A stretch of 64,000 nt of DNA. Source: Eledone cirrhosa. Taxonomy: Eukaryota. A program made the position numbers and the translations under genes. Below are positions 1 to 64,000 of the stretch, piece by piece. The stretch spans positions 341,062,001 through 341,126,000 of the forward strand of contig OZ024740.1 in assembly GCA_964016885.1 (NCBI GenBank), written 5' to 3'. Within the stretch, counting starts at the first letter, position 1; the number at the start of each line of letters is the position of its first letter. Under the pieces are notes generated by a model. The model ran no database searches, had not been told where the DNA came from, and saw nothing but the letters and a program-made list of their open reading frames with translations.

Positions 1-2662
1 GCTGTTCACGTATATTACTGTTACACATCCAGCGGAGCATGCAAGCTTCATTCCTCTCTAGTCTGCGTATATCCTCTGCACACAATGCCCAGGTCTCACT
101 GCCATGCAGCATTGCTGTTCGTATGCAGGCATCGTACAACCTGCCTTTCATTTTTAGGGAGAACCCTTTAGCAGCTAATAGTGGTATAAGCTCTCTGAAC
201 TTTTTCCAACCAGTTCTGACTCTAGCTACAGTACCTTCAGAGCACCCTCCCCCACTGCTGATTTTATCGCCCAGGTAACGGAAGCTGTCCACTATTTCTA
301 TAGAACCCTCTGCGCAATTGAAAGAGCTAGTATTTTGTGGGCACTTGCTGCTTCTTATTGCACCAGAACACCGGCCACATGTAAAATCTATGTTCTTAGT
401 TAGCTTACCTGTGATCCCACTACATCTTTTATGCACCCATACTTTGCATTTAGGACATAAAATGGAGTTTCTACCTACGCCTTACCTACACACCGAGCAC
501 GACCATTTCCCAGAAGGGATCGCCGCCTTGTTTTCTTTCCTACAAACTAGAACTTTGGTCTTAGCCAGGTTAATTTTAAGTCCTTTTGACTCTAGGCCGT
601 GCTTCCATGTTTGGAATTTCTTCTCTAGCTCGGCCATTGATTCCGCTATGAGTGTCAGGTCGTCTGCGTATAGGAGTTCCCATGGGCAGCCTGTCTTGAA
701 CTCCTCTGTTATAGCCTGAAGGGCAATAATAAATAGTAGGGGGCTGAGAACAGAGCCCTGATGGACGCCAACTTTTACGCTAAACTCTTCACTATATTCA
801 TTGTTAATTCTAACCTTGCTGACTGTTTCTTTATACATGGCTTGTATAGCCCTCACAAGCCATTCGTCAACGCCTAGTTTTCTAAGAGCCCACCAGATAA
901 TGGAGCGGGGGATTCTGTCGAAGGCTTTCTCCAAGTCGACAAAAGCTAAGTAGAGGGGTTTACCTTTAGCTAGGTACTTCTCCTGTAGTTGTCGTACTAT
1001 GAAAAGAGCGTCTGTGGTACTTTTGCCTGACACAAACCCGAACTGCATTTCATCTAGGTCGATTCTCTCTCTGATTAGTTGCGCTATTACTTTTTCCGTG
1101 ACCTTCATGACCTGGTCGATTAATTTAATGCCTCTATAGTTACTCCTATCTAGGGCGTCTCCTTTACCCTTATAACAGTTAACGATGATGCTGCTATGCC
1201 AGTCCTTCGGAACAACCCCATTCTGTACGACTTGGTTAACTATGCGGGTGACCATGGTGTGTCCCACCGTGCCAGATGCCTTCAGCATCTCAGCAACTAT
1301 TTCCGAAGGCCCAGCCGCCTTACCCGTCTTCATATCTTTGATTGCCTTACTTATTATACTCCCCTCGACTAACACTGCTGGTCCCTCTATTGGGTCGATA
1401 TGGGGGAGACTGTCTTTCTCCCATTTATTCTCCTCATTTAGTAGCCTTTCATAGTGACACTTCCAAGCTACCTTCTTATCAGCGTCGGTGATGGCAAGTG
1501 TGCCATCGTCGTTTAGTACACACTTCTCCCCGACAATATCACGGTTTTCCTTGACGCATTGCCTAGCAATCCTGAACACCTCACGTTTTTGGTCATCGCG
1601 TTGTAGAACATGCTTGAACTTTCTTTCCTCAGCTTCCCTTCTTGCTAAGTACACTTGTCTCCTAGCTTCCCTCCTGGCCACTTGATAGTCTTCTCTACTT
1701 CCCCCATCCCGCCATACTTTCCAAGCCTGCTTTTTGGCCTTAATTGACCTCTCCACCTTACTGTTCCACCACCATGTTACTCTCCTCCTGCCTACAGGCC
1801 TGCTCCAGCCACAGACTTCGTCTGTCGCCAACAGCAGGTTTGCTTTCAGAAATTCCCACTCTCCCTCTATATTGTCCGACTCTAAATGCTCTTCCTTACT
1901 GTCGAAAGCATCAAGTAATATGCTTTGAAATTTATTCCTGGCTGTGGGGTCCTTTAGCTTCCATATTTTTCTCCTGAGGATAGTCCTCTTCTGCTGTCGA
2001 GTACGTCTCGTCCTGACTATGAGGTCGCTAATTATCAGTCTATGTTGGGAGGTGCATTCTTCATGGGGGAGGGATTTAGTGTTTACAACAGACACTCTGT
2101 CACGTCTTCTGGTAAGGATATAATCTACCTGGCTTGTGTGTTCCCCGGATCTATAGGTGATCAGGTGATTGTCACGTTTTTTGAAGTTAGTGTTACAGAT
2201 AGTTAGGTTATTTGCATCACAGAATTCCAGGATTCTGGAGCCTTCCTCATTTCTAGTACCAAACCCATAGCCTCCATGGATTTCGTCGTAGCCGTCACAA
2301 TGTTGTCCAACGTGACCATTTAGGTCGCCTGCAATAATTATATAGTCACTGTCGGATATTTGGGAGGTAGTTAGCATCAGTGTCTCATAGAATCTGTCTT
2401 TTATAGTGCCGGGCAGTCCGGATTGGGGTGCGTACGCAGATATTACTGTCACCGTAGTTCTATTGAGGACAAGTCGTATTTTAATTATTCTGTCGTTCAC
2501 TCTATTTACGTCTATTATCTTATCTGCCCACTTTTCTGCTACCATGATTCCTGCTCCACCCAGCCCATCGTCGTTTCCCACCCAGAAAAGCTTATAACAT
2601 CGTTTTTTACCCTCAATGAACCTAGCAGACCCACCCCTCCACCTGGTCTCTTGAATACAACA
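1..2662 (-). mobile_element. RTE-clade non-LTR retrotransposon (APE endonuclease + RT + PHD-like finger), 5'-truncated, one premature stop, runs off the window start
   Basis: ORF 482-2581 has APE motifs (VISAYAPQ, IIAGDLNGHVG, SQVDYIL, SQHRL) and RT motifs (NYRGIKL, QFGF, FVDLEKAFD, GVHQGSVLSPLLF, LLYADD). The frame extends upstream to CCIQETRWRG at ~2662. It continues past a TAA at 482-484 into GVGRNSILCPKC...FRYLG...LHGSETW. Confidence 0.95.
482..2581 (-). pseudogene. Endonuclease/reverse transcriptase ORF of the RTE LINE (interrupted by an in-frame TAA)
   Basis: 699-aa ORF from the track; the reading frame is conserved on both sides of the TAA at 482-484. Confidence 0.9.
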
Positions 2663-2680
2663 TATATATATATATATATA

Positions 2681-2930
2681 TCATCATCATCATCACCGAT
2701 CACTGCTTTACATCCGTTCTTCCACGCTAGCATGGGTTAGACGGGTTGTCCTGTTGTCGGCAGTGTCCGGTCGGCTGACTTTGTCTTGCTCATACAGGAA
2801 CTGATTCTGGCTTGATTTCTACAGCTGGATGCCCTTCCTAACACCAACTTCATTTACAGTGAGTGCTGGGCGCTTTTTTTCCGTGGCGCCTACACGTCCA
2901 CTTTGCAGTGGGAGGGTGTGGGGGCATATT
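2681..2930 (-). mobile_element. RTE 3'-UTR-derived short element (SINE-like or truncated LINE tail) ending in (TGA)n
   Basis: catcatcat...ttccacgctagcatgggttagacgg...ctacagctggatgcccttcctaacaccaac matches the 3' UTR of the LINE at 62529-62915. Confidence 0.85.
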
Positions 2931-3084
2931 GTCTATATATTGTCTATATATATATATATTCATTAGTTAAGCAAAACAAGACCACAAATTTCACAAGGAA
3001 GACATTATTAAAAGATTGTCAACATATTTTAGTTTGATGTAAGGAATGTAGAGAATAATAATAATAATATTAATAATAATAATG

Positions 3085-3210
3085 TCCATTTACAATTGTT
3101 TCGCTACTCCATATAATATCTCTGGATCAGATAACTATATATCATTATTGATCTGGTTCAGTTGAAAATAATTAACATATTTAAAAACAGAGCGGCTCAT
3201 CGGAACTTCA
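3085..3210 (-). ncRNA. Degenerate type I hammerhead-like motif with long stem II (Penelope-like remnant)
   Basis: Minus strand reads CCGATGA-GCCGCTC...GAGTAGC-GAAAC-AATT-GTA, with palindromic stem III ACAATTGT. The core has a U4>C change and stem I is weak. Confidence 0.45.
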
Positions 3211-3390
3211 AAGGAATATAAATTAAAATAAGGAGAGAATGTTACATAATGTAGTGTTCCATACATTGGTGTTTCACTATGGTGTCCTGGTTGTATCAGT
3301 TGTCAGCCATAATCAAGCAGTATTCATCTGTCAAGGCTATTCTCCTATCTCCTCTCCTATCTCCATCTCTCTCTTTAAGATTGGTTACTC

Positions 3391-3395
<5 letters not shown>

Positions 3396-3457
<62 letters not shown>
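3396..3457. repeat. (TA)n microsatellite
   Basis: Direct observation. Confidence 0.95.
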
Positions 3458-3462
<5 letters not shown>

Positions 3463-3661
3463 AAATATGTCAGATCCTTGGTACAGTTAGGTATGGGGGT
3501 TGTTTATATGTTTGACACAACACAGCCAGGTCTAAATACTTACAAAAAAAGTGAACTCTGCTAAAGGCACCCTATATATATGTGTGTGTAAAGGGTAAAC
3601 AGAAATAACAACACAATCAGTAGAGTATATGGAAGGAATATATTAGGTTAACACTTGAACA

Positions 3662-3702
3662 GGGTCTTAAAGTTTCAGACGCTAGTCCTTCATCAGAAAA
3701 AA
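3662..3702 (-). ncRNA. Degenerate minimal hammerhead motif (Penelope-like)
   Basis: Minus strand reads CTGATGA-A-GGAC-TAGC-GTCT-GAAAC-TTTAAG. Confidence 0.45.
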
Positions 3703-4949
3703 GAATGAGAAATTTGATAGATTGAAGGGATGGGCGGGGAGGAATTGGAAAAAATTTCTTTAGATAAAAATAACAGGTCCATTCATGTTGACATCTCTTG
3801 AAAAACTGTTGGTGCTGGCGTTTTGTGTATGATTTACTTGTTTAGAAACGTGGATGATGGAGCAGTCTACCTGAAATGGAAAAAAAAACGTTTTGTATAA
3901 AGAGCTATACTTGTGTACGTGTGTATGCATGTATGTGTCAGTGTTTGTGTGTGTTATTATACGTCTGTACGAAGCTAAGAAGATATGTGTATGTGTGCTT
4001 GTAAGTACGAAGCTATAAGCAAAAGTATGTTAATATAAGGGTGTGTATGTGTGTATACAGAGCTGTGAAGGAAAAAGTGGAGTGCGCATATTTTGTCGGT
4101 CTGTATTAGTTGTAACAGAATATGTTTCTGAATATATATATATTTGTAATCCATCTAGGAGCTGCTGACAAAAGAGCTCAATATTTTATGACTTTTGCTT
4201 TGTGCAATTCTTGTCACACACACACATATAAATACATAATATTTCACTGTATTTTTTACTACAGAAAATAGTCTAATAATAACAGGGTGTATAAGTCCCC
4301 AGCAGGGGAAAAAATGGGCATCAGCGTGCATGAGAATCGAACCCACACCTCTTATTTTCATGATAAGTGTGCTAGCCAATTATACCAACCTGCTCACCAA
4401 CTTATAATCACTTCAACATATCAGTAATCAACACAAATCTTCCATTGATATGATTTTTCATGTATGTAGGATTGTTTATAAATCAAGGAATCTTGTTATA
4501 TATGTCGTATCAATCTTGGCCTCCCAAAATTAAATATGTTTGATGCTATTGCTGTCATTTTTGATGGCACAGGTCCACTAGTAATGTAATAAAGTCTTTA
4601 GATTCTCACTGAATCAATCAATACCTCAGCTTAACATTTTTTTTAGAATCAATCCCAGCTTTAATTTTTCCCTCTACCACAATCACCAACCACATCCAAC
4701 ACATCCAACACAATTACCACCACCTTACACTTCCATGAGCCATGTACATGTTTGACCCACTAGAAATAGCATCCAAACCTCCTCAAGTTATACCTTGCCT
4801 TCTTAAAAAAGAAGGATGCACTAAACCTGAAAACAAAACAGAATAGTTACAGCTGGAATGTGTTTGATCAAAGGTCTGCATGATCAAAGCTGACCTCAAG
4901 TAAAATAACAATGGCCACAAGAGACTTTCATGTACACCTACTAAACAAT

Positions 4950-5290
4950 GCTACCACTACCACCACCACCACCACCACCATCACTACCACCACTACCTCA
5001 ACCACTAACACCACTACCACCACCACCACTACCACCACCACCACCACCACTACCACCACCACCATCACTACCACCACCACTACCACCACCACCATCACTA
5101 ACTCAACCACCACCACTACCACCACCACCACTACCTCAACCACTACCACCACCAGCACCATCACTACATCAACCACCACCACTACCACTACCACCATCAC
5201 TAACTCAACCACCACTACCATCACTACTTCAACCACCACCAGCACTAGCACCACCACCATCACTACATCAACCACCAACACCACCACCAA
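4950..5290. repeat. Degenerate (ACC/ACT/ATC)n trinucleotide repeat
   Basis: The poly-Thr, poly-Pro and poly-Val ORFs in different frames are produced by the repeat. Confidence 0.9.
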
Positions 5291-5474
5291 CAGAAAATAT
5301 TTTTAAAAAGGGTTTGTTTATTCATTTGTTTGTAGTACCTCTTCTAGCTAACAGATTATTGTGAATATTTTCAGTATTCGAGTAAAAACTTCAATTTCTA
5401 ATGTGATGTAATTATATCGTTGTTTAGTATTTTCCAAAACATCATGCTAATGTGATTTTAAGTGGTACAGGATG

Positions 5475-5703
5475 TTAACGCTTTAGCATTTACATTACTC
5501 TATATTTACTATTGTATTTTAAAGGTAAAGACTTTATCGCACATAATTATATCACATAATATCAAATCTATGAGATTTTGATATTATCTATTTTAAGAAC
5601 AATACCTTAACATCAGTATAAGTGGCCGGTTACGGCCGGTTTGAACAGAAAGAGGTGAAAGAAATCTGGCCAGGTACAGCCGGTTTAAATGCTAAAGGGT
5701 TAA
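5475..5703 (+). mobile_element. piggyBac-type MITE, family A
   Basis: TTAA|CGCTTTAGCATTTA ... TAAATGCTAAAGGG|TTAA terminal inverted repeats with TTAA flanks; several homologous copies in the window. Confidence 0.85.
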
Positions 5704-6038
5704 GTAACATTTCCAGTTAAGAAAGAACTCACTCATGTATCTTGCTGTCATTCACAGCCATAAATTAGACCAGATTGTTAGAAAAGAGAAAGCATGGAAT
5801 TAAAACTGGAACAGGGACAATGAGAAAGGAACATTGGAAAAACAAAGAAAGTATCAGCCAGCTTAATGTGATGTGCATAGGGACTTGAAATTATAAATAA
5901 AGACTCTTCTTTAGTTCCTTTTGCCCCCTATGGAGAACTGGGTTTTTTAGTGATGTCCATTATACACAGTGGCAAGCCATATCACAGACCTGTTCCCAGG
6001 CCATGTATCTGTTTATCTATTTTTGTAACAATGTTTGA

Positions 6039-6257
6039 TTAACCCTTTAGCATTTACATTACTCTATATTTACTATTATATTTTCATTGTAAAGGCTTTA
6101 CCTAACATAATTATCTCACATAATATTGAATCTATAAGATTTTGATATTTTTTATTTTGCAAACAATACCTCAACATTGTTATGGGTGGCTGGTTTGAAG
6201 AGAAAGAGGTGAGAGAATTCTGGTTGGATATGGCTGGTTTAAATGCTAAAAGGTTAA
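6039..6257 (+). mobile_element. piggyBac-type MITE, family A
   Basis: TTAACCCTTTAGCATTTA ... TAAATGCTAAAAGGTTAA; internal sequence homologous to 5475-5703. Confidence 0.85.
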
Positions 6258-6300
6258 TGGAAGTAAGGTTGCTAGCTTTGTAGCCTATCCCTCCTCCCTT

Positions 6301-6445
6301 CTCATCATCATCGTTTAACGTCCATTTTTCCATGCTAGCATGGGTTAGACGAGTTGTCTCATTGTGAGACAAGTCAGATCAGGTGACTGTGTCTTGCTCA
6401 TACAGAACTGTTTCTGGCCAGATGCCCTTGCTAATGCCAACCACT
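6301..6445 (-). mobile_element. RTE 3'-tail copy
   Basis: catcatcatcgtttaacgtccatttttccatgctagcatgggttagacg. Confidence 0.8.
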
Positions 6446-6931
6446 AGCCAAAGACTAACCTAACATTTGAAATCAAGGGTAGAGGGGGGTGTAACATTGG
6501 ATAGGGGCCCATTTCAGGTAGTCATAGTCAGCTGAGCATGGAACTGAAATCCCTTTCCTTCATTTTCATAAAGGTTAGTATAAGCTGGAAGAAAAATTGA
6601 TTGACTTGGAGGATGAACAAATTCCCTCTCTTCTTCTTCCTCTCCCCCTTGCTTTTAGATATCAACATCATCATCATCATTGCTATCATAATCTTTGTCT
6701 TTCGTGTCCATGTTTTGATGCTGAACATGTCTTCACCAGCATATCCACCAACACACATATACATATAGACATTTACACGCACAAACACATATATATTATA
6801 TATGTATATATACACACATACACACACATATATACATGTGTGTGTGTGTGTAAATGCATGTGTATATTTTGTATATTTAATTACTATACAACATTACAAA
6901 AGTTGAATGAGATTTTTCGTTTGAAAAATAT

Positions 6932-6936
<5 letters not shown>

Positions 6937-6992
<56 letters not shown>

Positions 6993-7000
6993 CGTGCGTG
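6937..7000. repeat. (TG)n microsatellite
   Basis: Direct observation. Confidence 0.9.
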
Positions 7001-7889
7001 TATAGACAATGTAAACAGCATTATGAAATGAATGACATTCACTATACACAAAAGAGGGTTTAAAAAGCCAAGTGGAAAATTCACTCAAACGCTCACCCTT
7101 CCTCCCTCCCTCTACACACCAATTAATTGTTGCTTATAAAAGATGAAAGTCAACATATCAATTATTAGTAATGTAAAGTGATTGAAGGTATTTGAGAGTA
7201 AAAGAGGTGAGTAAGTGCAAACAGATGTCACAATTTCTCTCTTTGAAACAATCATGGTGATAATCAGTAAGTTTCTTCCAGAACTTGCTGATAGGTTGAC
7301 TGGCAAATATGTTCTAGAATCATGAGTTATTTACTCTGCTTTGTGCTGCCATCTGCTAGCGTGTGTGGTTACTTCAAGCAACAAATTAGCACTCATTAGT
7401 GGTATTGGTTCCAGTTCTCTCAGCTCAGAGTTCAAATATTGTTCAGAACAAATTTTGCTTTTAATCATTTCAGGATCAATAAAATAAAGTACCAATCTAA
7501 ACTGGTGGATTGGTGGAATTGTTAGAACGATGGACAAAATGCCTTGCTGTATTTATTCTAGCTCTCAGCATTTTGAGTTTAAATCCTACTATGGCCTACT
7601 TAGATTTAATCTGTTGCCCAGTTTAACACCACCACTTAGATCTTTGATGCGTTAAGTGGAGTCCACTCTGTTGTAAGCATTGTAGCCAGGTCTCAAATTT
7701 GAGGATATATTCTTTCCTCCCTACCTCCCTCCTATCAGTATTGGAGGCCCTAAAAAGGGCCATAAACACTGCCCTCCCCGCACTGACTAAAAAAACTAAA
7801 AAAAGAAAACTACTATTACTGAATCATCTATTTTTACAATTCCAAAGTGAATAACATTGAGGACTTAAATATGTTGGGTTTTTACATAG

Positions 7890-8045
7890 GTATAAGGCCA
7901 TAATTTTGAGGATAGGTTGTGGGAAGAAAATGGTTGATTATATCAAACCCAGTACTTGACTGGTACTTATTTTATTGACCCCAGAAGGATGAAAACAGAA
8001 GTTGACTTCAGCAGGATGTAAACTCAGAAACTAAAGGGCCATAAA
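7890..8045 (-). mobile_element. Partial tRNA-derived SINE (same family as 16492-16675)
   Basis: actggtacttattttattgaccccagaaggatgaaaacagaagttgac is the reverse complement of the family core. Confidence 0.7.
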
Positions 8046-8062
8046 TGATTACAGGCAGGGTT

Positions 8063-8375
8063 GGACATACATAAAGACCTTTTAGTCACCTCTTACAGCA
8101 GGATACAATGTACTTATTCTAAATCAAATACAGAGAATTTCCTGGACATACATAAATAAATACCTTTTAGCCACCTCTTACAAGATACACAGATACCATG
8201 CAATTATTCTAAGCCAGATATACAGAGAAATTTCTAGAAATACATAAAGACATTTTAACCAGTTATTACAACACACAAGGGTATGGTGTATCTATTCTGA
8301 ACCAGATACATGCAGAACTTTTGGAAATACATGGAAACCTTTTAGTCATCTGTTACAACACACAAGGATATACAT
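8063..8375. repeat. Diverged tandem repeat, ~80-93-bp period, ~4 units
   Basis: ggacatacataaagaccttttagtcacctcttaca recurs at ~8063, 8144, 8237 and 8323. Confidence 0.7.
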
Positions 8376-9213
8376 GAAGATATCAAATATTTTATATATC
8401 TTCGTTAAATAGTGTTTATAAATTGACATTATTGCTTGATGTACTCTAGATGTAAATTCCAGCATAACCTTTGTTGGACAATTTCATTGGAACTCTTTAA
8501 TGTTTACAGATTCTTTTGTTCTCACATCTGTTAAACTTCATCTCATTTGATGCTATTGTTCTTCCCCACATATTTTCTCTCTCTCTCTTTCTCTAACGCA
8601 CACACATACAAATAAACACTTGCACATACACACACATTTCAGCATAGTAACATAGGACATCTGTATCTCCACAACCTCTAACATCACTACCACCATCACC
8701 ATTACTATCACTATCCCTATCTTCATCATCACTCCATTCTACCAAGAAGAAGAAGAACAACAACAACAACCATATCAATCACTACAAAAGCTTTCTGCTT
8801 TTTTTTATCTTTTTATCTGCCACCATCTGTTGTGATGTAAGGGAACATATCCAAGTTTTATAAAATCCTAAGACCTTCCAAGTATACAGAAGCAGTGATT
8901 TTAGATCGATTTTATCAATGTAACATGATATGATGCTGTGGCTCTACACACACACACACACACTGGTGAATATGCTGAACCCCTCTATGGTACCAATTGA
9001 CACCTGAGCACCATGTGATATAGGGGCAAACTGTAGCTTTATGTAATATTATGTCTTTAACAAAGTAATTGGAATGTTGAAGTTGGCTCACTGACCCCCA
9101 AGAGTCTACTAACCCCAGGGTGGGAACTGTTGATTTAAACTCTCTCTAGTCTCTTCCTTTCATATTTCTACATCTAGACACTTCCCAGTCTCTTTCTATC
9201 TTACCTATTCAGT

Positions 9214-9313
<100 letters not shown>

Positions 9314-9316
9314 TGG

Positions 9317-9648
9317 CATGTGTCTAACACCCATGGACATGCTTACAAAATCAGAAAACAGAACAGTTCAGTACAGCAGTGCTGAAACATGGAACAAACT
9401 ACCTGCATCAGTTGTTAGCTGTTGGGACACTGCATCCTTCAAAACTTCCATGCTTCCCAAAATTCGCCAGCACTACACCCGATATTCCCCTCCATACATA
9501 TGCACGCATGTGTGTGTATATCATGACTCATACAGTGTTCACTTTCCTGACATTTGTACATTATCCTATGTACTATATATGCACCTTTGATGAGTTGTAG
9601 TGCACCTGAACACTGTACACAATAATTTTCAGTATTATCATTATTATT
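9317..9648 (+). mobile_element. CR1-like LINE 3' fragment
   Basis: Encodes AETWNKLPASVVSC; 3' end gagttgtagtgcacctgaacactgtacacaataat followed by (ATT)n, as at 35930-35981. Confidence 0.85.
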
Positions 9649-10339
9649 TAAGGTGGCAGAGTCGTTAGAATGTCAGATAGAATACTTTATGGGGTTTGTT
9701 CCAGCTCTCTGAACTCTGAGTTCAAATAAAGTAAAGGTCCAGTAATGGGATTGATTCTTTTTTTTATCCTTCTTCCCCACTTTCTCTCTCTGGGGCTTTC
9801 TTAGCTCTTGGGCCCTGGAACAAAGTACCAGTTGGACCCCTTTTTTATAGGCCTTGCCTCTATGCCTGCTACCTCCAGCCTATTCCTGTCTCACCTGTAC
9901 ACCTAGGCTTTGAGTAAGAATTTTCTTTCTCATATCTAGTTCCTCATGCCTTCTGCAACATTTTCTTGTCTCATCTGTACATCTAAAGCTACTCTAGCCT
10001 TTTACTGTCTCATATCTATATGTATATCCTCTGTAGCCTTTCCAAGTCTTTTCATTGGTCCTTTTTCAACAATTGTATTTTCAAACACACTCTCCTCACT
10101 AATACTACTTCACACAATCTCTCAACTAAAAAAAACAACTCATGTTTTTTATTCTCTCGTAATTGAAACTCGATATTTCAAGGAATCAATACAGTGCACA
10201 GCTGTAACAGAAAATATGTTTCAAATGAATTCCCATATAGATTCTTAGGGCAAATAAATGTTATATTTACAATCATGATAATATGCATGTGAGTGTATAT
10301 CATCATCATCATCCTCATCATCATATACAGTATTTATAT

Positions 10340-10399
<60 letters not shown>

Positions 10400-10813
10400 A
10401 TGTGTATGTACATATGTATGTATGTATTTATGTATGTATCCATGGATGGATGGATATGTAAATACTATTCTTTTATTATTTTATTCATTTACATGTTTCA
10501 GTCATTAGATTATGGTCATGCTGGAATACCCCTTTGAAAGGACTTAAATGGTTATGTCAACCCAAGTACTTGTTTTTATTTTTAAAATCTGGTACATATT
10601 TTATTGATCTTTCCATGTCAAACTTCACATTTATGAAATATAAACAAAAGGTGAATGTAAACACAGTTACTGACACACACACATTTGATGATGATGATGA
10701 TGCTGATATATAAATATTTATATGACCAGTAAGTTTTTTAAAAGCTGGTACAATGTGGTAGAAAAATCCGAAGGGCAAATGATTGTAAATGAAACAAAAC
10801 AAAACAAAGTTAT

Positions 10814-10953
10814 GTAATGTTTTATCCAGTATATTTTGGCATGATATTTCAGAGCTATTACCTTTCAGATGTGAAGTTGAAATAGTCCAAGATAAAACAT
10901 CTGAAAATGGAGTTCTGAAATATCATGCCAAAATATACTGGGTAAAACATTAC
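10814..10953. repeat. ~140-bp inverted repeat (hairpin)
   Basis: gtaatgttttatccagtatattttggcatgatatttcagagct pairs with agttctgaaatatcatgccaaaatatactgggtaaaacattac; inner pair tttcagatgt/acatctgaaa. Confidence 0.85.
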
Positions 10954-12036
10954 TTTACATTGCCCTTCATATTTTCTACCAGCTTTTAAAAGACCTAGCA
11001 GTTATTTACTACATGTCTCACAATGCTTTGTATTAACTACACTACTATATATATATATGTAAGTATGTAACAGTATGTAACAGCCGTACTAAGAGTGAGA
11101 AAGGAAATTTCGTTTCATTTTTTCCGTTTATATATATATAGTGTGTGTGTTAAAAAATTTAAATTTATCGAAGTCAGATTTGCATGATGGAAGCACAAGT
11201 CAATTTATTTGAATTGACCCTATCAGCACTCAATGAAACACAAAATTAAATTCATTGTCTTAGGGTAGCAATTCATTATTTGATTTAACAAGGATGGTGA
11301 ACAAATATCATAAACAATGTGTGAACCTCATACAGAAGACAATAACAACAAATAGTCAGGGAAAAAAAAAAACATTGTAGTGCACCTGAGCACTGTACAC
11401 AATCATTTTCATTATTGTTTTTTTACTTTTATATTTACCTGGACTGTAGTGGTTTCTAATGCACCAATTGTATTTGCAGTTATAAATATAACTGCATATC
11501 AACAGCAATTACATAATAATTAGGACTGGCACATAGTCATCAGCAAACATTTATCCCATGAACTGCAATCGACCTAACTAGCTTGGATTTTGTCACAATA
11601 CTGAAGTAATCCAATGGCAGTGCAGTGCCATATGACAAGATAAAGTATTTTGTTAATCAGTGTTATCTAGATACTCAGGGTAGTTTTTAGTTCCAGTCTG
11701 CTACTGGTTGTACATATCACTGTGATGATTTTATACCCTTGCGTGTGAAATTATATAAAGTTGATCTGGGCTAAATTATAAAATCAATTACATCTGGCAT
11801 ATTTATAAATATATCTGAATCAGCAAAAGAAAGAAACAAAAGGAATGAGTAATACTATTGAGTCTTGAAACTCACTTCTTCAAAAACTCATACCAGGAAA
11901 AGATTCACTATCAGTTTGCCAATTAGATGCCTGCAATTATGTAACTAACTCTCAGAAATTTACAAAATTTAACCAAATGTACATAGACATTCTTTCTGCA
12001 AAAATAACTACAAATATATATATATTAGCAGATGTT

Positions 12037-12072
<36 letters not shown>

Positions 12073-12221
12073 GCTCAAGGAAACAACAAACTGGTACAAA
12101 AAGTCTTTTAGTTTCATGCTTTATATGGAAAAGGGGAAAGAAAGTTCAGTGTGTTGGGCTTTAGCCCTTCTTCAGGAGTATAAAATTATATATGGTATAT
12201 TATATTATATTATATTATGAA

Positions 12222-12385
12222 GGTATAGCTGAGTGATCAAGAAGTTCACTTTGGAAACATTAGGTCCCAAGTTCAATCCTCCTCATGGTATCTTAGTTAA
12301 TTGTGGTTTACTATAGCCTCAGATTGACTCATGCTTTGTCAATGCAAGTGGATAGGCAGAAACTGTAGAAGACTATCAGAAGGAT
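12222..12385 (+). mobile_element. Diverged tRNA-derived SINE (family B; relatives at 13890-14035 -, 55020-55155 -, 55315-55450 +, 56600-56760 +)
   Basis: tRNA-like head (tagctgagtgatcaagaagtt...gttcaatcc) and shared body tactatagcctc...ttgac...cttgtgagtg...gaaactg. Confidence 0.6.
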
Positions 12386-13057
12386 TCTACTTAAAATTTA
12401 AATCTCAAGTCTTGTTAAACAATGTTATGTTGATTCTGTTTGAAAATCATGTTAAGGGTATAATTGTGATTTGACTACTTAGCCTCTTTAGATGCTAATT
12501 CATTGAGTAGGTAGTTCAATTGATAGAACAACTGGGTGCTAATGTTGTCTTCAACAGGTGTGTTCATCCTATGTGTGAGGGTCGGGTGGGTGTGCATGTG
12601 TATACATAACATCCTGACCCAGATATATTGATATATGAATATTTGTGTTTTTCCTGAAACATAAACAACTAATTTAAATCCTTTACAAGTGATGTGATGG
12701 AGAATTTATTATAAATCAATTTTATTTACAGATGTAAAAAACAGATACCAGTCTACCCACCCACCATTGGGCCCTCCCCCTTTCTTTCATTTACAAAACC
12801 TTAGGGGTTGTCATCAATGTTGGTTCAATGAAAAGTAGGTCTAGAGGAATTGTCGAGATGATAAAGTGGAGGTGAGTAGATGTGTGCTGTGTACACAAGG
12901 TAAGACGGAGGAGATTGTCAGCCAGCCTCCTCATGGTAAGAGACACATGTACAAGTTTTTTCTGGGTGAGTAACAGGTCTTTAGTTGAATGGAGTAGGCC
13001 TATTAGTGGATTAGAAATGGACAGGATAATTGGGCTAGCTAGAGTGTGTGTGATACA

Positions 13058-13146
13058 TTAATCCTTTAGCATTTACATTACTTTATATATACTATTACAT
13101 TTTCACAATAAAGGCTTTACCTCACATAATTATCTCACATAATATC
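13058..13146 (+). mobile_element. Partial piggyBac-type MITE, family A (left end)
   Basis: ttaatcctttagcatttacattact...cacataattatctcacataatat. Confidence 0.75.
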
Positions 13147-13830
13147 ATTTTACCAAGTGCTTGGATGGTCTGGTGGCCACGTAACTCTACTGGGTGTATT
13201 TTATAGTAGTACCAACACTTTGACCAAGCTGAAGAGTCCTCTAAGTGTTACATGACGTTACTGAATGAAGAGAAAGCACTGGAAAGAGATGGACAACTTT
13301 AACTAGATCTAACAAAGGGATCAACTATTGGGTTTGACAGTAATATAGTTGAGAATGCAATTAAAGATATAAAGTATTGGTGGTGGTTGTGGTTATGATG
13401 GTGGAGATGATAGTGGTGTGATAAAGGTGGTGGTGGATAGAGAGTTAGTGATGGTGATGATACTAGTAATGATTATGACGAAGATGATGCTGATGTAAGT
13501 TCTGAGAAACTTAATGAAATTTGAACCCTTGTTCACATGTGTTTAGTAGAACCTTTGGTTAGGAAAGCTTAGTGGTGATTTTCAACACTTCAAATGTAAT
13601 TGCATAGTACCAAGGAACTAAACTCAGCTTCTAGGGTTACCTCCAGGAATGTAATAGCAGAATAAGTTTTCTGGAATAGCCTAGATTTGACTAAAAATGG
13701 CTTGAAGGGATCAAATGTTCTGCAATAAGATAAAATAGAAATAATCTTAAATTTCATAAAAACGCATCTAGTAACAAATAAATGCATGTGTGTATGTGTG
13801 TGCATGTGTGTATACACACACACATGCACA

Positions 13831-13895
<65 letters not shown>

Positions 13896-14203
13896 GACAG
13901 GCTTCTTTACAGTTTTCATCTACCAAATTCACTCACAAGGCATTGGTTGACTTGAAGCTATAGAATAAAACACATCTCCAAAGTGTTGACTGAACCTGAA
14001 ACTATATGGTTGTAAAGTGAACTTCTTAACTACATAACATAGTAATGCTTTCACCTATATATATATATATATATATATGTAATCTGACTTTTTCGAATAT
14101 TAATAATAATATTCGATTCGTTTGCAATTTTGCAAACAAGCCTCAATTTGATAGCCATGTCAGTAGAACGAACACTTCATTCTTGCTCTTGTGTCGGCAT
14201 GCT

Positions 14204-14264
14204 AACAGAACTGCAGACGCTAATGTTTCTGGGTATCACCCTTCATCAGTACAGCTCACTCTTC
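14204..14264 (-). ncRNA. Type I hammerhead ribozyme (predicted cleavage after GUC, between 14216 and 14215)
   Basis: Minus strand reads GAGCTGTA-CTGATGA-A-GGGT-GAT-ACCC-A-GAAAC-ATTAGC-GTC^TGCAGTTC. Stem I GAGCTGTA/TGCAGTTC pairs 8/8 including two G-U. The base of stem II is a non-canonical A.A. Confidence 0.8.
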
Positions 14265-14940
14265 ACCTGCCAACTCTCAGAGCTAGTGAAAATATATGCT
14301 ATTTTCAAAAATACACAGTGACTGACCGGCCCGATTTGCATATTAGCAGACTGGCTGATCAGTCAGATCTGCATATTAGCAGATCCACTGATCAGCCAGA
14401 TTTGTATATCAGCAGACTGGCCAGTCAGTTTCCTGTATACGAGCGATAAATGGCCAGCTTTGCCAAATTCAAATAAAAAAAAAAAGAAAATTTTGCTCTA
14501 CATGGCTGAATACTATAAATGTAATCTGACTTTTTCGAATATTATTAATAAAATTCGATTCGTTTGCAATTTTGCAAACAAGCCTCAATTTTATAGCCAT
14601 GTCAGTAGAATGAACACTTCATTCTTGCTCTTGCGAACAGAACTGCAAAATTGCAAACGAATCGAATGTTATTATTAATATTCGAAAAAGTCAGATTACA
14701 TTTATTGTAGAGCAAAATTTTCTTTTTTATTTGAATTTCGCAAAGCCGGCCATTTATCGCTCATATACAGGAAACTGACTGGCCTGATTTGTATATTAGC
14801 AGACTGGCTGATCAGTGGATCTGCTAATATGCAGATCTGACTGATCAGCTTGTCTTCTAATATGCAAATCAGGCCGGTCAGTCACTGTGTATTTTTGAAA
14901 ATAGCATATATTTTCACTAGCTCTGAGAGTTTGGCAGGTG

Positions 14941-15000
14941 AACAGTGAGCTGTACTGATGAAGGGTGATATCCAGAAACATTAGTGTCTGCAATTCTGTT
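14941..15000 (+). ncRNA. Type I hammerhead ribozyme, second copy (predicted cleavage after 14988)
   Basis: AACAGT-GAGCTGTA-CTGATGA(14955-61)-A-GGGT-GAT-ATCC-A-GAAAC(14975-79)-ATTAGT-GTC^TGCAATTC-TGTT. One stem I mismatch; distal AACA/TGTT extension. Confidence 0.75.
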
Positions 15001-15277
15001 TGCATGCCAACACAAGAGCAAGAATGAAGTGTTCATTCTACTGACATGGCTATAAAATTGAGGCTTGTTTGCAAAATTGCAAACAAATCGAATGTTATCA
15101 TTAATATTCGAAAAAGTCAGATTACATTTATTGTATTCAGCCATGTAGAGCAAAATTTTCTTTTTTTATATATATTTATATTTATACATATGTAATGTAG
15201 CTGAAATTCGTAATAAATATCGGAAGTTGGTAGAGCACTCAGTAGTTGCATTTATATAGTATTTTTTATTACATCTA

Positions 15278-15350
15278 CAGTACATTTTCCAAATACACGT
15301 GTTTCACTGAGATCCTCCCAGTGAAACAGATGTATTTTGAAAATGTACTG
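15278..15350. repeat. ~73-bp inverted repeat (hairpin)
   Basis: cagtacattttccaaatacacgtgtttcactg pairs with cagtgaaacagatgtattttgaaaatgtactg. Confidence 0.85.
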
Positions 15351-15536
15351 CTGATATAAATATATATATATATATATAATTGTATGGTGCTCTCACATTA
15401 AACTGTTTTTGCCACTGACTAACTCATTGTGTGTGCTCTGATATACGGACTTGAACCTGGGAAATACACGTTCTGTAAAATCATTGAGCAAGTGGAAAAT
15501 TTGGCGGGCTAGCACAAATTCAATTTGTCTAGTTCA

Positions 15537-15646
15537 TTATCATCATCATCATCACCATTTTATGTCCGTTCTTCCACGCTAGCATGGTTAGACGGGTTGT
15601 CCTGTGGTGGGCAGTGTCCGGTCGGCTGACCTTGTCGTACTCATAC
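15537..15646 (-). mobile_element. RTE 3'-tail copy
   Basis: Nearly identical to 2681-2795 (ccgttcttccacgctagcatggttagacgggttgtcctg). Confidence 0.8.
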
Positions 15647-16226
15647 ATTCATTGTACTTATTTGCAACAACACAGCTCGCCATTTTTTATTCATATTTGC
15701 TTCCCCCTCTGCTGTGACATGTCTTTTTTCTCTTCCCTTGCTGCTATCCTCTTTCTCTTCCCCTTCTCTCTCTCGTTCTCCCTCTTACTTTCACTCACCC
15801 CCTCTGCTAGTCACCCTCTCTCGGCTAGCCTCTTCCTCGCACTTTCACTCACTCACTCTCTGCTACTCACTCTCTCTCTCACTTCCTCCATCGTCCAACA
15901 CTGTACGCGGTCTTTCTTCTCGCTCACACCCGTACAGTCAAGTCGTGTCTTTTTCTCCTCGTCTAAATTCACCCGTTCTTATGTTCGAAATGAATTATTG
16001 ACTTGATTTTTTCATTTTTTCCTCTCTTTACGTTGCCTCACCATTCATGTCTATTTACTTGTCTTTCTCTTTCTCCACTCAACTCTTTTTATCCCAATAA
16101 CTTATTTTAGTTATTGAATCGCCCTAGGCGGAGGTATATTGTCTTTAATGCGAAGAAATACCTATGATGCTAGTAGACAACTGATGATGGATAGTCCTAA
16201 CTTCTATTTCTAATTTTTCATTTTGT

Positions 16227-16270
<44 letters not shown>

Positions 16271-16491
16271 TATATATAATTTTGTAAATTCTGTAATATG
16301 TTTATATATTTATAATTTTTGTACCAACATAATTTAGTTCTGTACAATATTTTTTCTCACCTGGTCTGTAACTCTATATGATTTGTTAAGTTATATGCCA
16401 TTATATTATAATATTGTTATTATAGTGTTATTGTAACATTTATATTGTTTGTGCAAATTAACCGGAGATTATCTATTATATAATTGGATTA

Positions 16492-16675
16492 GGGCGGTGG
16501 ATTGGCAGTATCGGTAGAGGGTCGGAAGCCATGCTTTCCAGCATAGTTACGTCCCTTTACGATTTGAGTTCAAATCCCGCCGAGGTTGACTTTGCCTTTC
16601 ATCTTTACGGGGTCGATAAAATAAAGTACCAGTAATGCACTGGGTAATTGCTGGCCTTGTGCCTAAAGTAGAAAT
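16492..16675 (+). mobile_element. tRNA-derived SINE with Meta-domain-like core
   Basis: A box-like TGGCAGTATCGG, B box GAGTTCAAATCC, core gttgactttgcctttcatctttacggggtcgataaaataaagtaccag; close copy at 21912-22094. The Meta-domain assignment is from recall. Confidence 0.8.
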
Positions 16676-17209
16676 TATTATCTATTATATAATTATATAG
16701 TTTATTATATATTATATGTTTACTTTTAATCATTTCTTCTTCATTTTATACTGTAAATAATATATGTATTATATTTTTATTTTTATTTTTATTTTTATTT
16801 TTATTCTTATTATTCTTATTTATATTTAAACTCTTAATAAGGGTTAGTTTGTGCTTGTATTGATGGAAATGTGTATTGATATATATGTATATAAGTGTAC
16901 ATATGTATATATATATATATATGTATATTGGGCCTTTTAATATTATTATTATTATCAATTATATTATATTATATTATATTATGTTATATTATATATAGTA
17001 CAATAATTCCCGCTCTATATCACCACCTTTGTTTAGCTTTAGTTTTTGCATTGGACTATATTTGTAATATGGTTCAAAATGTTATTCACTTCCTTAGCAA
17101 TTTTTACTTGATAATTTTTACCCGATAATTTTCCAATGCTTTAATATATGTACACTCCATATTCTTCTGAGTTTTCGGCTTGTATTGGCCGATAGTGCTT
17201 CTTATAGCT

Positions 17210-17260
17210 TTAATTGCCCTGATGAGTCCTTAATAGGACAAAACATTGTTGGCTAATAAA
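17210..17260 (+). ncRNA. Minimal type I hammerhead motif with G12>A change, followed by AATAAA
   Basis: ATTGCC-CTGATGA-GTCCT-TAAT-AGGAC-AAAAC-ATT-GTT^GGCTAAT-AAA; perfect 5-bp stem II. Confidence 0.65.
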
Positions 17261-18035
17261 GACTTTTGATGTATTGAAGGCTTCTTTGGTTTATTTTCAT
17301 AATTCTTCGGCTCTGTTTAATTACATTGAGCTATACCTTTACTGTCATTTCTATAATACGAAGAGGGTGTTTAACTCCAACACACTCTAGTATTTTAATT
17401 CTATGTTTATATATATGTATATATGTTTATATATATATATATACACACTGTGAGTCTCCCATTTTTTAGAATGGTATACTGTATCCCAGCATGATGTAGG
17501 AGGTACCTAAAGGTGTACCTGGATATAAAACATTGCCTTAAAGAGTCTCATCCAACCCATACTAGCTTGGAAAAGTGAATGTAAATATGATGACAAAAAT
17601 AATTATGGTGTGTGTGTGGGTATGTGTGTGTAGTGATGTTTTGAATCTAACGCAATAGTGCATAGCTGTATTGTTACTTTTCACCAGTTTCCAGCCCTTT
17701 TACTCTTATACTGAACCAAGACATAGCCTTGTGTGTGAACCTTCCCTTCCTGTATGCAGTCTGTATCTCACAAATACACCTGTTGAAGGTTTTGCGACTC
17801 CAGGTTAACTTGGGTAGGCCTTTCAAAACAGCAGTGATCCCCAGAAATACCATATGCAGATCCACCCAGTTGGATATGCCCTGGCACTTATCAACCACTG
17901 CCTTGTTATCTTGTAAGTGAATCTATGATGACAAAGATTAAGGGAGTACACCCTGAGAAAAACAAGCTATGGTAGCCTACTTTACCGCTATTTCTGACAG
18001 ACAAGATAGTGTGGGTATGTGTGTGTGTGTATGAG

Positions 18036-18080
<45 letters not shown>

Positions 18081-18639
18081 ATTCTTAGATTTCTCTTACT
18101 ACAGGCCCTATCTCCTTCACAGCAAAGAGAGAGACATTGCGAAATACCCCACCACCACCATCAACACCACTGTCAAGCTTTATTGGTTAGGTGTCTCTTC
18201 CTACCATAGGTATCTTGGATTATAGATGCCTAAAAGTTTTAGTGACATGGACTGCCTGGTGATAAGAGCCACATCTGGATGTAGTGGAAGCTTCTAGTCA
18301 GAGCTCTCTTTCTCAGCAAATAATACTGATTGATTACTGACACACAGGAGTGATTAAAGATAAACATGATATTTAATAATATATTTCTAGGATATAATTA
18401 CATAAATGTTTAGTATAAATATGTATAAATGACATACAGGATTAAATGTATGAGTCACTTTAGTTAAATAACTATTTACAGGGATAAATATAGGATTAGA
18501 ACCCAGGACCTTGTAATTGGAAAGTGAACGTTTTATTGTAGTAACACGATTGAGATAGATAATACATTGTGTGTATGTTTATCAGCACACATTTTAAAGA
18601 GTTACAGACAGATAACCTGGTTTTTAAAATAGGTATACC

Positions 18640-18770
18640 ATGCTGTTGAATGCTGTAAGAAGTGACTATAAAACAGTTGGCATCAGGAAGGGCAACCAAC
18701 ACATTGTCTCAAAACATCTTGTTCAACTCATCCCAGCATGGAAAACTGGACATAAAAACGATGATGATAT
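18640..18770 (+). mobile_element. RTE 3'-tail copy (diverged)
   Basis: gttggcatcaggaagggc...tcatcccagcatggaaaactggacataaaaacgatgatgat. Confidence 0.65.
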
Positions 18771-18989
18771 CTATCTAGCTATCTAATATTTTTCTTCATT
18801 GTACTGTATCGTTTGCTTTATTTCTGTTTTTCTGTTTATTTTTTACACACACATACGCACACACACACACACGATGATGATGATGATGATGATGATATAT
18901 ATATATATGATGGACTTTCTTGTCGTTTTGGATGCATGAAGTTCAAAAGATTTTACTTTTTTATTCCGCATTTTAGTGTTTGCGTCTTC

Positions 18990-19335
18990 TGTGAGACTCT
19001 AAAGCTGCTCTGGAAACCAGACCACATCTTTCACAAACAAAATGTTGAATGGAGACTGTATTCTTTCAACCTTGCCTTAGATTATTTAGGTGTTTAATCC
19101 TTGTTTTGACATGGCTCCTGATGCCACTTTGACATGTTTTTCTCCACTTATTACAGTCCATTTCTCATATCTTGATGCTTCTATTTCAATGTTTGATTTT
19201 ATCCTTCAGTTTATCCTTGTATCTAAGAAGAGGTCTTCCTACATTTCACACCCCTTCCTGTCAGAAGTTGACCATAAGTGAGAACTTTAGGCAGTCTTTC
19301 ATCATTCATCCTAGCAACATGGCCTCTATGTTTTG
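18990..19335 (-). mobile_element. Degenerate RTE/BovB-like LINE C-terminal fragment
   Basis: Minus-strand translation GHVARMNDERLPKVLTYGQL..., then GRPLLRYKDKLK after a frameshift. Confidence 0.65.
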
Positions 19336-20288
19336 TATATCACAGTTATGAAAACACATTAGGGATTTTGTCCTTACATGTAAAACCACAGATATTTCTA
19401 GGAGATCTCTTAGAAACTAGTAATTCATTATACTGTATATACTCATGTATATAGACATATATAAGTTGCATTAGTAGAGAAGTTGCACCATATATTTTGA
19501 ATTGAGGTTTTGTAAGTTCAATAGATGTGGTGCATGCTAAATTGTCACATATTGTAAGGAAAAAAATGCAATTTATACATGAGTATATACAGTAAATGTC
19601 ATACCTATAAATTTGTGAAATTAAATATTCATTATTTATCTCAGTACAGAAGCTCTCTCTCTCTCTTGCTCATGATACTGAATATGTTTTCCACCATTGA
19701 TATAGAAGCTCATTCATTGGCTTGATAGTTCTATGGTTTGTGTCAGAGATGACATGATGTAATAAAACAAATACTTGTTCTTTCATGCCAAATTAACATC
19801 AACATTTGCATGACAAACCATGGTGAACAATTTGCATGGATAAGCAAATGCTTCAGTAACAGAAAACAATGTTTATATTTACTGCAGAAAATGTGTCAGT
19901 GTTAAAATTGTACAAATAATTTACTCTCGTATATGAAATGAGAAATTCTATATACTGTGAACAGAGTATGGAACTTGTCTGAGAAATACTCCCAAAGGAG
20001 TTATATATTCTGCAATCTAACATATCATGTAGTCATGACATAGAGCCCTGCCTTTACATTTACTTACTTTTGCTAACCCAAGGCAATGAGGAAGCCACTA
20101 CACAGTTACTCTACCTGCTAGAAATAGCAGCGAAATCTCTTCAAATCACAACTTATTTTTTAAAAGATAAATTTAGTCCTCGCCAGAGCAAGGTGCCACA
20201 TGGCCAACTCTGGCCAGACTTGCCTCCCAGCATGAACGACCCTTTCTAACCCATGCCAGCATAGAAAAATGGACGCTAAATGGTGATG

Positions 20289-20323
<35 letters not shown>

Positions 20324-20787
20324 AATGATATTGGACAATGTAGTCATTGATATATAAAGAAGTTTGGATGGTCACAACTGGAATGATTTTGATCGTAGGA
20401 AACTGCTCAATTAGAATAGATCTGGTCTAAACAACAAAATTTCTTGATTTTACAATGACTGTTGACAGCTCAGCTTGAATTCCAAAGACAACCTGCAGCT
20501 AGTACTGTATATTATTAACACTATATATTTAGATACATAAAGAGGCGGTGGCATATATTAACTGTATATTAAAATATATAAAGCGTAACCACCTTCTTCT
20601 TCCTGGGAGGGTCGTGGGTCAGAGCAGTGCTGTACTTACCTTTAAGCTAAATAAGCTATAACTTTAGGGCTACATATCCTCAGGGGCCTCATTCTAAAAA
20701 ATATATTTTATATTCTCATTTTATCGTTAGTTTTTATTTTTTAACACTAAATCATCAAAAATTATATATATATATATATATGAAAAT

Positions 20788-20870
20788 ATTCAGGACCCCG
20801 GCAGCTGAGCTCTGGCTGTTTCAAAAGCTAGATCCGAAACGGCCGGAGCTCAGCCATCGAGGTCCTGAAT
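20788..20870. repeat. ~83-bp inverted repeat inside a ~175-bp segment flanked by (TA)n on both sides
   Basis: attcaggaccccggcagctgagctctggctgtttc pairs with gaaacggccggagctcagccatcgaggtcctgaat. Confidence 0.8.
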
Positions 20871-21135
20871 CTTTTCCTATTACCCGCTCTACTACTCCAA
20901 GTATTGAGTACTTTGATGGGTTATGGTCCACCTTGTATTTTACCACACCTTTTCTGATATATATATATATATATTTGAAAGCCTTCCGCTATGAATTTTT
21001 AAGGTTGTGACCACTGTCACACATGCAAGTATCAACAAAAGCAAGTGGGAGCAATTTAAGCCAAGCCAGCCACTGCTCCATATGCGGATGAGCTTCATCA
21101 GCTCATATACACAAACGAAAAATCTATAAGGCTAA

Positions 21136-21239
21136 ATAGTGAGTCTTATTACTTTGGAGTTTTGCCTGCTTCTCAGTGAATACTTAAACTCTACTTCGAT
21201 GAGAAGCAGGTGAAACTCCAGAGTAACAAGACTCACTAT
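21136..21239. repeat. ~104-bp inverted repeat (40-bp arms)
   Basis: atagtgagtcttattactttggagttttgcctgcttctca pairs with tgagaagcaggtgaaactccagagtaacaagactcactat. Confidence 0.85.
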
Positions 21240-21911
21240 ATCTTTCTATACAGTTAATATTGCATGAACTCAAATCATCTGATAATGTTTTTGTTTTGCT
21301 TTTATTAGGTATAAGCAAAAGGCAGTGCCCATGACCATCACAGTACCTTTAAGACTGAAGAGATTAATGGTGTTCGGAGTTAATGCTTGTAGGAAAGACA
21401 TGAGCAGGGAGAGAGTTCCAGAAGGCTGACATTCAGATCAAGAAGGATTGAGTAGAAGTGGTTTAATATCAGAAAGCTTGCAAGCTATGCAATGTCTAAA
21501 GGCATTTTTTTGTTTTTCAGATGGTGTGTATTGTTTATGTGTATGTGTGTATATGTATTTGTCTATATGTATGTGTATGTCCAACCTCACCATTCCACTT
21601 CCTCTAGAAAGCTGTCCAATGAGGACTTTATCTGGCAGGATATAGCTCCTTAAAACAATAACTGACACACATCGCCCTTTCTTGTCTCATCTCCAGATCC
21701 ACAAGTTTCATTGGGCTCGTTGTTATTGTTGTTGTCATCATGTACACAATTATTATTAAAGTTATTATTATTAATTTTTTTTGTTTCCATTTTTTTGTTA
21801 CATCTTTTGTTTTTGTTTTGTTTATTTACATGCAGAAGCCCATATTTGTACCATCCTGTGCTGTCCTTAATGTATTTTTTGTAAACCCTTTGTGGTGAAT
21901 AAAGAAATCAT

Positions 21912-22094
21912 GGCAGTGGATTGGCAGTATCAGTAGACAGTCGGACGCCATGCTTTGCAGCATAGAGTTATATCCCTTTACGATTTGAGTTCAAATCCCG
22001 CCAACGTTAACTTTGCCTTTCATCCTTACAGGATCGATAAAATAAAGTACCAGTAATGCACTGGGGTAATTGCTGGCCTTGTGTCAAAAGTAGA
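21912..22094 (+). mobile_element. tRNA-derived SINE with Meta-domain-like core
   Basis: Homologous along its length to 16492-16675; B box GAGTTCAAATCC. Confidence 0.8.
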
Positions 22095-22179
22095 TTATGA
22101 AACTGAATATTTAGTATTTGCTTTAACCACTAAAATCAACAAAACCATTTCCAAACAATAGTATTATCAATCCCACCAT

Positions 22180-22620
22180 TATGACCACTATCTCTAATAC
22201 TACGATAACCACTGCTTTTACAACTACCATTACTGTCACCACCCGTCACTACCCCACCATCATCGCTACCACCACCACCATCACCACCATCACTACCACT
22301 ACCACCACCACCATCACCACCATCACTACCACCACCACCACAACCACCACCATACTACCATCACTACCACCACCGTACCACCCTCACCACCATCACCACC
22401 ACCATCACCAATATCACCGCCACCACCATCATTAATACTACTATTACTACCACTATCATTATTATCACCAACATCACCATCACTACTACCTCTACCACCA
22501 TCACTACCACCACCACCACCATCATCAATACTACTATCACCACACTTATCATTATCATCACCACCACCATCAGCAATACTATTATCATTATCATCACAAC
22601 TACTAACAGCACAACCACAT
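22180..22620. repeat. Degenerate (ACC/ATC/ACT)n repeat
   Basis: Direct observation. Confidence 0.85.
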
Positions 22621-22929
22621 TTGTTAAGTTACATTCCAAACACCAGCTTAATAGTGAGAAAGTTTCTTGCATTACTAAATCCTACTAAATTGTTGGCTAC
22701 TTTTAAAATTCTTAGAAAATCATAGGCAATGTTACTTGTATAATAATAATGTTGTTAATGGTAACATTTTATAGAATTATATGTCTAACCCATGCTAGTG
22801 TGGAAAGTGGACATTAAACGATGATGATGATGATGATGATATTGTTTTCTGCCTATATATTTCTATGGCCATATTGGTGCCTCTTTAGATTAGACCTCGA
22901 TAAAGAGAGTTCTTACATTGCCTGCTTGA

Positions 22930-22980
<51 letters not shown>

Positions 22981-23406
22981 GAAGGAGAGAGAGAAAATAT
23001 ATGTGTGCGTGTGCTTTGCTGAGGAGATCTAATAAGATTGAAATATGTCTCTTGCTTTCACCAAGTTGATGTAGAGATGAGGTTCATTCCCACTGCATTG
23101 ATTTAAATAGTTACTAAAGGGAGATTCGGTCTTGAAATTGCAGGAATAACCTTAGTTGATTGAAGTTGTTTCAGATAGCAAGACTCTATTTGTATATGAT
23201 GATCTTCATCATCACTATTTAATGTCCATTTTCCATGCATGCATCAGTTAGATGGCTTGTAAAGTTATGAAACGTTTCAGGTCATGTGACCATGTCTTGC
23301 TCATACTGGACTGCTTCTGGCTTGGTTAATACAGCTAGATACCTTTCATAACACCAATCATATTTCAATGAAGGATACATTAGATAATGTAGTCTTTTAT
23401 AGACTA

Positions 23407-24595
23407 CTAGCAGATTTACCCGGCGTTGCTCGGGGTTTGAAATTATGCTAAGAATATACAGCTAGGAAGTAAAAGAAGAACATTATTTGTCCCCAACCTG
23501 TCAAAATAAGCAGAAGTCTTCAATAATTAATGCAAACGAATATTTAGTGCAATCTTTGTACACATAAAACTATGCTGATAATGAAGGAAAACACTGAAGA
23601 GGATATAGTTATACAAATGATTAAAGACAATACACGTTGCAAATCTGTAAAAAAACAGGCAGTTTTGCTAAAGTACAAAAAGTTGTAATGAAAGCAGAGT
23701 TGTATACAAACAAAAAAACAATGAGAGTAGAATAAGAGAAAATCTATTCTTTGAGAGCATCCTTTGCTGTGTATGGTTAAATTTTTAACTTATAATCCAA
23801 AATATCCTGCATGACATATTCATTGGTATGTTTTGTAATGAGTAAGGTGAAGTCAAAGCAGAGATGTAATAAGTTTTTTTGTTAACACTAAAGCACTTCA
23901 GGATAGACGATATTCTTTGTTTTTCTTTTCGGAACAAACGCAAAGAGATTATCTCGACTGCCAACTCGTGAGCAGGCAACGTAGAATTGTCCGTGCGAAA
24001 AGCAAGGTTCATCCAAGTAAATTCCAGTGACGGACAGAGTTTGACCTTGCGACTTGTTTATGGACATCGCAAAGGCAACACGAAGGGGAAATGTGTTCGG
24101 TGAAAGAAGGGAGTATCCACGCCTGATGTAGTCAGGCTAATTTTTGTTATTATCACATCCTCGCCTTTTCCACATTCGGATAGAATGGTGGCGTCAATAC
24201 TAAGTGGAGACAGTTTTTTAACCACAAGGCGTGTACCATTGCATAGTTTTGGAGGAGTGATATTTCTCAGCAAAATAACTGGTGTTCCCTCTTTCAGAAC
24301 CAATGTATTAGGAAGTAAACCAATTTCTGAAAAGTTGTTTATCTCCCTTTTTTATAAGGATTGTCAATAAAGTTTGTTATCTCCCTTACATCAATTTTTC
24401 TACCGATAATTTTGATATCGATTTTTTATTGCTCAACGTGGGTCGATTTGAAAAATATTTGTGATGTGACAATCTTAGCGACCTGTGCAACGTGCACAGA
24501 AAATTTGGTCAAATTCAGTTGGTAATTGTGAAAGCCTTATGCATGAAAAGTTGTACACAGATACACACACATCCTCACTTTTATATATATAAAGA
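23407..24595 (-). mobile_element. Non-autonomous Helitron carrying a PIF1-like helicase remnant
   Basis: Minus strand starts A|TCTTTATATATATAAAAG and ends with hairpin CCCGAGCAACGCCGGG followed by CTAG|T. That gives 5' TC, 3' CTRR and an AT target with no TSD. Confidence 0.85.
23960..24320 (-). pseudogene. PIF1/RepHel helicase C-terminal fragment (frameshifted)
   Basis: LKEGTPVILLRNITPPKLCNGTRLVV..., then after a frameshift FPLRVAFAMSINKSQGQTL...CFSHGQFYVACSRV. Confidence 0.85.
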
Positions 24596-24764
24596 TGTCA
24601 AAATATAAGACAGGGTGGTCTCAGCTGAAACATCTTTGATAATAAGCCTGCTAAATTAAGATTGACTGGGGTTAAACAATAGCAACAACAACAACATTTT
24701 CATCTGTACTAGGTTGATTATGCACTGCTTCTTATCTATAAAGTATGAAATTGAAATATAACAC

Positions 24765-25200
24765 AGGGCATTTGTACATGGTCTACAAAGCAAAAGTACA
24801 CCTTTTGGCAGTACTCCCACGATTTCTCAAAAATCTACCACAGTGTGAATATTTGGTCGGCTGTGTTGCATCTGAGGTGAAAACCACGCTGTTCATCAGC
24901 TAGCTTGAACTCGACAATATCTCTACATCTCATTACCAGATACTTTACTGGGGAGGCTTAACAAGATCCCTCTATAATTGGAACAATCCCTCTTGTCACC
25001 ATTTTTGAAAACTGGGATTATCACTCCTGGTTGCCATTACTTAGGTGCCTTTCCAGAGATTCAGGTTACCTGGCACTGATGAGTCAGCCAGAGAATACCT
25101 TCTCTATTTAAAGCTATTAACATCTTGGACTGCCGGATCAGTTGGAGATGGTTGCTTTTGACAGGACCTGTTGGAAGTAGTGTCTGAGGACTCAACTCCC
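24765..25200 (-). mobile_element. Degenerate RTE (Rex3/Expander-like) RT fragment
   Basis: Minus-strand pieces WQPGVIIPVFKNGDKRDCSNYRGI, EQRGF, TADQIFTL and FCFVD, with stops and frameshifts. Confidence 0.7.
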
Positions 25201-25509
25201 GTGTCCCTCTCAGGAACAAGTGGGCGAAGAAAACCTGATATACTTTAGGGCCTAGACAATGTTAGATGCTTCCACTGTGATAACTGAGCTTTAGTTATCT
25301 CCAGTTATCATGGTAGTCAGGAACTCAGGATCCTTGTTGGTAGTATTGAGTGAAATGAAAATGCAATGGGTAAGTAGTACTGCACTTCACATGCTGTAGT
25401 ACTTACAGGCAGTGGTAGATGGATGCTAGTGAGCTTGCCAAAAATCATGCATTTTCATGAATGCAACCAGCTGCACTCTGCACATTTTTCTCTTCCTAAC
25501 AACATTGTG

Positions 25510-25760
25510 GAGGTGTGTGACCTGGTGGTAAGGGTGTTGGACTTACGATAATAATGGCATAGGCTTGATTCCCGGGCTGGATTGTGTGTTGTGTTTTTGA
25601 TGCAAACCACTTCATTTCAAGTTGCTCCAGTATACTCAGCTGAAAATGAGAACAAGCAATAGCTGGCGTCCTGTCCAGGGGGAAGTCGTCTTCTCTCAGT
25701 CGCTTCATGCCACAAAACTGGGGTAAGTACCGTTCTAACGAGCCTTCTGGCTTAAGATAG
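25510..25760 (+). mobile_element. Diverged tRNA-derived SINE (CORE-like)
   Basis: tgacctggtggtaagggtgttggac...ttgattcccgg...gcaaaccacttcatttc...ctcagctgaaaatgag. Confidence 0.5.
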
Positions 25761-26378
25761 ACTTTAGAACATCAATAGGACAATAAGTTGCTTATGGGGA
25801 CCTTCTGGGATGAGGAACTCTGTTGCTTAAACTTCTATTAGTTTAAGCATAGTAAACCGACCACTGAATATATGCTAGTACTAACAGTAAATTTCCTAGC
25901 ACAACTCTCTGTTGTTGAAATTGCTAAGATTACTTCCCAACATAACCTTTTTTCTCATTAACAATTGAAAAAATAAGTTGTGTTAATGAGAAGCAGGAAG
26001 TTTTTTTTCTCCAAAGATGAAGCATTTTATTAACTCTTCTGCTCTTCTGAATCAAACTGAGATAATTCCAACAAAACATCAATGAAATTAAATTATTTTT
26101 TGCTGTGTCTTCTTTTCTATTTATTACCTGGCTTTGTTTCTTGCTCTAATAAAAGTTTCTCTAGCATCTCTCCATCCCACCCACCACAATGCTTTGATAA
26201 TATAAAGCACTACTACCATCAACAACAACAGCAATGGCACTGACATCAGAAACAACAACAATAGCGACATCAGCAGCAAAAACAATTACAACAACAACAA
26301 CATCAACAACAGCAGTAGCAGTACTCTCAATATATTGTTAGTGATTATCAAGTGAATGGCTGTTGGTGACAGACTTAC

Positions 26379-26399
26379 TCTTCTTTTGTACAATTCCTT
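26379..26399 (-). CDS. Candidate 21-nt micro-exon of an unidentified host gene (KELYKRR in phase 0)
   Basis: Minus strand: CTAAT branch site, pyrimidine tract ccctctcccacctctgtc, then ccAG|AAGGAATTGTACAAAAGAAGA|GTAAGT. Length is a multiple of 3 and there is no stop in any frame. Confidence 0.35.
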
Positions 26400-26499
26400 C
26401 TGGAGTTTGACAGAGGTGGGAGAGGGCTGTGATTAGTTGTGCAAGTGTGTTTGTGTATATACAGTATATATATCTATATCTACATGTGTGTGCATGCAC

Positions 26500-26518
26500 A
26501 TTTGTATGTATGTGCATA

Positions 26519-26563
<45 letters not shown>

Positions 26564-26593
26564 ATGAGGATATATATATGTGTGTGTATCAAT

Positions 26594-26624
<31 letters not shown>

Positions 26625-26630
26625 ATCAAT

Positions 26631-26711
<81 letters not shown>

Positions 26712-26762
26712 ATCAATTATATATATATATATATATATATATACAATTTCTATACTTTTCAT

Positions 26763-26796
<34 letters not shown>

Positions 26797-26799
26797 ATC

Positions 26800-26881
<82 letters not shown>
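26500..26881. repeat. Compound (TA)n/(TG)n repeat with recurring tgtgtatcaatt spacer
   Basis: gtgtatcaattatatata recurs about four times. Confidence 0.9.
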
Positions 26882-26883
<2 letters not shown>

Positions 26884-27025
26884 ATAATAGGCTGCCCGTT
26901 GCAAATGGTGGGGCATGTGAAAAAGTAGGTCCTTCATCAGTGACCCTCCAACCGTCCTAGGCATTTCATCGCTTTAAGGGCCATATGCCTCAGGTTGGTG
27001 CGAACAACGGCTAAAAAAAGGGGAC

Positions 27026-27056
<31 letters not shown>

Positions 27057-28940
27057 TATACATATATAACAGTATTTAAATGTATTGCAACTTAGTTGGG
27101 AGGGTCTATGGATGGATGCTTCTGGATTATGCAAGTGTATGGATGTATTTCTGACAGCAGTGGGCGTATGGGTGCAGGAGGTGGGTGTCACTGCAGATAG
27201 TTCAGCTGCACTACATCCTCTACCTTTCCTTCTACACCAATTGTTTCTCTTTCCCTCTTTGTGTTTATATATATATACATATATCACCATATACACACAC
27301 ATATATGCATATATATATATATATGTGTGGATGTGATGCCTGTATATATGAACATATATATGTGTGTGTGTGTGTGTGTACATATACACATACATGCCAC
27401 TATGTAAGTCTTTATATATAAGTGCATGTATTTATGTGTATACAAATATATACCTGTGTATATATATCTATATATATATATATATTCACATACAAATGCA
27501 TACACATTTATAATCATCATCATTATCATCATCAAGAACATGTCTATGTGCATTGTGCACACACACACACATATATATATGCATGTCTGTACAGGGATAT
27601 ATGTATTTTTCTATATGTATATTATATGCAAGAATAGGGGAACATATATGAATATATACCTGTTGCATTAAAGTTTTCCATTTGACACATACAATTTTGT
27701 TACCAGATTCACATACCTAGATATACATGCATTAAAAAACAGTTATAAGCAGTCATTCATATATACATAAATTATATAAACATGCTTTCACATTTACACA
27801 TAAGCCAGGTCGGATAACTGTGTTTTGCTCATACAAAATGACTTCTTACGAATGAAACAGTTCTAGTCCTATAGAGGTAATTTCTATAATAAAATAAATA
27901 TGCCTACACTTTATTAACATATTGAGTACCTTTTTTAACTGTTATCACCTCAATACATCAGGAATCCACATATGTGTGTGTGTGTGTGTATGTGTATATA
28001 TATATGATGAAGAATCATGACGACTGGAGAAATGTTGGAACCGTCCAACCCATGCATGGAAAAATGGACGTTAAAACAACTATGATGATGATATATATAT
28101 AGATAGATCCCCACTCCATTGACTATCTAAATGTAAATTTTAGATCTAACACATATAGCTATCTGTCTGTTTATGTGTCAACCTATATTAGATGTATTTA
28201 TGTCTTCAAAAGCAAACTATTATACATTAAACTATCTCTATGGTTTCATTCAACCCATTTTTATATTCTTCCACTATTTGCCTGACATTCTGTGTCAAAA
28301 TAAATTATGATTCCTTCTTTTTGTCTGTACCATTAATAACAAATTAAGAAAGTAATTGGAAGACTGATTCCCCAAAGATGCCATATCTCTACCATTTTCT
28401 TTCTCGTTGGTACCTCCAAGCAGCACTTGCAACATTTAAAAAAATATAAAATAAAGCCCCCCAAAAAAAGATTTGTTCTCATGAAATTCTCTAAAAGATT
28501 TCATTTATATAAAAAAAATACAATTTTAGAATTTCCCAAAAGTATAGTTCTATTACCAAACTGCTGGTTCACTGAATCTATTCTCTTTCTCTCACTTTCT
28601 TTTTTTTATAAATTGATTAGCAGAAACAAATAATTTAGACTTGCTCTCAAAATTGTCTTATTAATTCATTAATTCATTTTTATTCTAATACATTAGACTA
28701 AGTGTAAATTTCAAGGTAAACATAACAAAATAGCTAAAAGAATGTGGAACATAGTCTGGCCAATCTTAGAGCAGTTGTATCTGTTTGACTCACAGAAGGA
28801 TTCCCTGCTGGATTCTAAATTGTAAATTGTGGGTATGTTAAGATCTCTAGTGAGTCGCTCTGCTGTTGAAGCATCAAGCCTTATACTTGATTTTACATGA
28901 TCAAATGTATCTATCAATAGGTGAGCAGTTCTATGGTAAT

Positions 28941-29169
28941 TTAACCCTTTAACATTTAAACTGACCATATCCAGCCAGAATTCTCTCACCTCTTTCTGTT
29001 CAAATCAGCCGTAACAGGCCACTCATACTGATGTTAAGGTATTGTTCTCAAAATATATAATAACAAAATCTCATAGATTCGATATTATGTGAGATAATTA
29101 TATGAGATAAAGCTTTTACTGTGAAAATATCATAGTAAATATAGAATAATGTAAATGGTAAAGGGTTAA
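28941..29169 (-). mobile_element. piggyBac-type MITE, family A (opposite orientation)
   Basis: TTAACCCTTTAACATTTAAA ... TAAATGGTAAAGGGTTAA. Confidence 0.85.
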
Positions 29170-29236
29170 ACAATATGTTACTATCTTTCTAATGTAAGTC
29201 ACTGCCCATGATTTTCAAGTACCATATATACTCATG

Positions 29237-29269
<33 letters not shown>

Positions 29270-29499
29270 CTGTTTAACATCCATTTTCCACACTAACATG
29301 TGTAAGCCAACAAATATGTGGCAAAAAATAGATGACACAGTAGAGTATGGTAGTGCTGGCTGTCAGGTAGACTTATATTTGGGGTTAAGATTTTGCTGAT
29401 TTTCACTAACTTCAAAATCAATGTAAAAGATTAAGTGATACATACAGATGCTTCCAATAATTTCCATGAGTGAAAATGACAGTATTTTAAAAACTTTTC

Positions 29500-29706
29500 T
29501 ACTATAGGCATAAGGCCAACAATTTTAGGAGAGAGGAAAGTCAATTACATTGACCCCAGTGCATTACTGGTGCTTTATTTTATCAAACCCGTGAGGATGA
29601 AAGGCAAAGTTAACCTCAACGGGATTTGAACATAGAATATGAAGGGCCGTAACTCTATGATGAAAAGCAAGTTATCTGACGCTCTGCTGATACTGCCAAT
29701 CCACCA
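29500..29706 (-). mobile_element. tRNA-derived SINE with Meta-domain-like core
   Basis: Reverse complement of the 16492 family (ccccagtgcattactggtgctttattttatc...gggatttgaac...tactgccaatccacc). Confidence 0.75.
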
Positions 29707-30003
29707 AATCAGAATGCACCCATTTGGAAAATATATCTGCAAAATATGCAATTTTATGGAAGTTGCAAAGAAACAAATTGAGACAAGGGCAATACTCTGT
29801 AGTTATGTACATATATGGAACTTGTCCATTAAAACACTGTTACGATAAATATAAAAATTTACATACTTTTATAAATATACTGAAATATTGATACACACAC
29901 ACACTGACACATAAATATATAATCATACATAGACAATGACACACATAAACTTAAGACCCCGTAAACTTAAATAGAATATATTTGAATGATTACAGCTACA
30001 TCT

Positions 30004-30255
30004 ATGCTCCTGAGGATATGTAGAGCAGCGGACCGGTCCCCAGTATATCTACTGAGGTACAGCCTGCCATCCTACATTGAAACGTTCAGAGAGTAAAATA
30101 ATGTTGAAATCTTAACTGGTTATCCATTGTTATATATATATATATATATATATATATCTGGCCAGCATTGAAACGTATGTAGAGTCATTACAAAATGACA
30201 TTGAAATGTATGTAGAGTCAAATTATGTTATAAGTTTAAATTGGTTATTCACTCT
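30004..30255 (+). ncRNA. Degenerate hammerhead with long stem II plus two repeated 3' halves (Penelope-like remnant)
   Basis: TGCTC-CTGAGGA-T-ATGTAG...CTACAT-T-GAAAC-GTTCAGA-GAGTA. The 3' half repeats as cattGAAACGTATGTAgagtc (30166) and cattgaaatgtatgtagagtc (30199). Confidence 0.55.
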
Positions 30256-31139
30256 TAATTTTAATATGATACTGTAACAAACTATGTATTCTTACATTCT
30301 ATACAGATTGTCTCTTGTTAAAGTTTGATATGTCCTATTATACATTTATATCAAGATATTTATGTATGTATATATGTCATTCACTATTTTGTAATGATTA
30401 AATACTCGGATTTATATTTGAGCTTATTTTGGGAAACAAGACACATGTTCGAGATTATCTCAAACATAACTTTGAATATATATATATATATTTTATCCAT
30501 ACATGCATTTCATTCAATTTGTATATTAAATTTAAAAAAAACCTGTTGTATTCAGATGGTGCTAATTTTAACTGTTGAAATTAACTAATTTTAACTGTTG
30601 AAACAAAAATTCGAGAAACTTGTTGAAACTTTAGAAAACAGATGAAATGGTAAAAAAAATCATTATGTAATCATTATCATGGTTTTTGAAGTTGTGAAAC
30701 AAAAACTACACTCTAAATGACACTTAAACATATTTGATCCACCAAAATATTAACGCTTCATAAAAATATTTTCTATGCTTAGAAATTTACAAAATTGCAC
30801 CATCTAAACATAATGTGTTAATTAGCTTACCTTGCCTTATACAAGAACTTTGGGTTTTTTAGCATTTCTCAGACATAAAATAGTGTGGTCAGCTTATACA
30901 TTAGTATATCCAGAGATTTCGAAAATAATCAAAAATTTGTTGGCATTTAGTAATAGAACTAACTTGTTCATTTTAGAGCTGGTGTTTGAAACACAGTTTA
31001 ACCATTTTGATATGAAACTAACCTTGGTTCTATGAATCATCATTTCATCATCATTGTTTTTACATCAACTTTTCCATGTTGGCCCCTATTTTTTGAGGCA
31101 ATGTTTTATAGCCAAATGCCCTAACTCAATACATTGTCA

Positions 31140-31272
31140 TTGTTGGAAAGATGGTTAATAATCTTGTGGGTGTCTACCAAGTCAGTTTCCAGATGTCGAA
31201 GCTTTAATGTAGCCATGCCCAGAGAAGCAAGGCGTTCAGAGTATGGTAGATGCCTAATGGATGGTATTTGTT
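31140..31272 (-). mobile_element. CR1-like LINE internal fragment
   Basis: Reverse complement of the IPSIRHLPYSERLASLGM region. Confidence 0.75.
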
Positions 31273-31389
31273 TGAATTTGAGACCTAGCTTGGGTTGCTG
31301 ATATAGGGATTAATATAATGACTGGTGGCAATTAATCAACTTTAGTTTCTTCTCATCCTCTACCACAAAACATTTAACTATTTCTAACC

Positions 31390-33278
31390 ATGTCTGAGTT
31401 ATCCATATGTATCCAGTTTAAAATAGGTACACCATCTCTAACATCAAATTCCATAACAACTATGGAATTTACACCTGCAATGTTGCGACGTCACCTTAAG
31501 AATAAGCGCAACTATGCCTCCCCTGGTCTTGATGGGGTGACATACCTGCTTCTCAAACGTGGCGGGTATTTCCTTTTGCGCCAACTTTCTTTCTTCTTTC
31601 AATACTGTCTCAACAATGGTGCTACTCCGGAGCAGTGAAAAACTGCCAGTGTCATTCCCCTGTTCAAAAAGGGCAACCGCATGTCACCTGTCAACTATCG
31701 TCCAGTCAGTCTTACTAGCTGTATGGCCAAACTGATGGAATCCTGTGTCAGAGAAACACTTTGGAACTTCTGGAGCTCTCACAGCCTCATCCGGTCCTCA
31801 CAGTTTGGATTTATCCCTAACTCCAGCTGCTGTGATCAGCTTATCGAGTTCCTTGAGGACATCACCCGGATCACTGACAGCGGCTCATGGGTGAATGTTG
31901 TTTACCTTGACTTTGCTAAGGCTTTTAATTCTGTGCCACACAAAAAATTTATGGCAAAACTCTCTGCAATGGGTGTGAGGGATGATCTTTTCGACTGGTT
32001 GAAATCCTTCATTCTCAGCCGAAAAGAAGTAGTCACAGTTCTAGGACAGCATTCTTCACCATATGAGATGTCATCTGGTGTACCACAGTGATCTGTTCTT
32101 GGTCCCCTTTTGTTTGTGGCATATATTAATGACATAGATGCCAACTTACAGAATGCCACGGTACTGAAATATGCAGATGACATCAAGCTGTACCTTGAAA
32201 TCAAAAGGACTGATCCTGAAATTTACAACTCTTTCCTACAATCAGACCTGGACACAATGCAGCAATGGATCACAGACTGGCAACTGAAGCTGGCTGTGGA
32301 CAAGTGTACCACCATGTATTTTGGAAGGAAAAATCCAGCGTCCACATACTCCCTCCACAACACTGATATCAAGAAGTCCTCTTGTGAACGTGACCTGGGC
32401 ATTACTGTCAGCAGCGATTTGCGTTGGACAAAGCATGTCTCTAAGATTGTCAAGAAGGCCGAGGGTGTCTTGGCATCACTCAGCAAGACCTTTGTTAGCC
32501 GCTCTCCAGCCATCTATTTAAAACTGTATACAGCTATGGTATGACCACACTTGGAATTCACATCATCAGTCTGGAACCCCTATCTTGCTCAGAACATTGA
32601 CCTCCTGGAAACTGTTCAGAGACGTACAACCAAGCACATACCCTCCATCAGACACCTACCATACTCTGAACGCCTTGCTTCCCTGGGCATGGATTCATTG
32701 AAGCTCTGACGTCTGGCAATGGACTTGGTGAATTCCCACAAAGTTATTAACCATCTTGCCAATTGCAACCCTGAGCACCTTTTTGATCTCCATGTGTCTA
32801 ACACACGTGGACATGCCTACAAAATCAGAAAACAGCACAGCTCCCATGACTTTCGTAGACATTTTTTCATGCTCAGAGTTGCTGAAGCATGGAACAAACT
32901 GCCTGTGTCAGTTGTTAGCTGCCGAGACACTGCATCCTTTAAGACACTCATGCTTCCCGAAATACGCCAAAACTACACCTGATGTACCCCTTCCATACAC
33001 ATGCACACGTGTGTATCATGACTCATGCACTGTTCATTTTACTGATGTTTGTGCATTGCCCAATGTACTGTACATGCACTTTTTGATGAGTTGTGGTGCA
33101 CCTGGGCACTGTACACAATATTTCATTATTATTACTGTTGTTGTTATTATATCATGACTCATACACTGTTCATTTTCCTGACATTTGTACATTATTCTAT
33201 GTACTATACATGCACCTTTGATGAGTTGTAGTGCACCTGAGCACTGTACACAATAATTTCATTATTATTATTATTATT
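31390..33278 (+). mobile_element. CR1/Jockey-group LINE, 5'-truncated, RT region with four in-frame stops and a duplicated 3' end
   Basis: SPGLDG, NYRPVSLTSCMAKLME, QFGF, YLDFAKAF, SGVPQ*SVLGP, KYADD, WNKLP. TGA at 31636, 32089, 32542 and 32707 in one frame; 3' terminus repeated at 33150-33278. Confidence 0.93.
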
Positions 33279-34094
33279 TATATCACATCTCAGCATGTCA
33301 TAAGTGTCAACTAAAGTGGTTGGTACTAGAAAGGGCATCTAGCAATAAAACATTGCCTGAAAAAAGACCCATAAAGGGTCTGTATGGCTAACCCCATCTT
33401 TAGAGGAGAAAATAGCTATAAAACACTTGCTGTGATGACCATGTCTAAGACTTCAAATAAAAAAACAATAAAACGCTTTCTGCTGGACAATTTTATTAAC
33501 ACTAGCATAGAAGCTACATCTATGATTCATCTCAGAAACATAAATTTCTCATCCCATCTCTGCTTCCCATGCAAATATTCTTATATTTCAAATACTCTTA
33601 CATTGCTAAATGAGGTAATGAGGTATTAATTATGACATTAATTCAACTCCCACTACCACCCACCTAGATAGAATAATTGCCAGCTACCTTCTCATTCAAT
33701 CTACTCCCACTACCACCCACCAAGATATACCACCCACCAAGATATACTCACATTCAATCTCATTCTCCAATATCTCTAAAGTTATCTGATGTCTATAATG
33801 TTCTACAAATTTCTCCAGTCACCATCAGTTGTTCAAATATATTTCATTCCTCACTGAGAACATCTATGAACATCTATCTCGCTTTCTGAACATGCCATTT
33901 TCCAATATACAGGAAACTTGGAATTACATTATCCAATGTGTCCATTTCTAAAATGGTATGGTATTTGAAGAAAATTTGGCTGCTACTTCTGGCAAATAAA
34001 GCTAGTACATGACTCACACATTTGCTCATCTTTCTGAAGTTATCATCTTTAATGATTTTAATATATACAATTGCTCTTGACTCTCTCACTTCTA

Positions 34095-34460
34095 ATAACA
34101 GGTACAGAGATCATGTGCAGATACTCTCATTCACAGATGCTGAGATCATGTGCAGATACTCATTCACAGGTGCAGGGATTAGGTACAGATACTCTCATTC
34201 ACAGATGCAGGGATTAGGTACAGATACTCTCATTCACAGATGCTGAGGTCATGTGCAGATACTCTCATTCACAGGCACAGAGATCAGATGGAGATATTCT
34301 CATTCACAGGTAGAGATCACATGTAGATCCTCTCATTTACAGGTACAGAGATCAGATGGAGATCCTCTCATTCACAGGTGCAGGGATTAGGTACAGATCC
34401 TCTCATTCACAGGTGCAGGGATTAGGTACAGATACTCTCATTCACAGGCACAGAGATCAA
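34095..34460. repeat. ~35-bp minisatellite, ~10 units
   Basis: agatactctcattcacag(a/g)tgc(tgagatcatgtgc/agggattaggtac). Confidence 0.9.
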
Positions 34461-34815
34461 ATTATTTGTGATTCCGAAGTCTATACTAGTTATTCTCCAT
34501 ACCACATACCTATATTCCAAACTGACACACAAGCTCCCCATACTCCTTACTTCTTTATTTAAATATTATCATCTCTATCTCTACTTCTGACAATTTTGCA
34601 GAGAACTGTCTAATCTAAGGCCCCACATCACATCACCTTACACCACCACAGCTGCCTATGTCCCCACACTCTTCCTTTTGTACATTAACAATCTTTCACT
34701 TCTACTCATATACATTCTTATTAACCTGGGACTTACAAGGAACATCAACATGCAGCCTAGACACCTCATTCCAGACCTACACTGCTTCTTTGAACAGAGA
34801 TCTCTCAAAAACATC

Positions 34816-35981
34816 TTCTGTGCCACACAAAAGGCTTATGGCAAAACTCTCTGCAATGGGTGTGAAGGATGATCTTTTTAACTGGTTGAAGTCCTTCATT
34901 CTCAGTCAAAGAGAGGTAGTCACGGTTCTGGGACAGAATTCCTCACCATATGAGATGTCATCTGGTGTACCACAGGGATCTGTTCTTGGCCCCCTTTTGT
35001 TTGTGGCATATATTAATGACATAGATGCCAACTTAAGGAATGCCACAGTACTAAAGTACACAGACGACATCAAGCTGTACTTTGAGATAAAAAGGACAGA
35101 TCCTGAACACTATAGATCTTGCTTGCAGTCTGACCTGGACACAATGCAACAGTGGATCTCAGACTGGCAACTCAAGCTAGCTGTGGACAAGTGCACCACC
35201 ATGCATTTTGGGAGTAAAAACCCAGCGTCCACATACTCCCTCCACAGCACTAATATCAAGAAGTCTTCCTGTGAACGTGACCTGGGCATTACGGTCAGCA
35301 GCGATTTGCATTGGACGAGGCACGTCTCTAAAATTGTCAAGAGGGCCGAGGGTGTCTTAGCATCACTCAGCAAGACCTTTGTCAGCCGCTCTCCAGATAT
35401 CTATTTAAGGCTGTATACAGCTATGGTGCGACCACACTTAGAATTTGCATCACCAGTCTGGAACCCCTATCTTGCTCAGGACATTGACCGCCTGGAAACT
35501 GTTCAGAGACGTGCAACCAAGCGAATACCCTCCATCAAGCATCTACCATACTCTGAGCGCCTTGCTTCCCTGGGCATGGATTCATTGAAGCTCCGACGCC
35601 TGGCAACTGACTTGGTGAACACCCACAAAATTGTTAACCATGTTGCCAACAACAACCCTGAGTACCTTTTCGATTTCCATGTGTCTAACACACGTGGCCA
35701 TGCCCACAAAGTCAGAAAACAGCACAGTTCCCATGACTTTCGGAAACATTTTTTCACGCTCAGAGTTGCTGAAGCATGGAACAAACTACCTGCATCAGTT
35801 GTTAGCTGTCGAGACACTGCATCCTTTAAGGCCTCCATCCTTCCCGAGATCCGCCAACAGAACAGCTAACACATACACACATGTACTTCTCTGACATTTG
35901 TGTATTATTCTATGTACTATATTGACGAGTTGTAGTGCACCTGAGCACTTTACACAATAATTTCATTATTATTATTATTAT
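34816..35981 (+). mobile_element. CR1/Jockey-group LINE, 5'-truncated, open RT C-terminal frame
   Basis: SVPHKRL...SGVPQGSVLGPLLF...KYTDD...RPHLEFASPVWNPY...WNKLP with an (ATT)n tail; same family as 31390-33278. The N-terminal ~53 aa of ORF 34658 is flanking DNA. Confidence 0.93.
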
Positions 35982-36299
35982 AAATGTGGAGTCACCCTTT
36001 TTACCCATATACAACACAAACTAAAGACCTCATGATATTTGATGATTTCTCTCATGGAGGGCCCCAGAATTAACATTCACAAAACTAAGTATCTACTTTA
36101 TCCTTCATCAGTTGTTGATCCTCTGCAAAGTTAAGAGTGACCCACACTACAGTACTGTTCACATATCTGGGACTGTGCAGCTGTTACTACACATACAAAA
36201 CAATCTAGACCTTGCTCTGAGTAAACTATTCAATTAACTGATAAAAATTCAGTTACCAACATTACAACCACTGACCCAGAGGAATATTATTTGCTCAAG

Positions 36300-36650
36300 T
36301 GGAATGAAGATGTGGTAGAGGTAGGCTAAGGAAGATTTCAGTCAGCAGAAGTGGTGAGAGCAGATCTCAAAATGCTGAACCTCACAAAGGAGATGACAAA
36401 GGAAAAAGACAAATGGAGGAATGCTATGCTGGAGAGGACTCATCTAACCAGTGCTGGATTTACTATTGTGCTTAGGTGTGCTTAAGCACAAGGACCCATT
36501 GGCCAGGAGGCCAAAAAATCTTTTTACAATGAATTTTTCAAATGTTTGGGGCTTCATAACTTAACTAGAACAGGGCCTCATTTGTCCTAAATCCAGCACT
36601 GCATCTAACCTATGCAAACATGGGCAAATGGACATAAGATGATGATGATG
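36300..36650 (+). mobile_element. Old RTE LINE 3' end (interrupted by an hAT MITE) with (GAT)n tail
   Basis: Encodes EVVRADLKMLNLTKEMTKEKDKWRNAMLERT, followed by catctaacctatgcaaacatgggcaaatggacataagatgatgatg. Confidence 0.7.
36449..36601. mobile_element. hAT-type MITE (153 bp)
   Basis: 14-bp TIR CAGTGCTGGATTTA/TAAATCCAGCACTG; 8-bp TSD CATCTAAC at 36441-36448 and 36602-36609. Confidence 0.9.
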
Positions 36651-39600
36651 GTGGTGGTAGTAATGACAGTGGTGATGATGATGGTAGGGGTAATGACAGT
36701 AGTGGTGGTGATGATGATGGTGGTGGTAATGACAGTGGTGGTGATGACGATGCTGGTCATGATGATGATGATGGTGGTGGTGGTAGAGGTAATGATGATT
36801 CTGGTCATGATGATAATGATGGTGGTGGTAGAGGTAATGACAGTGGTGGTGATGACGATGCTGGTCATGATGAAGGTGTTGGTGGTAGTGGTAATGACAG
36901 TGGTGGTGATGACGATGCTGTCATGATGGTGTTGGTGGTAATGGTAATGACAGTGGTGGCGATGACGATGCTGGTCATGATGGTGTTGGTGGTAGTGGTA
37001 ATGACAGTGGTGGCGATGACGATGCTGGTCATGATGGTGTTGGTGGTAGTGGTAATGACAGTGGTGGTGATGACGATGCTGTCATGATGGTGTTGGTGGT
37101 AGTGGTAATGACAGTGGTGGTGATGACGATGCTGGTCATGATGGTGTTGGTGGTAGTGGTAATGACAGTGGTGGTGATGACGATGCTGTCATGATGGTGT
37201 TGGTGGTAGTGGTAATGACAGTGATGGTGATGACGATGCTGTCATGATGGTGTTGGTGGTAGTGGTAATGACAGTGGTGGTGATGACGATGCTGGTCATG
37301 ATGGTGTTGGTGGTAGTGGTAGTGGTAGTGACAGCGATGACGATGCTGGTCATGATGGTGTTGGTGGTAGTGGTAATGACAGTGGTGGTGATGACGATGC
37401 TGTCATGAAGGTGTTGGTGGTAGTGGTAATGACAGTGATGGTGATGACGATGCTGGTCATGATGGTGTTGGTGGTAGTGGTAGTGGTAATGACAGTGGTG
37501 GTGATGACGATGCTGGTCATGATGGTGTTGGTGGTAGTGGTAGTGGTAATGACAGTGGTGGTGATGACGATGCTGTCATGAAGGTGTTGGTGGTAGTGGT
37601 AATGACAGTGGTGGTGATGACGATGCTGTCATGATGGTGTTGGTGGTAGTGGTAATGACAGTGGTGGTGATGACGATGCTGTCATGATGGTGTTGGTGGT
37701 AGTGGTAATGACAGTGGTGGTGATGACGATGCTGGTCATGATGGTGTTGGTGGTAGTGGTAATGACAGTGGTGGTGATGACGATGCTGGTCATGATGGTG
37801 TTGGTGGTAGTGGTAATGACAGTGGTGGTGATGACGATGCTGTCATGATGGTGTTGGTGGTAGTGGTAATGACAGTGGTGGTGATGACGATGCTGGTCAT
37901 GATGGTGTTGGTGGTAGTGGTAATGACAGTGGTGGTGATGACGATGCTGTCATGATGGTGTTGGTGGTAGTGGTAATGACAGTGGTGGTGATGACGATGC
38001 TGGTCATGATGGTGTTGGTGGTAGTGGTAATGACAGTGGTGGTGATGACGATGCTGTCATGATGGTGTTGGTGGTAGTGGTAATGACAGTGGTGGTGATG
38101 ACGATGCTGGTCATGATGGTGTTGGTGGTAGTGGTAGTGACAGTGGTGGTGATGACGATGCTGTCATGATGGTGTTGGTGGTAGTGGTAATGACAGTGGT
38201 GGTGATGACGATGCTGTCATGATGGTGTTGGTGGTAGTGGTAATGACAGTGGTGGTGATGACGATGCTGGTCATGATGGTGTTGGTGGTAGTGGTAATGA
38301 CAGTGGTGGTGATGACGATGCTGGTCATGATGGTGTTGGTGGTAGTGGTAATGACAGTGGTGGTGATGACGATGCTGTCATGAAGGTGTTGGTGGTAGTG
38401 GTAATGACAGTGATGGTGATGACGATGCTGTCATGATAGTGTTGGTGGTAGTGGTAATGACAGTGGTGGTGATGACGATGCTGTCATGATGGTGTTGGTG
38501 GTAGTGGTAGTGGTAATGACTGTGGTGGTGATGATGATGCTGTCATGATGGTGTTGGTGGTAGTGGTAGTGGTAATGACAGTGGTGGTGATGACGATGCT
38601 GTCATGATGGTGTTGGTGGTAGTGGTAGTGGTAATGACAGTGGTGGTGATGACGATGCTGTCATGATGGTGTTGGTGGTAGTGGTAGTGGTAATGACAGT
38701 GGTGGTGATGATGATGCTGTCATGATGGTGTTGGTGGTAGTGGTAGTGGTAATGACAGTGGTGGTGATGACGATGATGTCATGATGGTGTTGGTGGTAGT
38801 GGTAGTGGTAATGACAGTGGTGGTGATGACGATGCTGTCATGATGGTGTTGGTGGTAGTGGTAGTGGTAATGACAGTGGTGGTGATGACGATGCTGTCAT
38901 GATGGTGTTGGTGGTAGTGGTAGTGGTAATGACAGTGGTGGTGATGATGATGCTGTCATGATGGTGTTGGTGGTAGTGGTAGTGGTAATGACAGTGGTGG
39001 TGATGACGATGCTGTCATGATGGTGTTGGTGGTAGTGGTAATGACAGTGGTGGTGATGACGATGCTGTCATGATGGTGTTGGTGGTAGTGGTAGTGGTAA
39101 TGACAGTGGTGGTGATGACGATGCTGTCATGATGGTGTTGGTGGTAGTGGTAGTGGTAATGACAGTGGTGGTGATGACGATGCTGTCATGATGGTGTTGG
39201 TGGTAGTGGTAGTGGTAATGACAGTGGTGGTGATGACGATGCTGTCATGATGGTGTTGGTGGTAGTGGTAGTGGTAATGACAGTGGTGGTGATGACGATG
39301 CTGTCATGATGGTGTTGGTGGTAGTGGTAGTGGTAATGACAGTGGTGGTGATGACGATGCTGTCATGATGGTGTTGGTGGTAGTGGTAGTGGTAATGACA
39401 GTGGTGGTGATGACGATGCTGTCATGATGGTGTTGGTGGTAGTGGTAGTGGTAATGACAGTGGTGGTGATGATGATGCTGTCATGATGGTGTTGGTGGTA
39501 GTGGTAGTGGTAATGACAGTGGTGGTGATGACGATGCTGTCATGATGGTGTTGGTGGTAGTGGTAATGACAGTGGTGGTGATGACGATGCTGTCATGATG

Positions 39601-42600
39601 GTGTTGGTGGTAGTGGTAGTGGTAATGACAGTGGTGGTGATGACGATGCTGTCATGATGGTGTTGGTGGTAGTGGTAGTGGTAATGACAGTGGTGGTGAT
39701 GACGATGCTGTCATGATGGTGTTGGTGGTAGTGGTAGTGGTAATGACTGTGGTGGTGATGATGATGCTGTCATGATGGTGTTGGTGGTAGTGGTAGTGGT
39801 AATGACAGTGGTGGTGATGACGATGCTGTCATGATGGTGTTGGTGGTAGTGGTAATGACAGTGGTGGTGATGACGATGCTGTCATGATGGTGGTAGTGGT
39901 AGTGGTAATGACAGTGGTGGTGATGACGATGCTGTCATGATGGTGTTGGTGGTAGTGGTAGTGGTAATGACAGTGGTGGTGATGACGATGCTGTCATGAT
40001 GGTGTTGGTGGTAGTGGTAGTGGTAATGACAGTGGTGGTGATGACGATGCTGGTCATGATGGTGTTGGTGGTAGTGGTAATGGTAATGACAGTGGTGGTG
40101 ATGACGATGCTGTCATGAAGGTGTTGGTGGTAGTGGTAATGACAGTGGTGGCGATGACGATGCTGGTCATGATGGTGTTGGTGGTAGTGGTAATGACAGT
40201 GGTGGTGATGACGATGCTGTCATGATGGTGTTGGTGGTAGTGGTAATGACAGTGGTGGCGATGACGATGCTGGTCATGATGGTGTTGGTGGTAGTGGTAA
40301 TGACAGTGGTGGTGATGACGATGCTGGTCATGATGGTGTTGGTGGTAGTGGTAATGACAGTGGTGGTGATGACGATGCTGGTCATGATGGTGTTGGTGGT
40401 AGTGGTAGTGGTAATGACAGTGGTGGTGATGACGATGCTGGTCATGATGGTGTTGGTGGTAGTGGTAATGACAGTGGTGGTGATGACGATGCTGTCATGA
40501 TGGTGTTGGTGGTAGTGGTAATGACAGTGGTGGTGATGACGATGCTGGTCATGATGGTGTTGGTGGTAGTGGTAGTGGTAATGACAGTGGTGGTGATGAC
40601 GATGCTGTCATGATGGTGTTGGTGGTAGTGGTAATGACAGTGGTGGTGATGACGATGCTGTCATGATGGTGTTGGTGGTAGTGGTAATGACAGTGGTGGT
40701 GATGACGATGCTGGTCATGATGGTGTTGGTGGTAGTGGTAATGACAGTGGTGGTGATGACGATGCTGTCATGATGGTGTTGGTGGTAGTGGTAATGACAG
40801 TGGTGGTGATGACGATGCTGTCATGATGGTGTTGGTGGTAGTGGTAATAACAGTGGTGGTGATGACGATGCTGGTCATGATGGTGGTAGTGGTAGTGGTA
40901 ATGACAGTGGTGGTGATGACGATGCTGTCATGAAGGTGTTGGTGGTAGTGGTAGTGACAGTGGTGGTGATGACGATGCTGGTCATGATGGTGTTGGTGGT
41001 AGTGGTAATGACAGTGGTGGTGATGACGATGCTGTCATGAAGGTGTTGGTGGTAGTGGTAATGACAGTGGTGGTGATGACGATGCTGTCATGATGGTGTT
41101 GGTGCTAGTGGTAGTGACAGTGGTGGTGATGACGATGCTGTCATGAAGGTGTTGGTGGTAGTGGTAGTGACAGTGGTGGTGATGACGATGCTGTCATGAA
41201 GGTGTTGGTGGTAGTGGTAATGACAGTGGTGGTGATGACGATGCTGGTCATGATGGTGTTGGTGGTAGTGGTAATGACAGTGGTGGTGATGACGATGCTG
41301 GTCATGATGGTGTTGGTGGTAGTGGTAATGACAGTGGTGGTGATGACGATGCTGGTCATGATGGTGTTGGTGGTAGTGGTAGTGGTAATGACAGTGGTGG
41401 TGATGACGATGCTGTCATGATGGTGTTGGTGGTAGTGGTAATGACAGTGGTGGTGATGACGATGCTGTCATGATGGTGTTGGTGGTAGTGGTAATGACAG
41501 TGGTGGTGATGACGATGCTGTCATGAAGGTGTTGGTGGTAGTGGTAATGACAGTGGTGGTGATGACGATGCTGTCATGAAGGTGTTGGTGGTAGTGGTAA
41601 TGACAGTGGTGGTGATGACGATGCTGTCATGAAGGTGTTGGTGGTAGTGGTAGTGACAGTGGTGGTGATGACGATGCTGTCATGAAGGTGTTGGTGGTAG
41701 TGGTAATGACAGTGGTGGTGATGACGATGCTGTCATGAAGGTGTTGGTGGTAGTGGTAGTGACAGTGGTGGTGATGACGATGCTGTCATGATGGTGTTGG
41801 TGGTAGTGGTAGTGGTAATGACAGTGGTGGTGATGACGATGCTGTCATGATGGTGTTGGTGGTAGTGGTAGTGGTAATGACAGTGGTGGTGATGACGATG
41901 CTGTCATGATGGTGTTGGTGGTAGTGGTAGTGGTAATGACAGTGGTGGTGATGACGATGCTGTCATGATGGTGTTGGTGGTAGTGGTAATGACAGTGGTG
42001 GTGATGACGATGCTGTCATGATGGTGTTGGTGGTAGTGGTAATGACAGTGGTGGTGATGACGATGCTGTCACGATGGTGTTGGTGGTAGTGGTAATGACA
42101 GTGGTGGTGATGACGATGCTGTCATGATGGTGTTGGTGGTAGTGGTAATGACAGTGGTGGTGATGACGATGCTGTCATGATGGTGTTGGTGGTAGTGGTA
42201 GTGGTAATGACAGTGGTGGTGATGACGATGCTGTCATGATGGTGTTGGTGGTAGTGGTAGTGGTAATGACAGTGGTGGTGATGACGATGCTGTCATGATG
42301 GTGTTGGTGGTAGTGGTAGTGGTAATGACAGTGGTGGTGATGACGATGCTGTCATGATGGTGTTGGTGGTAGTGGTAGTGGTAATGACAGTGGTGGTGAT
42401 GACGATGCTGTCATGATGGTGTTGGTGGTAGTGGTAATGACAGTGGTGGTGATGACGATGCTGTCATGATGGTGTTGGTGGTAGTGGTAATGACAGTGGT
42501 GGTGATGACGATGCTGTCATGATGGTGTTGGTGGTAGTGGTAATGACAGTGGTGGTGATGACGATGCTGTCATGATGGTGTTGGTGGTAGTGGTAATGAC

Positions 42601-45600
42601 AGTGGTGGTGATGACGATGCTGTCATGATGGTGTTGGTGGTAGTGGTAATGACAGTGGTGGCGATGACGATGCTGGTCATGATGGTGTTGGTGGTAGTGG
42701 TAGTGGTAATGACAGTGGTGGTGATGACGATGCTGTCATGAAGGTGTTGGTGGTAGTGGTAATGACAGTGGTGGTGATGATGATGCTGTCATGAAGGTGT
42801 TGGTGGTAGTGGTAAAGACAGTGGTGGTGATGACGATGCTGGTCATGATGGTGTTGGTGGTAGTGGTAATGACAGTGGTGGTGATGACGATGCTGTCATG
42901 ATGGTGTTGGTGGTAGTGGTAGTGACAGTGGTGGTGATGACGATGCTGGTCATGATGGTGTTGGTGGTAGTGGTAATGACAGTGGTGGTGATGACGATGC
43001 TGTCATGATGGTGTTGGTGGTAGTGGTAATGACAGTGGTGGTGATGACGATGCTGTCATGATGGTGTTGGTGGTAGTGGTAGTGGTAGTGACAGCGATGA
43101 CGATGCTGTCATGAAGGTGTTGGTGGTAGTGGTAATGACAGTGGTGGTGATGACGATGCTGTCATGAAGGTGTTGGTGGTAGTGGTAATGACAGTGGTGG
43201 TGATGACGATGCTGTCATGATGGTGTTGGTGGTAGTGGTAATGACAGTGGTGGTGATGACGATGCTGTCATGAAGGTGTTGGTGGTAGTGGTAATGACAG
43301 TGGTGGTGATGACGATGCTGTCATGAAGGTGTTGGTGGTAGTGGTAATGACAGTGGTGGTGATGACGATGCTGTCATGATGGTGTTGGTGGTAGTGGTAG
43401 TGACAGTGGTGGTGATGACGATGCTGGTCATGATGGTGTTGGTGGTAGTGGTAATGACAGTGGTGGTGATGACGATGCTGTCATGATGGTGTTGGTGGTA
43501 GTGGTAATGACAGTGGTGGTGATGACGATGCTGTCATGATGGTGTTGGTGGTAGTGGTAGTGGTAGTGACAGCGATGACGATGCTGTCATGAAGGTGTTG
43601 GTGGTAGTGGTAATGACAGTGGTGGTGATGACGATGCTGTCATGAAGGTGTTGGTGGTAGTGGTAATGACAGTGGTGGTGATGACGATGCTGTCATGATG
43701 GTGTTGGTGGTAGTGGTAATGACAGTGGTGGTGATGACGATGCTGGTCATGATGGTGTTGGTGGTAGTGGTAATGACAGTGGTGGTGATGACGATGCTGG
43801 TCATGATGGTGTTGGTGTTAGTGGTAATGACAGTGGTGGTGATGACGATGCTGGTCATGATGGTGTTGGTGGTAGTGGTAATGACAGTGGTGGTGATGAC
43901 GATGCTGTCATGATAGTGTTGGTGGTAGTGGTAATGACAGTGGTGGTGATGACGATGCTGTCATGAAGGTGTTGGTGGTAGTGGTAATGACAGTGGTGGT
44001 GATGACGATGCTGGTCATGATGGTGTTGGTGGTAGTGGTAATGACAGTGGTTGTGATGACGATGCTGGTCATGATGGTGTTGGTGGTAGTGGTAATGACA
44101 GCGGTGGTGATGACGATGCTGTCATGATGGTGTTGGTGGTAGTGGTAATGACAGTGGTGGTGATGACGATGCTGTCATGATAGTGTTGGTGGTAGTGGTA
44201 ATGACAGTGGTGGTGATGACGATGCTGTCATGAAGGTGTTGGTGGTAGTGGTAATGACAGTGGTGGTGATGACGATGCTGGTCATGATGGTGTTGGTGGT
44301 AGTGGTAATGACAGTGGTGGTGATGACGATGCTGGTCATGATGGTGTTGGTGGTAGTGGTAATGACAGTGGTGGTGATGACGATGCTGGTCATGATGGTG
44401 TTGGTGGTAGTGGTAATGACAGTGGTGGTGATGACGATGCTGTCATGATGGTGTTGGTGGTAGTGGTAATGACAGTGGTGGTGATGACGATGCTGTCATG
44501 ATGGTGTTGGTGGTAGTGGTAATGACAGTGGTGGTGATGACGATGCTGTCATGAAGGTGTTGGTGGTAGTGGTAATGACAGTGGTGGTGATGATGATGCT
44601 GTCATGAAGGTGTTGGTGGTAGTGGTAATGACAGTGGTGGTGATGACGATGCTGTCATGATGGTGTTGGTGGTAGTGGTAATGACAGTGGTGGTGATGAC
44701 GATGCTGGTCATGATGGTGTTGGTGGTAGTGGTAGTGGTAATGACAGTGGTGGTGATGACGATGCTGTCATGATGGTGTTGGTGGTAGTGGTAATGACAG
44801 TGGTGGTGATGACGATGCTGTCATGAAGGTGTTGGTGGTAGTGGTAATGACAGTGGTGGTGATGACGATGCTGGTCATGATGGTGTTGGTGGTAGTGGTA
44901 ATGACAGTGGTGGTGATGACGATGCTGTCATGATGGTGTTGGTGGTAGTGGTAATGACAGTGGTGGTGATGACGATGCTGTCATGAAGGTGTTGGTGGTA
45001 GTGGTAATGACAGTGGTGGTGATGACGATGCTGTCATGAAGGTGTTGGTGGTAGTGGTAATGACAGTGGTGGTGATGACGATGCTGTCATGATGGTGTTG
45101 GTGGTAGTGGTAATGACAGTGGTGGTGATGACGATGCTGGTCATGATGGTGTTGGTGGTAGTGGTAGTGGTAATGACAGTGGTGGTGATGACGATGCTGT
45201 CATGATGGTGTTGGTGGTAGTGGTAATGACAGTGGTGGTGATGACGATGCTGTCATGAAGGTGTTGGTGGTAGTGGTAATGACAGTGGTGGTGATGACGA
45301 TGCTGGTCATGATGGTGTTGGTGGTAGTGGTAATGACAGTGGTGGTGATGACGATGCTGTCATGATGGTGTTGGTGGTAGTGGTAGTGACAGTGGTGGTG
45401 ATGACGATGCTGTCATGATGGTGTTGGTGGTAGTGGTAATGACAGTGGTGGTGATGACGATGCTGTCATGATGGTGTTGGTGGTAGTGGTAATGACAGTG
45501 GTGGTGATGACGATGCTGTCATGATGGTGTTGGTGGTAGTGGTAATGACAGTGGTGGTGATGACGATGCTGTCATGATGGTGTTGGTGGTAGTGGTAATG

Positions 45601-48600
45601 ACAGTGGTGGTGATGACGATGCTGTCATGATGGTGTTGGTGGTAGTGGTAATGACAGTGGTGGTGATGACGATGCTGTCATGATGGTGTTGGTGGTAGTG
45701 GTAATGACAGTGGTGGTGATGACGATGCTGTCATGATGGTGTTGGTGGTAGTGGTAATGACAGTGGTGGCGATGACGATGCTGGTCATGATGGTGTTGGT
45801 GGTAGTGGTAGTGGTAATGACAGTGGTGGTGATGACGATGCTGTCATGAAGGTGTTGGTGGTAGTGGTAATGACAGTGGTGGTGATGATGATGCTGTCAT
45901 GAAGGTGTTGGTGGTAGTGGTAAAGACAGTGGTGGTGATGACGATGCTGGTCATGATGGTGTTGGTGGTAGTGGTAATGACAGTGGTGGCGATGACGATG
46001 CTGGTCATGATGGTGTTGGTGGTAGTGGTAGTGGTAGTGGTAATGACAGTGGTGGTGATGACAATGCTGTCATGAAGGTGTTGGTGGTAGTGGTAGTGGT
46101 AATGACAGTGGTGGTGATGACGATGCTGTCATGAAGGTGTTGGTGGTAGTGGTAGTGGTAATGACAGTGGTGGTGATGACGATGCTGTCATGAAGGTGTT
46201 GGTGGTAGTGGTAATGACAGTGGTGGTGATGACGATGCTGTCATGAAGGTGTTGGTGGTAGTGGTAATGACAGTGGTGGTGATGACGATGCTGTCATGAT
46301 GGTGTTGGTGGTAGTGGTAGTGACAGTGGTGGTGATGACGATGCTGGTCATGATGGTGTTGGTGGTAGTGGTAATGACAGTGGTGGTGATGACGATGCTG
46401 TCATGATGGTGTTGGTGGTAGTGGTAATGACAGTGGTGGTGATGACGATGCTGTCATGATGGTGTTGGTGGTAGTGGTAGTGGTAGTGACAGCGATGACG
46501 ATGCTGTCATGAAGGTGTTGGTGGTAGTGGTAATGACAGTGGTGGTGATGACGATGCTGTCATGAAGGTGTTGGTGGTAGTGGTAATGACAGTGGTGGTG
46601 ATGACGATGCTGTCATGATGGTGTTGGTGGTAGTGGTAATGACAGTGGTGGTGATGACGATGCTGGTCATGATGGTGTTGGTGGTAGTGGTAATGACAGT
46701 GGTGGTGATGACGATGCTGGTCATGATGGTGTTGGTGTTAGTGGTAATGACAGTGGTGGTGATGACGATGCTGGTCATGATGGTGTTGGTGGTAGTGGTA
46801 ATGACAGTGGTGGTGATGACGATGCTGTCATGATAGTGTTGGTGGTAGTGGTAATGACAGTGGTGGTGATGACGATGCTGTCATGAAGGTGTTGGTGGTA
46901 GTGGTAATGACAGTGGTGGTGATGACGATGCTGGTCATGATGGTGTTGGTGGTAGTGGTAATGACAGTGGTTGTGATGACGATGCTGGTCATGATGGTGT
47001 TGGTGGTAGTGGTAATGACAGCGGTGGTGATGACGATGCTGTCATGATGGTGTTGGTGGTAGTGGTAATGACAGTGGTGGTGATGACGATGCTGTCATGA
47101 TAGTGTTGGTGGTAGTGGTAATGACAGTGGTGGTGATGACGATGCTGTCATGAAGGTGTTGGTGGTAGTGGTAATGACAGTGGTGGTGATGACGATGCTG
47201 GTCATGATGGTGTTGGTGGTAGTGGTAATGACAGTGGTGGTGATGACGATGCTGGTCATGATGGTGTTGGTGGTAGTGGTAATGACAGTGGTGGTGATGA
47301 CGATGCTGGTCATGATGGTGTTGGTGGTAGTGGTAATGACAGTGGTGGTGATGACGATGCTGTCATGATGGTGTTGGTGGTAGTGGTAATGACAGTGGTG
47401 GTGATGACGATGCTGTCATGATGGTGTTGGTGGTAGTGGTAATGACAGTGGTGGTGATGACGATGCTGTCATGAAGGTGTTGGTGGTAGTGGTAATGACA
47501 GTGGTGGTGATGATGATGCTGTCATGAAGGTGTTGGTGGTAGTGGTAATGACAGTGGTGGTGATGACGATGCTGTCATGATGGTGTTGGTGGTAGTGGTA
47601 ATGACAGTGGTGGTGATGACGATGCTGGTCATGATGGTGTTGGTGGTAGTGGTAGTGGTAATGACAGTGGTGGTGATGACGATGCTGTCATGATGGTGTT
47701 GGTGGTAGTGGTAATGACAGTGGTGGTGATGACGATGCTGTCATGAAGGTGTTGGTGGTAGTGGTAATGACAGTGGTGGTGATGACGATGCTGGTCATGA
47801 TGGTGTTGGTGGTAGTGGTAATGACAGTGGTGGTGATGACGATGCTGTCATGATGGTGTTGGTGGTAGTGGTAATGACAGTGGTGGTGATGACGATGCTG
47901 TCATGAAGGTGTTGGTGGTAGTGGTAATGACAGTGGTGGTGATGACGATGCTGTCATGAAGGTGTTGGTGGTAGTGGTAATGACAGTGGTGGTGATGACG
48001 ATGCTGTCATGATGGTGTTGGTGGTAGTGGTAATGACAGTGGTGGTGATGACGATGCTGGTCATGATGGTGTTGGTGGTAGTGGTAGTGGTAATGACAGT
48101 GGTGGTGATGACGATGCTGTCATGATGGTGTTGGTGGTAGTGGTAATGACAGTGGTGGTGATGACGATGCTGTCATGAAGGTGTTGGTGGTAGTGGTAAT
48201 GACAGTGGTGGTGATGACGATGCTGGTCATGATGGTGTTGGTGGTAGTGGTAATGACAGTGGTGGTGATGACGATGCTGTCATGATGGTGTTGGTGGTAG
48301 TGGTAATGACAGTGGTGGTGATGACGATGCTGTCATGATGGTGTTGGTGGTAGTGGTAATGACAGTGGTGGTGATGACGATGCTGTCATGATGGTGTTGG
48401 TGGTAGTGGTAATGACAGTGGTGGTGATGACGATGCTGTCATGATGGTGTTGGTGGTAGTGGTAATGACAGTGGTGGTGATGACGATGCTGTCATGATGG
48501 TGTTGGTGGTAGTGGTAATGACAGTGGTGGTGATGACGATGCTGTCATGATGGTGTTGGTGGTAGTGGTAATGACAGTGGTGGTGATGACGATGCTGTCA

Positions 48601-51515
48601 TGATGGTGTTGGTGGTAGTGGTAATGACAGTGGTGGCGATGACGATGCTGTCATGATGGTGTTGGTGGTAGTGGTAATGACAGCGGTGGTGATGACGATG
48701 CTGTCATGATGGTGTTGGTGGTAGTGGTAATGACAGTGGTGGTGATGACGATGCTGTCATGATGGTGTTGGTGGTAGTGGTAATGACAGTGGTGGTGATG
48801 ACGATGCTGTCATGATGGTGTTGGTGGTAGTGGTAATGACAGTGGTGGTGATGACGATGCTGTCATGATGGTGTTGGTGGTAGTGGTAATGACAGTGGTG
48901 GTGATGACGATGCTGTCATGATGGTGTTGGTGGTAGTGGTAATGACAGTGGTGGTGATGACGATGCTGGTCATGATGGTGGTAGTGGTAGTGGTAATGAC
49001 AGTGGTGGTGATGACGATGCTGTCATGATGGTGTTGGTGGTAGTGGTAATGACAGTGGTGGTGATGACGATGCTGTCATGATGGTGTTGGTGGTAGTGGT
49101 AATGACAGTGGTGGTGATGACGATGCTGTCATGATGGTGTTGGTGGTAGTGGTAGTGGTAATGACAGTGGTGGTGATGACGATGCTGTCATGATGGTGTT
49201 GGTGGTAGAGGTAATGACAGTGGTGGTGATGACGATGCTGTCATGATGGTGTTGGTGGTAGTGGTAATGACAGCGGTGGTGATGACGATGCTGTCATGAT
49301 GGTGTTGGTGGTAGTGGTAATGACAGTGGTGGTGATGACGATGCTGTCATGATGGTGTTGGTGGTAGTGGTAATGACAGTGGTGGTGATGACGATGCTGT
49401 CATGATGGTGTTGGTGGTAGTGGTAGTGGTAATGACAGTGGTGGTGATGACGATGCTGTCATGATGGTGTTGGTGGTAGTGGTAATGACAGCGGTGGTGA
49501 TGACGATGCTGGTCATGATGGTGTTGGTGGTAGTGGTAATGACAGTGGTGGTGATGACGATGCTGTCATGATGGTGTTGGTGGTAGTGGTAATGACAGCG
49601 GTGGTGATGACGATGCTGTCATGATGGTGTTGGTGGTAGTGGTAATGACAGTGGTGGTGATGACGATGCTGTCATGATGGTGTTGGTGGTAGTGGTAATG
49701 ACAGTGGTGGTGATGACGATGCTGTCATGATGGTGTTGGTGGTAGTGGTAATGACAGTGGTGGTGATGACGATGCTGTCATGATGGTGTTGGTGGTAGTG
49801 GTAATGACAGTGGTGGTGATGACGATGCTGTCATGATGGTGTTGGTGGTAGTGGTAGTGACAGCGATGACGATGCTGTCATGATGGTGTTGGTGGTAGTG
49901 GTAATGACAGTGGTGGTGATGACGATGCTGGTCATGATGGTGTTGGTGGTAGTGGTAATGACAGTGGTGGTGATGACGATGCTGTCATGATGGTGTTGGT
50001 GGTAGTGGTAATGACAGTGGTGGTGATGACGATGCTGTCATGATGATGTTGGTGGTAGTGGTAATGACAGTGGTGGTGATGACGATGCTGTCATGATGGT
50101 GTTGGTGGTAGTGGTAATGACAGTGGTGGTGATGACGATGCTGGTCATGATGGTGTTGGTGGTAGTGGTAATGACAGTGGTGGTGATGACGATGCTGTCA
50201 TGATGGTCTTGGTGGTAGTGGTAATGACAGTGGTGGTGATGACGATGCTGTCATGATGGTGTTGGTGGTAGTGGTAATGACAGTGGTGGTGATGACGATG
50301 CTGGTCATGATGGTGTTGGTGGTAGTGGTAATGACAGTGGTGGTGATGACGATGCTGTCATGATGGTCTTGGTGGTAGTGGTAATGACAGTGGTGGTGAT
50401 GACGATGCTGTCATGATGGTGTTGGTGGTAGTGGTAGTGACAGCGATGACGATGCTGTCATGATGGTGTTGGTGGTAGTGGTAATGACAGTGGTAGTGAT
50501 GACGATGCTGTCATGATGGTGTTGGTGGTAGTGGTAATGACAGTGGTGGTGATGACGATGCTGTCATGATGGTGTTGGTGGTAGTGGTAATGACAGTGGT
50601 GGTGATGACGATGCTGTCATGATGGTGTTGGTGGTAGTGGTAGTGACAGTGGTGGTGATGACGATGCTGTCATGATGGTGTTGGTGGTAGTGGTAATGAC
50701 AGTGGTGGTGATGACGATGCTGTCATGATGGTGTTGGTGGTAGTGGTAGTGACAGTGGTGGTGATGACGATGCTGTCATGATGGTGTTGGTGGTAGTGGT
50801 AATGACAGTGGTGGCGATGACGATGCTGTCATGATGGTGTTGGTGGTAGTGGTAATGACAGTGGTGGCGATGACGATGCTGTCATGATGGTGTTGGTGGT
50901 AGTGGTAATGACAGCGGTGGTGATGACGATGCTGTCATGATGGTGTTGGTGGTAGTGGTAATGACAGTGGTGGTGATGACGATGCTGGTCATGATGGTGT
51001 TGGTGGTAGTGGTAGTGACAGTGGTGGTGATGACGATGCTGTCATGATGATGTTGGTGGTAGTGGTAATGACAGTGGTGGTGATGACGATGCTGTCATGA
51101 TGGTGTTGGTGGTAGTGGTAATGACAGTGGTGGTGATGACGATGCTGTCATGATGGTGTTGGTGGTAGTGGTAATGACAGTGGTGGTGATGACGATGCTG
51201 TCATGATGGTGTTGGTGGTAGTGGTAATGACAGTGGTGGTGATGACGATGCTGTCATGATGGTGTAGGTGGTAGTGGTAATGACAGTGGTGGTGATGACA
51301 ATGCTGTCATGATGGTGTTGGTGGTAGTGGTAATGACAGTGGTGGTGATGACGATGCTGGTGGTGGTAGTGACAGTGGTGGTGATGATGATGCTGGTGGT
51401 GGTAGTGACAGTGGTGGTGATGACGATGCTGGTGGTGGTAGTGACAGTGGTGGTGATGACGATGCTGGTGGTGGTAGTGACAGTGGTGGTGATGACGATG
51501 CAGGTCATGATGATG
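36638..51515. repeat. ~14.9-kb satellite/minisatellite array with a 53-bp basic unit and 54-, 59- and 60-bp variants
   Basis: Unit TCATGATGGTGTTGGTGGTAGTGGTAATGACAGTGGTGGTGATGACGATGCTG, with variants +G and +GTGGTA; roughly 270 units. Confidence 0.97.
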
Positions 51516-52007
51516 TATGTCTTTTCCAAGTTTACTTTAATGGCTTTGGCTCTTCTGAATTAGCATCTTTGAATGAGCTCTGCCAAAAGCCATCCAAAGG
51601 ACACTCCACCCATCCACTCATCATCCCTGCTATCTCATCCTCCTACACCCTGCATTAAACATTTGGCTTCCTCAATCCCTAGTGAAGCATAGCTTTATCA
51701 GCAGTGCCAGACCTTAAGATGATAGAGATATATAAAGATTTAGAAAATAAACACTGAAAAGCATGATAGCTTAACGCTTCAAAGCCACTGGCCTGGTATT
51801 CTGGTACAAATGAGGTTTACCTATATCCTGCCAGCCCAATATTTCAATCTGCCATGCACTTCTGTTTACAACTGTTATTTACTCTACTTTCTGTATAAAT
51901 CAGGGATTGTTTTACATCATTGCTTTAGCCTGAATTCTTTAAGAAAGTATTACCATCATTTTTATCAAGTTCATACATTTATTTTTGTTTGATTTCTTTG
52001 TGGACAC

Positions 52008-52560
52008 ATCATCATCACCGTTTTACGTCCATTTTCCACACTAGCATGGGTTAGACGAGTTGTCCTGTTGTGGGTAATGCTAGGTCAGGTGACCATGTCT
52101 TGCTCATACAGAACTGATTCTGGCTTGGTTTCTACAGCTGGATGCCCTTCCTAACACCAACCTCATTTACAGTGAGTACTGGGTGCTTTTTGTTGTGACG
52201 CCTACATGACCACTTTACAGTGTGGACTGGGTGCTTTTTAATGTGACACCTACACAACACTTTTACAGTGTGGACTGGGTGCTTTTTATTGTGACACCTT
52301 CACGACCACTTTACACCGTGAACTGTGTGCTCTTTATTGTGATATCTACACGACCACTTGACAGTGTGAGCTGTGTGCTTTTTATTGCGACACCTATATA
52401 ACCACTTCACAGTGTGGGCTGGGTGCTTTTTATTGTGACACCTACACTAACACTTTACAGTATAGGCAGGGTGCTTTTTATTGTGACACCTACACAACCA
52501 CTTTACAGTGTGGGCTAGGTGCTTTTCGTTGTGACACCTACACATAGGAGGGTGGAGTGG
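52008..52560 (-). mobile_element. RTE 3'-UTR-derived element with an internal ~48-bp tandem expansion
   Basis: Tail catcatcaccgttttacgtccattttccacactagcatgggttagacg, then ~8 copies of cactttacagtgtggactgggtgctttttattgtgacacctacacgac. Confidence 0.85.
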
Positions 52561-52758
52561 AAGCATACTGTATATATGTGCTTCGGCTTCGGCCTGTGTC
52601 CGTGGGAGGTCAGGTCTTCTGTATTACTGTGTAACACCAGAGATCTTGGACACACATATAGCAATGGGTTACGATTCAAAGAGTTAAAAGAATGACAGAA
52701 GAATATTTAGGGATGTCTAAACTTCATCAGGAGTTTTTTGGTACTCAGCAGAGTATAC

Positions 52759-53196
52759 AATAATAATAAAAATTATTGTGTACAGTGCTCAGGTGCACTA
52801 CAACTCATCAAAGCTGCATGTATAGTACATAGAATAATGTTCAAATGTTAGAAAGTGAACAGTGTATGAGTCATGATATACACACAGATACACACAAGCA
52901 TGCATGTGTATGGAGGGGGGAATATCAGGTGTAGTGTTGGCTAATTTCAGGAAGTATGGAAGTTTTGAAGGATGCAGTATCCCAACAGCTAAAAACTGGT
53001 GCAGGTAGTTTGTTCCATGTTTCAGCAACTCAGAGCATGAAAAAATATTTCAGAAAGTCATGGGACATATGCTGTTTTCTGATTTTGTAAGTATGTCCAC
53101 GGTTTTTTGACACATGGAATTCAAAAAGGTGTTCAGGGTTGTTGTTGGCAAGATGGTTAATAATCTTGTGAGTGTCTACCAAGTCAGTTTCCAGAT
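52759..53196 (-). mobile_element. CR1-like LINE 3' fragment
   Basis: tgtgtacagtgctcaggtgcactacaactc is the reverse complement of the family 3' end; includes the WNKLP region. Confidence 0.85.
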
Positions 53197-53208
53197 GATC
53201 TTGGAGCT

Positions 53209-53412
53209 TTAACTCTTTTTTACTCTATATTTTCTATTGTACTTTCATGGTAAAGGCTTCATCTCACATAATACTGAATCTACAAGATTTTGATATTATT
53301 TATTTTGAGAACAATACCTTAACATAAGTATGACCAGCTGGTTATGGCCAGTTTGAAGAGATGGAGATGAGAAAATTATGGCCGGATACAGCTAGTTTAA
53401 ATGCTAAAGGGT
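53209..53412 (+). mobile_element. piggyBac-type MITE, family A (diverged)
   Basis: Internal homology to 5475-5703 and right end tttaaatgctaaaggg. Confidence 0.75.
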
Positions 53413-54499
53413 CTATGTAGTTGTCGGGTTTTGCCTTATCAGTAAAGTCTATGTCAAATGTAGAGCAGTGCTTTATGTTGGATTCCACTGGGAGTCTAAG
53501 ACCTGGGTTGGTCCAAAGATCCTACCTAAGTTTCTACACATGTAGGTTTTCTGATCATTACAGATGGTTGTTAGTCCTGCAACTGGGAGGATTAGTCCAG
53601 TAAGTGGTGGCAATGGTAATATGGGTGGGGTTCAGTACAAAGCCCAACTATCAGAAGTAATACCTCCCTTCCTCTAATACCCCATGTTCTTAACACACTC
53701 TACTGTTTAGTCAGCAAGAATGAAATTACTGTTTTACAGAAATATCTAGAATGGGGTAGGAGTCATAACATAAATGCATAGCAGTGGTAATAATATTTGA
53801 TGTGGTGGTGGTGGTAGTGGTTGTGGTGTTTGATATGATGGGGGAGGTGGTGGTTATACTATCTGATGTAGTGATGATGGTGATGGTTATGATGATAATG
53901 GTGAATGCAATGTCTGTGGTGATGTTAATGGCATGAGGTTGTTGTAATGATGGTGGTGGATTGTCCAATGTATATGCAGGAGAGGGGAGACTGGATCTTC
54001 AGTGAGAGTAATGGCGGAAAATGTAATATCTTGTAGTAATAGTTTCAGGAGGAGGAGGTAGGGCCCATGACCTTTGCAAATCCACCAAGACTGTAAATAC
54101 ATGCAATGTTGTTGGTGGTGGTTGTGGTGCTGCAGCAGTAATATCAGTGGTCCAGCTGCTTACCTTCTAAACAAACTGCAGCTATTGCCCAATCAGTAAT
54201 GTTTGCGTGTTAAATGTAAGAATTATCAGGAAATCTTTCAGCTTCTTCCTACTTTATGTCAGGCGCAACAGGGATACAGTCCAGCTTTTGTGCTTAGTAT
54301 GGCCTGGATTTGTTGATTGGCATGGTCTGAAAACAGCTAGTATAACCAAATAACAGTAGCTTTAAAGTGAAATTATCAGACAACTGATAACCAAAGTCTT
54401 GAGTTCAAGCCTTGCATCTATCACTGCTATGACTAAGTCTTCCATTGTGTAACATATAAAGATAGATTTTATATTAAAGAGTCGGGATGACCCTTCAGT

Positions 54500-54830
54500 T
54501 GTGTCAAGGGCATGACAGCCTCAATTAGTGTTTGGTGACTTACATGATAAACACACAATACATGCTGTAAAGTAGTTGGTGATAGGAAGGGCATCCAGCC
54601 ATAGAAAAGCCTGCCAAACATAAAGGCTGGGAGTACCCTCAGTTGTGTCAAAGACATGGCAACCTCTCCTGTGTACCGAGTGGAGTGTTGACCATACATA
54701 AGTGAGACACAGATCCCTGACCTGTCTGGGAGATCAGTGGCTCCACTTGAGTACTGACTTAGTCTATGTAGACCCGTCCAACCCTTGCTAGCAGGAAAAG
54801 TGGACGTTAAAATGACAATGATGATGACGA
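54500..54830 (+). mobile_element. RTE 3'-tail-bearing SINE-like copy
   Basis: ggaagggcatccagccatagaaa...cgtccaacccttgctagcaggaaaagtggacgttaaaatgacaatgatgatg. Confidence 0.7.
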
Positions 54831-55549
54831 TCAGTCAGAGGGAGAAGAACACACCCATGGCTTTTTTCAGGGATTCTGTGATTGGTGGGAGGAAACTATA
54901 TTCAGACAAAAGACCTGGTTTCAATGTTTGCAACAGAGTCTGATCCATTAAAGGCACCCAAGGATTAGATGGTGGTGTTAAACCAGATGAGGGATAAGTC
55001 TACTAACCAACAACATAAATGTTTCCATCTGCCAAATTTTACTCACAAGGTTTTTGTTGACCCAAGACTGGTAGTTATACTTGTCAAATATGCTGTGTAT
55101 GGGATTGAACTCAAAACCTTGTAGTTGTGAAGCAAACTTTTTAACCACATGGCCATTTCTCTGGCTTCAGTCATTAGACTGTGGTCATGCTGTGGTACTG
55201 CTTTCTAAAGTGTAGTCAATTACATCAACCTCAGTGTTTAATTTATCAATTTTTGAAAGATAAAAACAAAGTGAACCTGAGCAGAATTTGAACTCAGTAC
55301 TTAAAGAACAAGAACATGTCTCTGTGGTTAAGAAGTTTGCTTTGCAACCATGTGGTTCTGTGTTTTAAACCACTATACAACATCTTGAGCATGTGTCTTT
55401 TACTATAGCATTACATTGACCAATACCTTGCTGACATGATTTGGGTGGGCTGTCACATTCTGAGACTAGACAGATAAGATGAACATGTTTTGCGCATTCA
55501 TTCCAGTTTTGCTTGGTCTCTATAGCTGAATGTATTTTTTCTTCAGACA

Positions 55550-56030
55550 ATAAAGCCACTAAAATGCAAGGGGTTACTGAGAAGGGACAAGGACAAGACA
55601 GAGAAAGCATAATTCAAGGAGAGAGATGATGACTGATGTTGCTTTTGAATTTTGTAAATTGTAGTAAGAAGAGAATTCCATAGGCAAGATGTGTGAGGGA
55701 AGAAACTATTAGAATAGAATTTGTGATTACATTTAGGAATTTCAACTGTAAATTGATGAGACCCAGCTGTCAATCTGGTAGTCCATTTAAACTCAAGAAG
55801 ATGAGGCAAGAAAGAGGAAAGCTCATCAGAACAATTCCAAGAAAATATTTTTAAAAAAGGTAAAGATAGGCAACATTTTGATGGTGTGACAGTGATTGAA
55901 GCTGACATGATAAATCAGGACCTATAATGTTGACAATTCTTCTTTGGATCTTATATAGATTCTCAAGGTGCAGAGCAGAAGCACCAGACCAGATGTGGCA
56001 ACAGTACTCAATACAAGGATGGATTATGCT
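55550..56030 (-). mobile_element. Degenerate CR1/Jockey-group LINE 3' fragment (different family)
   Basis: Minus-strand pieces PCIEYCCHIWSGA, IQRRIVNIIGP and FYSNSFFPHTSCLWNSL. Confidence 0.7.
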
Positions 56031-57765
56031 TTTTATTGAGGCACCAGCACTACCACTTTACAGAGTTGACTGGTTGCATCATCATCATTTTTATGCCTGT
56101 ATACACCAGAGTAGTCATCCTGGTGCTGCCTAACAAGTCCATTGAAGTCACCAACCAAGGGGGTATGCATGTGTGTTGTGTAACTTTGGCTTGTGTATAT
56201 ATTGGCAAAAAATGTAATAAACTTTAAAAGAAAACCACCATGGTATCTGTTATGTCCATGTTGCCTAGTCACTCTCACTATGGTAAATGCTGCAAACATC
56301 CCATTGATAAAAAAAACACCACAAGGTATGGAAATGGATGGTGAAGTCTTGGAGAAAATGTTCCCTGTGCTGTTTGGTGGATGTTACTGGTGAAAAGAAA
56401 GGACCACAGAAAATGTGCCAGACCAGAGTAATGAATTAGTGGAGTTGTTGGAGTGTTAGATGAGATGGCTTACTGGGCTTGTTTTTCCTGGCACTTTGAG
56501 TCCTGAGTCTTGGGGTAGTAGATTTAAACAATTACCTAGTTTAATGCCACCACCTGGTCCTAAGATGCCTTCAGGGGAGTTTATTATGTTGGTGTGGATG
56601 CAGCACGGTCATATAGTTAAAAATTTCACTTCACAATCACTAGGTCCTGAGTTTGATCCCACTGCATGGCATCTTTGCAAGTGTCATTTAACATAGTTTC
56701 AGATTGACCCAAGCCTAGTGAGTGAAATTGGTTAAACAGAAAATGTTTGGAAACCCAACGAATGGATTGCAATTATAATTCTAAGATTCAGTTTTGCCAC
56801 ACACAGTGTCATGCAGTATCTCCCAAAGAATTATATTAAGAGTATACATGTGTAGAAAAATTATCATGGGTAAAACTGCAGACCACCAAAATATGTATAT
56901 CATACTCAGAAATAGCTATCACGAAACCTACAGGTATTTAAACCAAATTAAGATGGCTTTACTCTCTTAAAGAGTTGACAACAGATGCCCAGCCGTAGCA
57001 GTCACTGGACATTAGGGCACTGCTGTAGCTAGGCCAGTAAATCTGTTTTTCACAAAGCAATAACCTACCTCAACCAACATCTCTGCATTCACACATTCAC
57101 ATACAAATTCTAACAAATCACAACAAAATGTTTTTATCTGTGGACACTACATCTAGCAACCAGTTTATGAAACACTGTTATACCAAACCTTTTACATATT
57201 CTGGTTGTTTTTTATCTTGAACCATGATATCATTGTATACCATAACACAAATTAGCAGTTTTGGTTCCCTTGTTGATCTGTCTCAATTTATCATTGATCC
57301 TAATTGTTTTACAATCATACCAATCAACTCATACAACACACGGCCAACATTTCACCAACTTCACCAAATATATCACTTCAACCACATATTGCTTTAAAAT
57401 GGCAACTACCAATATACCAAACATTTCTGCTACCAAAACTACCAAACATCTCTGCTAAACATAGCATGCTGTTCTGTTCATTGAACAACCGGAACACTGA
57501 TCATTGAAACCAATGGAGGTCCATTCCCCTCTGTTAGAAGCATTTCAACTAGATCTCCTGTTTAAGTATAACTTCCTCCTCATCGGTCTCTGAGCCCCTT
57601 GAAAAAATAAAGGGCCATAGGTACTTATGCCCTTTCTCTGGTCAAGAGGTTAAAAATTAAGAGACTAAGTCTATGGTTACTCACCTTCAAGGCAAGGGGT
57701 TGGAATGTCTGTTAGCAAGGATTGGATACGTGTGTGTGTGTGTATATATATATATATATCATCAT

Positions 57766-57970
57766 TTAACCCTTTCATGACTGTAGTTCTAATGAAATAT
57801 CCTCTATTTTAATTAATCAATGAAGAATTTTGAGGGATTTACTAACATTGCTAAGATAGTAACTTAATGTAAGGTTCTTATATAAAATTATGCTGGAAGC
57901 CTTTAAAATGGGTGATTTTATTTCATAGAACCAGAGCTGGTTTTGGCCGGGTTGGTAATTAAAGGGTTAA
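57766..57970. mobile_element. piggyBac-type MITE (family B) nested in an RTE tail
   Basis: TTAA|CCCTTT ... AAAGGG|TTAA. Removing it rejoins catcattTTAAcatccactttccctgctagcaagggttaga. Confidence 0.75.
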
Positions 57971-58560
57971 CATCCACTTTCCCTGCTAGCAAGGGTTAGA
58001 CAGGTCTTTACTGACCGAGTCTGTACTGAAGTGGGGTTACAGACATCTTAGACAGCAAAGGTTGGATATGTCATCATAGACTGCATGTATTTTATTGTGC
58101 CAGCATACCTGAAGCGTTTTCTCAACATTTTGTTGGACAGGTTTTCAATGGTTAGGTGTCCTTCCTATAACTAACCACTTAACAGTGTACTAGGTGTGTT
58201 TATCGTGCAAATCACTCACAATAAATCACCCAGTATACTCTGAATGGTGGTTGGTGTTAGAAATGGTATCCAGTCATACAATATAGTTTTAGAGGACTTG
58301 TGAGTTTAGATCAGCATGTGACAACCTCACTAGTAATAATATCATGATAAAATGTTCCCAGTACATACTATAAAGTGTAAGTGTTGGCACTGTGATAAAA
58401 TGCACTCAGTCCACTCTATAAAATGGTAGTGCTGGTGCCAAGAAAATGCACCCAATATACTCTGTAAGATGGTTGATGTTAGAAAAAGTACACAGCCATA
58501 GAAACCATACCAAATATGGAACATAATGAGAAAAATGAAGTCACTCTGGCCCACATGGTC

Positions 58561-58737
58561 TCATCATCGTTTAACGTCCATCTTCCACGCTAACATGAGT
58601 TAGACGGTTTTGTTCCACTCGATGCGGGAATGGTCGGGAGACCATGCCTTGCTCGCACAGAAGTCTCAGACTGTGACAATTCGTCCAAACCATGCTAGTG
58701 TGGAAAGCAGATTTAAAATGATAAGTATGATAATGAT
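58561..58737. mobile_element. Two RTE 3'-tail copies in inverted orientation
   Basis: catcatcgtttaacgtccatcttccacgctaacatgagttagacg ... cgtccaaaccatgctagtgtggaaagcagatttaaaatgat. Confidence 0.7.
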
Positions 58738-59028
58738 CAATGTACTATCATTCAGAAAAATTAGTATGAAGTAAAAGTATAAGTTAACAGTGTTGCTAAT
58801 TGAATGAGAATGATGTAGATGTTTAGCTCCAAGTCAGTCCTGACATAGTTGACCTATGGTCAAAGGTGTTCAATCATGGCTAACCTATCGTATTTCCAAA
58901 ACTACTCCATCTGAACTACATTATTCAATGTGTCCTTTTTATGATGTTAAAAATGTGGTTTGAGGGAGGTTTAACTGATCCTAGCAGATTGAACGACCTT
59001 ATAGAAGCTCCTTAGTAATTTATGGAGG

Positions 59029-59470
59029 TTAACCCTTTTGATATAAAACTGCCTGAAACAACCCTTGGTTCTATAGTACAAAACTCTTTTGTCTTATAGT
59101 GTTTATATTTATCTAAAAACCTTCCATCACAATTTTATATAAGCACCTTTATTAAGTTATGCTCCAAATACTGGCTTAATAATGAGAAAGTTAGTTATAT
59201 TATTAAATTCCTCCAAAATTCTTGATTATGGAGACAAAGTGTTTTCTCATGATAGGAATGGGCTCCTCTGTCACTAAAATACATGAGAAACCTATTAGAT
59301 GAAACCTTCAAAGAGACTAACTAAACCTACATAGGAGTGAGCTGTAACAACAAATTCTTGATTACTTTGAAGATTATTTGAAAATCATAAACGATAGTTT
59401 ACATTGGAAATATGGTATCAAAGTTAAACCCATTATAACAGTCAATGAGGATTTTTGAATAAAAGGTTAA
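59029..59470. mobile_element. Probable diverged piggyBac-type MITE
   Basis: ttaacccttttgat ... aataaaaggttaa; similar left ends at ~59594 and ~60351. Confidence 0.45.
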
Positions 59471-60519
59471 TCTGAAAAAAGGTGAAGCAGTTCATATCTT
59501 TTTTTAGGCCTTCCTAGACTAGGGGAGATAATTGAGTTAAGTTAATGGAAAATGCTGGACAAAGTATTTAGTAAGAGACAACAAAAATACAACTTAACTC
59601 TTTTGATACGAAACTGCCCTTTGTTCTATGATACAAAGTTGTTTATTTTAAAATGTTTATACTGGTCATATCCGGCCAGAATCTCCCACCTCTTTCTGTT
59701 CAAACGTAACTAACTACAGAGCAAATGACACTTTCCTGACAATACTTCAAGCTTGTTGCCAACTGTTATTACAAGAGACATTGTTCATCAACTGAGACAT
59801 TTTGTGTTCGTAAAAATTGTTCATGAACTGATTTGTCCGTGAACTGAGGTTCCAATGTATTTGAAAATCATATACAATGTCTTTTATTAGAAATATGGTA
59901 ATGAAAGGGATAAAAGGGAAGTGCCTATAGTTGAAGAGTTATAAATTTAGCAGATATTGATTTCAAATAGTGTCTAGAATGTATTTATATTAGAAAGTGT
60001 GACATTGTTTCACAAATGTATACATTAATCTAATGTAGAGAGTATTTGAATTTTTCATAGTTGAAGAGGAAATCCATTTTTTTAAAATGATGTATTGGTT
60101 ATGGGAAGAATGTGTGGTTAGTATGAAAGCCTCAATAAGCTGTAAAAGCCTAGCATTTGTTCAATGCCATAGTAGTTTAATACCATAAGTTCATGAAGAT
60201 TAGAATTTGGGAAACTTTTGGTTGCAGTAAAAGCAAAGAGATTGCTCTTTAGATAAAATATAGAAGGTAAATATCAGACATGTAATATTACATTGTAATG
60301 AGGCATGAATTCTAAAAACATATGTAAGTGAATTTCGGAAGAGAAATTAGTTAAACCCTTTTGAGATCAATTCAATTGAGACCATCTTTGGTTCTTTAAT
60401 GGAAAACTACTTGTACATTTTTTCCTTATACTTTTGGGCAAGAATCTTTTTTTGTCCTAAACATCAATTTGGTATAGAAATAAATGCCGTTAAATTCATT
60501 TCTTTTTTTATTTATAAAG

Positions 60520-60930
60520 CATAGCCTGGATGTCATAGGCTTCCCTTGAGCCAACAGGGCTGGCAGAAGGCCAGACATGACAATCTTCCCTTCTGCAGAC
60601 ATAGGCCCCTTACCTAGGATGTCACGTTGCAACACCTTCTCCAGTAGTAACGGGGTGCGCTCAACTACCAGCCCAGGTTTTGCTGCTCATCAGGCTGAAG
60701 AGGGCAAACTGTCAAAGTATTGACTGCTCTCTGATGGGTTTGTGGTTGAGCTTGTAGCGATGGAGACTTCCAATGTTCTTGGCTCCCAGACAAAATCCCT
60801 ACACACTACTATTGAGGTGGAGTTGGCTACCTGCAAGTGCAAGCCCTCCTTGCTGTTCCAGCGTATGTCCCTCACCACCCTCCAGGGCAATGTTTTCTCC
60901 ATCTTGAACGCCAGGACCACAGGACAGTGA
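60520..60930 (+). mobile_element. CRE-clade-like non-LTR retrotransposon 3' fragment (restriction-like endonuclease domain)
   Basis: Pieces LEPTGL, GRRPD-MTIFP, DVT, and AAHQAEEGKLSKY*...VELVAMET...LLFQRMSLTTLQGNVFSIL. These match the RPD..DVT..K.KY..AxET..QRxS..Q.GN pattern of CRE-like elements. Confidence 0.7.
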
Positions 60931-61956
60931 TTTATATTAATAGGATAATGACAAATTTTGCAACATCCCTTCTATTGATTATGTTAAAAATAAAAATAAA
61001 ATGTAAAAGTTATTTTACTAAATACAACCAAATTCTTGATTATCGTAGTGTATTTTATGAGAAATATTGCAATGAAAAGATTAAATGGGTAAAGTACAAA
61101 GCTTACAAACAGAGGCTTATTGAAAATAAGTCGATTATGAGATTTGGTATTTAAAATACTGACTAAAAAAAAACAAAAAAAACCAAAACACTCGTGGTAG
61201 GCAACGTTTGAAGGTAGCTAACTCTTCCTCATTATAATTGGAATTTAAATAATCTGTTCAAAAATCATACCACATTTGAAACAACGAAGTGAACGAATTA
61301 GCAGTGGAGAATCTAGTGGTCACTAAACCTGCTAGAAATAGTAGTCAAATGTCTCAACTTATATTTTACTGTTTTAAAAAAGCAAGGGCATATAGGATAA
61401 TGTAGCTCTGGATATATAACAGTATTGGTGCAAGTCTGGTTAAGATGTTCACTTCAGAACTACATTTTACATTTGATTCCACTCTACAGCACCTACCTAT
61501 AACACATATCATTACCTACAACCTTATGAGTGAAATTTGGTACATGGATGAAATGTGTGAAAGGCTACAGGAGGGCCCGTTTTTGTTCATTATGCAGTTT
61601 AACACCATTACCAAACCTTTGGGTGCCTTAAGTAGAGTTCACTGTTCCAAGCCACTGATCTGAGGATAACTTTTTCCTCCCAGTCCCAGAGGTTCTAAAA
61701 AGGATCATAGGCACTGGCATCCCTATATTAGCCATTTAAAAAAATTAACAAAAGATATGATGGTCATGATTAGAATAACTTTGATAATCAGGAATATCAT
61801 ATACTCACTGGAATTACATTGCCCATACATCAGCCAACAAACTCCTATGTAATCACTCAATTTACTTGAAATAACAGCCAAATTCTCCTCATATCACACT
61901 CTACCATCTTAAAAAGTGAAAGACACATTCAATAATTTAGTCCTAGGTGCACAAAA

Positions 61957-62150
61957 TCATCATCATTTTTCATTTGTTTTCTATGCAGCATGGGTTGAAC
62001 AGGTTATTATGGTCTAAGTTCATATTTAGAGTTACTGCTCACCTAGACAGGTAAGAGGATCATGTCTTACTCATATGTTTAAATTTTTAGTATGGTTTCT
62101 ACAGCTGGATGCTCTTCAAACACAAACCACTTAACAGAATGTACTGGGTG
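61957..62150 (-). mobile_element. RTE 3'-tail copy (diverged)
   Basis: catcatcattttt...gcagcatgggttgaacag...tttctacagctggatgctcttc. Confidence 0.65.
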
Positions 62151-62528
62151 CATTATATCATGATACCAGCATTAAAGAGATTGTCCTTTTCTCAACAAGA
62201 GTTATGTTGCCTCCATTCAATCGTAACCATTTTACAGAGTGTAGAGTGCATTTGGTTGTGGCCCCAACACTTGAGAAAAGCTCTTACATGCCAAGAGTCC
62301 TTTCCACTTTATCTTTTCAAAGCAAAACATGCCTGAGCGTGATTTGAAAGGGAGTGATGGCTAGGCAATTAAATGAGTAGAGAGTATAAATTGAGAGGAG
62401 GAAAGAATATTTAAAAAAAAGTCATCTGGGACATCATTGGTCACAAGCTTGTTGGATTATGGTTGACTTGAGAGTATACATTATCTATACCAAATCTTCA
62501 TCTTAACCACTACAAAATATCATAAGAA

Positions 62529-63632
62529 TCATCATCATCATCATCGTTTAACGTCCGTGTTCCACGCTTGCATGGGTTTGGACGGGGGTTTTCCCACTTG
62601 AGGCAAGAGTGATTGTCTTGCTCGCATAGGACTGTCTGGCGGGTTTTCTACAGCTGGATGCCCTTCCTAACACCAACCACATTTACAGTGTGGGGCTGGG
62701 AGGTTTTTACCGTGTTGCCTACACGGCCACATTACAGCGTGGACTGTGTGTTTTTTGTCGTGACACCTACACGATCTCATTTTGTTTCGGCCTGGATGTT
62801 GTGGCACCAACATAACTTTACATTGAAAGGGGCGGTGTGGATGGGGTGGGGGTGGTGGGACGGGGGTGTATTTTGTTAGAGATGCCTACTGACTGTAGTA
62901 GGTTTTACTTTGTATTTAGGTAAGGCAGGTCTTCTCTATTACTGAGTACCGCCAAAGGTCTCGGTCCAGTGACATTGTCTTGGAGAGGTGTAAGTGTGTG
63001 AGGTCGGAATTTATCAGCTCATCCCAGGTTTTTCTGGGTCTGCCTACTCCGTAGCTACCGTCTATCTTTATTGCCCTGCACTTTGTTATACAGCTGTCGT
63101 CTTTCATGCGCATCACGTGACCATACCAACGTAGCCTTCTCTCGAGTAAACAACATCTGATCCCTCTTATTTCTAATTTTTTCCTTAGTTCGCCTATGCT
63201 TTGCCGTTCACGTATGTTACTATTACACATCCAGCGGAGCATGCAGGCTTCGTTCCTCTCTAGTCTGCGTATATCCTCTGCACACAATGCCCAGGTCTCA
63301 CTGCCATGCAACATTGCTGTCCGTATGCAGGCATCATACAACCTGCCTTTCATTTTTAGGGAGAACCCTTTAGTGGCTAATAGTGGTATAAGCTCTCTGA
63401 ACTTTTTCCATCCAGTTCTGACTCTAGCTACTGTACTTTCAGAGCACCCTCCCCCACTGCTGATTTTGTCACCCAGGTAACGAAAGCTATCCACTATTTC
63501 TATAGAACCCTCTGCGCAATTGAAAGAGCTAGTATTTTGTGGGCACTTGCTGCTACTTATTGCACCAGAGCACCGGCCACATGTAAAATCTATGTTCTTA
63601 GTTAGCTTACCTGTGATCCCACTACATCTTTT
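62529..63632 (-). mobile_element. RTE LINE 3' portion (5'-truncated within the PHD-like finger) with complete 3' UTR and (TGA)n tail
   Basis: ORF 62916-63494 (FRYLG...LHGSETW...RRLRWYGHVMRM...GRPRKTW). 63206-63632 is nearly identical to 2-432. Confidence 0.93.
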
Positions 63633-64000
63633 ATTTTTTATCTGGACAATAAACTAGATAGAACATACTCTAACTGCTATATATATTACACACCTTACTT
63701 AGACTGAACAATAGTGTACTTAATGTTTCTTTTAACAGAGAAGGAAGATCAGTGCCTATGATACTTCTCAGGGACTCCAAGACTGTTGAAAAAGAGCAAA
63801 AAACAAAGCTAGAATGCTTACAACAGAGTAGACTCTGCTATAAGTACACAATGGTCAATTAAATATACCACTCAAGTATGATACAGTAGAATTTGGACTC
63901 AGAATGCAAAGAACTGAAACAAATACAGCAGGGCATCTCATCCAACACTAATAATTATACCAATCTATCACACAAGACTAAAACTGATGAAAAGGATGAA

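Follow-up and report, generated by a model that had tools for sequence, protein, structure and literature searches.

Head-to-head insertion of a 438-nt hammerhead repeat in Eledone cirrhosa, and a family-wide excess of copy ends at the predicted ribozyme cut

Structure of the insertion

The window, a stretch of 64,000 nucleotides of the Eledone cirrhosa genome (contig OZ024740.1, positions 341,062,001 to 341,126,000), contains at 14073–15166, within (TA)n, a head-to-head insertion of a 438-nt repeat with a type I hammerhead motif. Repeat positions are counted from the predicted cleavage site: numbering opens with r1, directly 3′ of GUC, and closes with r438, the C of that triplet, on a natural copy (L003) that was rotated to begin at the cut. 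The 5′ end of an arm is the furthest point to which it matches the repeat, and microhomology is therefore credited to both arms. The insertion is composed of the following features:

14056–14078, no strand: left target flank, (TA)n; the right flank (15167–15190) is AT-rich
14073–14647, minus strand: left arm, 1.3 monomers of the 438-nt repeat, from r1 round to r143, RNA sense on the minus strand
14201–14266, minus strand: putative type I hammerhead motif of the left arm, intact and read through; core CUGAUGA..GAAA..GUC at 14249–14216, predicted cut 14216/14215
14631–14632, minus strand: site of a 10-nt deletion (about r17–r26) in the left arm, placed by alignment, 16 nt from the junction
14644–14647, no strand: junction, a self-complementary 4-nt TGCA common to left-arm r1–r4 and right-arm r82–r85
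14644–15166, plus strand: right arm, 1.2 monomers of the 438-nt repeat, from r82 round to r178, RNA sense on the plus strand
14938–15003, plus strand: second putative hammerhead motif, in the right arm, intact and read through; core 14955–14988, predicted cut 14988/14989
15132–15166, plus strand: 35-nt extension (r144–r178), right arm only; in size and one-sidedness it resembles the Penelope “tail” described in PMC8557442 and PMC11167929

A preliminary description of this DNA had placed the start of the left arm at the base 3′ of the GUC cut, and the sequence agrees exactly: AACAGAACTGCA stops at 14647, immediately 3′ of the predicted cut, while in the first monomer AACAGAACTGCA runs on as AACAGAACTGCA|GAC (14204–14218), the minus strand of which reads GUC^UGCAG. 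The 4-nt TGCA that it reported as common to both arms is equally present. This overlap leaves five possible places for the breakpoint, the cut site being the outermost, with the left arm extended maximally. The same r1/r82 junction is found again, with other arm lengths, in three further loci (L284, L285, and L287). The two arms differ at 16 of the 319 bases compared, and for this reason the junction is not an assembly fold-back. Contigs from four unlabelled public runs are too short to span the junction and speak neither for nor against it. No target duplication is discernible at the flanks of the insertion.

Two smaller features were noted in and beside the insertion. In the plus-strand arm, a 31-nt piece at 14786–14816 (about r236–r266), lying within internal 33-nt repeats, fits the repeat better when reversed, and may represent a local flip or a conversion inside the long hairpin. 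Just to the right of the insertion, at 15260–15368, two 53-nt arms, 79% complementary, stand 3 nt apart.

The repeat family and its hammerhead motif

The 3.0-Gb genome contains about 3000 candidate loci of the repeat (2956), and a 27-mer anchor has 1640 exact matches in it. With a period of 438 nt, arms reach about 775 nt; both arms in the window contain a single complete motif, and two cut sites are passed in some copies (L006, L008, L096, and L117). All six frames contain stops, and the repeat has no open frame, neither RT nor GIY-YIG. TA repeats follow 237 of 332 arm ends, and of 170 arms from the unbiased set described below, 126 end at an inverted join.

The motif is assigned to type I on its CUGANGA, GAAA, and NUH core together with helices I–III and an open end in helix I, and these helices form under constrained folding: a long bulged helix I, a helix II of 4 bp, and a helix III of 2 bp. 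A strict motif expression fits the hammerhead in 21 of 26 copies, the other five carrying the motif with small changes. Rfam scans did not detect the hammerhead of the 438-nt repeat, which is identified by motif and fold; Rfam miRNA matches were discarded as a reflection of microsatellites and of the inversion. The minimum-energy fold is predicted to be inactive, CUGAUG pairing with CAUUAG; when three copies were folded, it was lower in energy than the active fold by 6.0, 12.0, and 6.7 kcal/mol. In its common form the helix III strand is self-complementary, with a self-duplex of −8.8 kcal/mol (−2.9 in the left copy of the window), and such helices are suited to dimeric folding according to PMC4209133.

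Judged from its sequence, the repeat fits a Penelope-like non-LTR retrozyme, and as an element it is unremarkable within a known class. Metazoan non-LTR retrozymes (PMC7229834; bioRxiv 10.64898/2026.07.22.740005) have units of 150–450 nt and are likewise non-coding, low in GC, and devoid of LTRs; each unit has a single type I hammerhead, copies number in the thousands, and mobilisation is probably by PLE proteins. Unlike their long tandem arrays, the copies here are mostly dispersed, shorter than two units, and in the majority head to head. Both linear and circular RNAs are described for the metazoan retrozymes, and animal retrozyme RNAs of unit length have been reported (PMC7229834); the evidence on the present repeat comes from genomic DNA. 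The word “inverted” is absent from the accessible text of PMC7229834, and neither there nor in that of the bioRxiv paper are inversions or end positions discussed.

Two recurrent variants of the family were seen. In one, the retrozyme contains at r103–r126 (for example in L007, L013, L022, L050, and L119) a dispersed repeat about 190 nt long, its 3′ end joined to r109 and its upstream junction variable; it occurs in 39 of 357 loci by a strict motif and in 7 of 86 unbiased loci, ARAGORN found no tRNA in it in four loci, and it is either a recurrent targeted insertion or the mark of a composite subfamily. The second is a recurrent symmetric inversion, r9/r21, at a near-palindrome around GCATGC (r9–r24), which yields nearly perfect hairpin insertions.

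Where copies end relative to the cut

A single junction proves little, and the preliminary description, which took this one as indirect evidence of ribozyme activity, had itself proposed tabulating the ends of all genomic copies against the GUC. Our unbiased set is the first 100 of the 1640 anchor matches in genome order, corresponding to 86 distinct loci, aligned to a profile with jumps allowed. Fragments interrupted by the nested repeat at r109 were not scored as ends, and L002–L030, picked for full length, were excluded from the rates with the exception of L012. A sample chosen for upstream GC (30 of 113 matches taken) was left out of the rates because its condition selects symmetric r9/r21 junctions, and was kept among the 234 junctions treated below.

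In the unbiased set, with 126 arms passing r44, the position named beforehand, r1, has 7 ends in 98 passes where 0.5 are expected (Poisson P about 1e-6). The end rate per nucleotide is 0.6% in r31–44, 0.5% in r16–30, and 1.5% in r2–15, and it falls to 0.2% in both r424–438 and r409–423 (0.22% over r409–438), the overall rate being 0.5%; r1–16 holds 33 ends and r423–438 three. The footprint is not a spike: it rises as a step and continues as a 16-nt shoulder (r1–r16), with local peaks also at r9, r14, and r16, and this shoulder coincides with the 3′ strand of stem I. Roughly one arm in four stops in r1–r16, and the rest read through.

Genome-wide counts were made with patterns requiring mismatches one and three bases upstream, and were corrected by one rule on inspected loci; the pattern cores are similarly likely to be intact across the five positions (0.40–0.52).

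r1: 92 matches, 24 of 30 true, about 70 copies
r3: 64 matches, 23 of 30 true, about 49 copies
r437 (two bases upstream of r1): 33 matches, 17 of 30 true (14 distinct), about 15 copies
r424 (fifteen upstream): 18 matches, 9 of 18 true, about 9 copies
r31 (thirty downstream): 18 matches, 7 of 18 true, about 7 copies

By these estimates r1 exceeds r424 and r31 8- to 10-fold, and its difference from r3 is not significant (about 70 against about 49, P 0.07); the cut is read through in 1900 copies genome-wide. Two further samples were scored. One chosen for upstream C (92 of 245 matches taken) has 2 ends at r1, 32 in r1–16, and 19 in r423–438, five of the latter at r437–438; the other, 24 ends read by eye, has 1 at r1, 16 in r1–17, 1 at r438, and 7 in r391–437. 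A heap of 5′ ends at query position 388 was set aside as an artefact of the query end and the scoring threshold. A literature search by title and abstract opening, covering few subscription journals, gave no report that copies end at the hammerhead cut of a PLE or retrozyme.

We consider it likely that this footprint in the copy ends is a record of RNA self-cleavage in the cell, as read from the genomic copies. Several points weigh against the cleavage reading: r1 does not stand clearly above r3, the upstream-C sample is weaker at r1, only one end of the sample read by eye falls exactly there, the shoulder coincides with a strand of stem I, the predicted minimum-energy fold is inactive, and in PMC11167929 no RNA reads start at the cut and cleavage is dispensable for insertion.

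It is unlikely, in our judgement, that the footprint reflects stalling of reverse transcriptase as it melts stem I (r1–r15 with r388–r404) of uncleaved RNA, the cut site being merely the helix end and cleavage unneeded. The raised zone r1–r16 matches the 3′ side of stem I exactly (pairing probability 0.85), the local peaks at r9, r14, and r16 lie inside it, and the inactive fold is predicted to be the more stable. The top position, r1, is however the helix exit, where few pairs are left; the end rate drops at r429–r435, where the predicted uncleaved fold has a further helix, and a longer hairpin at r220–r339 (pairing 0.71–0.77) shows only 0.4–0.75% ends per nucleotide.

We give still less weight, and indeed very little, to an RNA 5′ end placed at r1 by a transcription start or a protein nuclease instead of the ribozyme. 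Our evidence comes from DNA copies, and pLTRs may bear promoter-like motifs (PMC3846280). Nevertheless, the step falls within a base or two of the predicted scissile bond, and a G just upstream, the mark of a copied cap, is not in excess (12 of 92 rows by manual count).

TGCA microhomology at the junction

The repeat has six TGCA sites per unit, which allows the contribution of the microhomology to be separated from that of the cut. In the unbiased and full-length sets together, r1 has 7 ends in 137 passes and the other five sites 1 in 679. Among the 24 true r1 ends, examined by eye, 8 adjoin host flank, mostly (TA)n, without an inverted arm, and TGCA is used by only 4. Where an inversion junction does have an r1 end (n = 20), the overlap is 4–5 bases in 7 and 0–3 in 13. 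TGCA is not enough to explain the r1 ends; it does select the partner site, the r1/r82 junction recurring in three loci.

That ends are random, and the window junction a coincidence of TGCA microhomology, was the outcome by which the preliminary description would have abandoned its reading, and we now regard it as extremely improbable. Microhomology is strongly enriched at junctions, the r1/r82 pair does recur, and the r1 peak of the upstream-C sample is weak; against this stand the near absence of ends at the five other TGCA sites, the many r1 ends that have no inverted partner, and the genome-wide excess of r1 over r424 and r31.

How the inversion forms

The outer, 3′ ends of the arms are concentrated at three positions, r180 (80), r143 (68), and r148 (67), among 434 arms. 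We pooled 234 distinct junctions from all sets, of which 123 have both outer ends at these main sites and 111 have at least one end elsewhere. In 116 of the 123, r143/148 is paired with r180, and 7 are otherwise. The arms are not nested, the r180 arm being the one that reaches further 5′ in 50 and its partner in 64, with 2 equal, and the lengths of the two arms are uncorrelated. Microhomology of at least 2 bases is found at 136 of the 234 junctions (17% by chance). Start-site pairing was not reported in the literature searched by title and abstract opening, with few subscription journals included.

In a test of 147 arm pairs, 51 share at least one rare variant; such variants are common to both arms in 15.7% against 2.7% when shuffled (maximum 5.3%), about six times as often. 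This points to one source lineage, as judged from the sequences, and later conversion between the arms could be another source of common variants. When one arm ends at r437–r8, its partner runs past the cut in 17 of 55; on this ground, together with the uncorrelated lengths, the arms are not always derived from one cleaved molecule. In a comparison bearing on the same molecule, partners stop before the cut in 38 of 55, against 31 of 72 (P 0.004) and, with another control, 40 of 71 (P 0.2), the rows being non-independent.

The template switch of the preliminary description has to be divided. Its first half, reverse transcription of a self-cleaved RNA, is supported, though indirectly, by the footprint described above; its second half, a simple switch, is not. 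A switch to another sense RNA would produce a direct repeat, not an inversion. A single cDNA that reaches the cleaved 5′ end and then switches template or folds back on itself would give an inverted arm; in its favour are the genuine r1 end and TGCA overlap, the rare variants common to the arms, the recurrence of palindromic junctions (r9/r21), and the self-priming proposed for PLE inversions (PMC3846280). In the window, however, the right arm passes the outer end of the left by 35 nt, more than the left cDNA contains, and a start at r143 cannot yield an end at r180; a fold-back from an r180 start requires the r180 arm to be the one further 5′, which is so in only 50 of 116. Because fold-back needs nesting, it fails for most junctions including that of the window; the nesting count has already largely refuted it, and we hold it to be quite improbable. 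The template switch survives only as the annealing, by TGCA, of a finished cDNA end to a second, separately primed cDNA.

Twin priming with joining by microhomology is the best fit, and a likely one. In the simplest model, we infer one cDNA per start site: each of the two target strands acts as a primer, and the 3′ ends of the cDNAs become joined. PMC11167929 is in agreement, its PLE protein extending both target strands from two internal start sites that bound the tail, with a dimer predicted. At the window junction, the left arm would on balance have come to end at the predicted cut by run-off of the reverse transcriptase on self-cleaved RNA, its end then annealing by TGCA to the second, separately primed cDNA.

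The steps may be set out as follows. The repeat, which carries the conserved, putative type I hammerhead motif, inserts in (TA)n. A Penelope-type protein with RT and GIY-YIG, acting in trans, would cut both target strands and prime a cDNA at each of the two sites, r143/148 and r180. The arm-end rate jumps at r1 and is high through r16; the excess, about one pass in five, may stem from cleaved templates that are copied fully, copied a few bases short, or trimmed, and the read-through copies from uncleaved multimers or ligated circles. The 3′ ends of the cDNAs would then pair by 1–4 nt of microhomology, each templating the second strand of the other.

The insertions of the family could, more broadly, be a fossil read-out of the Penelope cycle, which we put forward tentatively and as one proposal, with some doubt about the whole. 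It would have a PLE dimer prime both cut strands at two fixed RNA sites, the cDNAs joining head to head, and the hammerhead act as a leaky stop, affecting about one pass in five, with the inactive fold as a switch that keeps the ribozyme in most copies. If the cleavage reading is true, the step at the scissile bond shows that cleaved RNA serves as a template for insertion; counting ends in this way is applicable to any genome with such repeats and needs no bench work, and the rule of one arm per start site offers a testable account of the long-known inverted copy and one-sided tail.

Penelope-type partners and related systems

Frames of 900–1100 codons with RT and GIY-YIG are present in the genome. 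No autonomous element with the 438-nt repeat as pLTR was found by DNA or protein comparison in 40 of the 150 listed GIY-YIG loci (10596 candidates); two loci (L368 and L396) have a repeat copy near the GIY-YIG frame, though not at the pLTR position. Minimal hammerhead cores of their own, beside GIY-YIG frames, were also observed in several Penelope-like families (L367, L380, L384, L387, L389, L391, L392, and L397).

In LINE-1 twin priming, two target nicks prime two cDNAs, which microhomology joins head to head; both are copied from one RNA, the second from a more upstream position, so that the arms do not overlap. Here, by contrast, both arms start at fixed sites 32–37 nt apart and copy the same region.

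Likenesses are also found in EN+ Penelope-like elements, which according to PMC8557442, PMC3846280, and PMC11167929 form 5′-truncated partial tandems with an inverted, 5′-truncated copy at the 5′ end, have a tail of 30–40 nt at one end only and two internal start sites, and combine AT-rich or (TA)n targets with a hammerhead whose helix III is palindromic. They differ in that the repeat here has no ORF, and the asymmetry of the tail is counted here (116 of 123). In the Anolis data of PMC11167929 no reads are found at the cut, whereas the 5′ ends of copies pile up at it here. R2 elements with HDV-like ribozymes (PMC3774820) are similar in that the ribozyme cut sets the 5′ junction and chance microhomology primes the second strand; both ribozyme and element class are different, and the R2 cut is the full-length end, whereas here a minority of passes stop.

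Elsewhere in the window, a 53-nt unit is repeated in tandem at 36718–51467 (272 copies with 94% matches and a strong G skew), and two coding frames were found, a LINE-type endonuclease and RT frame of 732 codons at 482–2680 on the minus strand and an RT frame of 416 codons at 34619–35869 on the plus strand. Two Rfam matches are weak: Hammerhead_1 at 17213–17257 on the plus strand (22.6 bits, under the gathering score of 34) and a tRNA at 4322–4394 on the minus strand (29.3 bits, at threshold).
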